From Myxococcota bacterium (GTDB taxonomy: Bacteria > Myxococcota_A > Polyangia > Polyangiales > Sandaracinaceae): DNA of 64,000 nucleotides. The stretch is from NCBI GenBank assembly GCA_036149055.1, contig JAYZQJ010000057.1:1-64000 (forward strand), given 5' to 3'. The translations under genes and the position numbers were made by a program. The notes beneath the pieces are model-generated. The model did no database searches. It was not told the DNA's origin and worked only from the letters and a program-made list of their open reading frames with translations. Shown piece by piece: positions 1-64,000 of this stretch (the stretch's first letter is position 1; the number at the start of each line of letters is the position of its first letter).

Positions 1-180
1 GCGGGTGTGAGGCCCCCCGGGCGTCGGCGACCTCGCTGCGCTCGTCGCCTGCGGTCGTCTCGGGTCAGTGGTCGTGGAAGCGGGTGTGAGGCCCCCCGGG
101 CGTCGGCGACCTCGCGGTGGTCGTCGCCTGCGGTCGTCTCGGGTCAGTCGTGTGGAGGCGGGTGGAGGCCCCCGGGCGTG
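1..180. repeat. Tandem ~79-bp REP-like palindromic repeat (2 full copies + 1 partial; may extend left of the window)
   Basis: GCGGGTG(T)GAGGCCCCC(C)GGGCGT recurs at 1, 80 and 158; full copies contain a GGCGAC...GTCGCC hairpin; intergenic, downstream of the acyl-CoA dehydrogenase. Confidence 0.8.
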
Positions 181-205
181 GGGGGCCCCGGCGCGGTTCT
201 TTGGC

Positions 206-1942
206 TCAGAACTGCTCGGGGCGGATGTCGAGGTAGCTGCGCTCGGCGGACTCGCAGCGGGCGGCGAGGGCTTCGATGCGGGGGACCTCGGTGGCGATCC
301 AGTACTGGGCGCTGCGGCGCATGCCTTCGGCGAAGTCGTCGTCTCGTCCGTCGACCGCGTTCGACAGCTTAAGGTGCATCCACGCGATGACGAGGATCGA
401 GAAGAGCTCGAGGTAGTCGGCGCTGTGGCCGAGCATGCCCTCGACGTCACCCTGCATGCCGCGCGCGCCGAGGCTGGCGGTGAGCGCGAGGACGCGGCCG
501 AGGGCGGCCTGGACGGGGGCGCCGAGATCGCCGGTCGCGTCGGCGCGCACCGCCTCGGCGAAGGCCTGGAGCGCCGCGCCGCCCTTGGCCACCACCTTGC
601 GCCCGAGCAGGTCGAGGCTCTGGATGCCGGTGGTGCCCTCGTGGATGCTGTTGAGCTTCTGGTCGCGCATCCAGGCCTCGGGCAGGTACTCGCTCGTGTA
701 GCCGTAGCCGCCGAGGACCTGGACCGCGAGAACGTTGGCCTCGAAGCCGGCCTCGGCCGGGAAGCTCTTGGTCACCGGCGTCAGCAGGTCGAGCATCAGG
801 CGGGCGTGCGCGTCGTCGTGGGAGGCGTCGGCGTAGCGCGCGGTCACCGCGCAGAGGCAGAGGCCGCCGTCGACGATCGCCTTCTGCCGGAGCAGCATGC
901 GGCGCACGTCGGCGTGGGCGATCAGGGGCACCGGCGCGCCACCCTTGGCGCCGAGCGCGCGACCCTGCTTGCGCTCCTTCGCGTAGGCGAGCGACTCGTG
1001 GAAGGCGACCGAGGCGGTGGCCACCCCGTTGACCCCGACCTGGATGCGCGCCTCGTTCATCATCTGGAACATGTGGGCGAGGCCTCGGTGCGGCTCGCCG
1101 ACCAGCCAGCCGTGGCAGTCGCCCTCGTCGCCGAAGCCGAGCGCGAGGCTGGGCAGGCCGCGCCAGCCGATCTTGTGGATGACGCCGGTGACGTGCACGT
1201 CGTTGAGCACCAGCCCGTCGCCCTCGGGCCGTCGCCGCGGGACCGCGAACAGGCTGATGCCCTTGGTGCCCTCGGGCGCGCCGTCGATGCGGGCCAGGAC
1301 GAGGTGCACGACGTTCTCGGCGAGGTCGTGGTCGCCGCCGCTGATGAAGATCTTCGCGCCGCGGATCCGGTAGGTGCCGTCGTCGGCCGGCGTCGCGGTG
1401 GTGGTGATGTCCGCGAGGCTCGAGCCGGCGTGCGGCTCGGTGAGCGCCATCGTGCCGGTCCACTCGCCCTCGTACATCGGGGTCAGGAAGCGGGCCTTCA
1501 CCGCCTCGTCTCCGAACGCCTCGATCAGGTGCGCCGCGCCGGTGGTCAGCCACGCGAGGCCGGCCGCCGCGAGGTTGCCGGCCATGAGGTAGGCGTGCGC
1601 GAGCGTGCCGACGGTGAGCGGGAGCTGCTGGCCGCCGACGTCGAACGGGCGCGTGGCCGCGATCGCGCCGAGCTCGCGGAGCGCCGGCCACACCTGCTTC
1701 ATGCGCGGGTGCAGCTTCACCCGGCCGTCCTCCAGGCGCGGCGGCTCCTGGTCCATCGGCCGGTAGGCCGGATAGAGCACCTCGCGCGCGACGCGGCGGC
1801 AGGTCGCGAGGTAGAGCGCGAACGTCTCGGCCGAGTGGTCGGAGAAGGCCGGCAGCGCGGTCAGGGCCTGCGCGTCGACCACGCGGCTCAGGATCAGATC
1901 GACGACGCGGTCATCGATCAGCGGGTTCGAGGAGTCGGTCAC
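206..1942 (-). CDS. Acyl-CoA dehydrogenase
   Basis: [50 protein letters not shown] motifs. Confidence 0.95.
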
Positions 1943-1960
1943 CCGCGCAGGGTAGGCCGC

Positions 1961-3580
1961 TCACTCCAGCCCGGCGAGCCGCGCGAGCACCGGATGGGTG
2001 GCCGGCGCGTCGCTCACCGCGCGGCCCTCGAAGACGCCGTCGAACGCGAGCTCCCCGCTCGCCCCGGTCCAGCGCGCGTGCGCGTCGCCCGCCTCGATCG
2101 TCTCGAGGTCGTAGTCGCCGTCCACGTCGGCGAGCCCCGCGCTGCCCGAGAGGCGCAGCGTGTCGTAGTCGTGGAGGTCGCTGAGCGCGGTGCGGACCCG
2201 GCTCTGCAGCATCGCGACGCCGGCCTCGCAGGCGGCGTTCGCGAGCGTCCCGGTGGTGCCGGCGCCGATCCGGGCGGCGATGGCGCGGCAGTCGACGTAG
2301 TCGCCGATCAGCTCCTCCACCGTGTGGTGGCCGCCGCTCATCCGGCTGAGGATCGCGTGGTAGAGCACGGTGTCGACCAGCTCGCCGAAGGGGAGGGCGA
2401 AGGCGTGCTCGTCGACGTCGACGCGCTCGCCGAAGGTCACGACCGTCTCGGCCTCGAGCGACTCGAAGGGGCGGCGGTGCGGGACGCCGTCCGAGAGGGT
2501 GACGGTCATCGCGGTCAGCCGGTGCGCGCCCATCGCCACGCCGTACTCGTCGGGGGCCGGGAAGGAGAGCTCCCCCTCGAAGGTCAGGCCCGAGAACGCG
2601 GCGTCCACGTCGGCGCCGAAGCGGGCCATGTCCGCGACCTGGCGCGGGGTGTGGATCCGGTCGAGCTCGGCCTGCAGCAGGTCCGCGACGATGGCGCGCA
2701 TGAAGCCGCTGCTCAGGCCCGAGCGCACCCAGCCCGGGGCGTGGGGGCTCTCGGCCACCTCGTCGACCAGCCAGCGCGCCGGCGACTCGCTCGAGAGCCC
2801 GCCCGCGACGTCGAGCACCGCGTCGAGCGGGTTGGCGAAGCCGCCGGTCACGTCGAAGGTCTCGACGGTGGCGTAGGGCCCGGCGAGCCCGATCGCGGTG
2901 TCGGCGAGCAGGACGTCGAGGTCCGCGCGGTCGCCCGAGAGGGTCACGTCGGTGCAGGTCTCGGCGGCGACGACGCCGGCGCCGTCCAGGCCGAGCACGT
3001 AGAGCGCCATCGGCACGTCGAGGGGCAGGGCCTCGACCTCGTCCGCCGCGTCGATGGCGAGCGAGCGGGCGGCGATCGGCGCCGGCACCGCGCGGCCGAC
3101 GTCCTCGCAGGAGGCGTTCGCGAAGAGGCCGGCGCGGGCCTCTCGCACGCCGCGCTCGCCGTCGTAGCCCACCCGGAAGCCGAGCGCGCCGTAGCGCATC
3201 GGCCGGACCTCGACGTCGACGCGCGCCGGCGTGGCCCCCGCCGCCGTCGCGCTCACCGTGAAGCGCCCGTCGTCGCCCGCGCGCACCCGGACGGTGGCGA
3301 CCCCCTCGTCGCCGGTCGCGCTCGCCCGCGCCGAGAGGCTGCCGCCGTGGGCCTCGCCCTCGAGCGCGAAGTCGAGGAGCGCCCCGGCCCGCGTCGCGCC
3401 GTCGGCGTCGACGAAGCGGAAGGCCAGCTCGAGCTCGCCGCCGGCCTCGACCTGGGCCACGGCGGCGCCGACCACCTCGACGCGGGCCTGGCCGGGGACG
3501 GCTCCGCCTTCGTCGGGCGCGACGCCTTCGGGCGCGCAGGCGAGCAGGAGCGAGGCGGCGGCGGCGAGGAGGCGGGACAT
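1961..3580 (-). CDS. Hypothetical lipoprotein with probable N-terminal Ig-like domain
   Basis: Lipobox LLLAC after MSRLLAAAAS; beta-rich TGDEGVATVRV segment; start moved to ATG 3580. Confidence 0.65.
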   Translation of the reverse strand: MSRLLAAAASLLLACAPEGVAPDEGGAVPGQARVEVVGAAVAQVEAGGELELAFRFVDADGATRAGALLDFALEGEAHGGSLSARASATGDEGVATVRVRAGDDGRFTVSATAAGATPARVDVEVRPMRYGALGFRVGYDGERGVREARAGLFANASCEDVGRAVPAPIAARSLAIDAADEVEALPLDVPMALYVLGLDGAGVVAAETCTDVTLSGDRADLDVLLADTAIGLAGPYATVETFDVTGGFANPLDAVLDVAGGLSSESPARWLVDEVAESPHAPGWVRSGLSSGFMRAIVADLLQAELDRIHTPRQVADMARFGADVDAAFSGLTFEGELSFPAPDEYGVAMGAHRLTAMTVTLSDGVPHRRPFESLEAETVVTFGERVDVDEHAFALPFGELVDTVLYHAILSRMSGGHHTVEELIGDYVDCRAIAARIGAGTTGTLANAACEAGVAMLQSRVRTALSDLHDYDTLRLSGSAGLADVDGDYDLETIEAGDAHARWTGASGELAFDGVFEGRAVSDAPATHPVLARLAGLE

Positions 3581-3719
3581 GACCGGCGGGACTGCGATGG
3601 CCGTGCCAGGCGTCTCCGTGGGCTCGGGCCCCACGGACTGGCCAGCCGACTGGCCGGTTGGTGGGCCGACGCGGCGTCTCCTCTCGTCACCCCCGACCGG
3701 GGTGCGTATCTTGGGGCTC

Positions 3720-4775
3720 ATGCTCTTCCGCCAGCTCTTCGACTCCGCCTCCTCGACCTACACGTATCTCCTCGCCGACGAGGGCCGGGCGGTCTTGATC
3801 GACAGCGTCTTCGAGCAGCACGCGCGCGACGCGGCGCTCCTGAGGGAGCTGGGGCTGACGCTGGTCGCCACCCTCGACACCCATGTGCACGCCGACCACG
3901 TCACCGGGGCCTGGCGGATGAAGCGCGCCCTCGGGAGCGCCATCGTGGTCTCGGCGCCGAGCGGGGCGCAGGGGGCCGACCGCTACGTGCAGGACGGCGA
4001 CGAGATCGCCTTCGGGGGCCGGCGCCTGCGCGCGATGGCGACGCCCGGGCACACGAGCGGCTGCTTCACCTACGTGCTCGACGACGAGAGCATGGCCTTC
4101 ACCGGCGACTGCCTGATGATCCGCGGCGCGGGCCGGACCGACTTCCAGCAGGGCGACGCCCACGCGATGTTCCACTCCATCCGCGACCGCCTCTTCGCGC
4201 TCCCGGACGACTGCCTGCTCTACCCGGCGCACGACTACCAGGGGCGCACCGTCACCACCGTCGCCGAGGAGCGCGCGCACAACCCGCGGGTCGGGGGCGA
4301 CGCCAGCGAGGGCGACTTCGTCGGCTTCATGGACAACCTGGGCCTGCCGCACCCCAAGCAGATCGACGTCGCGGTGCCGGCCAACCTCAAGTGCGGGGAG
4401 CCCGAGGTGGTGCCCGCGGACAGCGCCTGGGCCCCGCTCGTGCAAACCTACGCCGGTATGCCGGAGATCGACGCCGAGTGGGTCGCGCAGCACCGAGACG
4501 AGGTCCATCTGCTCGACGTTCGCGAGCCCGACGAGCTGACCGACCCCGAGCTCGGCCACGTCGAGGGCGTTCAGAACATCCCCCTCGGTCAGCTCCGCGA
4601 GCGGCTGAGCGAGGTGCCGAAGGACAAGCCGGTGGTGAGCGTCTGCCGCTCCGGGCGCCGCAGCGGTCAGGCCACGGTGATCCTCGCCAAGGCGGGCTGG
4701 ACCGACGTCGCCAACCTCACCGGCGGCATGATCGCCTGGAACGCGAAGGGGCTACCGACCCGTCACGGGGCGTGA
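3720..4775 (+). CDS. MBL-fold persulfide dioxygenase (ETHE1-like) fused to rhodanese
   Basis: MLFRQLFD..SSTYTYLL, THVHADH, TPGHT, GRTDFQ, YPAHDY; C-terminal LLDVREP...CRSGRRS. Confidence 0.92.
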   Translation: MLFRQLFDSASSTYTYLLADEGRAVLIDSVFEQHARDAALLRELGLTLVATLDTHVHADHVTGAWRMKRALGSAIVVSAPSGAQGADRYVQDGDEIAFGGRRLRAMATPGHTSGCFTYVLDDESMAFTGDCLMIRGAGRTDFQQGDAHAMFHSIRDRLFALPDDCLLYPAHDYQGRTVTTVAEERAHNPRVGGDASEGDFVGFMDNLGLPHPKQIDVAVPANLKCGEPEVVPADSAWAPLVQTYAGMPEIDAEWVAQHRDEVHLLDVREPDELTDPELGHVEGVQNIPLGQLRERLSEVPKDKPVVSVCRSGRRSGQATVILAKAGWTDVANLTGGMIAWNAKGLPTRHGA

Positions 4776-5641
4776 CAGCCGACGCAGCTCGTCTCGCCCG
4801 CGCTGAAGAAGCGCGGGTCGTCCATCGGGTCGGCGTTGGTGAAGCGGGCGACCCGTTCGTCGACCTCGTCCAGGAAGGTCTGCGCCTGCGGCCGGTAGGC
4901 CCAGCTCGCGGCGTTCGGGTGCTCGACGGCCAGCGTGTAGTAGCGGCGGGCCTCCTCGACGTTCCCGAGCCGCGCGTGGATGTCCCCGAAGGTCATCAGG
5001 GAGCCCTCCTCGTTGTGCGGGACGTTGTCGTTGGTGCAGACGTCGGTGCGCGCGCCGCAGTCGGCGATCGCGTCGAGGCGCTCGAGGGCCATCGCGGGGT
5101 AGGGCGTCTCGAGCGGCAGCGGGGCGAAGGCGATCGCGAGGCTGAAGTTGTTGAAGTCGGGCCAGCGATCGGCGGCCTCGATCATGTACGCGATGGCCGC
5201 CTCGAGGCGCGCCTCGTCCCCGAGGACCCGCGCCATCGCGACCCGCACCGTGCCGAGCCAGCCGGGGATGCGGGCGTCGTCCGGGTTGACCTCGATGGCG
5301 TGCAGGAGCGCCGGCTCCACGTCGCCGACCACCCGGAAGTCCTCGTCCTCGGCGAGCGCGCTCAGGAGCGCCATCGCGTACATCAGGCTGCCGCGCGGGT
5401 GGTCGGGAGCCAGCGTCAGGCCGTACTCGAGGGTCGCGATGGCCTCGCCCCGCAGCTCCTTCTCGCCCGCGAGGGCGCGGAAGAAGAGCGCCTCGCCTTC
5501 TTCGAGCACCGCCTCCGGATCGGGCGGCGGCCCGGCGTCGGTCGGCCCTGACGCCGCGTCGATCGGCCCAGCGTCGGCGGGGACGGCCGGGCCTTCACAG
5601 CCCACCGAGAGAACGAGGAGAGAGAGGGTCAGCGCGCGCAC
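4763..5641 (-). CDS. Helical-repeat lipoprotein with C-terminal CxxCH motif
   Basis: Lipobox LSVGC, TPR-like helices, ends SCVGCHAP. Confidence 0.6.
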   Translation of the reverse strand: MRALTLSLLVLSVGCEGPAVPADAGPIDAASGPTDAGPPPDPEAVLEEGEALFFRALAGEKELRGEAIATLEYGLTLAPDHPRGSLMYAMALLSALAEDEDFRVVGDVEPALLHAIEVNPDDARIPGWLGTVRVAMARVLGDEARLEAAIAYMIEAADRWPDFNNFSLAIAFAPLPLETPYPAMALERLDAIADCGARTDVCTNDNVPHNEEGSLMTFGDIHARLGNVEEARRYYTLAVEHPNAASWAYRPQAQTFLDEVDERVARFTNADPMDDPRFFSAGETSCVGCHAP

Positions 5642-5708
5642 GATCGCCGACGCTAGTGCAGAGGTCCGACCGGTGGAAGGGGAGATGGCGCGCGGCTAGA
5701 GCGCCGGC

Positions 5709-6356
5709 TCAGGCGGCGGCGTGCGCTCGCGCGGCGGAGAGCCGACAGAGGGCCAGCCCCACGTCGTCGCGCAGGCCTCCGTCCGGCAGCCGGACCGCCC
5801 CGACCAGGTCGCCGGTGACGTCGGCGAGGGTGGCGCGCGGTGAGAACGCGTCGAGCAGCCGCCCGGGCGTCGCGCAGTCCAGGAGCCCGTCGCTCGCGAG
5901 CAGCAGGGTGCCCACCAGGGGGAGCGGGCCGAACGGCACCGGGCGCGCCATGCCGCTGCCGACGCGCCACTTGCGATGCTGCGACGCGGTGAGGTCGAGG
6001 TGATGGCGGTCGTGCACGAGCCACGCCCCCGAGTCGCCGACCGACGCGCCCCAGAAGCGGTCCTGGAACACCTCGGCGATCACCGCGGTGGCCTGGCCGG
6101 CGTCGCGGGCCCCGAGCACCGCGCGGTCGAGCCGCTCGAGGAGCTGCACCACGCCGCGCGCGCCGATCGGCCCGTGCTTCGCCGCCGCGATCTCCCGCAC
6201 CGTGTCCACCACGAGCGAGGCGGCGAGCGCCGCCCCCGTCTGACCTCCGGCGCCGTCGGCCACCACGAGCAGCGCGTGCTCGCGATCCCCGAACACGCCG
6301 ACCCGGTCGTGCCCGCGCCCGAAGGCGCTCTGTGTCGTCTGCGATGTCTCCAGCAT
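5709..6356 (-). CDS. PP2C-family protein phosphatase
   Basis: VVADGAGG, SVGDSGA, LASDGL, RDDVG motifs. Confidence 0.85.
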   Translation of the reverse strand: MLETSQTTQSAFGRGHDRVGVFGDREHALLVVADGAGGQTGAALAASLVVDTVREIAAAKHGPIGARGVVQLLERLDRAVLGARDAGQATAVIAEVFQDRFWGASVGDSGAWLVHDRHHLDLTASQHRKWRVGSGMARPVPFGPLPLVGTLLLASDGLLDCATPGRLLDAFSPRATLADVTGDLVGAVRLPDGGLRDDVGLALCRLSAARAHAAA

Positions 6357-6480
6357 GACCGGGGTATCGGCAACCGCCGTGCCACGGCCGCGGGCGGGCG
6401 CGTGGAGCCTCCGGGCGCGCCTCCCTGCCAGCTTGTCATTCACGCGCCCCCCACCGCTGCCATCGGGGCGAGCGCGCGGC

Positions 6481-7563
6481 TCACCCGCGCCAGGCGGCGA
6501 CGTGGTGGACGAGCTCCGCCGCGAACGCGCCTTCGCCGTAGCGCTCCAGGCTCTCGGCGAGGGTCTCGTGCCGGGTGAAGGCGTGGTCGACGCCGGGGAG
6601 CACGCGCACCTCACCCCCCGCGAACGAAGCGGCCTCGCGCTGTTCCTCGTCGCTCACCACCCAGTCGTGCTCGCCGACGAGGAAGAGGCAGGGCGCGTCG
6701 AGGGCGCGCCAGGCCTCCTCGAGGGGCGCGGCGTCGAGCTGGGCGTGGAAGGCGCGGGTGCGATCGTAGCGACCGTCCCGCAGGGGATCGGCGTCGAAGG
6801 CCTCGAGCTCGCGCCGCACCGTCGCCTCGTCTCGCCCGCGCAGCCGGAGCTGGCGCGCGATCCCGTCGCGGAGACATCGCGTCCAGCGCCGCGCCGAGGT
6901 GCCGAAGGTCGCCACGCCGAGGACCTCTCGATCGCGGGCGAGCAGAGGCGCCAGCATGCCCCCGACGCTGTGGCCGAAGAGGAAGGCGGGCTGACCGAGG
7001 GCGTCGAGCGCGGCCGCGTAGATCGTCCGCTCCGTCTCGAGGTCGATCCCGGCGCAGGGCGGCCCCTCGCTGTCGCCCAGCCCGAAGCGGTCGACCCGCA
7101 GCACCGCGAAGCCCGCCTCCACGAGCCCGTGGACCAGCCGGGCAGCCGGGCGGCGCTCGGCCAGCGCGAAGTCGACGCTCTCGGGGCGGATGCCGGGGAG
7201 GAAGAGCAGGACCGGCGCGTCCGGCGACGGACGGCGAAGGATCGTGCGTACCCGGTGGCCGCCCACGTCGAGCGCGCCGTAGGTCAGCGCGCCCGGGCCT
7301 CGCTCGTCCGGGAAGGGCACCGGGGCGAGCCTGACCTCGTGACGCGCGCCGTCGCGCCGGAGCGTGGCCACGCAGCCCTCCGATCCGAGCGCGCGGCGGA
7401 GGGCCTCGACGTCTGGAACCGGCGCCGCGTCCATCGCCTCGAGCCGGTCGCCGACGCGGAGCGTCTGCGCGGCCATCGAGCCCGGCGCGATCCAGGTGAT
7501 CTCGAGCCCGCCCTCCGCCGGGCGGACGGCGGCGCCGAGGAAGGGGCGGCGGGGCAGCGTCAC
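6481..7563 (-). CDS. PDZ-domain alpha/beta hydrolase
   Basis: PDZ-like N-terminus (FLGA...PGSMAA..LRVGD), GHSVGG nucleophile elbow, GEHD, VDH. Confidence 0.85.
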   Translation of the reverse strand: MTLPRRPFLGAAVRPAEGGLEITWIAPGSMAAQTLRVGDRLEAMDAAPVPDVEALRRALGSEGCVATLRRDGARHEVRLAPVPFPDERGPGALTYGALDVGGHRVRTILRRPSPDAPVLLFLPGIRPESVDFALAERRPAARLVHGLVEAGFAVLRVDRFGLGDSEGPPCAGIDLETERTIYAAALDALGQPAFLFGHSVGGMLAPLLARDREVLGVATFGTSARRWTRCLRDGIARQLRLRGRDEATVRRELEAFDADPLRDGRYDRTRAFHAQLDAAPLEEAWRALDAPCLFLVGEHDWVVSDEEQREAASFAGGEVRVLPGVDHAFTRHETLAESLERYGEGAFAAELVHHVAAWRG

Positions 7564-7594
7564 GACGCCGGAGTATCGACTACTCTCGGCGGCG

Positions 7595-8512
7595 GTGCAG
7601 GCTCACGTCTTCCACCCTCACGCGGCGCGCGTCGTCCGCATGCTCGACGGCGCGGGCCACCACGTCGTCGCGCTCGAGGACCGAGAGGCGCTCGACGCCG
7701 CCCTGCCGGAGGTCCGCGTGCTCTTCGCGCCGATGCCGCCCCGCTCGGGCTGGGCGCGCGCCCGATCGCTCGAGTGGGTGCAGCTCGCCGGCGCCGGGGT
7801 CGATCACTTCCTGCCGTCGCCCGACCTGCCCGAGCGTGTGGTCGTGACCAACGCGCGCGGCGTCTTCGCCGACGAGGCGGCGGATCACGCGATGATGATG
7901 GTGCTCGCGCTGACCCGCCGCCTGCCGCGCCTGGTCGAGCAGCAGCGCGCTCACCGCTGGGAGATGCACGCGATGCCGAAGCTCGCGGGGCGCACCCTGC
8001 TCGTCCTCGGGCTGGGCGAGATCGGGAGGCGCGTCGCCGCTCGCGCGATCGCGTTCGGGATGCGGGTCCGCGGCGTGCGGCGGAGCGGCGCGCCGGTCGA
8101 CGGAGTGGAGGTCTCGGCCGAGGTCACGCCGGCGCTCGTCGCCGAGAGCGACGCGGTCGTGATCGCCCTCCCGCGCACCGCCGAGACCGATCACATCCTG
8201 CCGGTGGACGCGCTCGCGCCTCACGCGGTGGTCGTCGACGTGAGCCGGGGAGGGCGGGTCGACGCGGCCGCGCTCGCGGCTCGGCTGCGGGCCGGGACCC
8301 TCGGCGGCGCCGCGCTGGACGTCTTCGAGGAGGAGCCGCTCCCGCCGGACAGCCCGCTCTGGGACACGCCCGACCTGATCGTGACCCCTCACGTCGCCGG
8401 GTACGGCGAGCGCTACCTCGCGCGGGCGACCGCGTTCTTCCGCGCGAACCTCGAGCGCTTCGCCGCCGGCCGGCCGCTGCGAGGCCTCGTCGACCGAGAA
8501 GCGCGGTACTGA
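7595..8512 (+). CDS. D-2-hydroxyacid dehydrogenase (NAD-binding)
   Basis: AGVDH, GLGEIG, VSRG, LDVFEEEPLP, TPHVAG; start approximate. Confidence 0.92.
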   Translation: MQAHVFHPHAARVVRMLDGAGHHVVALEDREALDAALPEVRVLFAPMPPRSGWARARSLEWVQLAGAGVDHFLPSPDLPERVVVTNARGVFADEAADHAMMMVLALTRRLPRLVEQQRAHRWEMHAMPKLAGRTLLVLGLGEIGRRVAARAIAFGMRVRGVRRSGAPVDGVEVSAEVTPALVAESDAVVIALPRTAETDHILPVDALAPHAVVVDVSRGGRVDAAALAARLRAGTLGGAALDVFEEEPLPPDSPLWDTPDLIVTPHVAGYGERYLARATAFFRANLERFAAGRPLRGLVDREARY

Positions 8513-8579
8513 AGAAAAAAATCCTAAAGGTCGGCGAGGGGGCGACGTACTCATCCCTCAGCAGCGAACAACGACTGGG

Positions 8580-8675
8580 AGTCGGTCGAAAGGGCAACCG
8601 CGAACGAAAGGCGCGGACGCAAAGCTCCTGACCTACGGGACCCTGGGTCCTACGGTTTGAAGAGCCGCCGAAACG
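8580..8675 (+). ncRNA. c-di-GMP-I (GEMM) riboswitch
   Basis: GGGCAACC..GAAA..GGACGCAAAGC...CTAC..TACGG...GCCGCCGAA matches the GEMM-I layout; in the 5' UTR of the gene at 8715. Confidence 0.8.
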
Positions 8676-8714
8676 GCACGGTTGACTCCCCCCCGAAAGG
8701 AACAGGAGTCCACC

Positions 8715-9194
8715 ATGAAGCCGATCCACGCGTCCCTCGTTCTCGCCGTCGCCCTCGCCTCCGGCTGCGCCGCCTCGGCCACCCAGCAGGACCGCGCGAG
8801 CCTCCCGCGCCACCAGTGGACCGACGCCGAGTGGTACGGCCAGGCCATCGACGAGGCCATCGACGCCTACGAGGCCGAGGTCGAGCTCGCCGCCAGCCGC
8901 ACCTACGCGTCGGCCGCCGAGGCCGAAGCGGTCTCGATGTCGCACGGCGAGTCGCACTTCGACGCCCACCTCCACGCCGCGCTCGACCGCTACGGCCTGA
9001 CCTTCCGCGGCCTCCGCCTCTACGCCCGCCGCCACCCCGAGTTCGCGGCCCAGCAGGAGGCCCTCAACACGGTCCGCATGGACGCCATCCGGTCCACCCA
9101 CGCGACCATCGCGAGCCGCGTCGCGCCCAACCGAACCCTCGTCGCGTTCGAGTCCCCCGAAGCGGAGACCGGGCGCCTGGCTTCCCGGAAGTAA
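8715..9194 (+). CDS. Hypothetical lipoprotein downstream of the riboswitch
   Basis: AGGAG RBS, MKPIHASLVLAVALASGC lipobox. Confidence 0.75.
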   Translation: MKPIHASLVLAVALASGCAASATQQDRASLPRHQWTDAEWYGQAIDEAIDAYEAEVELAASRTYASAAEAEAVSMSHGESHFDAHLHAALDRYGLTFRGLRLYARRHPEFAAQQEALNTVRMDAIRSTHATIASRVAPNRTLVAFESPEAETGRLASRK

Positions 9195-9284
9195 GACTTC
9201 CTCTCCTTTTTCTCTCCAAACCAACCCAACGCACCCCGACGCGCGTCCGGATCCTCCGGGCGCGCGCCGGTGTTTTCGCGTTCT

Positions 9285-10058
9285 TCAGGCCGTGATCTCG
9301 GCCCAGCGCTCGCTCGCCGCCCAGAGGCCCTCGGCCAGCGCGTCGTCGCGGGCCAGCGGGGCCGGGGCGCGGGGCGCGCGATCGCAGTAGAGGCCGGGCG
9401 CGACCGCCTCGGTGGCGCACCACACCGGCGTCTCGGCGCCCTCGGCGGGCGCCTTCATGCGGCAGGTGATCAGCGGGCGGACCGGCCAGGGCACATGGCG
9501 CCACGCGTCGGAGGCGACGTCGCCCGGATCGGCGACGAGGCTGCGCACGCCGCGCCGGACGAGCGCGTGGTGGAAGAGCATCACCGCGAGCTTGGAGCGC
9601 GCGTACTCGCGGAAGCCGGTCAGGCTCCTCGTCGGCGCGCGCGCCGCCTCGAGCCCGAGCGAGCGCGCCCGCTCGTGGGACCCGCTCCCGAGGTGCACCA
9701 CGCGGTCGAAGCGGCAGAGCCGGGTGAGGAGGAAGTGGCCGAGGTGGTTGACGCCGAACGCGCGCTCGAAGCCCTGACGGGTCACGCCGCGCGCGCCGGC
9801 GACGCCGGCGTTGTTGACGAGCGCGTCCAGGCGGAGCGCGCCGAGCGACGCGGCGGCGGCGCGCACGGAGTCGAGGTCCCCGAGGTCGAGGCGGAGGAAG
9901 CGGCTCCCCGGCACGGAGCGCAGCGCGTCGGCGGCGCGGGCCTCGCTGCGGCACGCGAGGATCACGCGCGCTCCGCGGCGGCCTAGCGCCTCGGCGGTGG
10001 CCCGGCCGACCCCGGTGTTGGCCCCGGTGACGAGGTAGACGCGGCCGCTCAGATCCAC
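9285..10058 (-). CDS. SDR family oxidoreductase (retinol dehydrogenase-like)
   Basis: TGANTGVG, NNAG, FGVNHLGHF, YARSK. Confidence 0.92.
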   Translation of the reverse strand: MDLSGRVYLVTGANTGVGRATAEALGRRGARVILACRSEARAADALRSVPGSRFLRLDLGDLDSVRAAAASLGALRLDALVNNAGVAGARGVTRQGFERAFGVNHLGHFLLTRLCRFDRVVHLGSGSHERARSLGLEAARAPTRSLTGFREYARSKLAVMLFHHALVRRGVRSLVADPGDVASDAWRHVPWPVRPLITCRMKAPAEGAETPVWCATEAVAPGLYCDRAPRAPAPLARDDALAEGLWAASERWAEITA

Positions 10059-10603
10059 CGCAGGCCCTCCACGGCGCCGGCCCCGATCCCGGCCCAGAGC
10101 GCGGCCCCGGGGATCGACCCGAGCGCGGCGATCCAGAGCTGGCGCAGGGGCGGCACGCGCCGCGCGCCCGCGGTGAGGTTGGCCACGTGGAAGCCGAGCG
10201 GGAACCAGCGCACCGCGACGAGGAACATCGGGTGGGTCACCGGGAGGCGCCGCAGCCACGCGGGCAGGCGCTCGAGCCGCGCGTCGAGGTCGACGTCCTT
10301 CGCCGAGCGACGCGCGAGGCCGTACTGGATCATCGAGCCGAGCGTCCACCCGGCCCAGGTCATGACGCCGCCCGCGAGCCAGCCGTAGGCGGCCGAGGTC
10401 GCGAGCGCCCAGAGCTCGGAGGGGAAGGGCGCGGCCGCGAGGGCGGCCTGGACGAGGACGAGGACCGCGGGCGTGGCGACGCCGTAGCGCTCCATCAGCG
10501 CCTCGGGCCCGCCCATCGCCGTGACCCAGCGCTCGAGCCCGACCGCCGCCAGCAGGAAGCCGACGACCATCCAGAGCGCCGGCGCGCGAAGGACCCTCAG
10601 CAC
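10049..10603 (-). CDS. DedA/VTT (TVP38-like) membrane protein
   Basis: Hydrophobic helices, PFPSE, GSMIQYGLAR, RWFPLG. Confidence 0.8.
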   Translation of the reverse strand: MLRVLRAPALWMVVGFLLAAVGLERWVTAMGGPEALMERYGVATPAVLVLVQAALAAAPFPSELWALATSAAYGWLAGGVMTWAGWTLGSMIQYGLARRSAKDVDLDARLERLPAWLRRLPVTHPMFLVAVRWFPLGFHVANLTAGARRVPPLRQLWIAALGSIPGAALWAGIGAGAVEGLRWI

Positions 10604-11205
10604 TCGTTGACCCTCCCCGGCTCCACCTCGTCCCGCACGCAGCGCGGGGGCTTCAGCAGCCACTCGTTCAGCAGCGGGCCGAACACCTGCTGCAGCATGC
10701 CCCCGCCGACGTCCGCGAGCATGCCCCAGGCGACGATGGTGCCGCCTCGGTGCGGGCTGAGCGACACGAAGCCGCGCCCGGCCCGCACGTCGTGGGGGCG
10801 CGTGGTGTCGAGGGCGAAGCGGATCGCGCGCGCCTCGTCGTCGACGGTCATGCGCAGGAAGTAGTCGGCGCTGCCGATGCCGAACGCGTGATGCATGCGC
10901 AGCACCCGCGCGTCGCCGTCCTGCGCCACGACCTCGACCGACTCGAGCGAGGGGATGAGCCGCGTGTAGCGGGAGGGATCCCGGACCACCGCCCAGACGC
11001 GATCGATGGGCGCGTCGACGCGCTGCCAGCTCGAGCCGCCGAAGAGCCGCGCGCGCCCGTCGGTGCGTGTCATGTCGCGCCGGACGAGCTCGCCCGCGAG
11101 GAGCCGGCGGCGCTCGTCGGGGCTGAACGCGTCCGCCTGCCCGAGAGCCGCCGAGGAGACCAGCCCGAGCAGCGGGGCCAGCGTGAGCACGAGATGGGTT
11201 CGCAT
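10597..11205 (-). CDS. SRPBCC/START-like domain protein with signal peptide
   Basis: VDAPIDRVWAVVRDPSRY...IP motif after an N-terminal signal sequence. Confidence 0.75.
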   Translation of the reverse strand: MRTHLVLTLAPLLGLVSSAALGQADAFSPDERRRLLAGELVRRDMTRTDGRARLFGGSSWQRVDAPIDRVWAVVRDPSRYTRLIPSLESVEVVAQDGDARVLRMHHAFGIGSADYFLRMTVDDEARAIRFALDTTRPHDVRAGRGFVSLSPHRGGTIVAWGMLADVGGGMLQQVFGPLLNEWLLKPPRCVRDEVEPGRVNEC

Positions 11206-11275
11206 GGGGACGGGATGCGGGACCCCGCGTCCGCGGCTCATGAGCCGCCCGGGACGGACCGCGCATCCCGGCGAG

Positions 11276-12094
11276 GTGCGACCTTCCCGCCTCCTCGCGC
11301 TCGTCCTCCTCGCCGTCGTCTCCGAGCGCGTCCCCGCTCGCGCGCAGGCGCCGGTCGCCCATCAGCGGCTGGCGATCGTCATCGAGCCGATGGGCGCCGA
11401 GCACATGCTCGCGCTCGGCGTGCGCGCGCGGCTCGGGGATCCGGAGGAGCTGCTCTTCACCGGGGCCCACGCCGAGGCGGGCGTCGTCAGCTACACGTCT
11501 CCGATCTACACGCGCAACGGAGCCTACCTCCAGGTGAGCCCGCTCGCGTTCCTGGTGCTCCGGGCCGAGCTCCGTCACGTCCAGATGTGGTCGATCGGCA
11601 TGCCGGGCGCGGGCTACTTCCCGCTGCTCCAGGACGGCTCCCTGGCCGAGGGGGGCGCGGCGACCGGGTGGGAGGCTCACCTGAGCGCGATCCTGCAGGG
11701 GCTCGTGCCGCTCGGCGACACGCGCCTCCTGATCTGGAACCAGACCGCGCTCGAGAGCCTCACGATCGGGCCCGCCGAGCGCTACCTCTCGCCCCGCCAC
11801 GACGCCGCGCTCGGCCGACGCGACGGGACGCTGACGAACGCCGCGATGCTCCTCTGGGAGGTCGACCTGACGCCGCGCCTCCACCTGCGGCTCGGCGCCT
11901 ACTCGGACCTCCTGTGGGTCGCGAGCGACGGCTACCTCGCCCACCAGGTCGGGCCCCTGGCGATGCTGCACGTCGACGCCCCCGACCCCCACGTCTCCTC
12001 GATCCTCCCCTTCGTGCGCTTCGGCGCCTACACCGACGGCCGCCGGGCGGGAGGCGTCACCGCGCTCGCCGGCCTGCTCGTCGACTACGAGTGA
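11276..12094 (+). CDS. Hypothetical exported, probably beta-barrel protein
   Basis: Signal peptide, alternating beta strands, aromatic residue near C-terminus; start uncertain (11240/11276). Confidence 0.55.
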   Translation: MRPSRLLALVLLAVVSERVPARAQAPVAHQRLAIVIEPMGAEHMLALGVRARLGDPEELLFTGAHAEAGVVSYTSPIYTRNGAYLQVSPLAFLVLRAELRHVQMWSIGMPGAGYFPLLQDGSLAEGGAATGWEAHLSAILQGLVPLGDTRLLIWNQTALESLTIGPAERYLSPRHDAALGRRDGTLTNAAMLLWEVDLTPRLHLRLGAYSDLLWVASDGYLAHQVGPLAMLHVDAPDPHVSSILPFVRFGAYTDGRRAGGVTALAGLLVDYE

Positions 12095-12450
12095 CCTTCG
12101 CGCTCAAGGCTCGGCCTCCGTCGCCCGATGCACGGGGTGAGATGCGGGACATGCTGCGAAGCCGAATCACGGGGCGCCACGGGATCAAGACCACCTCGCT
12201 CCTCGAGCCGCTGCTCGAGGCGTCGCGGCGGCCGGACGACGCGTTCGAGATCCTCATCGAGGTCGCCGAGGCCCACCCCGAGATGAAGGCGCTGCTCCTG
12301 AAGGCCGCCAACTCGGCCACCCGCCGGGGCTACCAGCGCATCCGGGACGTCCGCCCGGCCCTCGTCCGGATCGGCGTGCTCGCCGCGGCCCGGCTGATGC
12401 TCGAGGCCGCCCACCGCGAGGACCCGACCACCTTCGGCCACGCGGCGTGA
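12091..12450 (+). CDS. Small HDOD-domain protein (N-terminal part of HDOD only)
   Basis: HPEMKALLLKAANSA...IRDVRPALVRIG resembles the HDOD signature. Confidence 0.65.
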   Translation: MTFALKARPPSPDARGEMRDMLRSRITGRHGIKTTSLLEPLLEASRRPDDAFEILIEVAEAHPEMKALLLKAANSATRRGYQRIRDVRPALVRIGVLAAARLMLEAAHREDPTTFGHAA

Positions 12451-12569
12451 GCGCCTGGGCGGGGGCGTGAGGCCACGGTAGCTCACCGAAAGCCTTGCTT
12501 TTTCTCCCCCGAGCCTCATGTTACGGGCATCCGGCCAACCCCTCGGGGGCGCCGGCTGACAACCGAATA

Positions 12570-12931
12570 GGGGGCGTACCGGTTTCGACGAGGGTGAAGA
12601 AGCCCTGGTGGCGTGTCGCCGGACTGAGTAACGGCGTCAAAAACATCTCGGAACCCATAAGTGCGAACGACAACGCGCTTGCTCTCGCTGCTTAGTCGCA
12701 GTTAGGGAGCCGTCGAAGGAAAGAGCCCGTCAGCGCTCTTCTGGAGGCGTCATTGAGCTGACTGGCCTGATCCCGCACGGTCCGGGGTGAGGGCGAGACT
12801 TCAGGACCGTTGGCGTCACGTGTAGCCCGCTCTCGGGCGCCTCGTGATGCGACAACAAAACGAGAGCTACACACGTAGAAGCCAGAGTAGCGGAACGCTT
12901 TCGGACGCGGGTTCGACTCCCGCCGCCTCCA
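12570..12931 (+). ncRNA. ssrA: tmRNA (transfer-messenger RNA)
   Basis: Acceptor stem GGGGGCG (12570-76)/CGCCTCC (12924-30) with G3:U pair, T-arm GCGGGTTCGACTCCCGC, tag ANDNALALAA-stop at 12663-12695. Confidence 0.97.
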
Positions 12932-14199
12932 CTAGAAATGCAGGGGTCAATCGCACCCTCGCCACCATTCCCGCCACCATGGGCGGAGGGCGGCGGGGGC
13001 TGCGGTTGGCCGCTCGTCGCCTCACGCACCGCCTCGAGCTCCACCACGGGCGCGCGCTCGAGGCCGAGCCGGAGAGACCCGACCGCCTCCGAGAGCGCGG
13101 TCCACTCCCAGTCGGTGTACCCGTCGACGACGTCCCCGCGCGCGTTGTGCGTGACCCGCTCGAGCACGTCCTTCCGCGCGCCGTCCGAGCGCGCGAGCGA
13201 GATGAACGTGTGGCGGAAGGCGTGGCACGCGCGTCCCTTCTTGGCGCCTGGCTCGCGGTGCGGGATCCCGACTCGCTGGAGGTCGCGGTAGAGCGCCTTC
13301 ACCGCCTGGTTCTGGGTCCGCGGCCGCCCGGTCCGGGGGTCGGGGCAGAGCCAGTCGTCCGGGCTCGGATGCCGGCCGTAGAGCTCGGCGAAGCCCTCGC
13401 GTCGCCAGCGGTCGAGGATGTCGGCGAGCGCGGGGTGCACCGGGACGAGGCGCTCCCGCGTGTCCTCGCCGTCGTCGGCCGTCTTGAGCGGCTGGTCGTC
13501 GTACTGGCTGTGGACGAGCAGCGCGCCCAGCCCGGACGTGTCCGTGTCGTAGTCCCGCCAGCGCCGCCCGGACGCCTCGCCCAGCCGGAGCCCGCCGAGC
13601 CCCATGAGCGCGTAGAACACGCGCCGCCAGTCCGGGATCGCCGGGTCGGTGAGCAGCTGCCAGAGCTCCTCACGGCTGAACCGCGGCTTCCGCTTCTTCG
13701 CGACCCGCGGCAGCTTCCCCCGCGGGAGGCTCGCCGGGTTCGTGACGATCACCTCCTCGAATCGGGCGAGCTCGAGCATCGAGCGGAGCACGCCGTGGAC
13801 GTTGCGGATCGTCTTCGCGGCCAACTCCCCCCGGAGATCCCGGACCATCGCGTCGACCATCTTCGGCGTGAGGTCCTCGACGCGGACGCGGCCGAGCCGG
13901 GGGCGGATGTGGTTGTCGTAGCAAGCCCTCGCGTCGTCGAGCGAGCGCATCCCTTCGCGCTCCTTCTCGGCGGTCCAGTAGTCCGCGAGCTCGTCCATGA
14001 GCATCCGGGCGTGGGGCCCGCCATGCACGTAGGTGCCGGCCTTCACCTCGGCGAGCCGCTTCTCGCGGAGGCGCTTCGCGGCGCGCATCGTCGAGCCCGC
14101 CGGCTCGTACCGGCGGACTCCGTGCTGGTCGTAGAAGTTGATCTCGTAGACGGTCTTGCCGCCGATCGAGCGCTTCCGGATGCCGGTCGCCTTCGCCAT
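12730..14199 (-). CDS. int: Prophage tyrosine integrase (ORF extends into antisense ssrA)
   Basis: Arm-binding-like N-terminus; catalytic R (GLRLGE), K (LKT), HAFR, H (THN), Y (DGY). Confidence 0.92.
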   Translation of the reverse strand: MAKATGIRKRSIGGKTVYEINFYDQHGVRRYEPAGSTMRAAKRLREKRLAEVKAGTYVHGGPHARMLMDELADYWTAEKEREGMRSLDDARACYDNHIRPRLGRVRVEDLTPKMVDAMVRDLRGELAAKTIRNVHGVLRSMLELARFEEVIVTNPASLPRGKLPRVAKKRKPRFSREELWQLLTDPAIPDWRRVFYALMGLGGLRLGEASGRRWRDYDTDTSGLGALLVHSQYDDQPLKTADDGEDTRERLVPVHPALADILDRWRREGFAELYGRHPSPDDWLCPDPRTGRPRTQNQAVKALYRDLQRVGIPHREPGAKKGRACHAFRHTFISLARSDGARKDVLERVTHNARGDVVDGYTDWEWTALSEAVGSLRLGLERAPVVELEAVREATSGQPQPPPPSAHGGGNGGEGAIDPCISSGGGGSRTRVRKRSATLASTCVALVLLSHHEAPESGLHVTPTVLKSRPHPGPCGIRPVSSMTPPEER

Positions 14200-14474
14200 C
14201 AACCCACCTTGCCCCACTCCATGATCTCCGCCTCGACGAAGCGGACCTCTTTCCCGCCGAGCTTCCGGTGGGGGAGGCCGTCACGCCGGGCCCACTTCAG
14301 CACGGTCTCTCGGCCAACGCCCATGCGCTCGGCTGCCTCCTCTGCCGTGAGCAGCCGAAGGCTCGCGCTCTTGCGCTCCTCGAGCGCCTCCCGGACGGCA
14401 GCGGCGATCAGCTTGCGCAGGGTCGTCATGTCGGTGATCACGACGCCGTTGTGCAGGTGGTCGAGGTCAGCCAT
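14199..14474 (-). CDS. xis: Excisionase-like HTH protein
   Basis: LLTAEEAAERMGVGRETVLKW...LP..K.GG..VRF; directly upstream of int. Confidence 0.85.
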   Translation of the reverse strand: MADLDHLHNGVVITDMTTLRKLIAAAVREALEERKSASLRLLTAEEAAERMGVGRETVLKWARRDGLPHRKLGGKEVRFVEAEIMEWGKVG

Positions 14475-15183
14475 TGGGCGCCTCGGCCTGGATGCGCTGC
14501 ATCGTCTCGAGCCAGGTCGTGACGACGCTGCTCTCCGCCACCTCGACGCCGTTGGCGTAGAGCACCACCCGCAGCGCTGACATGCTGCTGGTCTCCGGCG
14601 CCCGAGGCTTGGTCGGCGCCGCCCGCGACGGCTTCGCCTTCCGCGCGCGCTTCCGCGCTCCGCCGACGTTCTTCGGCGTGCTCACCGCCTTCTCGGGGCT
14701 CATGCGCTTCAGCCGGTAGTAGAGGGTCGACTCGGTGAGCCCGAGCGCTTTCGCTTCGGGCAGCTCGAGCAGCTCCGCGGCGGTGAGCTCGCGGCCCTTG
14801 TACGGGTAGGTCCTTCTCGTCTTCGGCATCCTCGTCTCCTCGCGCCGATCGGCGCTCTCGTCGGTCTCCGGGGAGGGGCCCGCCTCGGGCTCCTGGGGCT
14901 GCTCGGCGGGCTGGTCGGTGGGCTGCTCCGCACCGCCGAGCAGCGTCGAACCGCCGGGGGCGAACCCGCCGGCGAGCTCCACGAGCTCGACGTCCGGCGT
15001 CTCCCCGCGGGCGTGAGCCGCGCCGATCGGGCAGTCGGTGCAGCCGGCGGCGGCGAGGTGCCTCTGGCCCTTCGCGCCCCGGCCGCCGGCCTCCTTCCGC
15101 GCGCGCCGGAAGCGCTGGGTGCAGCTCGTCCTCGTGAGCTTCGTCGCCAGCCGCTCGCACCGGAACAGCTCGAGCTCAGCCAT
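14467..15183 (-). CDS. Phage protein with Cys-rich N-terminus and HTH-like C-terminal domain
   Basis: C...C...CTDC; YKGRELTAAELL...GLTESTLYYRL. Confidence 0.6.
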   Translation of the reverse strand: MAELELFRCERLATKLTRTSCTQRFRRARKEAGGRGAKGQRHLAAAGCTDCPIGAAHARGETPDVELVELAGGFAPGGSTLLGGAEQPTDQPAEQPQEPEAGPSPETDESADRREETRMPKTRRTYPYKGRELTAAELLELPEAKALGLTESTLYYRLKRMSPEKAVSTPKNVGGARKRARKAKPSRAAPTKPRAPETSSMSALRVVLYANGVEVAESSVVTTWLETMQRIQAEAPNG

Positions 15184-15814
15184 GGTGCGCTCCCCCGTCG
15201 TCGCCCCAGGTGCACGCCGCGCGGATCACCTCCGCCTCGAACCGGCGCCACGCCGGGAGGTCCTCACGCACGACCCAGGCGGTCGAGCTGTCGGCGAGCC
15301 ATCGCACCGGCCAGTGACATCCCGGGGCGGTCAGGTCGACCGTCACGCCGTCGAGGTGGGCGATGACCCTGCGCACGGTCGCGCCCGGCCAGCGGCGCTC
15401 GGCCTCGACGCGGGCCCGTAGCCTGGCCTCGGCGCGTCGAGCGCGGTCGGCCTTGCGGGCCGCCACGATGTCCGCGGCGTCGGGGGCGCACTCCGAGCAC
15501 CAGACCCGATCGGCGTCGTCGACGTCGCCGCCGTCGTCGAGCTCGGCCTCGCCGACCTGCGCGCTGCACCCGTCGCACGAGATCCACCAGCCGTGCTCGA
15601 GGATGAGCGCGCGCTTCGTCCAGCCGGCGTCGAACTCGGGCGCGCGCCGAACGTCGAGGCCTTCCCCCTCGGGCTCACCGTCGAGCTCCAGCCCGCCGGC
15701 TCGGCGCGCCTCTGCCTCGGCCGCCGCGCGCACGATGCACGAGAACTCGTCCGCGCTCACCACCCACGCAGGCTCACCACGGCGCCCTCCTCTCGGCTGC
15801 TCGCTCGCCGCCAT
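15176..15814 (-). CDS. Hypothetical phage protein with CxxC...CxxC
   Basis: RRAPEFD...GWWISCDGC...WCSEC; coupled within the operon. Confidence 0.6.
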   Translation of the reverse strand: MAASEQPRGGRRGEPAWVVSADEFSCIVRAAAEAEARRAGGLELDGEPEGEGLDVRRAPEFDAGWTKRALILEHGWWISCDGCSAQVGEAELDDGGDVDDADRVWCSECAPDAADIVAARKADRARRAEARLRARVEAERRWPGATVRRVIAHLDGVTVDLTAPGCHWPVRWLADSSTAWVVREDLPAWRRFEAEVIRAACTWGDDGGAHHG

Positions 15815-16239
15815 CACCACTCCGAGCACGCCACGTAGCGGCGCGAGGGGTCGCGCAGGTACTCGCCCCACAGGGACCCGGCCGGCCTGTGGTCCTCCCA
15901 GAACGTCGTCTGGGCGGCCTTGGCCACGTCGATGAGCGTGACCTCGAGGTCACCCGCCGTCGGGATTTCCTCGTCGTCCAGGTTGCACTCATCTCGCAGG
16001 TGATGGTCCAGCAGCCGCAGCGCATCGCCCTCGTCCTCGGCGTGCACCCAGTGCCTCACGTGCCCGTCGTCCAGCTTGTAGATCCGCATCGTTCGCTCCT
16101 TTCGAGGCTGCTCGCTCGCCGCCAGGTGCCGCGCCGCGTCCCACAGGATCGCCAGTCGCGTGCGGCAGTCGCCGTCGCGCCACGCCGCGCGGGCGTGCAG
16201 GCCGAGGCGCATCGCCTTCCCGAGAAGCGCGCGGATCAC
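15814..16239 (-). CDS. Hypothetical phage protein (possible internal start 16089)
   Basis: Overlapping start/stop with neighbours; AAGGAG RBS before ATG 16089. Confidence 0.55.
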   Translation of the reverse strand: MIRALLGKAMRLGLHARAAWRDGDCRTRLAILWDAARHLAASEQPRKERTMRIYKLDDGHVRHWVHAEDEGDALRLLDHHLRDECNLDDEEIPTAGDLEVTLIDVAKAAQTTFWEDHRPAGSLWGEYLRDPSRRYVACSEW

Positions 16240-16490
16240 GCCGGCCTCCGGTAGTAGCGCCGCGCGAGCTGCGAGCCGCGATGCTCGCTCGGCGGGACGA
16301 GGCGCGACGCGAGCTCGCCCTCGACCTCCATGCGGCGGAGCACGTGACCGACGAAGGTCACCGCCCCGTGACGGCGCGGGTAGGGGGACTCCGGCCACGC
16401 GTCGACGACGTCGCCGGACCAGACCTCGGCGTCCTCCTCGAGGAGCTTGAGCGCGATGCCCCGCACGTCCTGGCGGTGGTCCTCACGCAT
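16236..16490 (-). CDS. Small winged-helix-like protein
   Basis: VGHVLRRMEVEGELASR...ARRYYR resembles a PadR-like wing. Confidence 0.55.
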   Translation of the reverse strand: MREDHRQDVRGIALKLLEEDAEVWSGDVVDAWPESPYPRRHGAVTFVGHVLRRMEVEGELASRLVPPSEHRGSQLARRYYRRPA

Positions 16491-17256
16491 GGTCCACCTC
16501 GTCGGTCTCGCGGCGGCGCCGCTCGAGCACGCCATCCGCGGCCTCGGCTCGTCGTCGCAGGCAGTCGTCGTCGTCGGCGCCGTCCTCGTCGCGGTCCTCG
16601 CGATCGAACGCCCAGGCGCCCACCTCGTCGGCGGCGCCATAGACGACGTCCTCCGCCAGCGAGGCCAGCGCCTCGATGCGCTCCTGGACGTCGGCGCCCC
16701 AGGCGGCCGGCTCGACGCGCGGCGGCTCGTCGGGCCCGCCCCGCAGCTCGGCCGCGAGAGCGCGCAGTTGGTCCGGCAGCTCGTCGGCGAGCGCCTCCAG
16801 CGCGGCAGCCGTCGAGCCGAGGCCCGTCCGGTCGTCAGCGCGGCGGTTCGCCTCGGCGTGCTCGGGCGCTCCGCCGCGGCTGCATTCTTCCTCGTCGCGC
16901 TCCAGGAGGAGGTCGCAGCGGAGCCGCTTGCGCGACACGGTGTTGAACTTCCAGCGGACCGCCGCGCCGAGGTCGACGCCGGCCCGGGCGCAGAGGAGGT
17001 CGAGGTAGATGACGACGTCCGCGGCCTCGTTCCCCAGCGCCACGACGTCCAGGATCCCGTCGGTCGCGATCGGGCCGGTGTTCTGGCCCCGGCGCGCGTG
17101 CTTGAGCACGTTCGCCAGCTCGCCGAGCTCGCCGGTGACCGCCATCAGCCAGTCCTGCAGGGACCACTCCTCGAAGGGGTGGTAGAAGCGCTCGCACCGC
17201 TCGACGTTCTTCGCGCGGAGTTCGGCGAACCGGAGCGAATCGGAAGCCTCACGCAT
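16483..17256 (-). CDS. MazG-like nucleotide pyrophosphohydrolase with acidic C-terminal extension
   Basis: WLMAVTGELGELANVLKH...NEAADVVIYLDLL...GVDL..AV..KFN. Confidence 0.85.
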   Translation of the reverse strand: MREASDSLRFAELRAKNVERCERFYHPFEEWSLQDWLMAVTGELGELANVLKHARRGQNTGPIATDGILDVVALGNEAADVVIYLDLLCARAGVDLGAAVRWKFNTVSRKRLRCDLLLERDEEECSRGGAPEHAEANRRADDRTGLGSTAAALEALADELPDQLRALAAELRGGPDEPPRVEPAAWGADVQERIEALASLAEDVVYGAADEVGAWAFDREDRDEDGADDDDCLRRRAEAADGVLERRRRETDEVDHA

Positions 17257-18031
17257 CGGCCTGCTCCTTTCGCAGCGCCTCGAAGAGCAGCGGGAGGAGC
17301 GCGTCTTTCACCACGCCGAAGCTGTGCGGCTTGCGGTAGACCGCGCTCTCCCAGTAGTCGTCAGCGATGACCCGGTGCAGGTCCTCGTCGGCGAGAGCCT
17401 CCTGGAGGAGGAGCTCGGCCGGCGCCGATGAGTCGAGCTCGTCGAGGGCTCTCCACGCGGCGCGCGCCTCGTCGCGGGTGAGACCACCGCTCCGGCGGGC
17501 CTCGAGCACTTCCGCGCGCCAGCCCTTCACCGTCGCCCGCCCGTCGAACTCGTCCGGCACGCCCGCGAAGAGCTTGCGGGCGACGTAGTCGGCGCCGACC
17601 CACATCCCGAGCGCGTCCGAGAGGTGCTGCGACTCGCAGAGCCAGGGGCCGCGCCACCAACGGTGCGACCACGTCCCCCAGTCCGAGACGAGCGCGAGGG
17701 TGCCGTGGGTGTCGTCCACGTAGAACGCCGCCCAGCCCCGGCCGGCGCCAGGGACCTCGATGCCGTCGAAGCGGTAGACGCGTGTCGACGGCTCGCCGGC
17801 CGCCTCGCCCACCAGCGCAGCTGCATGAAGCACCGCGTCTGAAAGCTCGTGACCCTCGGAGGCGCTGATCTGAGGGAAGCTGCCCGGGGCCACGAGGCGC
17901 TCGGCCAGCTCGACCGTGCGCTTGCCGAGCAGCTCCTGGAGCGTCCCGACGTGGGGCATCAGGACCACGTCCGACGGCCTGAATGGCGGGGCCTCCGTGA
18001 CACCTTCCCGCGCACCTTCTTCATTCGCCAT
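17249..18031 (-). CDS. Hypothetical phage protein
   Basis: GAGGAGG RBS before ATG 18031; GTLALVSDWGTW...DYVARKL. Confidence 0.65.
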   Translation of the reverse strand: MANEEGAREGVTEAPPFRPSDVVLMPHVGTLQELLGKRTVELAERLVAPGSFPQISASEGHELSDAVLHAAALVGEAAGEPSTRVYRFDGIEVPGAGRGWAAFYVDDTHGTLALVSDWGTWSHRWWRGPWLCESQHLSDALGMWVGADYVARKLFAGVPDEFDGRATVKGWRAEVLEARRSGGLTRDEARAAWRALDELDSSAPAELLLQEALADEDLHRVIADDYWESAVYRKPHSFGVVKDALLPLLFEALRKEQADA

Positions 18032-18129
18032 GAACCCCTCCTCGGCGCCCTCGCTCGGCGCCAGTGATACGACCGGCCGAAATCGGCTGATTCGCACGCA
18101 AATCGTGTGCGGCGTTGCATCTCGTCGTG

Positions 18130-18218
18130 TTGTCCGAGCGGAGCAGGGTCGAAACCCCGGAAACAGGCCCAGAAGACACGCGGGGCCGCGGATTTGAAAT
18201 CCCGCGACGTCTACACCG
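18130..18218 (-). pseudogene. Degenerate tRNA-like remnant (tRNA-Leu-like 3' two-thirds), possible att-site relic
   Basis: Minus strand GTAGACG-tc-GCGGGA-TTTCAAA-TCCGC-GGCCCCGC...GGGC...CGGGGTTTCGACCCTG...CTCGG; no 5' acceptor strand found. Confidence 0.45.
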
Positions 18219-18313
18219 CATATCACGAAACGTTGCCCTCAAATTCATTCCTGATCCGAGCGCGAATTTCGGCCGATCACTCGCGCCGGATTCCGTCAAC
18301 TTCGCTGATCCGG

Positions 18314-18808
18314 TCACGCCGACGCCTCCTCGGCGCAGACGGCCAGCGGCGCGACGACCATCAGCCACCCGTCGCCACGCGCGACGAGGACCCGGAGCGG
18401 GTCCATCCCGGCGTCCATCGCCCCAGCCGCGACGCTCCGATCGCCCGAGAGCTGTCCGACGACACCGATGTGCGCGGCGAGCCTGGCGTCGACCAGGACG
18501 CCGGCCAGGGTCAGCCGTCCGTCCCTCCCCGGGCGCTCCGCCGCCTTCCGGATCAGCGCCCTCGAGCGGAGCCGTCGAGGCAGCTCCGCGGCCGCGGCGC
18601 GCTCGAGGAAGGGCGGGAGGTTCGCCGGGACGTCGGAGAGGTGGTCCTGCTGTCGCGCGCTCGCGAGGACCGGGGCCACGAACGCCTGATCGACGGCCGC
18701 GCGCATCGCCCACTCGCGAGCGCGGCCCCAGAGGTAGACCATCTCGGCTTCGACTCCGATCGCGAACGGCACCGCGACCTCGAGGCCCTTGAGGCTGCCG
18801 TTCGTCAT
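18314..18808 (-). CDS. Hypothetical phage protein
   Basis: ATGA-coupled to the upstream gene. Confidence 0.55.
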   Translation of the reverse strand: MTNGSLKGLEVAVPFAIGVEAEMVYLWGRAREWAMRAAVDQAFVAPVLASARQQDHLSDVPANLPPFLERAAAAELPRRLRSRALIRKAAERPGRDGRLTLAGVLVDARLAAHIGVVGQLSGDRSVAAGAMDAGMDPLRVLVARGDGWLMVVAPLAVCAEEASA

Positions 18809-19428
18809 CCGCCGCTCCCCCGCCGACGAAGCGGCCGCGGCGGCGTCCGCACCGCGCGCGAGACCTCCCAGCCGTACTTCACGAGCCGGACGTAGATGGT
18901 GCTCGCCGCCGCGCGCGCCTCGGGCAGCCGAGCGAGCTGGCCGATCGAGTAGAGCTCGTCGTCCTCCCAGCGCCAGACGAGCGCACTCTGACGGCCGCGC
19001 GCGCCGCGGCCGATGCTGGCGCGCTCCGGAAGCGCCGAGGCCTCGCCGGGCTCGCGTCGCTGGGTGACGCGCTCGCCGCGCGGAGCGTGGTCGGGCCGCA
19101 TGGGGCCGCGCCCAGCGAGCCAGGCACCCACGAGCTCGGGCGCATCACCCTCGGCGTGGCCGAAGCGCCCGGCGAGCGCGTCGAGCGCGTCCTCGCCGAC
19201 CGCGACGCGCAGTCGACGGGCGAAGGTCCGGAGCGCGTCGGTCTCGATCTGCCGGATCCTCTCGCGCGTCACGCCGAACGCGGCCGCGACGTCCTCGAGG
19301 GCCGCCCCGTCCGGCCAGTTCGACCGGAGCATCTGACAGCGAGGGTCCTCGGCGTACGGGGTCTCGAAGTCGAGGAACGGCTCGTCGGCCTGCTCGTCGT
19401 GCGCGAGCGCTTCGGTTCGGGAGCTCAT
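18805..19428 (-). CDS. Sigma-70 region-4 domain protein with a second HTH-like domain
   Basis: ALEDVAAAFGVTRERIRQIETDALR closely matches sigma70 region 4.2; C-terminal STIYVRLVKYGWEVSRA. Confidence 0.8.
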   Translation of the reverse strand: MSSRTEALAHDEQADEPFLDFETPYAEDPRCQMLRSNWPDGAALEDVAAAFGVTRERIRQIETDALRTFARRLRVAVGEDALDALAGRFGHAEGDAPELVGAWLAGRGPMRPDHAPRGERVTQRREPGEASALPERASIGRGARGRQSALVWRWEDDELYSIGQLARLPEARAAASTIYVRLVKYGWEVSRAVRTPPRPLRRRGSGG

Positions 19429-20693
19429 GAGGTCACCTCCGACAGCTCGGGGATGGCGCGGTCCATGTCGGCCAGGTCGCCGAGGCCGAGCTCGGCGACG
19501 AGCCTGGCGGCGCGCCGGTAGCGGTTGATCATCGCGCTCGAGCGGTGGCCGGTGCGGTCGGCGACCCAGGTCTCGGTCTTCTCGTTCGCGAGTGCGATCG
19601 TGATGTAGGTCGCGCGGAGGTCGTGGAGCCGGATCGGCTGCCGCGTCTCGCTCCGCTCGTAGAGCTCGGGCCGGTCGATCCCGGCGCTCCGGAGCTGCTC
19701 GCGGAAGCGCGGCGTCGCACGGCCGTCGCCGCGGGTGATCAGAGGCTCGCCCGCCTCGTCGACGAAGACGCGGTCGTCGCCACCGCGGCGCGCGCGCCAG
19801 GCGCGGAGCGCCCGGGCGCAGTCCGGGCGCAGCGCCCAGGCTCGCGGCTCGCGGGTCTTGTTTTCGACCAGGGCGACCGCGCCGCGCTCGAGGTCCACGT
19901 CCGCCCAGGCCAGGTCGGAGGCCTCGCTCCGTCGCATGCCCTCCCGCGCCATGAAGCCGTACAGCAGCCGGAAATGCAGCGGGACCGAGCGGCAGCCGAG
20001 GAGCGCGCGGTCCTCGTCGGGGTAGAGGAACGTGTAGGCCTTCTCGTCGGCGAGCTTCGGCAGGAACCCCTTGGGCAGCGGGTTCGCCGTGATCACGCGC
20101 GCGGGGAAGTGCGCGAGCGTCAACACGCGCGCCATCACCTGCGCGACGTGTCGGCGCGTCGCGGGCTTGAGGTGGGCGGGCAGGCGCTCCATGACGGCGA
20201 GCGCGTGGTCGAGCGTGATCTCCTCGAGAGGGATCGTCCCGATGACCGGGTAGACGTGATTCTCCAGGCGCCGCGCGTCCTGCGTCGCGGTCTTCTTCTT
20301 CTTGATGTGGTCCGGGTACCGGCTCCGCAGCTCGCCGCTCGTCCACGCGTAGCCGAACTCCGCGAAGGTCATCGACGCGACGGGCGGCGGCGCCGCCTCG
20401 CCGGTGCTGAGACGGCGGATCGCCTCGAGCGGGCGCTCGTGCCGGTCATCGCTCCCGCCGATCAGCTGGAGCAGCGTCCTCGCGAGCTCCGCGCCGACGG
20501 GCTTCTCGGCGGCGCGGAGGAGGCAGGCCTGCTCGGCGAGCAGGCGCGCCCGGGCGCGGGCCTTCTCCTGGTCCTCGACCTCCCGCGGGCAGGTGGTGAG
20601 CTGGACCGTGCACCGCGAGCTCCCGCGGAGGGTCACGATCGCGCGCCAGCATCCGCCGTAGTAGCGGATCGACCCCGTCGCTTGCCGGCTCAC
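19425..20693 (-). CDS. Second tyrosine recombinase/integrase
   Basis: TGSI N-terminal arm; catalytic R (EGMRRSE), K (NKT), HDLR, GH, Y (NRY). Confidence 0.92.
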   Translation of the reverse strand: MSRQATGSIRYYGGCWRAIVTLRGSSRCTVQLTTCPREVEDQEKARARARLLAEQACLLRAAEKPVGAELARTLLQLIGGSDDRHERPLEAIRRLSTGEAAPPPVASMTFAEFGYAWTSGELRSRYPDHIKKKKTATQDARRLENHVYPVIGTIPLEEITLDHALAVMERLPAHLKPATRRHVAQVMARVLTLAHFPARVITANPLPKGFLPKLADEKAYTFLYPDEDRALLGCRSVPLHFRLLYGFMAREGMRRSEASDLAWADVDLERGAVALVENKTREPRAWALRPDCARALRAWRARRGGDDRVFVDEAGEPLITRGDGRATPRFREQLRSAGIDRPELYERSETRQPIRLHDLRATYITIALANEKTETWVADRTGHRSSAMINRYRRAARLVAELGLGDLADMDRAIPELSEVTS

Positions 20694-21034
20694 TTGGCCG
20701 CGCTCCCGGGCACGCAGCCCTGCTCCATGAGGAGGCGGTCCACGTCGTCGAGCTCCGCGGCGTTCGGCACGCGCTGAGCTCGCCGCGACGCCCCGGACTC
20801 GTCGCCCAGCCGGGCGAGGTAGGCCATCAGCGCCGTGCGCTCGACCATGCGGGTCTTGCCGAGCTTCGACACGTGCGGCGCCCCGTCCCGACGGAGCAGC
20901 TCGAGGAACTTCCGCTTCGAGAGTCCGAGGAGGTGGCAGTTGTCCTGCGTGTAGTAGTCCGGGTGCGCCTCGGGCAGGTCCGAGCGCCGGATCTGCACGC
21001 GGGCATCCGCCTCGATGAAGCCGTCCTCAGGCAT
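20690..21034 (-). CDS. Excisionase-like DNA-binding protein
   Basis: LLGLSKRKFLELLRR...SKLGKTRMVER..LMAYL HTH plus wing; coupled to the recombinase. Confidence 0.6.
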   Translation of the reverse strand: MPEDGFIEADARVQIRRSDLPEAHPDYYTQDNCHLLGLSKRKFLELLRRDGAPHVSKLGKTRMVERTALMAYLARLGDESGASRRAQRVPNAAELDDVDRLLMEQGCVPGSAAK

Positions 21035-21404
21035 CGGCCGGCGTCTCCGGCAGCGATGCGACGAGCCGCTCTCGAGCTTCCCGGTAGCGGAGGGTCGCCT
21101 TGTCCCGCTCCTTCGCGGCTGTCCCGCGCTCGCTCCGCGCGCGCTGCAGGGCGGCCTCGGCCTCCGCCTCGAGCTCGGCGATCCGCGCCGCGAGTCGCTG
21201 GTCGAGCGCCTCCAGCTCGGCGTCTCGCTCCGCGCGCGCGGCGTCTCGCGCCACGTCGAGCAGCCTCCCGAGCTCCGCCTCTTCGCGCTCCGCCTCGGTG
21301 AAGCGGCGCGTCGCTGCGTCGATGGCGGAGAGCGCCTCGTTGACCTCGGCGACGCGCGCGGCGCGCCGCTTCGCCTCCCGGGCGATGTCGACCTCGGCGC
21401 CCAT
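21027..21404 (-). CDS. Coiled-coil hypothetical protein
   Basis: A/E/R-rich helical ORF in the operon. Confidence 0.6.
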   Translation of the reverse strand: MGAEVDIAREAKRRAARVAEVNEALSAIDAATRRFTEAEREEAELGRLLDVARDAARAERDAELEALDQRLAARIAELEAEAEAALQRARSERGTAAKERDKATLRYREARERLVASLPETPADA

Positions 21405-21405
21405 C

Positions 21406-21777
21406 TCAGCCCAGAGCCTTTCGCAGGGTGCCGCGGAGCTTCTCGAGCTCGTTCTTGAGGCGCGTTCTCTCCCAGATCAGTCGCTTGACCTCCGAGTGGA
21501 TGTCGTGCGTCGCGACGGCGAGCAGCTCGGCGACGGCGTCCAGCGTGGCTGCCGCGCCCTCCGCGTCCTCCGACTCGTGTCCCTCGTCGGCGGCGAGCGG
21601 GCAGGGCGAACCGAGCTGGACGCCCGGGGGTACCTGCCAGACGACGCGCGCGCCGCCCTCCTCGTCCTGCTCGACGTGGAGCGTGAGGCATCGGTTGCGG
21701 CCGACCTCCTTCACGATGGCTTCGGCCTTCCGCTCGCTCTCGCTTCGATAGATGTCTCGCGCTTCCATCACTTCCAT
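21406..21777 (-). CDS. Hypothetical phage protein
   Basis: GGAGG RBS; fits operon tiling. Confidence 0.55.
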   Translation of the reverse strand: MEVMEARDIYRSESERKAEAIVKEVGRNRCLTLHVEQDEEGGARVVWQVPPGVQLGSPCPLAADEGHESEDAEGAAATLDAVAELLAVATHDIHSEVKRLIWERTRLKNELEKLRGTLRKALG

Positions 21778-22451
21778 GCCTCCCGGCCGCCGAGCTGGCG
21801 GGCCTCCTCTTCACGCAGGCGCGCCATCTCGGCGGCCATCTCCTGGTCGACCTCGGCGCGCGCCACCTCCGCGACGCTCATCCGGTGCCGGGCGCCCGTG
21901 CGCATCGCCCGGGCGAGGAGCTCGGTCTCGTCGAGGCGCTCGAGGTCCGAGACTCGCTGGGCGATGCGCGCGCGGCGCGTGCGCTTGGCGACGGCCCCGA
22001 ACTCCACGAGCCGCGCGCGGAAGCCAACGCGCCGCGCGAGCTCGTCCGGAACGGTCCAGAGCCCCTGCCGCCCGCGGCACTCGAGCGGCGGGATCGGGAT
22101 CACGCGCTCGAGCACCCAGCCGATGCACCCGGGGATGAACCAGCCGGACTCGCCGGCCGCGCGCGCTGCGGCGTCGTCCAGGTCGCCAGCGAAGTCGAAT
22201 CCTCCGCCGCCGCTGACGCGAATCCACCCGCGGAGCCGCGCGACCCCGACGATCCCGGTGGGGCTGTCCTCGCTCAGCCGGGGCCGGTCGCCCTCGGGCC
22301 AGACCGAGTCGGCGTCGAAGCGCTGCCCGGCGTGGATGGCGAACATGCAGCCGATGGCTGCGGCGGGCGGGCGCCATGTGCGGTTCTCGACCCGCTTCGT
22401 GCTGTGCACGATCGCGTCGGACCACGGGCGGTGGAGGGTGAGGGCCTTCAC
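21768..22451 (-). CDS. ASCH-domain protein
   Basis: KALTLHRPW..AI...KRVENRTW...IHAG...GIVG...GW.L...RGRQGLW. Confidence 0.85.
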   Translation of the reverse strand: MKALTLHRPWSDAIVHSTKRVENRTWRPPAAAIGCMFAIHAGQRFDADSVWPEGDRPRLSEDSPTGIVGVARLRGWIRVSGGGGFDFAGDLDDAAARAAGESGWFIPGCIGWVLERVIPIPPLECRGRQGLWTVPDELARRVGFRARLVEFGAVAKRTRRARIAQRVSDLERLDETELLARAMRTGARHRMSVAEVARAEVDQEMAAEMARLREEEARQLGGREAWK

Positions 22452-23509
22452 GCTCGACCTCCGAACGCGTGCGGGAACTCGCGCACGCGCAGGTCCTCCG
22501 GCCACTCGGACGGGTCTCCGCCCTTGCGGTTGCGCAGGTGCACGCGCTCGGGCCGCCGTCCGGCGGGTCCGATGTCATCGGGGTAGAGCCCTGCGGCGAC
22601 AAGGCTCGCCTCCACGGACTGCATCGGCGCCGCCCCGAGCTGCTTCACGAACACCGGCACGCCGGCGGCGCGGCACTGCCGGATCGTCGACCGCGCCCAG
22701 GCCAGGTCGAACGGACGCGCACCCGGGCCGCTCTCTCCGCCGATCACGACCCAGTCGAGCCGCCACGGAGTGTCGGTATGCGTTCCACCCCCGACGAGCG
22801 GGTTGAACGGGACGAGCGGGTGGTCGCGGTGGAAGGGCACGCGCGCGAAGTCGACCCCGGCCAGCGCCGGCTCGTAGCTCACCCATCGGACGGCTGCGGG
22901 CAGGCAGAGGATCTCCGGGATGCGCTTCTGGGCGGTCGGCGGGTCCTCGATGCTCACACCGATCCAGACGTTCGGCAGGGGCCAGGCCTCGGGGCGCCCG
23001 ACGAACCTCAGCGCCAGGTCGAGCCCGCCCGCGCTCACGGTGTCGAGCGCATCCGCGGCGGCTCGACGGCACCGCCGAAGCGCGTCCCCCGGCGACAGGT
23101 GGCCGCCCTCGGCCGCCCACTCAAAGAACTCGGCCGCCCGCTCGGGCCGCTTCGTGAGCACCTGGAAGGTGTGCTGCGGCGCCGCGGCCATCACGCCGAA
23201 GACGGCCGCGATGTACTCGAAGGGCACGGCCTCGTGGAAGAGGTCGGACATCAAGTTGACGAACACCATCCGCGGCTTGCGCCACCGGAGCGGGGCGCCG
23301 AGGTGCTCGGGGACCTGGCGCACCGTGCCGTTCCACCGCGCACGCGGCTTGCCCTCGCCGTCCAGTCGCACCAGGCCCTCGTACGGCTTCCCCGGACCCG
23401 CGAAACGCCGCGCGACCACCTCTGCGTAGCAGTTCCGGCAGCCCTCCGAGACGCGCGAGCAGCCGCGGAGAGGGTTCCACGTGGCGTCCGTCCACTCGAT
23501 CTTGCTCAC
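22448..23509 (-). CDS. Phage Gp37/Gp68 family (DUF5131) protein
   Basis: MSKIEWTDATWNP..GCSRVSEGC.NCYAE, MSDLFHE, LTKRP, WVVIGGESG, FVKQLG. Confidence 0.93.
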   Translation of the reverse strand: MSKIEWTDATWNPLRGCSRVSEGCRNCYAEVVARRFAGPGKPYEGLVRLDGEGKPRARWNGTVRQVPEHLGAPLRWRKPRMVFVNLMSDLFHEAVPFEYIAAVFGVMAAAPQHTFQVLTKRPERAAEFFEWAAEGGHLSPGDALRRCRRAAADALDTVSAGGLDLALRFVGRPEAWPLPNVWIGVSIEDPPTAQKRIPEILCLPAAVRWVSYEPALAGVDFARVPFHRDHPLVPFNPLVGGGTHTDTPWRLDWVVIGGESGPGARPFDLAWARSTIRQCRAAGVPVFVKQLGAAPMQSVEASLVAAGLYPDDIGPAGRRPERVHLRNRKGGDPSEWPEDLRVREFPHAFGGRA

Positions 23510-24063
23510 CTCGACCTCCGCTCCGGACGAGGGCGTCCGGCGTCACGGCGCGCGGCCGCGAAAATCTCGCGGTGCAGCCGGAGGCGGCGCCGCTCGTTGC
23601 TGGGTGTCCGCGGGTCCTCGAGGCGGGCGTCGATGGCGCGCACCACGATCGCCCGGCCGCGCCGGACCCACTGGTAGAGGGCGTCGAGGCTGGGGGCCTC
23701 GAGCCCGTACTCGTCGGCGAGCTGCGCCTCGATCTCGGCCGAGGGGAGCCGGAGGATGCGGCGCTTCATCGCCGGTCGAGCTCGGCGGCGCGCGGCGAGC
23801 CGGCGGCCGGCGTCGCGGCGCGAGTAGAGCAAGAAGACGAGCTGGTCGAGCCAGAGCATCTCCGGGTCGGCGCCGGCCCGGGTCCGGGAGATGTCGCGAA
23901 GGAAGGCGCGCGCCTCCTTCGACTCGGGCAGGGGCGTCGAGATGCGCGCGCGGCGGACCGGGGCGCTCGAGGAGTCCCCCGCGTCCCCGCGTGGGGGGGA
24001 GCACGACGGGGGCGCAGAGGACTCCTCCAGCGCCGCGGCGGCGGCGTGGTCGTGACGGCTCAT
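23506..24063 (-). CDS. Hypothetical HTH-like protein
   Basis: SAEIEAQL...SLDALYQWVRRGR. Confidence 0.55.
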   Translation of the reverse strand: MSRHDHAAAAALEESSAPPSCSPPRGDAGDSSSAPVRRARISTPLPESKEARAFLRDISRTRAGADPEMLWLDQLVFLLYSRRDAGRRLAARRRARPAMKRRILRLPSAEIEAQLADEYGLEAPSLDALYQWVRRGRAIVVRAIDARLEDPRTPSNERRRLRLHREIFAAARRDAGRPRPERRSR

Positions 24064-24605
24064 CGGAACACCTCGCGGGCGCCGCCGGTGCGGAACCACT
24101 CGACCAAGAGCTCGACCTGGCGATCCGAGAAGAAGGCGCGGGTCTGTCCGGCCGTGATCCCGGGCAGGTGGCCGTGGTCGTGGAAGTGGCCGTGGTGCTC
24201 GCGGCAGAGCGGGACGGTCCGGTAGTCGTGGACCTTCTGCGAGACGCCGCGCCGCGGAGCCCAGTGGTGCGCCTCGATCCCGGACCGGCTGCCGCAGTGG
24301 CAGCACGGGAGGCTGGCGACCCAGCGGAGGTAGGCGGCGTCGCGCGCGGGGCCCTTGGGCCGGGGCTGCGGGCGGAGCTCCGGCCTCGCGAGCTCGGGCG
24401 GCGACGGGAGGGCGCCCGGCGACGCCGCGCGCCGCTCGAGCGTCGAGACGCTGTCCAGGGCCACGCGTCGGGGCTTCGCCTTGCCGTCCGGCACGACGTA
24501 GGCCTCCCCCGCGCCCGCGGTGACCTGCGTGATCCGGCCCTGGTAGAGCCGGCGTCCGCCCATGCCGCGCACCTGAACGCGGTCTCCCTCGCGCAGCTCC
24601 CTCAC
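24060..24605 (-). CDS. DUF968-like HNH/Zn-binding protein
   Basis: YLRWVASLPCCHCG...EAHH...QKVHD..TVPLCREHH..FH. Confidence 0.8.
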   Translation of the reverse strand: MRELREGDRVQVRGMGGRRLYQGRITQVTAGAGEAYVVPDGKAKPRRVALDSVSTLERRAASPGALPSPPELARPELRPQPRPKGPARDAAYLRWVASLPCCHCGSRSGIEAHHWAPRRGVSQKVHDYRTVPLCREHHGHFHDHGHLPGITAGQTRAFFSDRQVELLVEWFRTGGAREVFR

Positions 24606-24790
24606 GCTGCGTCCCTCCGGACGATGCGGAGCCGGCGGGCGGCGCGGGCGGACCGCTGGCGGACGCGCAGGGCGCAGAAGCAGCAGACGAACGCCCACGG
24701 GCCACCGGGCCAGAGGGGGCGGTCCTCGACGGCCGGGCGCCGGACGCCCCGGTGCGCGCAGGGCTCGCAGAGCTGGTCCGCGCCGATCAC
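24602..24790 (-). CDS. Small Zn-finger-like protein
   Basis: CEPC...CCFC; GTGA overlaps with neighbours. Confidence 0.45.
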   Translation of the reverse strand: MIGADQLCEPCAHRGVRRPAVEDRPLWPGGPWAFVCCFCALRVRQRSARAARRLRIVRRDAA

Positions 24791-25173
24791 CCGCACACCT
24801 CGGGCTGCTCGTAGACGACGGTCGCGCGGGAGAGGAGCCACTCCAGGCCGGCGCACCAGTCGACCCCGGCCCAGCGCTTCCGGGTCGTGTCGGTCCAGGT
24901 CCAGGGCCGCTCGCCGCCGCTGATCACCACCACGGGGAGGCGGCGCTCGGCAGCCCACGCCACCACGGTGCTCCCGCACCCGGGGCGGAGGTTCCAGTCG
25001 GTGATGACCGCGTCGAAGGCTCGGTGCTCCACGGAGGGCAGGAGAGCGAGCCTGGTCAGCGTCTCCACCTCGACGGCGTACCCGCGCCCACTCGCGGCAC
25101 GGTGGAGGGCCTTGCGGACGGCGGAGGCCTTCAAGAACTCGTCCTCGACGTGAAGGATGCGGAGGGTGATCAC
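24787..25173 (-). CDS. Stand-alone response-regulator receiver domain
   Basis: LRILHVEDE...FDAVITDWNL..G.G......LPVVVISG. Confidence 0.8.
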   Translation of the reverse strand: MITLRILHVEDEFLKASAVRKALHRAASGRGYAVEVETLTRLALLPSVEHRAFDAVITDWNLRPGCGSTVVAWAAERRLPVVVISGGERPWTWTDTTRKRWAGVDWCAGLEWLLSRATVVYEQPEVCG

Positions 25174-25769
25174 GCGCCCGCCTCCCGGTTGAGGCGCGAG
25201 ACGATGGCGCTCGCGGTCGCGGCGTCGCAGTCCAGCGCGCCCACGCGCCGTCCATCGGCGAGCAGCTCCACGTCGCCGCCGCTGACTGGCTGCAGGCTGT
25301 AGAGCGGCGCCGACTGGTCGGTGGGGTCCTCGTCGCACCCCTGGCAGATGGTGACGCCCTCGTCGTCGCTCCACGCCTCCAGGCCGGGAGCGATCCAGCC
25401 CTCGCACCCCTCGCAGCGGAGCGCGCCGGCCTCGCGGGCGTGGTCGGGGCACAGCGGCTCGTCCTCGACCTCGACGACCGCGGCGATCAGGATGCCCCCG
25501 TCGTCGTCGTCGCAGGCCGCGCAACGCCGGACGGTGTCGGCGTCGGGTCGGGCCCGGCACCGATCCCGAATCTCGGCCTCGACGACGAGCGGCGCCCCGA
25601 TCTCGGCCGCGAGCCGGACCGCACCGATGTAGCCCTCCTCGTCGATCGGACCGGTGTGGCGAAAGAAGATCCCGTCGCTCGTCTCGAGAGCGAAGACGGC
25701 GTCCTCGCAGCTCTCCGCCGCGTACTCGCGCGCGTACCAGACGCGCGCGACTCGAAGAGACCCGCCCAT
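25170..25769 (-). CDS. Cys-rich hypothetical phage protein
   Basis: CAAC, CPDH, CEGC, CQGC. Confidence 0.6.
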   Translation of the reverse strand: MGGSLRVARVWYAREYAAESCEDAVFALETSDGIFFRHTGPIDEEGYIGAVRLAAEIGAPLVVEAEIRDRCRARPDADTVRRCAACDDDDGGILIAAVVEVEDEPLCPDHAREAGALRCEGCEGWIAPGLEAWSDDEGVTICQGCDEDPTDQSAPLYSLQPVSGGDVELLADGRRVGALDCDAATASAIVSRLNREAGA

Positions 25770-26248
25770 CACGCGACCTCGGCGAGGCGCTCGGCCTCGA
25801 TCAGGAGCTCGGTGACCCGGCGGGCCGCGAAGTCCGCGTGGTAGCAGTAGGCGCGCTCGGCGCCCGACTCGTCCCAAGCGCGGAAGTAGCCGTGCTCCGG
25901 GCCGTGCTGGATGGTCCAGCCCTCGTGCTCGAGTTCGGCGTCCCGCGGGAGGTCGTGGAGCCGGGCGGCGAGGGGACCGCTCAGCTCGCGCATGAGCTCG
26001 TCGTCGTACTCGACGCGGACGTAGGTGTTGCCGCCGAGGAGGATCTCGCCGGTCATCTCGTCGCGCGAGAACTGCTCGAACTGCCGAGCCACGGCCTCGA
26101 CCTCGCTCTTGCGCACGTCGGCGCGACGGATCGTGACGTAGAGCGACGAGTCCGTGGTGCACCGGTCGGAGCGGACCGAGACGGCGCGGGCGCTCCACCC
26201 GCGGGCCTTGAGCTCGGCGCGGAGGCGCTGGGCGCGAGCGGCGCTCAT
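25769..26248 (-). CDS. LPD29-like domain protein
   Basis: LRAELKARG....VSVRSD....SSLYVTI...VEAVA..F...RDEMTGEIL.GGNTYV. Confidence 0.55.
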   Translation of the reverse strand: MSAARAQRLRAELKARGWSARAVSVRSDRCTTDSSLYVTIRRADVRKSEVEAVARQFEQFSRDEMTGEILLGGNTYVRVEYDDELMRELSGPLAARLHDLPRDAELEHEGWTIQHGPEHGYFRAWDESGAERAYCYHADFAARRVTELLIEAERLAEVA

Positions 26249-26607
26249 CACGCGACCTCGCAGAGGAGGGTGCCGACGATGAGGTGCTCACCGCTCTCGT
26301 CGAGGAGGTCGCCCTCGAGCTCGTCGGGTAGGCCGCTGTCGAGCGTGACGTCGCCCGTGGGGAAGACGCCGCCGTGCTCGCGCCGCATGTGGCGGAGCCG
26401 GGTGACCTCCCCCGAGTCCTGCAGGGCGGTGAGCTGCTCGCCCCGGTCGATGACCAGAGCCACGTCGGCGCCGGCGTCGGTGAGCTCGCCGCGGATTCGG
26501 CACGCGACCAGGCCGCGGCACACCCGCACTTCGACCTCCACGCCACCGACGACCACTAGCCCGGTCGCATCTCGTTCCGTTCCGTCGTGTCCCTGCTCGG
26601 TTCGCAT
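26248..26607 (-). CDS. First gene of the leftward early operon, hypothetical
   Basis: GGAGG RBS and upstream promoter. Confidence 0.65.
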   Translation of the reverse strand: MRTEQGHDGTERDATGLVVVGGVEVEVRVCRGLVACRIRGELTDAGADVALVIDRGEQLTALQDSGEVTRLRHMRREHGGVFPTGDVTLDSGLPDELEGDLLDESGEHLIVGTLLCEVA

Positions 26608-26623
26608 CGTCGTGACCTCCGTT

Positions 26624-26672
26624 GCGTACAGATGTACGCGCGGCCGCGAGCGATGTCAAATACAAAAGTACG
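26624..26672 (-). promoter_or_regulatory. Leftward early promoter with operator(s)
   Basis: TTGACA (26659-54), 17 bp, TACATC (26636-31); palindrome GCGTACA-GA-TGTACGC at 26624-39; degenerate copy at 26659-72. Confidence 0.75.
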
Positions 26673-26684
26673 CGTTCGAGAGAA

Positions 26685-27356
26685 TCACGAGCAGTCCGCG
26701 AAGACGTCGATGCTCGCCAGGGAGATGACGCGGGCGAACCCCGGCTCGAAGACGGGCCACGCGCGCACCCCGCCGCACGACTCCGCGGGGGCGCGCGTCT
26801 CGATCGCCGCGTCGATCGCGTCGAGCTCGTCACGGGTCGGGCGGCGGTAGGGCCAGCGCTGCCCGGGAGTCACGATGGAGTAGGGCCGGCGCGAACCGCT
26901 GGGGGTCTCGCAGTCCCACACCCAGGCAACGCCCGGCATGATGCTGACGAGTCGTCGGACGAGGGCCTCATGAGAGGCCCAGGGGTGCAAGGCCTTCAGC
27001 GCGAATAGGCAGCCCCCCGTTCGGCGCATGTCCCGCGTGAAGTCGATCCGTGGGAGAAGCAGGCACGAAGCGATCGCGTCACACACGTGTTCTGTCTGCG
27101 AAGCGTGGGGAATCCCCTCCAGGTCGCACAGGTAGTGTGCGCACTCATGAGCGACGGTGAAGCCCTGGCGCTCTAGGCGGTCGCGAGGGTTTACGAAGAT
27201 CCGGTCGCCGATGAGGCAGCCTGCCTTGAGCGAGGCGGGACCGGTGCGGACCTCGAGGCTCAGCGCCCACGCGAGCATCCAGGGGTCGACCGGGACTGGT
27301 ATTCCGCAGGAATCTAGGAGTTCGTTGGCCAGTCCTTCGCAGTCTTCCCAGTCCAC
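26685..27356 (-). CDS. ImmA/IrrE-family metallopeptidase (antirepressor)
   Basis: ERQGFTVAHECAH (HExxH), E..CDAIASCLLLP; start approximate. Confidence 0.88.
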   Translation of the reverse strand: MDWEDCEGLANELLDSCGIPVPVDPWMLAWALSLEVRTGPASLKAGCLIGDRIFVNPRDRLERQGFTVAHECAHYLCDLEGIPHASQTEHVCDAIASCLLLPRIDFTRDMRRTGGCLFALKALHPWASHEALVRRLVSIMPGVAWVWDCETPSGSRRPYSIVTPGQRWPYRRPTRDELDAIDAAIETRAPAESCGGVRAWPVFEPGFARVISLASIDVFADCS

Positions 27357-27402
27357 GAGGACCCGGACGGAAGGCGCCTGGCTGAACTGACGCTCCTTGC
27401 GA

Positions 27403-27918
27403 TCATTCTGAACGTTCTTTGCGGAATCGGCGCACGCCCTGCGAGGCGGCCTCGTCCGAGACGTCGCGCACGACCTCGCCGCCGTCGTCGAGGAGGCGCC
27501 GAGCGATGTCGAAGTACACCCCTGGCTCACTCGGAGGACCGCCCCGGAACTTGAGGTTCGCGAGCTGCTCGATCTGAGCATCGGTGAGCTCATCGAAACG
27601 GGCGAAGTCGCGCTGGAACGCCTCGAAGGCCGCCGGCCTGGTCTTCGCCCGGCCGCGGACGTGGTTGGTGTAGTGCGGCTCTCCGAGGCTCTCGTCGTGG
27701 AAGAACCTGGCCTCGAGGTGCATACGGTCCCGGACCTTCTTCAGCGTCGCCGCGCTCACCCCGGTTCGTGAGCCGTCGACGTACTTCCGCACCGACGACA
27801 ACGACAGCCCCGTGCGCTCGGCGACTCGTCCGGGCCATCCGCGTGCCCGATCGCACTCGTCCGCAAGCTGCTCGATGAGGAGGAGAAGTCGTCTGACTTC
27901 GATGGGTTGCGCCGCCAT
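27403..27918 (-). CDS. Prophage repressor (XRE-type HTH)
   Basis: RVAERTGLSLSSVRKYVDGSR..VSAATL; divergent from cro-like gene, upstream of ImmA. Confidence 0.75.
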   Translation of the reverse strand: MAAQPIEVRRLLLLIEQLADECDRARGWPGRVAERTGLSLSSVRKYVDGSRTGVSAATLKKVRDRMHLEARFFHDESLGEPHYTNHVRGRAKTRPAAFEAFQRDFARFDELTDAQIEQLANLKFRGGPPSEPGVYFDIARRLLDDGGEVVRDVSDEAASQGVRRFRKERSE

Positions 27919-28003
27919 ACGGACAAATGTGTCACGTCGAACACGTACATTGGTACGGATTCTCTTTGCGTCTGAAACGTCATTCGCGTACATCTGTGTC
28001 ACC
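27919..28003. promoter_or_regulatory. Divergent switch region with three operators and a rightward promoter
   Basis: CGGACAAATGTGTC (27920), CGTACATTGGTACG (27944), CGTACATCTGTGTC (27987); TTGCGT-17-TACATC at 27966-27994. Confidence 0.75.
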
Positions 28004-28276
28004 ATGTCTGCGACGCCCCCCACCGCGGTCGAGCGCTTCAATGCGTGGCTCTCCGACAAGGAAATGTCCTCCGCAAAGGCTGCGGAGCTCCTCGGATGCT
28101 CCGTGTCCATGGTGCAAAAGGTCCGGCAAGGGGACCGTGTGCCTGGTCTCGCGCTGGCGCTTGCGATCAAGCGCGAGTCGAGCGCCTGGGGCCCAGGACC
28201 GATTCAGCCTTCGGAGTGGGTGCTCCCGGCGAAGTCGGCGGCTCTCGCCCCGACCGGCTCGGACTCACCCCGATGA
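28004..28276 (+). CDS. Cro-like HTH protein
   Basis: MSSAKAAELLGCSVSMVQKVRQGDRVPGL.LAL.I. Confidence 0.85.
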   Translation: MSATPPTAVERFNAWLSDKEMSSAKAAELLGCSVSMVQKVRQGDRVPGLALALAIKRESSAWGPGPIQPSEWVLPAKSAALAPTGSDSPR

Positions 28277-28353
28277 CCATCACGGTAACCAGCCGACCCG
28301 GCGGCGAAACTGATCCGCCGTTCAGCACTCTGCACACCGCTTCTGGCGCGCCG

Positions 28354-28914
28354 CTACTGTCGGAGCGCGTCTCGCACGAGGGTGCTGTTGGGCGGCTGCG
28401 CCCACCACAGTCCGGAGCACGCGCGTCGCGCTTCGGACTCCAGCACGGCGGCGGCGTCGAGATGGGTGACCTCGAGTCGCCGCTCGACCACGGTCCCGTC
28501 GTCGAGCACGTGCTCCTCGTTAGTGACGCACTGAGCGAGCGCGCGCGCGCCGAAGCGATCGTCGCAGGCCTCATCGATCGCTGTCGTTCCCCCGAGAGGC
28601 TCGAGACTCGGTACCTGCCAGTCGCCGGCGAGGGTCTCGGGCGGCAGGAAGGTCGCCTCGATGGCGATGCACTCGACCACGCGACCGGCGCGACTGCGCG
28701 TGACGTGCAGCTCGCGCGTGACCTCCTGAGGGCCGTCGGGCGCCGGCGCCGCCGTCGGTCCATCCCCGACCTCGACCTGAGGCTGCTCGACCTGAGGCTG
28801 CTCGGCATGCGGCGGCGCCGGCGTGGCCCGTGGTGGCGGCGGCCAGTCCCCGCCACAGGCGAGGGTCAGCGCCAGCAGAAGCGTCGCGGACAGGGTGAGT
28901 CGAGTTGCGCGCAT
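28354..28914 (-). CDS. Antisense lipoprotein moron
   Basis: Lipobox LTLAC; TAGAAT -10 element 7 nt upstream of the ATG. Confidence 0.7.
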   Translation of the reverse strand: MRATRLTLSATLLLALTLACGGDWPPPPRATPAPPHAEQPQVEQPQVEVGDGPTAAPAPDGPQEVTRELHVTRSRAGRVVECIAIEATFLPPETLAGDWQVPSLEPLGGTTAIDEACDDRFGARALAQCVTNEEHVLDDGTVVERRLEVTHLDAAAVLESEARRACSGLWWAQPPNSTLVRDALRQ

Positions 28915-28964
28915 GTGTCGATTCTACACGCGACCGGCGCGGGGCGGACCGGGAGGGCCAACTG

Positions 28965-29300
28965 ATGCAGACGCTCGTCTTCGACCCGAAACCGGGGAGG
29001 CCCAAGGCGGTCGGCCCGGGCTGCACCTATCCTCGCGCGGACAACGCGCACGGCGCGGGCCTCGGCTCGCCGCCCCGCTTCTTCATGTCCGGCGCGTGCC
29101 CGGTTCACGCCGTTCGGGAGCGGGAGCCGGATGACTGGGCCACGCGGACCGCCGTGGCCTACGTGAGCGACCTGCGCCCGACGCCGACGGACGTCGACGG
29201 CGCGATCGCTCGACTCGCGACCGTGCTCCGCGAGGTCGCCTGCGACTGCGCGATGGCCTCGCCGATCGTGCGCCCCGAGCTCGTCGACCCATCGGAGTGA
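28965..29300 (+). CDS. Hypothetical phage protein
   Basis: GGAGG RBS before ATG 28965. Confidence 0.5.
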   Translation: MQTLVFDPKPGRPKAVGPGCTYPRADNAHGAGLGSPPRFFMSGACPVHAVREREPDDWATRTAVAYVSDLRPTPTDVDGAIARLATVLREVACDCAMASPIVRPELVDPSE

Positions 29301-29334
29301 GTCCGCGGCCTTCGCCGGGAAGAGGGAGGACTGG

Positions 29335-29847
29335 ATGATGCTGGCCTATATCCTTGGAGGCCTCGCCGTGGTCGCGGCGCTGCCGTTCGTGCTGCTCGCC
29401 CGCGGCGCGCGCGTGGGCGACGACGAGCTCCTGCTCGAGCACCCCGCGGTGGCTCCGGAGGTGCACGCGCCGCGCCGCCCGCCGCTGCTGTGGGCCCCGC
29501 CCCCGGTGCCTCCGCAGGACTGTGAGTCTTGGCCCGGCGCGCTCAACGCGGTCCTGCACACGGACGGCTACCGCGGTCCTCGAGCCGCGGAGGAGCGCCG
29601 GCCGACGACGCACTACGCGCTCGCGTTCTGCGCCACGCGTCCCGCCTCCGACCCGGAGGGCGCCGAGCACGCCGTCACGGCGACGCGGTGCGGGGCCGTG
29701 GAGGGCGGGGACTCGTTCGCTCTCGACACGTCCAACGACCAGATCGACTGCGAGGAGTGCCGGGCCGCCCTCGGGCGCAGCGAGCTCGCCACCATCCGCG
29801 TCTGGCACCTCCGCGCCGGCCGGGTGATCGGGGGCGGCGATGCGTAG
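29335..29847 (+). CDS. Membrane-anchored hypothetical protein with Cys/His motif
   Basis: N-terminal TM; H...C...CEEC; GGAGG RBS. Confidence 0.55.
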   Translation: MMLAYILGGLAVVAALPFVLLARGARVGDDELLLEHPAVAPEVHAPRRPPLLWAPPPVPPQDCESWPGALNAVLHTDGYRGPRAAEERRPTTHYALAFCATRPASDPEGAEHAVTATRCGAVEGGDSFALDTSNDQIDCEECRAALGRSELATIRVWHLRAGRVIGGGDA

Positions 29848-30421
29848 GCTCGCTGGCTCCGCCTTCCGCGGCCTGGTGCTGCTCGGCCTGCTCGCGCTCT
29901 ACGCGGGGATCCTGTCGGGCAGGGTCAGCGCGTCCGGTGCGCCGCGCCCCGCGGACGCCGAGGCTTGCGCACGGGTCGCGGTCGGCGAGGCGGGCTGGGA
30001 TCCGGCGACCGGGGACGCGGCCGCGATCACCCACGTGCTGCGTCGCCGCGCCGAGCGCCGGGGGGTGTCGATCTCGCGGATGGCGCGCCTCTACTCGACC
30101 GGGCACTTCGACGAGGCGCGCAGCCGACGCCGTTGGATCGCGGGCCTCACGCTCGCCGCGTCTCGCCCCTCTGGCTGGCCCGCGCAGCTCGCCTGGCGCG
30201 GCGACTACCGCGCGCGCTGGCTGGCGATGGTCGAGCACGTGCGCTCCGCGCTCCGGGGCGAGATCGAGGACCCCTGCTCGGGCGAGGCAGACCACTGGGG
30301 CTCGAGGAGCGAGCAGCTCCCCGACATCCACCGCGCGCGCGCGGCGGGCTGGGAGCAGCTCGACTGCGGGGCGACGGCGAACGCGTTCTGGCGCGTTCCG
30401 CGCCGGGGGGACTCGACATGA
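29840..30421 (+). CDS. Divergent SleB/Hydrolase_2-like cell-wall hydrolase with N-terminal anchor
   Basis: ARVAVGEAG...AAITHVLRRR...EDPC.GEADHW...NAFW resembles the SleB catalytic core. Confidence 0.55.
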   Translation: MRRLAGSAFRGLVLLGLLALYAGILSGRVSASGAPRPADAEACARVAVGEAGWDPATGDAAAITHVLRRRAERRGVSISRMARLYSTGHFDEARSRRRWIAGLTLAASRPSGWPAQLAWRGDYRARWLAMVEHVRSALRGEIEDPCSGEADHWGSRSEQLPDIHRARAAGWEQLDCGATANAFWRVPRRGDST

Positions 30422-30548
30422 ACGACCTCCGCCGCCGCCGGCGCCGCGTGCGTCGTCATCACCGCGCGCGAGCTCGCCGAGCGCATCGCAGTCGCGTGGC
30501 TCAGAGCGCTCTCGGCGCCCTCGTCGGCCTCCTGCTCTGGGGGGCTCG

Positions 30549-31802
30549 GTGAAGGTCGGAGGCTACGAGACTCACCCGGCCGCGGACCTCTTCCCGATGA
30601 TGGGGGACGAGGAACTCCGCGAGCTCGCGGCGGACATCAAGCGGAGCGGCCAGCGGCACGCGGTGGTGGTGGTCGGCTCCAAGATCCTCGACGGCCGCAA
30701 CCGGGCCCTCGCGTGCCGGATGATCGGCATCGAGCCCCGCTTCTCGCAGTACGAGGGGGCGACCGACGTCGCCTCGCTGCTCGACTACGTCGTCTCGCAG
30801 AACCTCTCGCGCCGGCACCTCTCGGCGAGCCAGCGCGCCTACCTGGGGGCGCTCCTCGAGGAGCAGTACGCCGCGGCCTCGAAGGCCGCGCAGCGACGAG
30901 GAGGCGGGGACAAGCGCAGCGGCAAGGGATCGGGTGAGGCCAATCGGCCTCAAGCGGTCGACCAGCCGCGCGCTCCGCAGGCCCGCGACCGGGCGGCCGC
31001 CGCGGTCGGGTCGAGCGGTCGCTCCGTCCAGCGGGCGAAGGTGGTGCGAGAGAAGGCGGCCGAGGAGGTTCAGAAGGCCGTCGTGTCGGGCGAGCTGACC
31101 GTCGACGCCGCGAGCGAGCTCGCGAAGATCGAGGACCACGACACGCAGCGCGAGATCCTCGAGCGGAGCAACGGGAAGCCTGGGAACATCCGCGCCCACA
31201 TCCGGCAGCACCAGCAGCGCGAGATCGCGAAGGAGCTCGAGAAGGCGCCGCCCCCGCCTCCGAGCGGACCGTACCGCGTGATCGTCGCCGACCCGCCGTG
31301 GAAGTACGACCTCCGCGCCACAGACGCGACGCACCGCGGGAACCTCCCGTATCCGCCGATGACCACGGACGCGATCTGCGCGCTCCCGGTGGGTGACCTC
31401 GCCGAGGAGGGGTCGGTACTCTGGATGTGGGTGACGAACGGTCACCTCCTGGGCTCGGGCGGCGTCAGCGACGGGCTCCGCGTGGTGCACGCCTGGGGCT
31501 TCGAGCCGAAGGCGCTGCTGACGTGGGCGAAGCCGAAGCTCGGCCTCGGGCACTACCTGAGGAACGTCACGGAGCACTGCATCCTCGCGGTGCGCGGCAA
31601 ACCGACCATCGTCCTCGACAACGAGACGACGCTGCTCGAGGCGCCGGTGCGGGAGCACTCGCGGAAGCCCGACGAATTCTACTCGCTCGTCGAGAAGCTC
31701 ACCCCCGGCTCCAAGCTCGAGCTGTTCGCGCGCGAGCCGCGGGAGGGCTGGGCGGCCTGGGGCGCCGAGGTCGACAAATTCGCCGGGGTGACGTCGCGAT
31801 GA
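30549..31802 (+). CDS. ParB-like N-terminal domain fused to MT-A70 adenine methyltransferase
   Basis: HPAADLFPMM...ILDGRNR...NLSRRHL; VADPPW, LWMWVTN, TEHCILA.RG, EHSRKPDEF, KLELFAR. Confidence 0.9.
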   Translation: MKVGGYETHPAADLFPMMGDEELRELAADIKRSGQRHAVVVVGSKILDGRNRALACRMIGIEPRFSQYEGATDVASLLDYVVSQNLSRRHLSASQRAYLGALLEEQYAAASKAAQRRGGGDKRSGKGSGEANRPQAVDQPRAPQARDRAAAAVGSSGRSVQRAKVVREKAAEEVQKAVVSGELTVDAASELAKIEDHDTQREILERSNGKPGNIRAHIRQHQQREIAKELEKAPPPPPSGPYRVIVADPPWKYDLRATDATHRGNLPYPPMTTDAICALPVGDLAEEGSVLWMWVTNGHLLGSGGVSDGLRVVHAWGFEPKALLTWAKPKLGLGHYLRNVTEHCILAVRGKPTIVLDNETTLLEAPVREHSRKPDEFYSLVEKLTPGSKLELFAREPREGWAAWGAEVDKFAGVTSR

Positions 31803-32872
31803 GCTGGGGCCGCTTCGACGACCGCGCCCGAGAGAACCTCAAGGTGCGCCGGGCCGGGACCGAGGCCTTCGCCCTGTGGACCGCGGCGATCCTCTGGTGC
31901 TGCGAGCACGCCACCGACGGCCGGGTCCCGAAAGAGCTCCTCCCCGACGTGTGGCGCCCGATCGGCGAGAGCTTCGATCACGCCGCGGTCGCCCGGGTGT
32001 GCGTCGAGAACCGCCTCTTCGTCGATGACGGCGACGCCTACCTCGTGCACGACTTCCTCGAGTTCAACCCGTCGAAGGCGGAGCAGGAGGACAAGAAGCG
32101 GAAGGCCGCCGAGCGAGCGCGAAGGCATCGAAGACGGAAAGCCGCCGCCGTCACGCGTGACGCAACGCGTGACGGCGCGGGTGACGATCAGCGTGATGCG
32201 ACGGGTGACGTAACGCGTGACGACGCGCGTGACGTCATGGGTGACGAACCGCGCACGTCACGCGAGGGGAAGCCGGCGCACCGTCACGCGTCGCGTGCGC
32301 ACCCCCGTCCCCAACCCGTCCCGAACCCAAACCCGTCCCCCTCTACCCCCCTGCCCCCCTCCTCGGACGCGTCGCGGGACGTCGACGGGAGCGGGAAGGG
32401 AGCTGGTGATGTAGCGGGGCTCTCCGAGTGGACCTCGTGGGCGCGCCGCGTCCCAGCCGATGCCGGCGAGGCGCAGCACCACTTCGAGCGAGCCTTCGCG
32501 ATGCGGTACGCAGCGGAGACCGCTGGGCAGCACCTGTGGAGCGCCGAGGGCGAGAAGGCAAAGGCCGCCGCGCTCGACCTCTGGCAGGCGTGCAACGGCG
32601 TCGGCGACCGATTCGCGGCTTCTGCGGAGCAGGTCATCGACCTGTACTTTCTCGACGTCGAGGTGGCTCGCGGCGACGTGAAGGCGCCCGGGGGGTTCCT
32701 GAAGAAGCACATCGGGCGGCTGTTCGAGCTGGCCGTTGCCGGCGAGGAGCCCGGCCAGCTCTCGCTCAGGGACATGGCCAGCCGCAAGCCCCGGAGGGGC
32801 TTCGTCGAAGCGGGAACCGATTTCACCGAGTGGGGCGACGCCGATCTCGTCGCCGGAGGAGGATGCCCATGA
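31799..32872 (+). CDS. Phage replication initiator protein
   Basis: MSWGRFDD...TDG.VP...VHDFLEFNPS; internal iterons; upstream of DnaC-like ATPase. Confidence 0.8.
   Translation: MSWGRFDDRARENLKVRRAGTEAFALWTAAILWCCEHATDGRVPKELLPDVWRPIGESFDHAAVARVCVENRLFVDDGDAYLVHDFLEFNPSKAEQEDKKRKAAERARRHRRRKAAAVTRDATRDGAGDDQRDATGDVTRDDARDVMGDEPRTSREGKPAHRHASRAHPRPQPVPNPNPSPSTPLPPSSDASRDVDGSGKGAGDVAGLSEWTSWARRVPADAGEAQHHFERAFAMRYAAETAGQHLWSAEGEKAKAAALDLWQACNGVGDRFAASAEQVIDLYFLDVEVARGDVKAPGGFLKKHIGRLFELAVAGEEPGQLSLRDMASRKPRRGFVEAGTDFTEWGDADLVAGGGCP
32150..32290. repeat. Iteron array (putative replication origin)
   Basis: GTGA(C/T)G at exact 12-bp spacing at 32157, 32169, 32181, 32193, 32205, 32217, 32229, 32241; inverted GTCAC at 32150, 32257, 32283. 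Confidence 0.8.
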
Positions 32873-33570
32873 CCGACACCATCCCGACCGGGATCGACGA
32901 TGACCTGCGCGGTGTGCTCGAGCGCCTCGGTGAGAGGATCTGCTCCGACGCCGAGCTCGAGGCGTACGAGGCCGCGGAGGCGGTCGCGGCGCGTCGGCGT
33001 CTGATGGAGGCAAGCGGCATCGTCGATGTCCTGCCACCCGAGGACGTGGAAGCGCTCGCGCTGAACAGCTACCGCGACGGACGCGCGATCGACCTGGTGA
33101 CGCAGTTCGTGGCACAGACACAGCTGAGCGTCGGCCGCCCGATCCTCGTCCTCATGGGCGGGACCGGTCTCGGCAAGACCGTCGCTGCGGGGTGGGCTCT
33201 GGCTCGCACGCCCGGGATCTTCATCGAAGCTGGCGACCTGGTGCGCGCCCAGATCGCGGCCGATGGCCGCTCGCCGCGCTCGCCCGACGTGGAACGGTGG
33301 CGCCGACTGACTCGGACCGGGCTCCTGGTCGTCGACGAGCTCGGCACCAATCGCGACGTCGATGACGCTCAGGTCGCGTTCCGCGAGATCATCAACCGGC
33401 GCCAGGACCGGCGACGCCCGACCATCCTGCTGGGCAACATCGAGCCGAAGGTCTTCTGGTCGCGCTTCGACTCGCGCACCCGGGACCGTCTTCGAGTCTG
33501 CGCGTTCGTGCGCGGCTTGACGGGCGACAGCATGCGCGCGCCGCGGCGGAGGGATGCCGATGCCCGCTGA
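32869..33570 (+). CDS. DnaC/IstB-like AAA+ ATPase (helicase loader)
   Basis: Walker A GGTGLGKT, Walker B LLVVDELG, IINRR, R..DRL. Confidence 0.88.
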   Translation: MTDTIPTGIDDDLRGVLERLGERICSDAELEAYEAAEAVAARRRLMEASGIVDVLPPEDVEALALNSYRDGRAIDLVTQFVAQTQLSVGRPILVLMGGTGLGKTVAAGWALARTPGIFIEAGDLVRAQIAADGRSPRSPDVERWRRLTRTGLLVVDELGTNRDVDDAQVAFREIINRRQDRRRPTILLGNIEPKVFWSRFDSRTRDRLRVCAFVRGLTGDSMRAPRRRDADAR

Positions 33571-33934
33571 CTTCCCCTACGAGCGCCACGTGGACGCTGC
33601 CGAGCAGGAGCGCTACCGACGGGCGGGCAGGTCGGCCGGCCAGCCGGAGCGCCTTCGGCAGCTCCTCGCGCGCGGCAGCGAGCTCGCGTCCGACGCCCCC
33701 GCGGCGCCCGGTCGGCCGGCCCAGAACGGGCCCGCGTCGCTGGACTGTCGGCACCTTTCCGAAGACCACGAACGTCTCTCGCCCTGGGTCCCGGCGAACG
33801 AGCGCGAGCTGAAGTCGGGCGCGCACCTTGGCGAGGTGACCGGGGGTTGGGTGTGCCTCGCGCGCAACCTCGAGACCGGCCGCCGCGAGCTCGTGCTCGC
33901 GCTCGAGTACGCCGGCCGCGAGGAGGTCGCGTGA
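33554..33934 (+). CDS. Hypothetical phage protein
   Basis: Operon tiling with overlapping start/stop codons. Confidence 0.5.
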   Translation: MPMPADFPYERHVDAAEQERYRRAGRSAGQPERLRQLLARGSELASDAPAAPGRPAQNGPASLDCRHLSEDHERLSPWVPANERELKSGAHLGEVTGGWVCLARNLETGRRELVLALEYAGREEVA

Positions 33935-34179
33935 ACACGGACTCGATCACTCGGACCCTGGTGTCCCGACTTCGTGCGCTCGAGTACCTGGCGTCCGTCG
34001 AGACCAGCCGAGGCGTCGAGGTGGTCGCTGTGCGTCACCCGCGGACGCGCGTCCACGGTGAGCCCTGGCTGGTCGCCCTCATCTCCACCGCGGACTGGTC
34101 GGTCGACTACGCAGTGCCGGTCTACCGGTCTGCCATCGAGGGGGCCGTCGCCGGTGTGCTGGACGGGGGACGCCGGTGA
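33931..34179 (+). CDS. Hypothetical phage protein
   Basis: GGAGG RBS, GTGA coupling. Confidence 0.5.
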   Translation: MNTDSITRTLVSRLRALEYLASVETSRGVEVVAVRHPRTRVHGEPWLVALISTADWSVDYAVPVYRSAIEGAVAGVLDGGRR

Positions 34180-34412
34180 GGCCTGCACCGCCGATCATCG
34201 TGAGTCTCGAGCAGGGGCTCGTCGTTGTCCGCATCGGAGTCCTCAGCCTCCACATGTGCCCGAAGAAGGCGATGGAGGTCGCGAGCTCCATCGCGCACAT
34301 CAGCTCGGCGGCGCTGGCGGAGGCCGAGGAGCACGCCAGGCTCGCCAAGGAGATCGCAGCGACGGCCCTCCACGATGCGGTACGGGCGCGCGGCGACGCG
34401 GAGGACGAGTAG
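34176..34412 (+). CDS. Hypothetical phage protein
   Basis: GTGA coupling. Confidence 0.5.
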   Translation: MRPAPPIIVSLEQGLVVVRIGVLSLHMCPKKAMEVASSIAHISSAALAEAEEHARLAKEIAATALHDAVRARGDAEDE

Positions 34413-35060
34413 GTGATCTTCCTGACGGCGGTCGAGGAACTCCAGGCGTGCCTCTCGGGGGAGCTCGAGGGGTGGATGGGCGCGCGCTCGTGGCTGGGCG
34501 CCTACGTCGACTATGGAGCGGGCGGCGCCCCATCGGGTGGGGACGACAACACCGAGCCGACCGCGGCCGCCCTACATGCGGCGCGCGTCATGGACCTCGT
34601 CGAGCGCACCCTGCGCGCGCTCCCTCGGTCGCAGACGGAGATCCTCGTGGAGCGCTACCGGCCCCGCGGGCCCTACGCGCCCCTGGGGCTCCGCCAGCAC
34701 TTCGGCGAGCTCGCGCCTGTCGTGGTCCTGCTCGCCTCGCACGCCGAACTCGCCGCGGCGCTCCTCGAGCACGTCGAGGAGGAGGACCTGAGGCGCTGGA
34801 TGCGCCCCAAGCGAGGTCAGACGTCGAGGGAGGGGCTCGACGCCCTCGGGGGCGCCGAGCTGCTGCGATTCGTCGTGCGTGGAGCCACGTCCTCGCGTGA
34901 CCTGCGGCGCCTCGTGAAGTCCGTCCACGGTCACGCAGGGGCCGCTCTCCAAGATGCGCTCGTGGCCTACCGTGAAGAGCACGAACGCCAGCGCCGAGAG
35001 GGTAGGGGGCGGACGCCCTCACGTGCGGCACGTCTCCGAGCGGCCCTGGGGGTCGGGTGA
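34413..35060 (+). CDS. Hypothetical protein, positional candidate for late-gene regulator
   Basis: Helical; VERTLRALPRSQTEILVERY resembles sigma/Q-like C-terminal helices. Confidence 0.45.
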   Translation: MIFLTAVEELQACLSGELEGWMGARSWLGAYVDYGAGGAPSGGDDNTEPTAAALHAARVMDLVERTLRALPRSQTEILVERYRPRGPYAPLGLRQHFGELAPVVVLLASHAELAAALLEHVEEEDLRRWMRPKRGQTSREGLDALGGAELLRFVVRGATSSRDLRRLVKSVHGHAGAALQDALVAYREEHERQRREGRGRTPSRAARLRAALGVG

Positions 35061-35413
35061 AGGCCTCACCGGAAAGGGTAGCGGTCGCGGAGGCCGTGGA
35101 GATGCTCGGGGCGCCCGACGCGCGCTGGCTGCGCAGGGTCTTGCGGCGGCGGGCGCAGACGTGTGGCGCGGAGCTCCTGATCAATGAGACTCCCGCGGCT
35201 GCTCGGCCGACGTACGTGGTCGACATGGATGCCGTGAGCCAGCACTGCCCCGACCTGATCAGCGTCGAGTTCCGCGTCGCTCGCGCGTTGCGGTCGGAGG
35301 CGCTCTCGAACCGCACGCAGCTGCGCGCCATCGAGGGCCGTCTCGAGGCGATGCAGGAGCAGCTCAACATCCTGACCGAGTGCGTCCGGCAGATGCGCCA
35401 TAGCCCCCGGTGA
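35057..35413 (+). CDS. HTH-like protein with C-terminal coiled coil
   Basis: VAVAEAVEMLG...ARWLRR. Confidence 0.5.
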   Translation: MKASPERVAVAEAVEMLGAPDARWLRRVLRRRAQTCGAELLINETPAAARPTYVVDMDAVSQHCPDLISVEFRVARALRSEALSNRTQLRAIEGRLEAMQEQLNILTECVRQMRHSPR

Positions 35414-35538
35414 ACGACCACCAGCGATTTCTGGCGATTTTTCTACGGCCTGGAAATCACGGGGCTTTCGCCTCTACCCGTAGCGGGTGAAGGGCCAAAA
35501 TGGTCCTTCTGTGGCCCATCGCTGCACCATAAGGGTAG

Positions 35539-36261
35539 ATGCGCTTCACCGTGGACACGAGCGAGCTCGCTCACCTCGAAGCTGCGCTGGGGCAGCTCTC
35601 TCGGAGGGCAATCCCCTACGCGGCGCGAAACACGCTCAACGCGGCCGCCTTCGAGGGGCGCCGAGCGTGGGTCGCCCAGGTCGAGAAGTCGTTCACGCTG
35701 CGGAACAAGTGGACGGCTCGGTCTCTTCGAGTGGTGAAGGCTCGCGGGACCACCATGCGGGCGATGAGGGCTACGCTCGGCAGCGTGGCCCCCTACATGG
35801 CCACCCAGGAGAAGGGCGGCGTGCTGCGCCGCACCGGAAAGCACGGCGTCTCGATCCCGACATCCGTGGCGTCTGGAGAGGGCCGCGGCGCCCGTCCGCG
35901 CCGCCGGCTGGTTCGGAGGCCGAACCGTCTGCCGAACATTCAGCTCGGCGCCCGAGGGCTGAGCACGATGTCGAAGCGACAGCGCAACGCGGTCGCCACC
36001 TCGCTCGCTCAGCGTGCGGGGAGGAAGTTCGTCTTCCTCGAGTTGGAGAAGCGGAGGGGCATCTTCCGGATCTCCGGCGGGAAGCGCCGGCCGCGGTTGG
36101 ACCTCGTATGGGATCTCACCCACCCCACCGTGCGCATCCCCGAAAGCAACACGCTCGAGCGCAGCTTGCGCTCGATTCTCCCCACCCTCCCGCGGCTTCA
36201 GGAGAAGGCCCTGATGGACCAGATCGCCTTCGTCATGAAGCTGCGCTCGGGCCGCCGGTAG
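35539..36261 (+). CDS. Basic virion morphogenesis protein (gpZ/neck-like)
   Basis: IPYAARNTLN..A...F.LRN.WT..S; position upstream of the terminase. Confidence 0.6.
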   Translation: MRFTVDTSELAHLEAALGQLSRRAIPYAARNTLNAAAFEGRRAWVAQVEKSFTLRNKWTARSLRVVKARGTTMRAMRATLGSVAPYMATQEKGGVLRRTGKHGVSIPTSVASGEGRGARPRRRLVRRPNRLPNIQLGARGLSTMSKRQRNAVATSLAQRAGRKFVFLELEKRRGIFRISGGKRRPRLDLVWDLTHPTVRIPESNTLERSLRSILPTLPRLQEKALMDQIAFVMKLRSGRR

Positions 36262-36369
36262 GTCTGCATCCCTCGCACGCGTCTCGTCGCGCCGGCCTGA
36301 CTGGCCGCACTCGCGGTCATTCGCCGCCTCCCACCCACCCCCTGCCCAGCGCGCTACAGTCGGAGCGGA

Positions 36370-36490
36370 TGTCAACGGGTCCTGTGGGATACCCCTCCCC
36401 CACCGCGGTTTATTTTCACCACCGCCGCCCTCGCACAAACTCTGATCGTTGAACCGAATTGAACCTTCGGCCGGGCGGGGGTTGAACCGC
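36370..36490 (+). other. Putative cos packaging site
   Basis: GGGTCCT (lambda cosQ sequence) at 36377-83; three TTGAACC repeats (36449, 36459, 36482) just before terS. Confidence 0.6.
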
Positions 36491-36494
36491 CGCC

Positions 36495-37196
36495 ATGCCC
36501 CGTCTGGTCACCCGCTCCGAACTCGCGCGCATCGCTGGCGTCTCGCCGGCCGCCATCACCAAGGCCTGCAAGGCGAGCCTGAGCGAGGGGTGTGTCGGCA
36601 AGCGGATCGACCTCGATCACCCGGTGGTCGTCGAGTACCTCCGGAAGAAGGGCGTCGCGCCGACCTCGGACACGGTTTCGGCGCCGGCGGCGCGGTCGAA
36701 GCCGACGAAGCGCCGACCTCGATCAGCCAAGAAGCCAGCCGGCAAGAAGCCGCCCCAGCGACCGCCGAAGAAGAAGAGCTCCGCCAGCGCGGCCTCTCCG
36801 ACCGACGTTCCCGACGTCACGGACGACGACATCGAGGCCTACGCCCACATGTCGCTCGACGAGCTCGTGGAGCGCTTCGGGACGGCGACGGCGTTCAAGG
36901 ACTGGCTCGACTCTCGGAAAACCATCGAGGACATCCGGCAGAAGACGCTGAAGAACAACGAGATCGATGGGCGACTCATCAGCCGGGACCTCGTCCGAGC
37001 TCACGTCTTCGGCGCCATCGAGTCCGGAAACCGTCGGCTGCTGGGCGACTCCCCGAAGACCATCGCCCGTCGTCTCTACGCGCTCGCGAAGAACGGCACG
37101 CCCGTCGAAGAGGCCGAGGCCATCGTGCGCGAGATCATCTCCAGCCAGCTCGCGCCGGTGAAGGCGCAGGCGGCGCGGGCGCTGCGGAATGCTTGA
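36495..37196 (+). CDS. Terminase small subunit
   Basis: N-terminal HTH (SELARIAGVSPAAITK), coiled coil, G.LI.RD.V; precedes terL. Confidence 0.85.
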   Translation: MPRLVTRSELARIAGVSPAAITKACKASLSEGCVGKRIDLDHPVVVEYLRKKGVAPTSDTVSAPAARSKPTKRRPRSAKKPAGKKPPQRPPKKKSSASAASPTDVPDVTDDDIEAYAHMSLDELVERFGTATAFKDWLDSRKTIEDIRQKTLKNNEIDGRLISRDLVRAHVFGAIESGNRRLLGDSPKTIARRLYALAKNGTPVEEAEAIVREIISSQLAPVKAQAARALRNA

Positions 37197-39192
37197 CCTG
37201 GACATCGACGAGGGCGGCGAGAAGCTGTCCGACGAGGAGTGGCTGGCGCGGCAGTTCGAGGAGCTCACCACCGAGCTCGAGGTGCTCACGCCGTCCCAGT
37301 GGGCCGAGAAGAAGCGCTACCTCCCCTCGGAGGTCACGCCGCTGCCGGGCTACTACCGCTTCGAGGTCGCGCCCTACCTGCGCGAGGTCGTGGATTGCCT
37401 CGGGGTCGACTCGCCCGTACGCGAGCTCGCCTTCATGAAGGGCGTCCAGATCTGCGCCACCGTCGGGGTGCTCGAGAACGCCATCGGCTACTTCATCGAC
37501 CACGTGAAGACGGCGCCGGTGATGCTGGTCACCGCCGACGCCGAGCTCGTGAAGCTCCGGATGGAGAGCTACGTGATGCCGATGCTCCGGTACTCGGGTC
37601 TCGACCACCTCATCCGCAGCAACGACGAGAGGAACCCTCGGAAGACCGGTCGGACCGACAAGAAGATCGAGTGGATGGGCGGCGGGTTCCTGATCCCGTT
37701 CGGCGCGCAGAACGCAAACAAGCTCCGCTCTGTGTCGATCCAGGTGCTCCTCAGGGACGAGATCGACGGGTGGCCGGACATCGTCGGCAAGGACGGCGAC
37801 CCGGTGAAGCTCAGCGGAGACCGGACGGCGTCCTTCGAGTCCTCGCGGAAGATCGCCGACATCTCCACCCCGCTCATCAAGGGGCAGTCGAAGATCTCGG
37901 AGCGGTTCGCGCGCGGAGATCAGCGGCGGTACTTCGTCTGCTGCCTGAGCTGCGGCTTCCCCCAGGTTCTTCGCTGGCGGCGCGAGGACCCAGAGACGGG
38001 TGAGCTCAGCGGCATCGTCTGGGAGATGAACGGCGGCCGGCTGGTCGCCGACTCGGTTCGCTACCGCTGCGCGAACTGCGGGCACGACCACGTCAACGAC
38101 GACAAGACGAAGCTGCTCTCGCCGGACTACGGCGCCGAGTGGCGCCCGACCGCAGAGCCCGTGAGCCCGCAGGTGCGGAGCTACCACCTGTCGGCGCTCT
38201 ACTCGCCGGTCGGCATGCAGACCTGGGCCGCCTGCGTTCAGAAGTGGCTCGACGCATGGGACGAGGAGCGCGGCCGGCCGCGGGACCTCGGCAAGCTCCA
38301 GGTCTTCTACAACAACGTCCTCGGCGAGCCGTTCGAGCTCCGCGGGGACAAGCTGCGGTTCGAGGCTGTCTCGAGCCACCGCCGGGCGGAGTACCGGTTC
38401 GGGCAGATCCCCAACCGCTTCGCCGCGACCTACGCGGGGAGTGAGATCGCGCTGCTCACCTGCACGGTCGACGTCCACAAGCACGAGCTGCCCGTCGCGG
38501 TGATCGGCTGGACGCGAGGCGGCCGGGCGATTCTCGTCGATTACTGGCGCTTCGAGGGCGACACCGAGCAGCTCGACAACCCCGACACCTGGGGGCGGCT
38601 CCGGAAGCTGATCGAGACTCCGGGCCTGTACGTCGCCGACGACGGCAAGCGGTACAGCATCGCGTGCACCCTCATCGACTCCGGCTACCGCACCGACGTC
38701 GTCTACCGGTTCTGCTCAGAGTACCAGGCCGGCGTGGCTCCCGTGAAGGGCCGCGACTCGGCGCCCAAGAGCGCCACCATCAAGCACTTCTCCGCCTACA
38801 CGACGCCCGACGGCGTCACGGGCTACTCGGTCACCGTCGACCTCTACAAGGACCGATGGCACGGGGCCTTGCGGCGGTCATGGGACCGGCAGTCCCTCCA
38901 GCCGGCGCGTCACTTCAACGCGCCCCTCGACGCGACCGACGCCCAGCTGCGCGAGCTCACCGTCGAGGTGAAGCAAGAGAAGATCGAGGCTCGCTCCGGT
39001 CGTCGCGTCGGGTTCCACTGGCACCGCCCGTCGGGCGCCGCGAACGAGCTGTGGGACCTGCTGATCTACGGCAGCGCGGCCCTGGACATCGTGGTGATGG
39101 AGGTCTGTCGCCACCAGCTCGGCATGGACCTCGCCAACGAGGTCGCCTTCTTCGACCTCGCCCTCGAGCAGCGGTTGTTCTTCCAGGAGTAG
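37189..39192 (+). CDS. Terminase large subunit, GpA family
   Basis: PYLREVVD, MKGVQI.AT, LRDEID, ISTP, GDQRRYFV.C..CG, LYSP, FYNNVLGE, IDSGY, NE..D. Confidence 0.95.
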   Translation: MLDLDIDEGGEKLSDEEWLARQFEELTTELEVLTPSQWAEKKRYLPSEVTPLPGYYRFEVAPYLREVVDCLGVDSPVRELAFMKGVQICATVGVLENAIGYFIDHVKTAPVMLVTADAELVKLRMESYVMPMLRYSGLDHLIRSNDERNPRKTGRTDKKIEWMGGGFLIPFGAQNANKLRSVSIQVLLRDEIDGWPDIVGKDGDPVKLSGDRTASFESSRKIADISTPLIKGQSKISERFARGDQRRYFVCCLSCGFPQVLRWRREDPETGELSGIVWEMNGGRLVADSVRYRCANCGHDHVNDDKTKLLSPDYGAEWRPTAEPVSPQVRSYHLSALYSPVGMQTWAACVQKWLDAWDEERGRPRDLGKLQVFYNNVLGEPFELRGDKLRFEAVSSHRRAEYRFGQIPNRFAATYAGSEIALLTCTVDVHKHELPVAVIGWTRGGRAILVDYWRFEGDTEQLDNPDTWGRLRKLIETPGLYVADDGKRYSIACTLIDSGYRTDVVYRFCSEYQAGVAPVKGRDSAPKSATIKHFSAYTTPDGVTGYSVTVDLYKDRWHGALRRSWDRQSLQPARHFNAPLDATDAQLRELTVEVKQEKIEARSGRRVGFHWHRPSGAANELWDLLIYGSAALDIVVMEVCRHQLGMDLANEVAFFDLALEQRLFFQE

Positions 39193-39194
39193 CG

Positions 39195-39449
39195 ATGCCC
39201 GTCGATCGCGAGTGGCTCGACGACCGGATCGAGCGGACCAAGGCGATGATCATCGCGCACGAGAACGCCATCGAGGCGCTCTCGGGCGGCGCCCAGATGT
39301 ACCAGCTGGACACCGGTCAGACCCGGCAGATGGTCACGCGGGCGCAGCTCTCCCAGCTCCGGATGGCCCTCGACTCGCTCGAGAACCGGCTCTCGACCCT
39401 CTACGCGCGCCGCAACGGCGCCGGCCTGCACATCAAACCCGGCTTCTGA
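39195..39449 (+). CDS. gpW-like head completion protein
   Basis: Small gene between terL and portal; YQLDTGQTRQ.VTRA.L. Confidence 0.75.
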   Translation: MPVDREWLDDRIERTKAMIIAHENAIEALSGGAQMYQLDTGQTRQMVTRAQLSQLRMALDSLENRLSTLYARRNGAGLHIKPGF

Positions 39450-39452
39450 ACC

Positions 39453-41105
39453 ATGGACCCCACCGCCCTCGCCGAGATCCAGCAGCTCGAGGCGCTGGAG
39501 GCGGACATCGCGAGGGGCGTCGAGTCCATCTCGGCCCAGCCGCCACGGGTCTCGGTCTCGGCCCTCGCGCCCTGGACTCCGGCTTGGCACGACGGGGAGA
39601 AGTTCTTCGGGGGCTTCGGCCCGACGCAGCTTCTGACCGCGGACTACTGGACGCTGCGCGCGAGGAGCGCCCAGCTCTTCAGGACCAACCTCTACGCGCG
39701 CGGGATCATCCGCCGCTTCATCACGAACGTGATCAACACCGGCCTCCACCTCGAGGCGGTGCCGGACGAGTCGATCCTCGGAGTCGAGGAGGACGCGCTC
39801 TCCGACTGGTCCGAGCTCACGGAGAACCGCTTCGCGATCTGGGAGAAGGCCCGGCACTGCGACCAGCGAGAGCTGCTCTCCTTCGGCAAGCTCCAAGCCG
39901 CGGCGTACCGAGAGGCCCTCGTCGCCGGCGACGTGCTGGCCGTCCTCCGGCAGGACCGTCGCACCGGGCTGCCCAGGGTGCAGCTGGTTCCGGGCAGCGC
40001 GGTGCAGAGCCCGCTCGAGTCGCCCCGCAGAGGCAACAGGATCGAGCACGGCGTCGAGCTCGACGCCTCCGACCGGCAGGTCGCCTACTGGGTCACCCAG
40101 CGGGACGGGACGTCGAAGCGACTCCCGGCCTGGGGCGAGAAGTCCGGCCGGCGCATCGCGTGGCTGGTCTACGCCGTGGACAAGCGCCTCGACGACGTTC
40201 GAGGGGAGCCGCTGCTGTCGCTCGTCCTGCAGTCGCTCAAGGAGATCGACCGCTACCGCGACAGCGTCCAGCGCAAGGCCGTCATCAACTCGATGCTGGC
40301 CATGTTCATCAAGAAGTCCTCGGACAAGCCCGGGACGATGCCGATGGCCGGCGGAGCCATCCGGCGAGCCAGCGTGCTGGCGCACGACGCGGCCACGGGA
40401 GAGACGCGCAGCTTCAACAGCGCCGACCAGATCCCCGGGTTCGTCATCGACGAGCTCCAGGAGGGCGAGGAGCCGAAGTCGTTCGGGTCGCAGGGCACCG
40501 ACGAGAAGTTCGGCGACTTCGAGGAAGCCATCGTGCAGGGCGTCGCGTGGGCGCTCGAGGCACCGCCCGAGATCCTCCGCCTCGCGTTCTCGAACAACTA
40601 CTCGGCGAGCCAGGCCGCGATCAACGAGTTCAAGATGTTCCTCAACCGAGTCCGAACGGACTTCGGCGAGGACTTCTGCGCACCCGTGTACGAGGAGTGG
40701 CTGCTCTCCGAGGCGCTCGCCGGACGCGTCGACGCGCCAGGCCTCATCGAGGCGCGACGCGATCCCGTCCAGTTCGACACGTACGGCGCGTGGATCGCGT
40801 CGGAGTGGGCGGGCCAGATCAAGCCCGCTGTCGACCTGTCCAAGCTTGTGCGCGGCTACAAGGAGCTGCTCGGCGACGGGCTGATCACGAGGGACCGGGC
40901 CAGCCGCGAGCTCACCGGGATGAAGTTCTCGAAGGTCGCCAAGCGGCTCCGCATCGAGAACGAACAGCTGATCACCGCGCTCGCGCCCCTGGCTCCCCTG
41001 CTCAGCAACCCAGAGCCGGTCAACGCGCCCGAGCTCGACCCCACCGATGACGAGCCTGCGGCTGTGGTGCGGCTCCCAGGCGTCGCCGGGACGAGGAATT
41101 CATGA
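39453..41105 (+). CDS. Portal protein, lambda family
   Basis: LRARS..L...N..ARG, GVELD...R.VAYW, RGEPLL, NYSAS. Confidence 0.93.
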   Translation: MDPTALAEIQQLEALEADIARGVESISAQPPRVSVSALAPWTPAWHDGEKFFGGFGPTQLLTADYWTLRARSAQLFRTNLYARGIIRRFITNVINTGLHLEAVPDESILGVEEDALSDWSELTENRFAIWEKARHCDQRELLSFGKLQAAAYREALVAGDVLAVLRQDRRTGLPRVQLVPGSAVQSPLESPRRGNRIEHGVELDASDRQVAYWVTQRDGTSKRLPAWGEKSGRRIAWLVYAVDKRLDDVRGEPLLSLVLQSLKEIDRYRDSVQRKAVINSMLAMFIKKSSDKPGTMPMAGGAIRRASVLAHDAATGETRSFNSADQIPGFVIDELQEGEEPKSFGSQGTDEKFGDFEEAIVQGVAWALEAPPEILRLAFSNNYSASQAAINEFKMFLNRVRTDFGEDFCAPVYEEWLLSEALAGRVDAPGLIEARRDPVQFDTYGAWIASEWAGQIKPAVDLSKLVRGYKELLGDGLITRDRASRELTGMKFSKVAKRLRIENEQLITALAPLAPLLSNPEPVNAPELDPTDDEPAAVVRLPGVAGTRNS

Positions 41106-42253
41106 CCCAACCCAAGCAGATCTTCGCGGTTCGCGGCGAAGGAACCGACACCCTCGAGCTCGACGTCTACGACGTCGTGGGTGGCTCATGGTGGAGCGAC
41201 GGCGTCACCGCCAAGGGCGTCCGGCGCGCGCTGAAGAGCAGCGCCAACGCGAAGACGATCAAGCTGCGCGTGAACTCCCGCGGCGGCGACGTCTTCGAGG
41301 GCACCGCGATCTACAACCTCCTCCGCGACCACCCGGCCAACGTGGTGGCCGACGTCGACGCGCTCGCGGCGAGCATCGCCTCCGTGATCCTCATGGCGGC
41401 CGACGAGATTCGCATCGCGCCCGGCGCGATGGTGATGATCCACAACCCCTGGGCAATCAGCCTCGGGGAGGCCGACGACCTCCGTTCGACGGCGGACCTT
41501 CTCGACAAGGTTCGTGGGCAGATGGCCGACATCTACGCCGCCCGCACCGGGCTCGCCCACGAGCGCCTGCTCGAGATGATGGCGGCCGAGACCTGGATGA
41601 CGCCGGAGGAGGCGAAGGCGAACGGCTTCGCGGACGTGATCAAGAGCGCGTCTCAGGGGACGACGAAGGCGCGCGCTCTCGCGGCGCTCGACCTCTCCGG
41701 CCTGACCGTTCCGCGGGACTTCAACGCGGCCGTAGAGCGGGCGCGCGCGGAGCTCGCCACCCCGCCCAAGGAGACCACGCGCGCGGCAACCCCGCCGCCG
41801 CCCGACGACGCGCCCGCCGGTGGCGAGCGCCCGAACCGACGCGAAGGCCCCTCGGCGCCTTCCGAGCCGAGACAGGAGAAGAATTCCATGGAGAAGCTGG
41901 ACCTCAGGACGCTCCGCTCTCAGCACCCCGACCTCTTCGAGGCGGCCGTGCAGGAGGGCGTGAAGGAAGAGCGCGACCGCGTCTGCGCCCACCTCACGAT
42001 GGGCGAGCAGTCGGGCGACCTCAAGACCGCCTTCGGCGCCATCCGGGCGGGCGACGGCATGACCCAGACGCTCACCGCCACCTACCTGGCGGCGGGCATG
42101 AACCGGGCCGAGCAGACCGCGCGGCAGACCGAGACCGACCAGGCCGGCGACGCGGTGGCCGGGGCCAAGCCGGCCCCGGAGGAGCAGCCCGACCTCGGCG
42201 CCCAGGTGATCGACATCATCGAGGCGCGCCGCGGCAAGAAGGCGGAGGGCTGA
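41102..42253 (+). CDS. ClpP-like head maturation protease with scaffold extension
   Basis: VNSRGGDVFEG, LAASIAS, MIHNPW, ETWM...EA...GFAD; internal RBS/ATG near 41888. Confidence 0.92.
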   Translation: MTQPKQIFAVRGEGTDTLELDVYDVVGGSWWSDGVTAKGVRRALKSSANAKTIKLRVNSRGGDVFEGTAIYNLLRDHPANVVADVDALAASIASVILMAADEIRIAPGAMVMIHNPWAISLGEADDLRSTADLLDKVRGQMADIYAARTGLAHERLLEMMAAETWMTPEEAKANGFADVIKSASQGTTKARALAALDLSGLTVPRDFNAAVERARAELATPPKETTRAATPPPPDDAPAGGERPNRREGPSAPSEPRQEKNSMEKLDLRTLRSQHPDLFEAAVQEGVKEERDRVCAHLTMGEQSGDLKTAFGAIRAGDGMTQTLTATYLAAGMNRAEQTARQTETDQAGDAVAGAKPAPEEQPDLGAQVIDIIEARRGKKAEG

Positions 42254-42256
42254 GCC

Positions 42257-42655
42257 GTGCCCAACATGACGATCACGAACATCGACAACGGCACGGTCCT
42301 CATCGGCGAGGGCGAGTTCAGCGACGAGCTGCTCACCTTCGGCGGGGCCGACACCATCGCGGAGGGCACCATCCTGGCGCGCGACAGCGGCACCGGGAAG
42401 ATGGTCCCCTTCGACCCGGACGACGTCGGCGGCGTCGACCACGAGGTCGCCAAGGCGGTCCTGACCTACCCGGTCACGGCGACCGGCGCCGGCGACGTGG
42501 CCATCCGGGCTCTCATCTTCGGGCGCGTCAACGCGGACCGGCTCGTCGTCGACGACGGCGCGACCGTGACGGCGGCCATCAAGGACCAGCTGCGAGGCTA
42601 CGGCATCACCCCGGTGAGCGTCAGCCAGCTCTCGCAGCTGGACACCCAGGACTGA
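42257..42655 (+). CDS. Head decoration protein (gpD-like)
   Basis: GTILAR...GK.VP, AVL, G.VN...L; between protease and capsid. Confidence 0.8.
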   Translation: MPNMTITNIDNGTVLIGEGEFSDELLTFGGADTIAEGTILARDSGTGKMVPFDPDDVGGVDHEVAKAVLTYPVTATGAGDVAIRALIFGRVNADRLVVDDGATVTAAIKDQLRGYGITPVSVSQLSQLDTQD

Positions 42656-42666
42656 AAGGGACCGCC

Positions 42667-43743
42667 ATGAGCGACGCAACGACGAAGCGGATGATCTCGG
42701 CGTACATGGACGACGCCGACGCGCCCATGTTCCTGTCGGGCTTCTTCCAGAGCCCGCCGCGGAACTTCCACACCACCGAGATGGTGGAGATCGACATCGA
42801 GCGGGACGACCCCGAGGTGGCGATCGTGGTCACGGACCTGAAGGCCGGCGGCCGGAAGAACGAGATCGGCCAGTACACCAACAAGGGCTTCACCCCGCCG
42901 ATCTTCAAGGAGGAGGGCGTCATCACGGCGTTCAACCTCATGAAGCGTCGTCCCGGGCAGAACCCCTTCCAGGACCCGAACTTCCTCGCGAACGCGACGG
43001 AGGAGGCGTTCCGCCTCTTCCGGAAGCTCGAGAAGAAGATCCGGCGCGCCATCGAGCTCCAGGCCTCGCAGGTCCTCCAGACCGGCGTCCTCACCCTCAT
43101 CAACGAGGACGGGGTCGCCGCCTACACCCTCGACTTCCAGCCGAAGTCGACGCACTTCCCGGCGGCCGCGGCCACCTGGGCCGGCGCGAGCGACAAGCTC
43201 CTCGACCTGGAGAACCTCGCCGACGTCATCCGGCGCGACGGCAAGTCCCAGCCGCGCCGGCTGGTCTTCGGGCAGACGGCGCTCCGTCGCTTCCTGGCGG
43301 ACAGCGCGGTGCAGGCCCGCCTCGACTCTCGCAACATGACGGTCGGCTCCATCGCCCCCGAGACGCGGGGGCAGGGAGCGACCTTCCAGGGATGGGTCTG
43401 GATCGGTCACTACCGGTTCGAGATGTGGACCTACGACGGGTTCTACAAGCACCCCCAGACCGGCGTCCTCACCCCCTACGTCGGGACCGACAACGTCATC
43501 ATGCTGTCGGAGGGCAGTCGCCTCGACCTGACCTACGGCGCCATCCCGATGATCCGCGGCCCCGAGACCCGCGCGCTGCCCTTCCTCCCCCCGCGGATGA
43601 GCGACGGCGGCCTCGGCCTCGACCTCACCACCAACAGCTGGTTCTCGCCCGACGGCGAGACGCTGAACGTCTCCGCGGGCACGCGCCCCCTCACCATCCC
43701 CACGGCGATCGACACCTTCGGGTGCCTCGACACCACCACCTGA
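42667..43743 (+). CDS. Major capsid protein (lambda gpE family)
   Basis: 358 aa; FLSGFF, VEIDI, IELQASQVL.TG, YGAI, RPL.IP. Confidence 0.9.
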   Translation: MSDATTKRMISAYMDDADAPMFLSGFFQSPPRNFHTTEMVEIDIERDDPEVAIVVTDLKAGGRKNEIGQYTNKGFTPPIFKEEGVITAFNLMKRRPGQNPFQDPNFLANATEEAFRLFRKLEKKIRRAIELQASQVLQTGVLTLINEDGVAAYTLDFQPKSTHFPAAAATWAGASDKLLDLENLADVIRRDGKSQPRRLVFGQTALRRFLADSAVQARLDSRNMTVGSIAPETRGQGATFQGWVWIGHYRFEMWTYDGFYKHPQTGVLTPYVGTDNVIMLSEGSRLDLTYGAIPMIRGPETRALPFLPPRMSDGGLGLDLTTNSWFSPDGETLNVSAGTRPLTIPTAIDTFGCLDTTT

Positions 43744-43757
43744 TCCAGGAACGGCTC

Positions 43758-44108
43758 ATGGCGAAGAACAGCAACAGCAGCAAGGCGTCGGGCGGCGCCG
43801 CCGTCTCCGGCGGCGCGGTCCGCTCGAGCGACTCGAGCGAGCCGTCCGGCAAGGGCGACGAGCCCAAGCCCAAGGCCCCGCCCGACGAGCGGCTGCCCGA
43901 GGAGCAGCCGCGCGAGGGCGCCAAGGCGAGCGCCGACGGGTCGGAGAAGGGGAAGACCAAGGCCCCCTTCACCGTCGCCAAGGGCAAGTCCGTCAGCTCG
44001 CGCCGAGGCATCCTCGGACCGGGTGACGAGGTCAGCGCCCGAGACTTCGCCGCCGGCGCCGAGCGCCTCGACGAGCTCGTGGACGCCGGCGTTCTCGTCA
44101 AGGCGTGA
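43758..44108 (+). CDS. Small head accessory protein
   Basis: Low-complexity N-terminus; VAKGKSV....G.L.PGDEV...LV..GVLV. Confidence 0.6.
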   Translation: MAKNSNSSKASGGAAVSGGAVRSSDSSEPSGKGDEPKPKAPPDERLPEEQPREGAKASADGSEKGKTKAPFTVAKGKSVSSRRGILGPGDEVSARDFAAGAERLDELVDAGVLVKA

Positions 44109-44494
44109 GCCTGCGCGACCAGGCCGCCGCCGACGCGCTCTCGTTCCTCGAGGACGACGTCGGCGGCTTCGGCTGCGACATCATCATCACCACGCCCGAC
44201 GGCGTCGAGCTCGAGCTGAAAGGCTACGCGGCCGACATCGGGCACACGATCGACCCGGAGACGGGTCAGGCGGTCAGCGGCCGCCGAGCGTCGGTCGCTC
44301 TCCCGATCGCGCGCTTCACCGCTGCCGGCGTCGACCTCCCTCGGCACGTCGCCGATCGCGGCTCGCGCCCATGGGTGGTCCAGGTCGCCGACATCGAAGG
44401 GCAGTCGCACACCTACGCGGTGGCCGAAGCGATGCCAGACCGCGCCATCGGCGTCGTGACCTGTCTGCTCGAGGCGTACCGCCCGACTCCGTGA
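44105..44494 (+). CDS. Head-tail joining protein
   Basis: Position; DIG..IDPETG..VSGR.ASV. Confidence 0.7.
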   Translation: MSLRDQAAADALSFLEDDVGGFGCDIIITTPDGVELELKGYAADIGHTIDPETGQAVSGRRASVALPIARFTAAGVDLPRHVADRGSRPWVVQVADIEGQSHTYAVAEAMPDRAIGVVTCLLEAYRPTP

Positions 44495-44500
44495 GGCCAG

Positions 44501-45178
44501 ATGCCCGCCAGACTCACCGACCTGATCGACAAGCGGGACACCTTCGAGGTCCTGCGGGATGAGGTCGCGGCGATCCTCGCAGTCGAGATCGCCGAGCAGA
44601 AGGTCCTCGCGGCCGCGGCCGCGCGCGACCCCGACGAGTGGGACCTCAACGTCTTCGTCGAGCGCGCTCACCCCTGGGCCGAGTTCATCGACTCGCCGGA
44701 GACGGCACCCCCGATCGTCAACGTCTCATACGACAATCAGAACTTCGACCGCGGCGCATCCAATGCCGTCGAGCGGCAGAAGGCCACCGCGGTCTATCAC
44801 CTCGACTGCTACGGCTACGGGATCGCGAGTTCCGACGGGGTCGGCGGGCACGTCCCGGGCGACCGCATGGCGGCCGAGGAAGCGCAGCGAGCGGTTCGAC
44901 TGGTGCGCAACATCCTGATGTCCGGCGCCTACACCTACCTGGGGCTCCGCGGGACTGTCTGGAGACGGTGGGTGCAGTCCATCACGATGTTCCAGCCGCC
45001 CCTCGAGGAGCGAACCGTTCAGCAGGTCGTCGCGGCCCGCATCGCGCTCGAGGTCGACTTCAACGAGCTCTCTCCGCAGGTCGCGGGCGACGAGCTCGAC
45101 CTGGTCTCCGCCACCGTCACGCGGAGCGCCAACGGACAGATCCTGATCAACGCCGACTACGAACTCGGCGGCTCCTGA
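44501..45178 (+). CDS. Neck/tail terminator-like protein
   Basis: Position immediately before the sheath gene. Confidence 0.65.
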   Translation: MPARLTDLIDKRDTFEVLRDEVAAILAVEIAEQKVLAAAAARDPDEWDLNVFVERAHPWAEFIDSPETAPPIVNVSYDNQNFDRGASNAVERQKATAVYHLDCYGYGIASSDGVGGHVPGDRMAAEEAQRAVRLVRNILMSGAYTYLGLRGTVWRRWVQSITMFQPPLEERTVQQVVAARIALEVDFNELSPQVAGDELDLVSATVTRSANGQILINADYELGGS

Positions 45179-45187
45179 GGAGAAGAA

Positions 45188-46954
45188 ATGGGCGTAGACG
45201 CATCGGCCGTGGCCAGGGTGCTCGGCATCGAAACCAGCTTCGAGGATCGGCGCGCCGGCGGCGTGCTGTTCCTCCCGCAGCGCCTCGTCGTGATCGCCCA
45301 GGGGGCGAGCGACGCGGTCTACTCCTCGGCCAAGCGCCAGGTCACCGGCGCGCAGGAGGGTGGCAGCGTCTACGGCTACGGGAGCCCGATCCACCTGTCG
45401 CTGCGTGAGCTCTTCCCGCTGAACAACGACGGCGTCGGCACCATCCCGGTGACCGTGATCCCCCTCAGCGACCACGCGTCCGGGGTCGCGGCGGCGGGGG
45501 ACATCACGCCGACCGGAAGCCAGACCAGGCAGGCGGCCTACCGGGTGAAGGTGAACAACATCCTCTCCGAGGCGTTCGTGATCCCGGTCGGCGCCAGCGT
45601 CACCGCGATCTGCGCGGCGATCGGGCAGGCCGTCGCGGCCGTGCTCGAGATGCCCGTGGCCGTGAGCTACGCCTACGGCTCCATCACCGCGACGCCGGAC
45701 GGCGGGAACACCGGCGACGGGACGGTGACCGGGCTGTCGGCGAGCGGCACCCCTGTGCCCGGCGACTACACCCTCGAGTGCACGGCCACGGCGGCAGACG
45801 GCGGGACCTTCCGCCTCCTCGGGCCCGACGGCGCCGAGGTCGCCTCGGGCCTGGTCCTCGCGGGTGGCACGCTCGCGGTGGACGAAGGCGGCCTCGCCTT
45901 CACGATCAACGACGGAGCCACCGACTTCGCCGAGGGCGACAGCTTCACCATCGCCGTGCCCGCCACCGCGGTGAACCTCATGGCGAAGTGGAAGGGCGCC
46001 AGCGGGAACGCGCTCTACGTCGAGCTCGAGGGCGAGGACTACGGCGTCACCTTCACGGTCACCCAGCCGACCGGCGGGCTGGTCAATCCCAGCGTGCAGC
46101 CGGCGCTCGATCTCATCGGCGACGTCTGGGAGACGATGGGGCTCAACGCCCTCGACATCGCGGACACCACCGCCCTGGACGCGCTCCAGGCGTTCGGCGA
46201 CGGCCGGTGGGGGGCGCTCGTCCGAAAGCCCATCGTGTTCTTCACGGGGGTCACGGAGGCCACCGTGGCGGCGGCCACCGCCGTCTCGGCGACTCGGCGT
46301 GACGACCGGGTCAACGCCCAGCTCGTCTCGCCGGGCTCGCGGGATCTCCCCTTCGTCGTGGCGGCGAGGCAGCTCGCGCGCATCGCGGCGGTCGCGAACA
46401 ACAACCCGCCGACCGACTACGGCTCGCAGCGCGCCACCGGACTCACGCCCGGGGCGGACTCGGTGCAGTGGGACTACGTCCAGCGCGACCAGGCCGTGAA
46501 GGCGGGGAGCTCCACCGTCGTGGTGAAGAGCGGCGTGGTGAACATCGGGGACGTGGTCACGTTCTACCGGCCCGAGGGCGACCCGCTGCCGGCGTACCGG
46601 CACGTGGTCGACATCGTCAAGCTCCAGAACGTCATCTTCAACGTCGACCTGATCTTCAACCGCGAGGAGTGGGACGGCGCGCCCCTGATCCCCGACGACC
46701 AGCCGACGGTGAACCCCAACGCTCGGAAGCCCCTCAGCGCGAAGGCGGCGGTCGGCGACAAGCTCGATTCACTCGCGCTCAACGCGATCATCAGCGACGC
46801 GAAGACCGCGAAGAAGAACACCGTCGCGGTCATCGACCCCGGCAACCCGAGGCGGCTGAACGTGACCGTGCCGATCCAGCTCTCGGGCAACACCAACATC
46901 ATCGACGTCGCGCTGAAGTTCGGCTTCTTCTTCGGCAGCGCGGCGGGCGCCTGA
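45188..46954 (+). CDS. Tail sheath protein (Mu gpL-like)
   Basis: YGYGSP.H, KWKG.SGN, RDQAVKAG.ST, VTFY, NP.RL. Confidence 0.88.
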   Translation: MGVDASAVARVLGIETSFEDRRAGGVLFLPQRLVVIAQGASDAVYSSAKRQVTGAQEGGSVYGYGSPIHLSLRELFPLNNDGVGTIPVTVIPLSDHASGVAAAGDITPTGSQTRQAAYRVKVNNILSEAFVIPVGASVTAICAAIGQAVAAVLEMPVAVSYAYGSITATPDGGNTGDGTVTGLSASGTPVPGDYTLECTATAADGGTFRLLGPDGAEVASGLVLAGGTLAVDEGGLAFTINDGATDFAEGDSFTIAVPATAVNLMAKWKGASGNALYVELEGEDYGVTFTVTQPTGGLVNPSVQPALDLIGDVWETMGLNALDIADTTALDALQAFGDGRWGALVRKPIVFFTGVTEATVAAATAVSATRRDDRVNAQLVSPGSRDLPFVVAARQLARIAAVANNNPPTDYGSQRATGLTPGADSVQWDYVQRDQAVKAGSSTVVVKSGVVNIGDVVTFYRPEGDPLPAYRHVVDIVKLQNVIFNVDLIFNREEWDGAPLIPDDQPTVNPNARKPLSAKAAVGDKLDSLALNAIISDAKTAKKNTVAVIDPGNPRRLNVTVPIQLSGNTNIIDVALKFGFFFGSAAGA

Positions 46955-46967
46955 GGAGGGCTAGTCC

Positions 46968-47351
46968 ATGACGGCAGTAGGCGGATCGATCGAGTCGCTC
47001 GGAATCGACGGGCGCATCTTCCCGGTGGCCTCCGACGCGGAGGCGAACCGAAAGCTCGGCGGCTTCGAGAACGAGGTCCAGGCGAACGGGGACGGCACGG
47101 CGCGGATCATCAAGACGCGCGTCCCGTGGTCGCTGGACGGCGTGGTCGTCGAGGTGGACGACGCGCGCGGCGACCAGGAGTTCCTCCAGGAGATCGCCGA
47201 CGCACGCGACTTCGTGCCGATCTCCATCACCTTCGCGTCCGGGCTCACCTACTCGGGCCGCGGGACCATCACCGGTGAGATCCAGGCCAGCTCGCAGAAC
47301 GCGACGGCCGGCATCTCGCTCAGTGGCCCGGCCTCGATGGAGCAGCAGTGA
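46968..47351 (+). CDS. Tail tube protein
   Basis: 127 aa directly after the sheath; KLGG..NEV..NGDG. Confidence 0.8.
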   Translation: MTAVGGSIESLGIDGRIFPVASDAEANRKLGGFENEVQANGDGTARIIKTRVPWSLDGVVVEVDDARGDQEFLQEIADARDFVPISITFASGLTYSGRGTITGEIQASSQNATAGISLSGPASMEQQ

Positions 47352-47812
47352 TCAGCGTCGCGGAGGATCACGGCCTCGAGGAGAACGACGTCGAGGAGGC
47401 GGAGGGTGCGACCAAGGAGCGAGTCGCGGACGAGGTCGCGGAGCACGAGTTCACGCGCTTCGTGGAGGCGATGGACCTCGACCTCGACCCCGAGCACATG
47501 AGCGAGGAGGATCGCGCGGGCTTCGAGCAGCAGAAGCGGTACTTCCTCGGCGCGGTGCAGGAGGGCCGGCTCACCGTCGACGAGCGCGGCCAGCCCGTGT
47601 TCCAGCCCTCGAGCGGCGGCGCGCTGAAGTTCCGCGAGCCGAACGGCGCCGCGCTCATGGAGATGGACAAGGGCAAGCGCAACGAGAACCAGCGCAAGCT
47701 GCACCTGCTCATGGCGGCCATCACCAAGAGCCCGCCGGCACGGTTCGCGAAGATGCCGAAGCGCGACCTGAAGGTCTGCACGGCGATCGTCATTTTTTTG
47801 ATGCAGGGGTAG
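47348..47812 (+). CDS. Tail assembly chaperone (G)
   Basis: Between tube and tape measure; ends at a slippery sequence. Confidence 0.8.
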   Translation: MISVAEDHGLEENDVEEAEGATKERVADEVAEHEFTRFVEAMDLDLDPEHMSEEDRAGFEQQKRYFLGAVQEGRLTVDERGQPVFQPSSGGALKFREPNGAALMEMDKGKRNENQRKLHLLMAAITKSPPARFAKMPKRDLKVCTAIVIFLMQG

Positions 47813-48075
47813 CCCGCACGCTCCTCGTCCGGCATGGCGAGGACGAGCGGCTACCCGCCGATCGAGAGACTGGTCGGGCAACGCATCGGATCTCGGTCGT
47901 CTACCGAGAGATGCTCCTGCAGGTCGCTCGCGACTACGCCGGCTTGCCCGACCCTCGCTCGCTCACGTTGAGCGAGATCCGCTTCTTCTACGAGGCACTC
48001 CGCCCGGAGCTCAAGAAGCACTCACGTCCCGGCGCGGGACCCAAGCCCCCGCGTCTCCCCTCACTCCGCAGGTAG
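47791..48075 (+). CDS. Frameshift extension (T) of the tail chaperone via -1 ribosomal frameshift
   Basis: T-TTT-TTG at 47794-47800; -1 frame open to 48075 (LPDPRSLTLSEIRFFY). Confidence 0.75.
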   Translation, partial: HFFDAGVARTLLVRHGEDERLPADRETGRATHRISVVYREMLLQVARDYAGLPDPRSLTLSEIRFFYEALRPELKKHSRPGAGPKPPRLPSLRR

Positions 48076-48077
48076 CC

Positions 48078-50114
48078 GTGGCCACCAGCTTCTCCGTCGA
48101 CGCCGTCTTCCGCGTGGTCGACCGTATGACGCGCCCCATGCGCCGAATGCAAGGCCGGATGGGGCGTTTCGTCGGTGACGTGCGCGGAGGCTTCCGCGAC
48201 CTCGGCCGGTGGGGCGACCGCATCCGGAGCGTCTACCTCGGCGTCGCGGCCGCCGTGCTCGCGGCCACCGCCGCCGTGGCCGCCGGACTGCGGCGCGTGA
48301 TCGAGACCGGGATGGACTTCGACACCGCGATCACCGCGGCCGCCGCGAAGTTCCCAGGAGAGATCCGTCGAGGCAGCGAGGCCTTCGCCGAGCTCGAGGA
48401 GGCGGCCCAGCGCGTGGGGAGCGCGACCGAGTTCACCGCCACCCAGGCGGCCCAGGCGCTCGACTTTTTGGCCATGGCGGGGTTCAACTCCGAGCAGGCC
48501 ATCGCGGCCCTGCCGGGCGTGGTCGACCTCGCCACGGCGTCGCAGATGGAGCTCGCCGAGGCGACCGACATCGCGTCAGACACCCTCGGCGCGTTCGGCC
48601 TGATGACCCGGGACACGGCGCAGCTGGGGACCAACCTCGCACGCGTCAACGACGTGCTCGCGCGCACTTCGACCTCGGCCAACACCACGGTCGAGCAGAT
48701 GTTCGAGGCGATCCGCACGGGCGGCGCCGTCGCGCACTCCTCGGGCGCCTCCATCGAGACGTTCAGCGCGATGCTGGGCGAGCTCGGCAACGCAGGCGTG
48801 AAGGGCGCGGAGGCGGGCACGGCGCTGCGGAACGTCTTCTTGCGCCTTCAGAACCCGGCCGCGGCCGCTCGCCGGCACATCCGCCGGCTGGGGATTCAGA
48901 CCGTCGACGAGCAGGGGAACTTCCGAGACATCATCGACATCATGGGCCAGTTCGAGCAGCGCCTGTCGGGGATGGGCACCGCGGAGCGCGGCCGCATCCT
49001 CGGAGACGTCTTCGGCGCCCGATCGGTGAACGCGGTCAACATCCTGCTCCAGAGCGGCGCCCAGCGCCTCAACGACTACCGGACCTCTCTCGAGCAGGCG
49101 GAGGGAGCCTCGGCCTCGATGGCGGCGACGATGCGCGACACGGCCGGCGGCGACCTCGCTTCGATGAACTCGGCGATCGAGGGCTTCTCACTCCAGATCT
49201 GGGCTCTCATCCGAGGGCCCGTCCGGGGGGTCATCCAGGCCATCACCGAGTGGGTGCGCGCGAACCAGGACGTGATCTCGAGCGGCATCGAGGACGTGAT
49301 CCAGTTCCTCACGGCGAACATGCCGACGATCGAGGTGTGGGCTCGCCGAATCGGGATTGCCGTGGCCATCGTCGGCACGCTGCTCCTGCTGACGATGGCG
49401 GCGTTCGTCGCGGTGATCGTCGCGGTGCCGGCCCTGATCGTCGGCATCGTGAGTCTGCTGGTGGCGGCCTGGGAGTGGATCGCCGACGCGGCGAGCTCGG
49501 CGGCTGCGTGGATCGGCGAGGCGTTCGGAGGGGGCTGGGACTCGATCCGAGACTTCGGGATCGCCGTGCTCGAGTTCGTCGTCGGCTTCTTCGTGCTCCT
49601 GCGACGGCAGGCCACGACGCTGCTCCGGCCGGTGATCGACTGGATGGCGAGCGCGGCGGCCTGGATCGCCGAGCGCTGGCGTCCGATCGGCGCGTTCTTC
49701 GGCGCCCTCTGGGCCGGGATCACGACAGCCTTCTCTGGGGCTTGGGACGGGCTGATGAAGCAGGCGGTGGCCATGTACAGCCGGTTCCTCGCTATCTGGC
49801 GGCCTCTCCGAGCCTTCTTCGCCAGCCTCTGGAGCGGGGTCTCCCAGCTGTTCGACAGCACCCTCGGCGGCATCCTCGACCAGATCGGCGGGGTGGTCGA
49901 GAACGTGCGCGGCGTCGGCCGATCGGAGCTCGACGGCGACGCTCCGCCGCCGTCGGTGGTCAGCCCCGAGGCGCGCGTCGCGCGCTCGATCTCTGAGAGC
50001 ACCAGCACCGAGAGGGCCGAGATCACCGTCCGCGCCGGCGACGGTGCTTCGGCCGAGGTGACGCGCCGCCCGCGAGGCAACACGCTCCTCGTTCCCGCTT
50101 CGGGTGCGACGTGA
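48078..50114 (+). CDS. Tape measure protein
   Basis: TEFTATQAAQAL.FLAMAG, G.KG..AGTALRN, Trp-periodic C-terminus. Confidence 0.93.
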   Translation: MATSFSVDAVFRVVDRMTRPMRRMQGRMGRFVGDVRGGFRDLGRWGDRIRSVYLGVAAAVLAATAAVAAGLRRVIETGMDFDTAITAAAAKFPGEIRRGSEAFAELEEAAQRVGSATEFTATQAAQALDFLAMAGFNSEQAIAALPGVVDLATASQMELAEATDIASDTLGAFGLMTRDTAQLGTNLARVNDVLARTSTSANTTVEQMFEAIRTGGAVAHSSGASIETFSAMLGELGNAGVKGAEAGTALRNVFLRLQNPAAAARRHIRRLGIQTVDEQGNFRDIIDIMGQFEQRLSGMGTAERGRILGDVFGARSVNAVNILLQSGAQRLNDYRTSLEQAEGASASMAATMRDTAGGDLASMNSAIEGFSLQIWALIRGPVRGVIQAITEWVRANQDVISSGIEDVIQFLTANMPTIEVWARRIGIAVAIVGTLLLLTMAAFVAVIVAVPALIVGIVSLLVAAWEWIADAASSAAAWIGEAFGGGWDSIRDFGIAVLEFVVGFFVLLRRQATTLLRPVIDWMASAAAWIAERWRPIGAFFGALWAGITTAFSGAWDGLMKQAVAMYSRFLAIWRPLRAFFASLWSGVSQLFDSTLGGILDQIGGVVENVRGVGRSELDGDAPPPSVVSPEARVARSISESTSTERAEITVRAGDGASAEVTRRPRGNTLLVPASGAT

Positions 50115-51400
50115 GCTGGGAGGACCGGATCCGGGAGGCGGCCTACACGTCTCCGAGCGGCACCCGCCGCGTCTTCGCCTTCGAGGCCGTCTCCGCCGAG
50201 GTCGAGCTCCGAGCGAAGGCCTTCGAGTTCCCCGGGGTCAACGCCACCTACGTCCAAGGCAACGGCCACGGGGGGAAGCGCTTCCCGCTGAGGTGCTTCT
50301 TCGCTGGCGACGAACACGACCTCGAGGCGGAGGCGTTCGTCGAGGGGCTGCTCGAGCGCGGGGTAGGGCGGCTCGAGCACCCCTTCTACGGCATCCACGA
50401 CGTGGTGCCCCTGGGGACGATCACGCGCCGAGACGACCTGAAGGACGCGGCGAACCAGACCGTGATCGAGGTGACGCTCGCCGTCTCGCTCACCCAGGTC
50501 TATCCGACCCTCCGCCCCAGTCGCTCGGCGGAGGTGTCGGCGTCGCTGCGAGCCCTCGACGAGGCCAGTGCCCAGCAGTTCCAGGACGCGCTGGACCTGA
50601 GCACCGCCGCCGCGCGCGCGAGCCAGGAGAGCGCCGTCCGCGCCTCGCTCGCCGCTGCGAGCTCCACGCTCGCCGACATCGCGGCCGGCGTCGACGACGT
50701 GCGCGACGCGTTCCGAGACGCCCAGGACGCCGTGAACCTCGGTCTCGACGTGCTGATCGGACAGCCGCTGCAGCTCGCGCAGAGCATCGCCAACCTCGTC
50801 CGTGCTCCGGCGCGGTCGGACGTGGCGATCCGTTCCCGGCTCGAGGGATACGGAGACTTCCTCGAGCGCATCGTCACCGCGCCCTCCGCGCGCCCGGGCG
50901 ACGCCTTCCTCAGCGGCGTGGTCCTTCCGGGGCGGCGCCGGGTGGTCTCCAACGACTTTCACACCGCCGTCGTCTTCGCTGCGCAAGGGGTCGCTGGGAG
51001 CGTCGAGAGCGTCCTGAATCACCGCTTCCCTGACCGCCCCGCCGCCCTGGCAGCGGCGGAGACTCTTCTCGCGCAGCTCGACCGAGTGGTGCCGTGGATG
51101 GAGGAGGGGTTCGGCGAGCTCGCGGAGGCCGGCGCGCCTGCGAGCGTCGACACGGGCGGCACCTACCAGGCGCTGCAGGAGGCCGTCGCCGTGGCCGCGG
51201 GCTTCCTCGTCGAGATCTCGTTCACTCTGCTTCCGCAGAGGCGGGTGGTGCTCGACCGACCTCGCACGATCATCGACCTCGCGGCCGAGTTCTACGGAGA
51301 GGTCGACGCTCGGCTGGACTTCATCCTGCAGACCAACGACCTGAGCGGGTCCGAGATCCTCGAGCTCCCGCGCGGGCGGGAGTTCGTCTTCTATGCCTGA
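50111..51400 (+). CDS. DNA circularisation protein-like (Mu gpN-like)
   Basis: MSW.DR..EA.Y, FEFP, G.LEHP.YG, C-terminal YG......I...N. Confidence 0.8.
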   Translation: MSWEDRIREAAYTSPSGTRRVFAFEAVSAEVELRAKAFEFPGVNATYVQGNGHGGKRFPLRCFFAGDEHDLEAEAFVEGLLERGVGRLEHPFYGIHDVVPLGTITRRDDLKDAANQTVIEVTLAVSLTQVYPTLRPSRSAEVSASLRALDEASAQQFQDALDLSTAAARASQESAVRASLAAASSTLADIAAGVDDVRDAFRDAQDAVNLGLDVLIGQPLQLAQSIANLVRAPARSDVAIRSRLEGYGDFLERIVTAPSARPGDAFLSGVVLPGRRRVVSNDFHTAVVFAAQGVAGSVESVLNHRFPDRPAALAAAETLLAQLDRVVPWMEEGFGELAEAGAPASVDTGGTYQALQEAVAVAAGFLVEISFTLLPQRRVVLDRPRTIIDLAAEFYGEVDARLDFILQTNDLSGSEILELPRGREFVFYA

Positions 51401-52436
51401 GCGCCTCGAAGAGGTCGCGCTGCGGATCGCCGCTCAGCGCTGGCTGGCCTGGGAGGACTTCGAGCTCAGCGTCTCCATCGACCGCCCCGCGACCGTGGGA
51501 TTCGTGTCGCCGTTCGAGCCCGATCGCCCGGGGTTTCGGGAGGCCTTCGCCCCGCTCGCGTTCACGCCGATCTCCGTCGACATCGGGGGAGAGGTGGTGT
51601 TCAACGGCACGCTCGTGGACATCACGCCGAAGCGCACCCCAGACGAGCGAACGGTGGAGGTGGCAGGCTACTCGTTCCCCGCGGTCCTCGGTGACTGCGC
51701 GCCGCCCGCGAGCGCCTTCCCGCTTGAGCTCAACGGCTTGAAGCTGAGCAGGATCGCCGAGACGCTCGTCGCCCCGTTCGGGCTGGACGTGGTGATGGAC
51801 GCCGACGAGGGCGCTGCGTTCCGACGAGTCGCAGCGAAGCCGGACCAGGCGATCTTCAGCTTTCTCATGGAGCTCGCGCAGCAGAGAGGGCTGGTGATCG
51901 GCGACACGCCTGCCGGGGCCCTGCGCTTCCTGCGGTCGGCGCCGGGCGGCTCACCAGTCGCTGCGTTCCGCGAGGGCCAGCCCCCGTTGCTCAGCGTCGA
52001 GCCGCGGTTCTCGCCGCAGCAGTACTACAGCGAGGTGACGGCGATCGCGAAGACGCGCGCTGGCCGGACGGGCCAGAGCTACACGGTCTCGAACCCGTTC
52101 CTCGCCAACGAGGTCCGCCCACACACCTTCGTGCTGGGCGACACCGACGACCCGGACCTTCCGACGGCCGCGCGCGCGAAGCTCGGCCGGATGCTCGGCA
52201 ACGCGCTCGCCGTCACGCTCGAGCTGCCGACCTGGCGCAACCCGGGCGGCGCGCTGTGGTGGCCGAATCAGACGATCCTGCTCGAGGCACCCGGGGCGAT
52301 GATCTACCGCGAGACCGAGTTCCTCATCCGTGACGTGTCCCTCCGCCAGACCGCGGAGGCGCAGATCGCCAAGCTCGAGGTCGTGCTCCCGGGCGCGTTC
52401 TCTGGCGAGGTGCCGGAGTCTCTCCCATGGGTCTGA
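51393..52436 (+). CDS. Baseplate hub protein (Mu gp44/gpP-like)
   Basis: W.......SID, L.DC, LAQQRGL, W....G.LW.PN. Confidence 0.82.
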   Translation: MPERLEEVALRIAAQRWLAWEDFELSVSIDRPATVGFVSPFEPDRPGFREAFAPLAFTPISVDIGGEVVFNGTLVDITPKRTPDERTVEVAGYSFPAVLGDCAPPASAFPLELNGLKLSRIAETLVAPFGLDVVMDADEGAAFRRVAAKPDQAIFSFLMELAQQRGLVIGDTPAGALRFLRSAPGGSPVAAFREGQPPLLSVEPRFSPQQYYSEVTAIAKTRAGRTGQSYTVSNPFLANEVRPHTFVLGDTDDPDLPTAARAKLGRMLGNALAVTLELPTWRNPGGALWWPNQTILLEAPGAMIYRETEFLIRDVSLRQTAEAQIAKLEVVLPGAFSGEVPESLPWV

Positions 52437-52951
52437 TCTCGCAGCTCCTCTCGTTCACACGGTCGCGCGGCGACGACGCGCACGTCTCCGACGCGAAGAT
52501 CGACCCGGGCGGCGGCGCGAACGTCACCGCGCACCACTTCGGACCCCCGGGCGACGACTCGGTCCCGCTGCCCGGTGACTTCGTGGCGACCTCGCCATCG
52601 ACCGGGACCGGGACCGAGCAGGTCACCGGGTACATCGACCCAGCCAACGAGCCCGAGGCAGAGGCCGGAGAGAAGCGGCTCTACTCGAGAGACGGCGACG
52701 GCGCCGTCGTCGCGGTCGTGTGGCTGAAGAACGACGGCTCGGTGGTAATCGAGAACGGCGCGGGAGCGGTCGAGCTCGAGGCTGGGGGCAACGTCACGAT
52801 CAACGGGGTGACGATCGACACCGACGGCAACGTCACCGCGCCCGGCGAGGTGTCGGCCAGGAGCGCTTCGCCGGTGACGCGGGTCGCGCTGTCGACCCAC
52901 CTCCACCCAACCGCCATGGGGCCCAGCGACGCCCCCACACCGGGCACCTGA
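52427..52951 (+). CDS. Baseplate spike (Mu gp45-like)
   Basis: PGDDS.PLPGD, GE.RLY, C-terminal LSTHLH. Confidence 0.82.
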   Translation: MGLISQLLSFTRSRGDDAHVSDAKIDPGGGANVTAHHFGPPGDDSVPLPGDFVATSPSTGTGTEQVTGYIDPANEPEAEAGEKRLYSRDGDGAVVAVVWLKNDGSVVIENGAGAVELEAGGNVTINGVTIDTDGNVTAPGEVSARSASPVTRVALSTHLHPTAMGPSDAPTPGT

Positions 52952-53388
52952 TGCCGCTCGATCTCCCGGCCTTGACCTCGGGGCTCAGCGACGTTGCCTC
53001 GTCCCCGCCCCCGACAGCGGCGGGGTGCGCGGCATCCTGGGCGGTCGCCGCCCGCGACCACGCGCTTGGGGTCGCCCCCGCTTCGTCGACCGTCGCCGCG
53101 GCCGCAGCCGCGCTCGAGGCGTCGCTCGCGGCCGCGTTCGACAGCGGCGACGCTGCGCCCGGCATGGAGACCGCCTTCGCCGCCTTCGCCGCGACGATCG
53201 GCGGCGGCATGGCCGGCTTCGTGCCGACTCCGCCTCCCGGCCCGGTCGGGTTCGCGGCGCAGTTCTCGGGTCCGAAGCCTGCGACCCACCCGGCCGCGGC
53301 CGGCGCCGTCGCGACGCTGATCGACACCTGGATGCGGACCGGGACGGCGACGCCTTCGGGCGGCGGCGCCCCCGTCGCGTGGAGCTGA
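52951..53388 (+). CDS. Ala-rich hypothetical baseplate-region protein
   Basis: Coupled between spike and gp46-like gene. Confidence 0.6.
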   Translation: MPLDLPALTSGLSDVASSPPPTAAGCAASWAVAARDHALGVAPASSTVAAAAAALEASLAAAFDSGDAAPGMETAFAAFAATIGGGMAGFVPTPPPGPVGFAAQFSGPKPATHPAAAGAVATLIDTWMRTGTATPSGGGAPVAWS

Positions 53389-53390
53389 GC

Positions 53391-53819
53391 GTGACCGACG
53401 TCCTGTTGCAGCACACCGCCGATGGCGGCGAGATCACGGTCGAGGGGGGGCGCGTCAGGCTCGACGATGGCGTTCAGACGGCCGTCTACCTCTCAATGTT
53501 CGGCGGCAACGAGCGCGACGCCGGGACGGGTGCCACCGAGAGCGAGCAGTGGTGGGGGAACCTCCTCCAGGAGCAGCCCGCCCGCCGACTCCGGAGCGAG
53601 ACGCAGCATCTCCTCCGGGCACTTCCTGCGATCACCGCCAACGTGCGCCGGGTGGAGGACGCCGTCCGGCGTGACCTGTCCTGGCTCGAGGAGATCGGCG
53701 CGACGGTCTCCGCGACGGCCACGCTACCCGCGGTCCGACGCATCCGGATCGCCGTCGTCGTCGAGCTCGACGGCGAGAGAACCGAGCTGCGCTTCGACGA
53801 GGAGTGGGCTCCCGCCTGA
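53391..53819 (+). CDS. Baseplate wedge protein (Mu gp46-like)
   Basis: TAVYLSMFGGN, WWGN, DLSWL. Confidence 0.82.
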   Translation: MTDVLLQHTADGGEITVEGGRVRLDDGVQTAVYLSMFGGNERDAGTGATESEQWWGNLLQEQPARRLRSETQHLLRALPAITANVRRVEDAVRRDLSWLEEIGATVSATATLPAVRRIRIAVVVELDGERTELRFDEEWAPA

Positions 53820-53928
53820 AGGTCCCCTGGGCTCCGCCGCCGGCCCTGCGACACGCCGCTCCGCGTGAAGCTCAACGGCGGCGACTTCTTCCCGGCTGCA
53901 AGGGGCAGCCGGACGCACGGAGCGATCC

Positions 53929-54747
53929 ATGAACCGACCGAACGCCATCGCCATCGGGCGCCTCTTCGACGCCCACGACTGCTACGTCCTCGACGACAAG
54001 ACCCGAGTGATCTCCAAGCGAGGGCTGGTCAGCCTCCTGCGCGGGAGCGGCGGGGACAAAGACGGCCAGATCGAGCGGCGAATCGCCGCTTTGCCCAAGC
54101 GTTTTCACCACTTGGCGGTGGGGACAAACCTGGAGTTTGTTTTTCCCGGGGGCGGCGTGGCCCACGCGGTGGACGTCGACACCGTGGTCGAGATCTGCTC
54201 CGCCTACGCGGAGGCGTTGGGGCGAGGGGAGTTGCGCCGAAATCAGCTCCACCTCGCGGCGAATGCGACCCGCGTCCTCGCCGCGGCGGCGAAGGTCGGA
54301 CTCTCCGCGCTCGTCGACGAGGCGACCGGATACGACGCCATCCGCGAGCGCGGTGAGCTCGCCCGCATCTTCAGCGACGAGCTGAACGCTTGGGAGATGG
54401 TCTTCACCCCGCCGTTCGTCGCGCGCCTCTGTGCCCTCGGCTTCGCCGGCCAGAAGAACGTGACGTGGAGCGGCGGCGCGTACCCGCGACCGCTCGCGAA
54501 GGTCTTCCGGCGCATCTACGACCTCATCCTCGGTGACGGCGTGGCGAGTCGGCTGAAGGAGCGGAACCCCGAGCCTCGGCACGGCAGCAACCATCACCAG
54601 TGGCTCACCGACGAGGCGCGCGACGTGCTGAAGCGGAACATGGGCATCGTCACCTTCTGTGCCCAGCAGAGCCACTCACGCCGCGAGTTCCTCTCGCGTC
54701 TGAAGGCTTACTACTCGGGCCAGTCCAGCCTGGTGTTCGCGGCCTGA
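53929..54747 (+). CDS. P63C-domain protein (antirepressor-like)
   Basis: CYVLDD..RVIS.RG, AKVGLSALVDEATGY..IR, HHQWLT. Confidence 0.85.
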   Translation: MNRPNAIAIGRLFDAHDCYVLDDKTRVISKRGLVSLLRGSGGDKDGQIERRIAALPKRFHHLAVGTNLEFVFPGGGVAHAVDVDTVVEICSAYAEALGRGELRRNQLHLAANATRVLAAAAKVGLSALVDEATGYDAIRERGELARIFSDELNAWEMVFTPPFVARLCALGFAGQKNVTWSGGAYPRPLAKVFRRIYDLILGDGVASRLKERNPEPRHGSNHHQWLTDEARDVLKRNMGIVTFCAQQSHSRREFLSRLKAYYSGQSSLVFAA

Positions 54748-54755
54748 GGACCAGT

Positions 54756-55952
54756 ATGAGCCTCGAAACACCCACCACCGGCGAGATCGCCGACAACATC
54801 CTTGCGCAGATCGAGGCGCAGTTCGGCCAGAGCGTCCCGCTGCTCGCCAAGGCCTTCCTTCGGGTACTGCCGCGCGCCCTCGCGGGCGTGTTCACCCTGC
54901 TCTACAAGTACTCCGGCTTCATCTTCCTCCAGCTCTTCGTCTCCACCGCCTCGACGCGAGAGACGGTCGTCAACGGCCAGACCCTGATCCCGCTGGTGGA
55001 GTGGGGACGCCTGTTCGGCGTGGGCGATCCAGAGCCGGCCACGCGCGCCGAGCTCGTCGTCGTCGTCACAGTCGAGGTCCAATCTGGCGTCCTGGCGGCC
55101 GGGTCTCAGCTGCTCTTCCCTTCGACCGGCGTCATCTACGTCACCACGGCGTCCGTCGCGCTCGACGCACCGACGAAGACGGTGACGATCCGCGCGGTGT
55201 CGGACCAGGCGGGCGGCGGCGGCGCCGGGGCGATCGGCAACCTCCAGGCCGGTGACGTGCTGAGCTTCGCCAGCCCGCTCGCGAACGTGGCCCGAGACGC
55301 CGTGGTGGACTCTCAGGTGGTCACGGGAGCGGACGGTGAGTCGTGGGACGCCTACCGCGGCCGCGTGCTCCGGAAGGCCGGGCGGCGCCCGCAGGGCGGC
55401 GCCTACTCCGACTACCGAGACTGGGGTGAGCAGGGCGCCGGGATCCTCAACGTGTACCCCTACACGAGCGCGAGCCCCGGGCAGATCGACGTCTACGTGG
55501 AGGCCACGGCAGCGAGCTCGGGGAGTCCCGACGGAATCCCCACGGCGGCGCAGCTGGCCGAGGTGGCCAACCTCATCAACCTCGAGGTCGACGGCCTCGC
55601 CAGCCGAAGGCCGGTGAACGCCGCTGTGAACGTGCTGCCGATCACGCGGAGCCCGTTCGACCTGCGGGTTGGTGGCCTTACGGCCGACGACGTGCCCGCC
55701 GCGCAGGCGGCGATCGAGGCGGCGGTGGACGAGTACCTGCGTTCGCGAGCTCCGTTCATCGCGGGCCTCTCGGTACTCCCGCGCAGGAACCGGATCACCC
55801 AGGCCGCCCTCTCGGGCGTCGTCGACGAGACGGCGAGCGCCCTCGGCGGGAGCATCACGACCGTGGTGCTGCGAGAGGGCGGAGCGGACCTAGTGGCTCG
55901 AGACCTTGGCGAGGGTGAGACGGCCAAGCTCGGAGCGATCAGCTGGACGTAG
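54756..55952 (+). CDS. Baseplate J/gp47 family protein
   Basis: L.EWG...G, G..GNL, GADGES...YR.R, PQGGA.SDY..W. Confidence 0.88.
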   Translation: MSLETPTTGEIADNILAQIEAQFGQSVPLLAKAFLRVLPRALAGVFTLLYKYSGFIFLQLFVSTASTRETVVNGQTLIPLVEWGRLFGVGDPEPATRAELVVVVTVEVQSGVLAAGSQLLFPSTGVIYVTTASVALDAPTKTVTIRAVSDQAGGGGAGAIGNLQAGDVLSFASPLANVARDAVVDSQVVTGADGESWDAYRGRVLRKAGRRPQGGAYSDYRDWGEQGAGILNVYPYTSASPGQIDVYVEATAASSGSPDGIPTAAQLAEVANLINLEVDGLASRRPVNAAVNVLPITRSPFDLRVGGLTADDVPAAQAAIEAAVDEYLRSRAPFIAGLSVLPRRNRITQAALSGVVDETASALGGSITTVVLREGGADLVARDLGEGETAKLGAISWT

Positions 55953-55959
55953 GAGACCC

Positions 55960-56748
55960 ATGGCCATTTCCCCCCAAACCATCTACGCCGGTCAGATCGA
56001 CACGAGCGATCCCGCGTACCCTCACGGGAAGGCGCGCAACGTGACGACCCCCGGCGACGGCACGGGTACCCCGTTCGAGGAGCGCTGGGTGAACGACCTC
56101 TACGGGTTCCAGCAGGCTCTCCTGGCAGAGGTCGGAGCGGTGCCCTCCGGGAACCCGGACGAGGTCGGAGCGTCGCAGTACCTCGACGCGGTGAGGCTGG
56201 TCGGCGGGAGTCATCGGTTCGATGCGAATGGCGAAGTCGAGCTCGTGGACGCGGACGGCAACCCGGTCACCCTCTCGGGGATCGTGTACGTCGGCGCCAA
56301 CGGCCTGATGGTCGACGGCCCGACGACAGAGGTGATCAAGTCCCGGGGCGGCGTCACCCTCGCGGCGGCCAACAAGCTGGCGTGGTGGGACCTGACCCCG
56401 CGCCTCTCGCGAAACTGGACGCTGGTTCGCGCTCGCGTCCTCGTCGAGCCGGGCGCCGCACGTGGAGCGGGGAACCGCATCGACGCCGCGCTCCAGCACG
56501 ACGGCTACGGGGTCTCCTTCGCGAAGCCCATCTCTCTGACTCAGACGGTGGACGCGACGGAGAGCGACGACGGCACGGCCGACCGGCAGTGGATCACGCT
56601 GACTCCCGCTGCGCCAGTGGCGGTTGGCGCGGGCGCCACCTGGACGCTCGAGGTGCAGTCGAGCCCATTGGTCACGGGTGCGGGGGACGCGGACACGGTT
56701 CGCGCCGCGGTCATCGAGTTCACGACCGGGAAGCTGACGAACATCTAG
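55960..56748 (+). CDS. Tail fibre-like protein
   Basis: YPHGKARN.TTPGDGTGTP....WVNDL.GFQQALL...SQY..A fibre N-terminal motif. Confidence 0.7.
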   Translation: MAISPQTIYAGQIDTSDPAYPHGKARNVTTPGDGTGTPFEERWVNDLYGFQQALLAEVGAVPSGNPDEVGASQYLDAVRLVGGSHRFDANGEVELVDADGNPVTLSGIVYVGANGLMVDGPTTEVIKSRGGVTLAAANKLAWWDLTPRLSRNWTLVRARVLVEPGAARGAGNRIDAALQHDGYGVSFAKPISLTQTVDATESDDGTADRQWITLTPAAPVAVGAGATWTLEVQSSPLVTGAGDADTVRAAVIEFTTGKLTNI

Positions 56749-57374
56749 CGGCAGTGCTGGAATCGAGTTCGGCGGATGCAGCCGACCGGGTCTTGGAAGT
56801 CCGCGCTGCCCCCGCATCCGGGTACCGGCCGCAGCCGCAGGCATCCACCGGGCGTGGGCTCATCGCACACCCGGGTCCACCCTTCACCCGTGCCGTCCGA
56901 GGTCGCCGGTTCACACGTTGCGTGGTCCGGGTACTGGAGCTCCTCGACGCCGTCGCAGTTCCAGTCGAAGCTCCCGTCTCCCCGGTCCACCGTGCGCCAG
57001 CCAGGTGCGTCTGGGTACACCTCTCGGCTGAGGTCGTAGCAGTCCCCAGCGACGTCGACGAAGCCATCCGGAAGGAAGCCGCGGCAGAAGTAGGGGCGCG
57101 TCACCTCGGGATCGCCGTAGCCATCGCGGTCCATGTCTCGGTACGCGATGCAGTCGGGCCCGCCGTCGAGGCCCGAGTCGGTTCCGGCGTCGAGGCCTGA
57201 GTCTCGGGCGAGCTCGCCAGCGTCCTGGCCGCCGTCTTCATCGACTCCCGCGTCCCCGGCGGCGGCGTCGGGCGCGCTCGAAGCGTCCCCGTCGGCGCCG
57301 GCGTCCACCGGCGGCGCCCCGTCGCACGCGACGACGCTCGTCGCGAGGACCAGAGCCCATATCCAGCGCTCCAT
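56745..57374 (-). CDS. Antisense lipoprotein moron with MopE-like putative metal-binding motif
   Basis: Lipobox VVAC, DAG-rich linker, YRDMDRDGYG...GDCYD....VYP...DWNCDG. Confidence 0.8.
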   Translation of the reverse strand: MERWIWALVLATSVVACDGAPPVDAGADGDASSAPDAAAGDAGVDEDGGQDAGELARDSGLDAGTDSGLDGGPDCIAYRDMDRDGYGDPEVTRPYFCRGFLPDGFVDVAGDCYDLSREVYPDAPGWRTVDRGDGSFDWNCDGVEELQYPDHATCEPATSDGTGEGWTRVCDEPTPGGCLRLRPVPGCGGSADFQDPVGCIRRTRFQHCR

Positions 57375-57407
57375 CAGAACCCCCTTCGTCGCCACGGTAG
57401 CCACGGA

Positions 57408-58172
57408 ATGTTCTTTCGCATCCTACAACACCTCCTGCCGGACGGCGCGGCGTGGCGCACCACGGTGCAGAAGCGGCTCCGGACCCTGCTCGAGGCGCTC
57501 GCCGAGGAGCCGGCGGCCGTGCGCGTGTTCGTCGACAAGGTCTATCGGGACCTCTTCCCGGAGAGCACGCGGGAGCTCGCGGCCTGGGAGCGCTTCTTCG
57601 TCCTCCCGGGCAACGGAGACGACACGACCCGTCGTCAGCGCCTGGCCGCTGCGTGGCAGGAGACCGGTGGGCAGGCGCCGCGGTACCTGCAGGACATCGT
57701 CCAGGCCGCTGGCTTCGACCTCTACGTGCACGAGTGGTGGTCATCGGGGCCGCCGTGGGTGGCTCGAGACCCCCGCGCCCACACCCAGGTGCCGCTGATC
57801 GGGACGGTCCAATGCGGCGAGCCGGACGCCCTGTGCGGAGAGGTCAGCGCGCAGTGCAACGCGTTCCTCGCGAACGAGCCCGGCTACCTCGTCAACATCG
57901 ACCTGACCCCGACCGCCCCTCCGCGGGTCCCAGACGACCCGGCCGCCTGGCCCTACTTCGTCTACTTCGGCGGCGCGTCCTTCGGCGACCGGGTGTCCAT
58001 CACGGTCGCCCGCCGTCGCGAGCTCGAGGACCTGCTCCTGAAGCTCTGCCCGGCCCAGCACTGGATCGTCCTGATGGTCGACTGGGTGGGCGAGGCGACC
58101 ACGCGCGTGACCCTCGCGGGCGACACCCGCACGACCTTGAGCGGAGACACCCGCTTCACCCTCGGACTCTGA
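57408..58172 (+). CDS. Baseplate protein (Mu gp48-like)
   Basis: HLLP.G.AW, L..WE..F.L, GGQ...Y, LLKLCPA. Confidence 0.8.
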   Translation: MFFRILQHLLPDGAAWRTTVQKRLRTLLEALAEEPAAVRVFVDKVYRDLFPESTRELAAWERFFVLPGNGDDTTRRQRLAAAWQETGGQAPRYLQDIVQAAGFDLYVHEWWSSGPPWVARDPRAHTQVPLIGTVQCGEPDALCGEVSAQCNAFLANEPGYLVNIDLTPTAPPRVPDDPAAWPYFVYFGGASFGDRVSITVARRRELEDLLLKLCPAQHWIVLMVDWVGEATTRVTLAGDTRTTLSGDTRFTLGL

Positions 58173-58179
58173 GGACTCG

Positions 58180-59409
58180 ATGCCGACAACGATCAAGGAT
58201 CTGCCCACCGAGCTGCTCGCGGAGGACATGGACGCGCCCGCGGACTGGCTGGAGGTCGAGGACGTCGACGCGAACGAGACGAAGAAGATCCATCCGGACG
58301 AGCTCGTCAAGGGCGGCGGCGGACTGCACGACGACGACTTCGCGGGCACCTACGGCGGCGCCCTCCTTCGAGTGGGCCCCGGCGCCTACCGCGCCATCCG
58401 CCACAACCTCTCCGCGACCGCGGCGCCGGCGGTCGGCGACGATGACGCCGACGGGTACGCCGTCGGGTCTCTCTGGGTGAACGTCTCCACCGATCGAGCC
58501 TGGGCCTGCGTGGACGCGTCCACGGGAGCCGCGGTGTGGCTCGAGCTGCGCGGCGGTGACGTCGTAGGTCCGGGCAGCGCGGTCGACGGCGAGCTCCCGG
58601 TCTTCGACGGCGCCACCGGGAAGCTGCTCAAGGCCGGCGCGGCGGCGGAGGCACTGCTTCGGATCGCCGGCCGCGATACCTTCCGACTCCGCGACTCTCC
58701 GGTCGCCAGCCTGCAGGCGCTCTCGCCGGCGTTCCTCGACCTCGACCTGGACACGAGCGGGGTCACCGGGGCGGCCGAGTGGTACGGCATCCGGCTCGAC
58801 GCCTCGAACGACGTGCCGGGCGCCTTCCTGCTCTTCCGCGTCGGTGGGACCCGCGTCGGCGCCGTCGAGGTGCCCAGCGCGGCGCTCGGCGCCATCTTCC
58901 GCGGCGGGGACGGCGACGACACGAACCCGACCTTCGGCTTCGAGTCGGACCTCGACCTCGGCTTCTTCTTCGCGTCGGCCGGCGTGGTCGGTCTCAACGG
59001 CGCGCTCGAGCCGAACGTCGATGGGAACGGCTCGCTGGGGACTGCGACGAGGGCCTTCGGCAACGTCTACGCCGACCAGATCAACGGCCGTCCGGTCGCG
59101 GCACCGACCCAGGTCGAGACCCTCGCTGGCACCACCGACACGCTGGCGGACGCGGACAACGGCAAGGTGGTGCGCTGCACGAACGCCGGCACGGTCACCG
59201 TCACGGTCCCCACCGGCCTGACGCCCGGCACGACCGTCGAGTACGTGCAGGAGGGCGCGGGGCAAGTGCAGGTCGCGGCGGGCGCCGGGATGACCCTGCG
59301 CCACGGTGCCACCTGGAACCCGTACACCGCCGAGCAGTACAGCTCGGTGGTCGTCACCATCCTCGACACGGACGAGGCCCTCGTCCGCGGCGACCTCGAG
59401 GCAGTCTGA
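58180..59409 (+). CDS. Tail fibre protein
   Basis: P..GDD...GY..GSLW, GDVVGP.SA.DG....FDG.TGKL, C-terminal Q.GAGQV...QYS module. Confidence 0.8.
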   Translation: MPTTIKDLPTELLAEDMDAPADWLEVEDVDANETKKIHPDELVKGGGGLHDDDFAGTYGGALLRVGPGAYRAIRHNLSATAAPAVGDDDADGYAVGSLWVNVSTDRAWACVDASTGAAVWLELRGGDVVGPGSAVDGELPVFDGATGKLLKAGAAAEALLRIAGRDTFRLRDSPVASLQALSPAFLDLDLDTSGVTGAAEWYGIRLDASNDVPGAFLLFRVGGTRVGAVEVPSAALGAIFRGGDGDDTNPTFGFESDLDLGFFFASAGVVGLNGALEPNVDGNGSLGTATRAFGNVYADQINGRPVAAPTQVETLAGTTDTLADADNGKVVRCTNAGTVTVTVPTGLTPGTTVEYVQEGAGQVQVAAGAGMTLRHGATWNPYTAEQYSSVVVTILDTDEALVRGDLEAV

Positions 59410-60173
59410 TGCCGGCGACAGCCAGAGCGGGGGCGGCGGCGATTCAGGGCGCGCGGCGGACCCGCGTCTCGAGCTTCGACGCGCTTGGCGCGCAGCTCTA
59501 CCTCTGGGCGCCGGAGGCGAGCAGCATCACGCTCGACGGATCGAGCGAGGTCGACGAGTGGGCCAACCTCGGGGTAGCCGGCGCTGCGCTCGACGCCGTG
59601 CGGGTCTCCGGAGCGGTCACCTACGTGCCCGGCTCGCACCTCGCCGTCCCGACCGGCAGCGAGTTTCTCAGCCGGCTGGCGGCGACGGCGCTCGACGTCG
59701 CGGACGAGGGCGCCCTTGATGTGATCGGCGTGTTCAGCTCGACCGCGCCGAACGCCCAGCGCTTCCTCGTCGGAGGCCAGGGGCAGACGCACTTCACGCT
59801 GATCCCTCGCTGGTCGGGGCTGAGCGTCTTCCGGGTGCTCGACGGAGTGACGACGCTGCAGGCAGTCGGCGCCAGCCTCACGAACGACGGCACGATCTAC
59901 TGCCAGCGCGGGCGCTTCACGGGCGCGGCGGCGCCGAGCAACGACTCGAGCAGCCTGAAGACGAACGACTCGACGGGGTCCACGGCGAGCGCGAACCTCG
60001 GCGCGGTCTCGTTCGGCGCCGACAAGCTCGCCTTCTTCTCTGTCGGTGGCTCCGAGTTCATCGGCAACTGCTACGCGCTCATCGCGAAGGTCGGAGGCTT
60101 CTCGGCCGGCGAGCTCGCCGAGCTCACCACGCGGATCAACGCGGCCTTCGGGACCGCACTGGCGGGCGTGTGA
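59409..60173 (+). CDS. Beta-sandwich (LamG-like) tail accessory/receptor-binding protein
   Basis: LYLWA.....ITLDG..V..W.N; beta-rich; follows the fibre gene. Confidence 0.6.
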   Translation: MPATARAGAAAIQGARRTRVSSFDALGAQLYLWAPEASSITLDGSSEVDEWANLGVAGAALDAVRVSGAVTYVPGSHLAVPTGSEFLSRLAATALDVADEGALDVIGVFSSTAPNAQRFLVGGQGQTHFTLIPRWSGLSVFRVLDGVTTLQAVGASLTNDGTIYCQRGRFTGAAAPSNDSSSLKTNDSTGSTASANLGAVSFGADKLAFFSVGGSEFIGNCYALIAKVGGFSAGELAELTTRINAAFGTALAGV

Positions 60174-60742
60174 TGGCCGGCGTCACCGACAGCTTCGACT
60201 CCGAGGACTACGGGCGCCTGCTCGTGGCGTCGGCGAAGGCGCAGGAGGAGTGCCGCCTCGCGACCGAGCGGCTCGAGGAGCGTCTCGTCGCCCAGGGCGA
60301 GCGTGCGCAGGAGCGCGACGAGGCGCGCCAGGCGGAGATGCGCCAGCTCAGCGCGCAGATGACCGCCCTGCAGGAGGCCCAGGCCGCCGACGACGAGGCG
60401 CGGGCAATGCGCACGGCCGCCGAGAAGCGCGACGGCTTCTGGCTCCGCGCGCTCGGCGCCGTGCTGCTGATGGTGTCCGGCGGGGCGGCGTCGCTCGCCC
60501 TCAGCCACATGAGCCGGATGGATCGGCTCGAGGTACAGGCGGCGGCGCTCCGCCAGGCGGACAGCCGCCTCGAGGCGGCTCTGGCGCGACACGAGGCCGA
60601 CCCCGGTCACGAGGGGACTCGGTCGGAGGTCTCGGCGCTCCGGAGCGACGTCCGCGAGCTCGGCGCCACCGTGCGCGGCACCGCGGCCGTCGTGCGCGAG
60701 ATGCAGCAGGACGTCCGCGAGCTCCGCCGGAGGGTCCGGTGA
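60173..60742 (+). CDS. Single-TM coiled-coil protein (lysis region)
   Basis: Coiled coil - TM (FWLRALGAVLLMVSGGAASLAL) - coiled coil. Confidence 0.6.
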   Translation: MAGVTDSFDSEDYGRLLVASAKAQEECRLATERLEERLVAQGERAQERDEARQAEMRQLSAQMTALQEAQAADDEARAMRTAAEKRDGFWLRALGAVLLMVSGGAASLALSHMSRMDRLEVQAAALRQADSRLEAALARHEADPGHEGTRSEVSALRSDVRELGATVRGTAAVVREMQQDVRELRRRVR

Positions 60743-61059
60743 GACCGCACCTCGTCCGCGCCATGGAGCGCGTCGCCTCCCACCTCCCGCGGGAGGACGA
60801 GGAGACCATGCGCGCGTGGCGCCTGCTCGCGGTCGCGCTGCGCCGCGGTGAGCGCGCGAGCTCGCAGACACTCCCCCGGCTCGCCGGCCTGGCTCAGCAC
60901 GCGGTGCTCGCGCGCGAGCTGCTCGACCAGCTCGTCCCGGTGCTGCCGCCGACCCTCTACGCGACTGCGGCAGATGCCCGGACGCACATCGTCGCAATCC
61001 TCAGCGCGCTGTCGCCGGGGACCGACTCGGAGCCGCCCGAGCGCGGCATGGAGACCTGA
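60739..61059 (+). CDS. Hypothetical protein
   Basis: GTGA coupling, helical. Confidence 0.5.
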   Translation: MRPHLVRAMERVASHLPREDEETMRAWRLLAVALRRGERASSQTLPRLAGLAQHAVLARELLDQLVPVLPPTLYATAADARTHIVAILSALSPGTDSEPPERGMET

Positions 61060-61061
61060 CC

Positions 61062-61766
61062 ATGGACCTGCAGGAGATCATCCAGACCGCCGAGGACGCC
61101 GCGCCGTGGGTGCTCGGCGTGCTCATCGCCACGACGGCGCTCGCCCACGCCCTGGCCCGGGCCGCGCGCGCCTTCGAGCGTTACGCCCGCACCACCCCAG
61201 CCACGTGGGACGACGAGGCCGCGCGCCGCGCCGTCCGCTGGGCCGACGGGCTCGCCGCCGCCCTCGACTGGATCAGCGCGCTCATGCCGCGGATCGGGCT
61301 CGGCCGCGTGCCCACCGAGGCGCCGGCCCGGAAGGCGCGCTCGCGCCGCGGCCCGCCCGACGCCCTCGTCGCGCTCCTCGTCGCCGGCGCCATGGTGCTC
61401 GGCGCCGGCCTCCTGCAGGCGTGCGGCACCGCGGCGCAGCAGCACCGCTCGCTGAACGCGCTGACGACCATCGCCGACCCGACCTACGAGGAGGTCGTCC
61501 AGCTCTGCGACCGGATGCGCGATCGCATCGTCGAGCGCTCGGGCACCACGCGCGAGCAGGATCGCGAGGACATGGACGAGGTGAACGACGCCTGCGACGT
61601 GGCCGTGCTGAAACTCGAGGGGCTCCGCGGAACCCAGCTCACCGCGCGCGCCTTCATCGACTCGGGCGAGGCAACCGGGGCGCGCACCGCGGTCCGCGAG
61701 GCCTTCGCGCTGTGGCCCGCCATCCAGCGGCAGGCCGAACGTCTCTTTGCCGGAGGTGAGCAGTGA
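61062..61766 (+). CDS. Membrane protein with holin-like N-terminus and internal lipobox
   Basis: TM + TPATWDD + amphipathic helix; then basic stretch, hydrophobic helix and LLQAC. Confidence 0.55.
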   Translation: MDLQEIIQTAEDAAPWVLGVLIATTALAHALARAARAFERYARTTPATWDDEAARRAVRWADGLAAALDWISALMPRIGLGRVPTEAPARKARSRRGPPDALVALLVAGAMVLGAGLLQACGTAAQQHRSLNALTTIADPTYEEVVQLCDRMRDRIVERSGTTREQDREDMDEVNDACDVAVLKLEGLRGTQLTARAFIDSGEATGARTAVREAFALWPAIQRQAERLFAGGEQ

Positions 61767-61972
61767 TCGACCAGGGCGTGAAGGACGCGATCGAGGTGGG
61801 GGCCCGGCTCCTGCCCTCGATCGTCGACGGGGTGGCCGAACTGATCGCCGCCGGCATGAGCGCGAGCGAGGCCGAGGAGGTGGTCCGGAAGGACATCCAG
61901 AGCCGCATCGAGCGCTACGAGCGAGAGAAGGCCGAGGACGAGGCGGCGCTCGAGCGGAAGCACGGGCGATGA
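61763..61972 (+). CDS. Small hypothetical protein
   Basis: Coupled on both sides. Confidence 0.5.
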   Translation: MIDQGVKDAIEVGARLLPSIVDGVAELIAAGMSASEAEEVVRKDIQSRIERYEREKAEDEAALERKHGR

Positions 61973-62841
61973 CCACCCGGTCCGCGCTCATCGAGGCCGG
62001 CGCCGAGGTGCTCACCGAGCGCGGCGAGAAGGCCGCCGCCGATCCGCTCGCGACGATGGAGGCGATCGCGGACCGGCTCGGCCTGCGCGAGGAGCCCGAC
62101 CGGCCGCAGTTCTGGCTCTTCGTCAGGCGCGACGAGTGGGCGCCGACCGAGGTGCTCCGGCGCTTCACGGGGGCCATCATCCCGGTGCGGACCAGCCGCG
62201 GGATCCTCCACCGCGAGCCGAGCTACTGGCTGCGCGCCCGCGCGGCCGGCGTCGAGGTCGTCGGCATGGACTGGATGCTGGAGCCGGGCCGCTGGCGAGA
62301 GGGGCTCGCGTCGACGGTCGCCTTCCTCGCCAGCGTCGGTGCGAAGGCGTTCTGCCTGAACGTCGAGCCGCGGCCGAAGGGCTACCCGCGCCGATGGGAG
62401 GGACAGCGCGAGGAGGCCTCCGCCTACGCGATCGCGGCCCGCGACCTCTGCGACCGGCACCGCCTCGAGCTCTGGTTCTCCTCGTGGGCCATGCCGCGCG
62501 CCCGCGAGTCGTTCCCCTGGGCCGACTTCATCCGCCCCGCGCACGTCTGCATCCCCCAGCCCTACGAGGTGCACGGGCGCGCGGGGCCCGGCTACGTCGC
62601 CGAGGTGCTCGAGGAGTGGCGCGCGCTCGGCGCCCGGGAGATGATCCTCGGCCGCGGCGCGCACGAACTCGACCCGTCCGACGCCGACCACTGGCGTACC
62701 AGCGCCGAGGTCGCCGAGCACCGCCGCAGCACGCCGGCCGGGATGTCCGAGGCCTGGTGGTTGCCGTCCGGCTCGATCCCGGCGGCGGTTCTCGAGGCGA
62801 TGGTTGCGCGAGACAGCAACGGCAGAGAGCGCGCCAGCTAG
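61969..62841 (+). CDS. Putative endolysin (glycoside hydrolase-like TIM barrel)
   Basis: AFCLNVEP, WFSSW, FPWADF, IPQPY resemble GH25-like folds; end of the late operon. Confidence 0.55.
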   Translation: MTTRSALIEAGAEVLTERGEKAAADPLATMEAIADRLGLREEPDRPQFWLFVRRDEWAPTEVLRRFTGAIIPVRTSRGILHREPSYWLRARAAGVEVVGMDWMLEPGRWREGLASTVAFLASVGAKAFCLNVEPRPKGYPRRWEGQREEASAYAIAARDLCDRHRLELWFSSWAMPRARESFPWADFIRPAHVCIPQPYEVHGRAGPGYVAEVLEEWRALGAREMILGRGAHELDPSDADHWRTSAEVAEHRRSTPAGMSEAWWLPSGSIPAAVLEAMVARDSNGRERAS

Positions 62842-62866
62842 CACGTCTCCTATCCGGCAACTGCCA

Positions 62867-62895
62867 TTGCAGCGGCGAGGCGGCAAGGATAGCCT
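62867..62895 (+). promoter_or_regulatory. Sigma70-type promoter of the terminal moron
   Basis: TTGCAG-17-TAGCCT; in-frame GTG at 62903. Confidence 0.6.
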
Positions 62896-62902
62896 CGCGC
62901 AC

Positions 62903-63871
62903 GTGACCGTCGCGGGACAAATGGACGAGATCGTGCGTCGCGGCCGGGACTTATCGGCCGACGTTAGTCGCTTGAGGCGCTACGCCAGTTCGTCTCCTGC
63001 GCTGGCAGTCGAAGTCGCACGGGGCGAGGTCGAGGCACTAAACACACTCTCGCTCTTCGCAAGCAGCGCGGCGATTAGTCGCAGAGACGACCTGAGGGAG
63101 GGGCTGAGAGGGGGAGCCGCATCTACCTCTTTCAGGGAATGGGCGGAGACTCGCGACTACCAAAAGGTCCGCCTGGAGGACCTCCCGGACGACGAGACTC
63201 TCGCTCAGCACCTCGCGGACGTGAAGTGGCTGCAGAATCGAGCGGCATATCTCGTCTACCTCGAGCAGGGGGGAGATCCCCTCAATGGCGCCGCGGAGGA
63301 TGCCTACGCAGACGATGCGCGGGTCGTGCCAAGACTGGTCGAGTTGGGGCAACGATACGGCATAGGTGAGGATCTCATTCGTCGGATTGCCGAGAGCCGC
63401 TCTCGTATCGTCGAGCGGGAAACCGGGGCCGACGAGTCAGAATCACATCCACCGCCAAACTCGGCCTACAGAGGGTATCTCCCGTCGATCCCGCCAGCGC
63501 CTACTTCGGAGGGAACCTCATCTCGCCGACTGCGAGGTCTCAAGAGGCTTGAGTGGGGACTCAAGTGGAGCCGGCACGCAGCCATAGGGTGCGGCGCTCT
63601 GATCGCCGCCGCAGCAGCGATCGCACAGAGTCCGGTGTGGGCCGTGGGTGCCGTCGCCGCGACGATAGCCAACTTCGTTCTAGGGGTTTCGCACCAACTC
63701 GTGGCGGACACGGTCGCACGAGAAGAAGAGCGCGGAGAGCAGCAGACGACAGTCGTTCGGGCGAGGGTGGGGCCGCCGGAACACGCAGAACCGGAGGACG
63801 AGGTGGAGGTGGGCGGCCAGTCACCGGTTGAACGTGGGCGACTGCGATACCATGCTGGTAGTGATGACTAG
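62903..63871 (+). CDS. Lower-GC moron protein with two C-terminal TM helices
   Basis: Visibly more A/T-ending codons than flanks; own promoter; start 62903 or 62921. Confidence 0.65.
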   Translation: MTVAGQMDEIVRRGRDLSADVSRLRRYASSSPALAVEVARGEVEALNTLSLFASSAAISRRDDLREGLRGGAASTSFREWAETRDYQKVRLEDLPDDETLAQHLADVKWLQNRAAYLVYLEQGGDPLNGAAEDAYADDARVVPRLVELGQRYGIGEDLIRRIAESRSRIVERETGADESESHPPPNSAYRGYLPSIPPAPTSEGTSSRRLRGLKRLEWGLKWSRHAAIGCGALIAAAAAIAQSPVWAVGAVAATIANFVLGVSHQLVADTVAREEERGEQQTTVVRARVGPPEHAEPEDEVEVGGQSPVERGRLRYHAGSDD

Positions 63872-64000
63872 GCGGCGGGAAGTACTACTGGGGGGGACCC
63901 TGCTTGCTCTGGCGAGCACCGTCGTGCTGATGGCCGTCCTTGGCGGCGGCTACGCCGCGCAGCTCGAACTCCGGGCGCTCGTGGGCCTCGCCGGAGGGTT
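63864..64000 (+). CDS. Partial membrane protein (truncated by the window edge)
   Basis: MTRRREVLLGGTLLALASTVVLMAVLGG..., overlaps the upstream stop. Confidence 0.4.
   Translation, partial: MTRRREVLLGGTLLALASTVVLMAVLGGGYAAQLELRALVGLAGG

Follow-up and report, generated by a model that had tools for sequence, protein, structure and literature searches.

In Mx8-type integrases, the att site lies in or just past the 3′ end of the int gene (PMC6070905, PMC4383910, in their accessible sections), and a swap of the tail changes the specificity of Mx8 Int (accessible sections of PMC6070905). An integrase acting beyond its own element is described in the accessible part of a study on Escherichia coli 536, where the integrase of one island excised another island (PMC2704930). 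In SPbeta, MrpR is a repressor with a recombinase fold (PMC10516654, accessible part). In prophages, a second integrase is commonly taken for a sign of tandem elements or for debris. Here, we compare these systems with a prophage that carries two pairs of integrase and Xis-like genes, Int1 with Xis1 and Int2 with Xis2. It lies in the window, the 64,000-nucleotide stretch of DNA that was analysed, which is contig C57 of the source genome G000.

The prophage starts at the tmRNA gene (12570-12932). Rightward from there follow a leftward early operon, a separate control region that encodes an ImmA-like peptidase, replication genes, head genes, a contractile tail and probable lysis genes. The other end of the prophage is on contig C5 of the same genome, where the second copy of the att core is found (Table 1). 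This tmRNA pair was the sole att pair found for the prophage, and both arms are joined as attP in the related phage L002. Int1 agrees with the Mx8/Mx9 type, as its att lies inside the 3′ end of int and its tail is swapped on integration. Among the eight members of the Int1 cluster, five read into the tmRNA, in two host variants, one of which equals the tmRNA of G001 (same genus), and the other three are attP forms on phage-size or short contigs. Every readable integration in this lineage is due to Int1 at the tmRNA and none to Int2. A sequence-only reading of the window had offered an alternative integration site as one use of the second recombinase, an idea that has gained no support so far: all copies with a readable junction are at the tmRNA. 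It had rightly placed Int2 away from an element boundary, as the tmRNA start of the prophage is about 6.5 kb away. At Int1 (window 12730-14199; contig C5 167-396), the att-in-int arrangement at the tmRNA comes with tails that differ between the free phage and two host species. Iteron-like 10-nt repeats with a 12-nt period were seen within the replication initiator gene (window 32150-32230). Elsewhere in G000, contig C148 holds an array of 14 tRNA genes (23469-28563), and the assembly has no convincing tRNA-Ser gene.

Table 1. Features of the two recombination modules and their surroundings; positions refer to the window.
Feature	Position	Strand	Basis or remark
att core, 21 bp, at tmRNA 3′ end	12911-12931	+	repeated in contig C5, 167-187
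Int1, working integrase	12730-14199	-	PHROG 1; frame passes through att into tmRNA antisense; alleles have two types of tail
Xis1, excisionase-like gene of Int1	14199-14474	-	HTH_17
Conserved non-coding element	18032-18313	.	96% column identity in three phages
Inverted repeat, 13 bp, 12/13 matching	18071-18083 / 18266-18278		flanks the palindrome
Central anticodon-arm-like palindrome, 7-nt spacer	18188-18205		within the element
Downstream gene, sigma70 region-4-like HTH (sigma-HTH gene)	18805-19428	-	start codon overlaps Int2 stop
Int2 3′ junction	19424-19442	-	18/19 nt match host tRNA-Leu(TAA) variable arm
Int2, tyrosine integrase, 422 aa	19425-20693	-	Pfam, alignments, AlphaFold model, Foldseek, tail survey
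Xis2, 114-aa HTH protein, predicted recombination directionality factor of Int2	20690-21034	-	sub-threshold HTH_17

Int2 matches the Pfam families Phage_integrase (57.2 bits, cut-off 27.1) and Phage_int_M (38.5 bits, cut-off 27). Its catalytic residues (R254, K279, H357-x-x-R360, H383 and Y392) are conserved in the family alignment, which bears out the intact R-K-HxxR-H-Y set reported from the letters alone. Both the R-K-H-x-x-R-H/W-Y set and the core-binding and catalytic fold of tyrosine recombinases are present. The predicted domains are an arm-binding (residues ~1-62), a core-binding (~105-215) and a catalytic domain (216-417), where the boundaries, like the labels Xis, arm-binding and RBS, are our own assignment. 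In the AlphaFold model (pLDDT 89, pTM 0.54), residues 7-60 form three strands and one helix, with no Pfam arm-domain match. Foldseek returned lambda Int and Tn1549 Int as best matches, with SroF also among the fold matches, and the model aligned with full-length lambda Int over 406 columns. Int2 matched the PHROG profile phrog_216 with an E-value of 3 × 10−19, and phrog_1 scored higher. The divergence of Int2 from Int1 that had been noted earlier holds, the two being weakly similar (31% identity over 169 aa, E-value of 1 × 10−11).

The Xis-like gene before Int2 was likewise recognised correctly, its HTH_17 match being just under the cut-off (25.2 bits, cut-off 27). The 4-nt overlaps of Int2 with Xis2 (20690-93) and with the sigma-HTH gene (19425-28) are real, but they are not special, since genes in this operon as a rule share 1, 4 or 8 nt with their neighbours, and Xis2 shares 8 nt with the gene upstream. 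Int2 ends five codons past the conserved core, where the next start codon overlaps its stop, and the sigma-HTH gene is confined to this phage lineage. No sigma-70 promoter was predicted in 17500-22000. Judging only by operon position, we infer that Int2 and Xis2 are expressed with the early operon on induction.

To place Int2 among its relatives, we gathered 184 loci of the family in genomes, viral contigs and metagenomes, and removed 21 that were incomplete. For the tRNA survey, deduplication left 113 non-Sorangium and 29 Sorangium loci. A tRNA gene (48) or tRNA fragment (37) was found just 3′ of the conserved core in 85 of the 113 non-Sorangium loci, and at most 350 nt from the core end in 37/44 loci with at least 50% identity to Int2. 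The commonest whole-tRNA target was tRNA-Leu (22/56 loci, not deduplicated). Only three of the 29 Sorangium loci had a tRNA gene or fragment, and the other 26 represent a multicopy subfamily. Directly past the core, 57 of 142 family loci carry a tandem 8-mer with a period of 11-13, compared with none of 652 control windows. We read these repeats as putative arm-type sites; they vary between family members and are integrase-specific. An Xis2-like gene is located upstream of the integrase in 61 of 144 family loci, and the genes at this position in L163 and L114 are 46% identical to Xis2. Because relatives pair an Xis-like gene, an integrase, a 3′ tRNA att and arm-like repeats, Xis2-Int2 is a coherent terminal module of the Mx8 type.

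The surroundings of Int2 differ from this usual layout. No tRNA fragment follows Int2 in the window clade at an E-value of 10−6, and none that was convincing was found elsewhere in the prophage. Neither an own attP nor an attL/attR pair of the lambda type was found for Int2; a scan for attP architecture, which recovered one of eight positive controls and missed attP1, is not counted as evidence. An att inside the int 3′ end with a tail swap, as in Mx8 and Mx9, was not found either, the end being identical in 15/15 alleles. The main feature, that the family normally has its att at the 3′ end of the gene whereas Int2 has none, had been missed in the sequence-only reading. Short frames are not rare, as 19 of the 163 complete loci outside the phage clade stop within 25 codons of the core, and several short-frame loci carry a tRNA fragment after the stop. 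The hallmark of Int2 is a short frame that lacks an att and is coupled directly to the gene that follows. A tandem 8-mer 43 nt past the Int2 core lies inside the next gene in the window and in the related phage L001, and is absent in L002.

Like the integrases of Mx8 and Mx9, Int2 is a myxobacterial tyrosine integrase with an upstream HTH gene; as in those integrases, the frames of Int1 and of most Int2 relatives continue through att, and their tails change upon integration (PMC6070905, PMC4383910, accessible sections). Int2 differs in having neither an att in or after the gene nor a variable tail, and in being a second copy, located within an operon. Mx8 did not appear among the 20 of 48 phage-collection matches to Int2 that were listed. 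With lambda-type heterobivalent integrases Int2 shares a predicted three-domain structure, the best folds (lambda Int and Tn1549 Int) and an adjoining Xis-like gene, but it has no identified cognate attP and is not at an element end. The small second recombinases of PHROG 216 and Cre-type resolvases resemble Int2 as second recombinases away from att, whereas Int2 scores higher on phrog_1, is 422 aa long and comes with a predicted arm-type domain at the N terminus and a putative Xis. Resolvases of the Cre/Xer type have two domains, lack an arm domain and an Xis and use a simple palindromic site. Int2 does not conform with this type, as it has 100 additional residues at the N terminus that are under selection, together with a predicted Xis partner. 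Multimer resolution by Int2 would fit poorly with its predicted arm-binding domain and Xis.

The cassette is conserved at the same place in both related phages, L001 and L002, where it is 96% identical and where Int1 is also present. Contigs of four further runs, from four studies, include long pieces across the cassette junctions. A clean empty site, by which the sequence-only reading would have recognised a nested island, was found neither in L001 and L002 nor in the contigs shown for the four runs. Viral contigs searched with the downstream gene, Int1, ImmA and P0008 yielded the same two phages and no close relative without the cassette, L001 and L002 being the only two relatives with DNA for this comparison. 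Of 96 joints in assembled DNA contigs (four of 22 runs), the 15 listed have sides of 20-36 nt and resemble chance matches rich in GC.

All 15 alleles of the Int2 cluster stop at one and the same position and have the six catalytic residues; 14 are 422 aa long and one is N-terminally short. Since the alleles are 93-99% alike, the invariance of the six residues is weak evidence alone. The sources of alleles with at least 90% identity name them Sandaracinaceae. The dN/dS ratio was 0.13-0.24 for Int2 and 0.16-0.33 for Xis2, compared with 0.08-0.10 for Int1, 0.09-0.11 for ImmA and 0.37-1.4 for three neighbours (orfB 0.43-0.93). Within Int2, the catalytic domain had a pN/pS of 0.11-0.14, and for the arm-binding domain two of three pairs gave 0.17-0.22. 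Purifying selection was significant in all three pairs for the catalytic domain and in two of three for the arm-binding domain. Fisher p values for Int2 ranged from 5 × 10−5 to 1 × 10−15. With the same position in two phages, the shared short end, these dN/dS ratios and no empty site, a domesticated second system is supported at the sequence level. The earlier observation is confirmed, and its interpretation is partly supported.

We consider it very probable that Xis2-Int2 was captured by module exchange. In phylogenies (FastTree, and a quick-search IQ-TREE of 55 rows), the window clade of Int2 has a long stem, intact catalysis and no resolved sister. In G014, the prophage at the tmRNA has an Int1-type gene (68-69%) and lacks Int2. 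In L163, a prophage end that carries an Int2-type module is located at tRNA-Leu(CAA). The G014 and L163 prophages share four early genes at 51-64%, and Int1-type and Int2-type modules are therefore interchangeable phage ends that are exchanged between phages. A methylase gene directly precedes Xis2 in L002 and Xis1 in L001. We infer that two early-operon ends were fused in the window lineage and that only the distal one retained its att, Xis2-Int2 having presumably come from the terminus of a myxobacterial phage that targets a tRNA. That a terminal module was captured and its att lost is well supported.

A second divergent phage with the same two-integrase layout is probable, judging solely by the longest contig size of 11,787 nt that is shared by P0008 (tail-less, 54% to Int2) and P0186 (attP-form Int1-type, 68%). 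The grouping of P0008 with P0016 within a clade that bears tails (SH-aLRT 95-96) suggests an independent event.

The similarity of the Int2 3′ junction to a host tRNA (Table 1) is probably a chance match, helped by an RBS-plus-start motif, and that it is a real scar seems doubtful. The stretch also serves as RBS and start codon, a comparable chance match was seen at 51512, P0008 ends with the same spacing, and near relatives use the orientation opposite to that of the match. The variable arm of tRNA-Leu(TAA) differs in the other family genomes shown, none of 31 matching. Such a match was found at only two of 3276 gene ends, the other one overlapping a real tRNA.

As att was lost throughout the lineage and all three domains are under selection, Int2 may have its substrate elsewhere. 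The mechanism that we tentatively favour, with a probability of roughly 0.3, is that Xis2-Int2 acts in trans and excises or blocks co-resident prophages of the same family. When the phage is induced, Xis2-Int2 would be made with the early operon, Int2 and Xis2 would cross-react with the att sites of rival prophages that use the same integrase family, and co-resident tRNA-integrated prophages would be excised or jammed. A possible rival is the prophage at tRNA-Leu(CAA) in L163, whose Int is 54% identical to Int2 and whose Xis is 46% identical to Xis2. Its host flanks are 98.9% identical to contig C284 of G000 over 9870 nt, the tRNA-Leu(CAA) site is empty in G000, and G001 has a module near-identical to that of L163 at tRNA-Leu(CAA). 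Trans-excision of rivals is favoured because the flanks of L163 match the host and the module is of the same Xis/Int family. The proposed action resembles the cross-talk of pathogenicity islands in E. coli 536, where an integrase acts on the att of another element (accessible part of PMC2704930); the difference is that the island integrase still serves its own island, whereas Int2 would have no own site.

Several observations count against action in trans. The candidate target integrase is only 54% identical to Int2, and the arm-binding domain of Int2 is only ~43% identical to its nearest relatives. Cross-recognition is doubtful because arm repeats differ between family members. L160 and L163 are from a single metagenome assembly, which places the two prophages together in a population. 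G000 itself has no other integrase of the Int2 family, so there is no target in this genome. Among the joints listed for the DNA contigs of the four runs, none spoke for such a rearrangement. If a rival prophage is the substrate, Int2 would be part of a recombination-based phage-phage conflict. An extended version, in which myxobacterial tmRNA phages captured a rival integrase-excisionase pair at least twice, dropped its att and fire it on induction against tRNA-integrated competitors, seems rather improbable.

The main rival explanation, which we think somewhat unlikely, is that Int2 and Xis2 act in cis on a displaced site, the conserved non-coding element (Table 1), for a second integration route or phage-dimer resolution. 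The phage would then have two integration or resolution systems. The element is a candidate displaced att or structured RNA leader, and it could be a regulatory RNA leader instead. Besides its conservation in three phages and the inverted repeat that flanks its centre, similarity to tRNAs argues for a site. The palindrome matches the anticodon arm of a tRNA-Leu(TAA) at 19 of 20 positions, which none of 85 control windows reached, and that of tRNA-Ser(TGA), the target of the L005 family integrase, at 18 of 20, which four of 85 reached. The spacer is identical to the loop of tRNA-Ser(TGA) in G001, and its orientation is the antisense one used by near relatives. Furthermore, one NCBI assembly contains, on two contigs of 2.85 and 1.57 Mb, two phage copies (GAB5541315-23 and GAB5547763-70; P0121 is GAB5547766 and P0123 is GAB5541322), and therefore one may lie outside the tmRNA. 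Judged by accession order, however, neither copy is near the genes flanking Leu(CAA), Leu(TAA) or Ser(TGA), and the Int1 cluster consists of tmRNA readthroughs and attP forms.

The element itself also provides arguments against a site for Int2. As both halves of a tRNA are missing from it, the target tRNA would be destroyed by integration. Its 17-nt core has no match within two mismatches in the host, the assembly of which is without tRNA-Ser genes, and no exact 15-mer match occurs in 31 family genomes. The element is intact in all three phages, three bases of the inverted repeat are changed in L002, and the gene beside it has five cluster members compared with 15 for Int2. In two lineage variants, one annotated gene in one assembly and a 3,698-nt contig with four of the genes, the sigma-HTH gene and an 84-aa gene lie much closer together, and the element is therefore possibly dispensable.

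Searches for homologues of the element yielded nothing beyond short matches in 150 genomes and, among viral contigs, five 18-mers that were unrelated, and its similarity to host tRNAs was not above that of shuffles. The fold z-score was -1.8, with compensatory changes in none of 78 pairs in three sequences (no covariation), and Rfam returned two chance matches only on 17800-21500. A degenerate tRNA-like fold was seen as a weak Rfam tRNA-Sec match at 18138-18219 on the minus strand (16.3 bits, cut-off 47, searched on 18100-18260); neither G000 nor G001 had a tRNA-Sec over the cut-off. Conservation extends from the element into the first 28 codons of the next gene, after which the phages diverge at 17949. 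A peak of the motif RATCRG at the element was discarded, as this motif had been picked post hoc.

If neither a rival prophage nor the element is the substrate, Int2 would be an ordinary mosaic relic. It would then be the remnant of a mosaic fusion that has no substrate and stays intact only via translational coupling, the cost of broken alleles or allele flow from phages where it is the main integrase. That no substrate was found, the mosaic neighbouring genes, the young lineage suggested by the similarity of the Int2 alleles, and G014, where an Int1-type gene occurs alone, are consistent with a relic. Still, we regard a relic as unlikely, since the dN/dS ratio of Int2 is near those of Int1 and ImmA and below those of neighbours such as orfB, with the Fisher p values given above. 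In addition, none of the 15 alleles bears an att, and the clade stem is long with intact catalysis.

Quite unlikely is a role for Int2 as a DNA-binding regulator, like the SPbeta repressor MrpR, or as a blocker of att cores against superinfecting phages, rather than as a recombinase. Int2 sits among HTH genes, and both it and SPbeta MrpR (YopR) or phi3T SroF are second recombinase-fold genes inside a temperate phage. However, MrpR keeps three of seven catalytic residues, having lost the others, and is without an arm-binding domain (PMC10516654, accessible part), whereas Int2 keeps R, K, H, R, H and Y and has a predicted arm domain. An ImmA-like peptidase is, moreover, already present in the separate control region.

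That Int2 and Xis2 assist Int1 at the tmRNA att sites is very unlikely: they share an operon and direction with Int1, but Int2 and Int1 are little alike, Int1 has its own Xis and arm repeats, and the Int1-type prophage of G014 is without Int2. A nested mobile island inserted in the prophage, to which the variable junction upstream of Xis2 with its methylase in L002 might point, is largely refuted and extremely improbable, as there is no empty site in the material above, the cassette GC equals that of the surroundings and, as stated earlier, flanking direct repeats are missing (Int2 3′ junction against 21000-27500, best local score 12).

The literature listings covered, with few subscription journals among them, showed no myxophage with a second integrase devoid of att. 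The integrase passages of bioRxiv 10.64898/2026.09.14.751636 contain no statement on dual integrases.

Integrases of the Int2 family were also seen in other genomic settings. In small or unrelated phages, namely L091 (5761-6966; KX853514.1, Rctr16k), L083 and L084, the integrase gene is located in mid-genome; a tRNA-Leu fragment follows it in L083 and L084 and none in Rctr16k. Sorangium chromosomes each contain several family copies without a tRNA target, forming a transposon-like multicopy subfamily (L013, L017, L018, L022, L024, L026, L029-L031, L035, L037-L045, L047, L051, L052, L055, L056, L058-L060 and L066). The copies of this subfamily share a tandem repeat ~170-190 nt past the core and an AT-rich motif.
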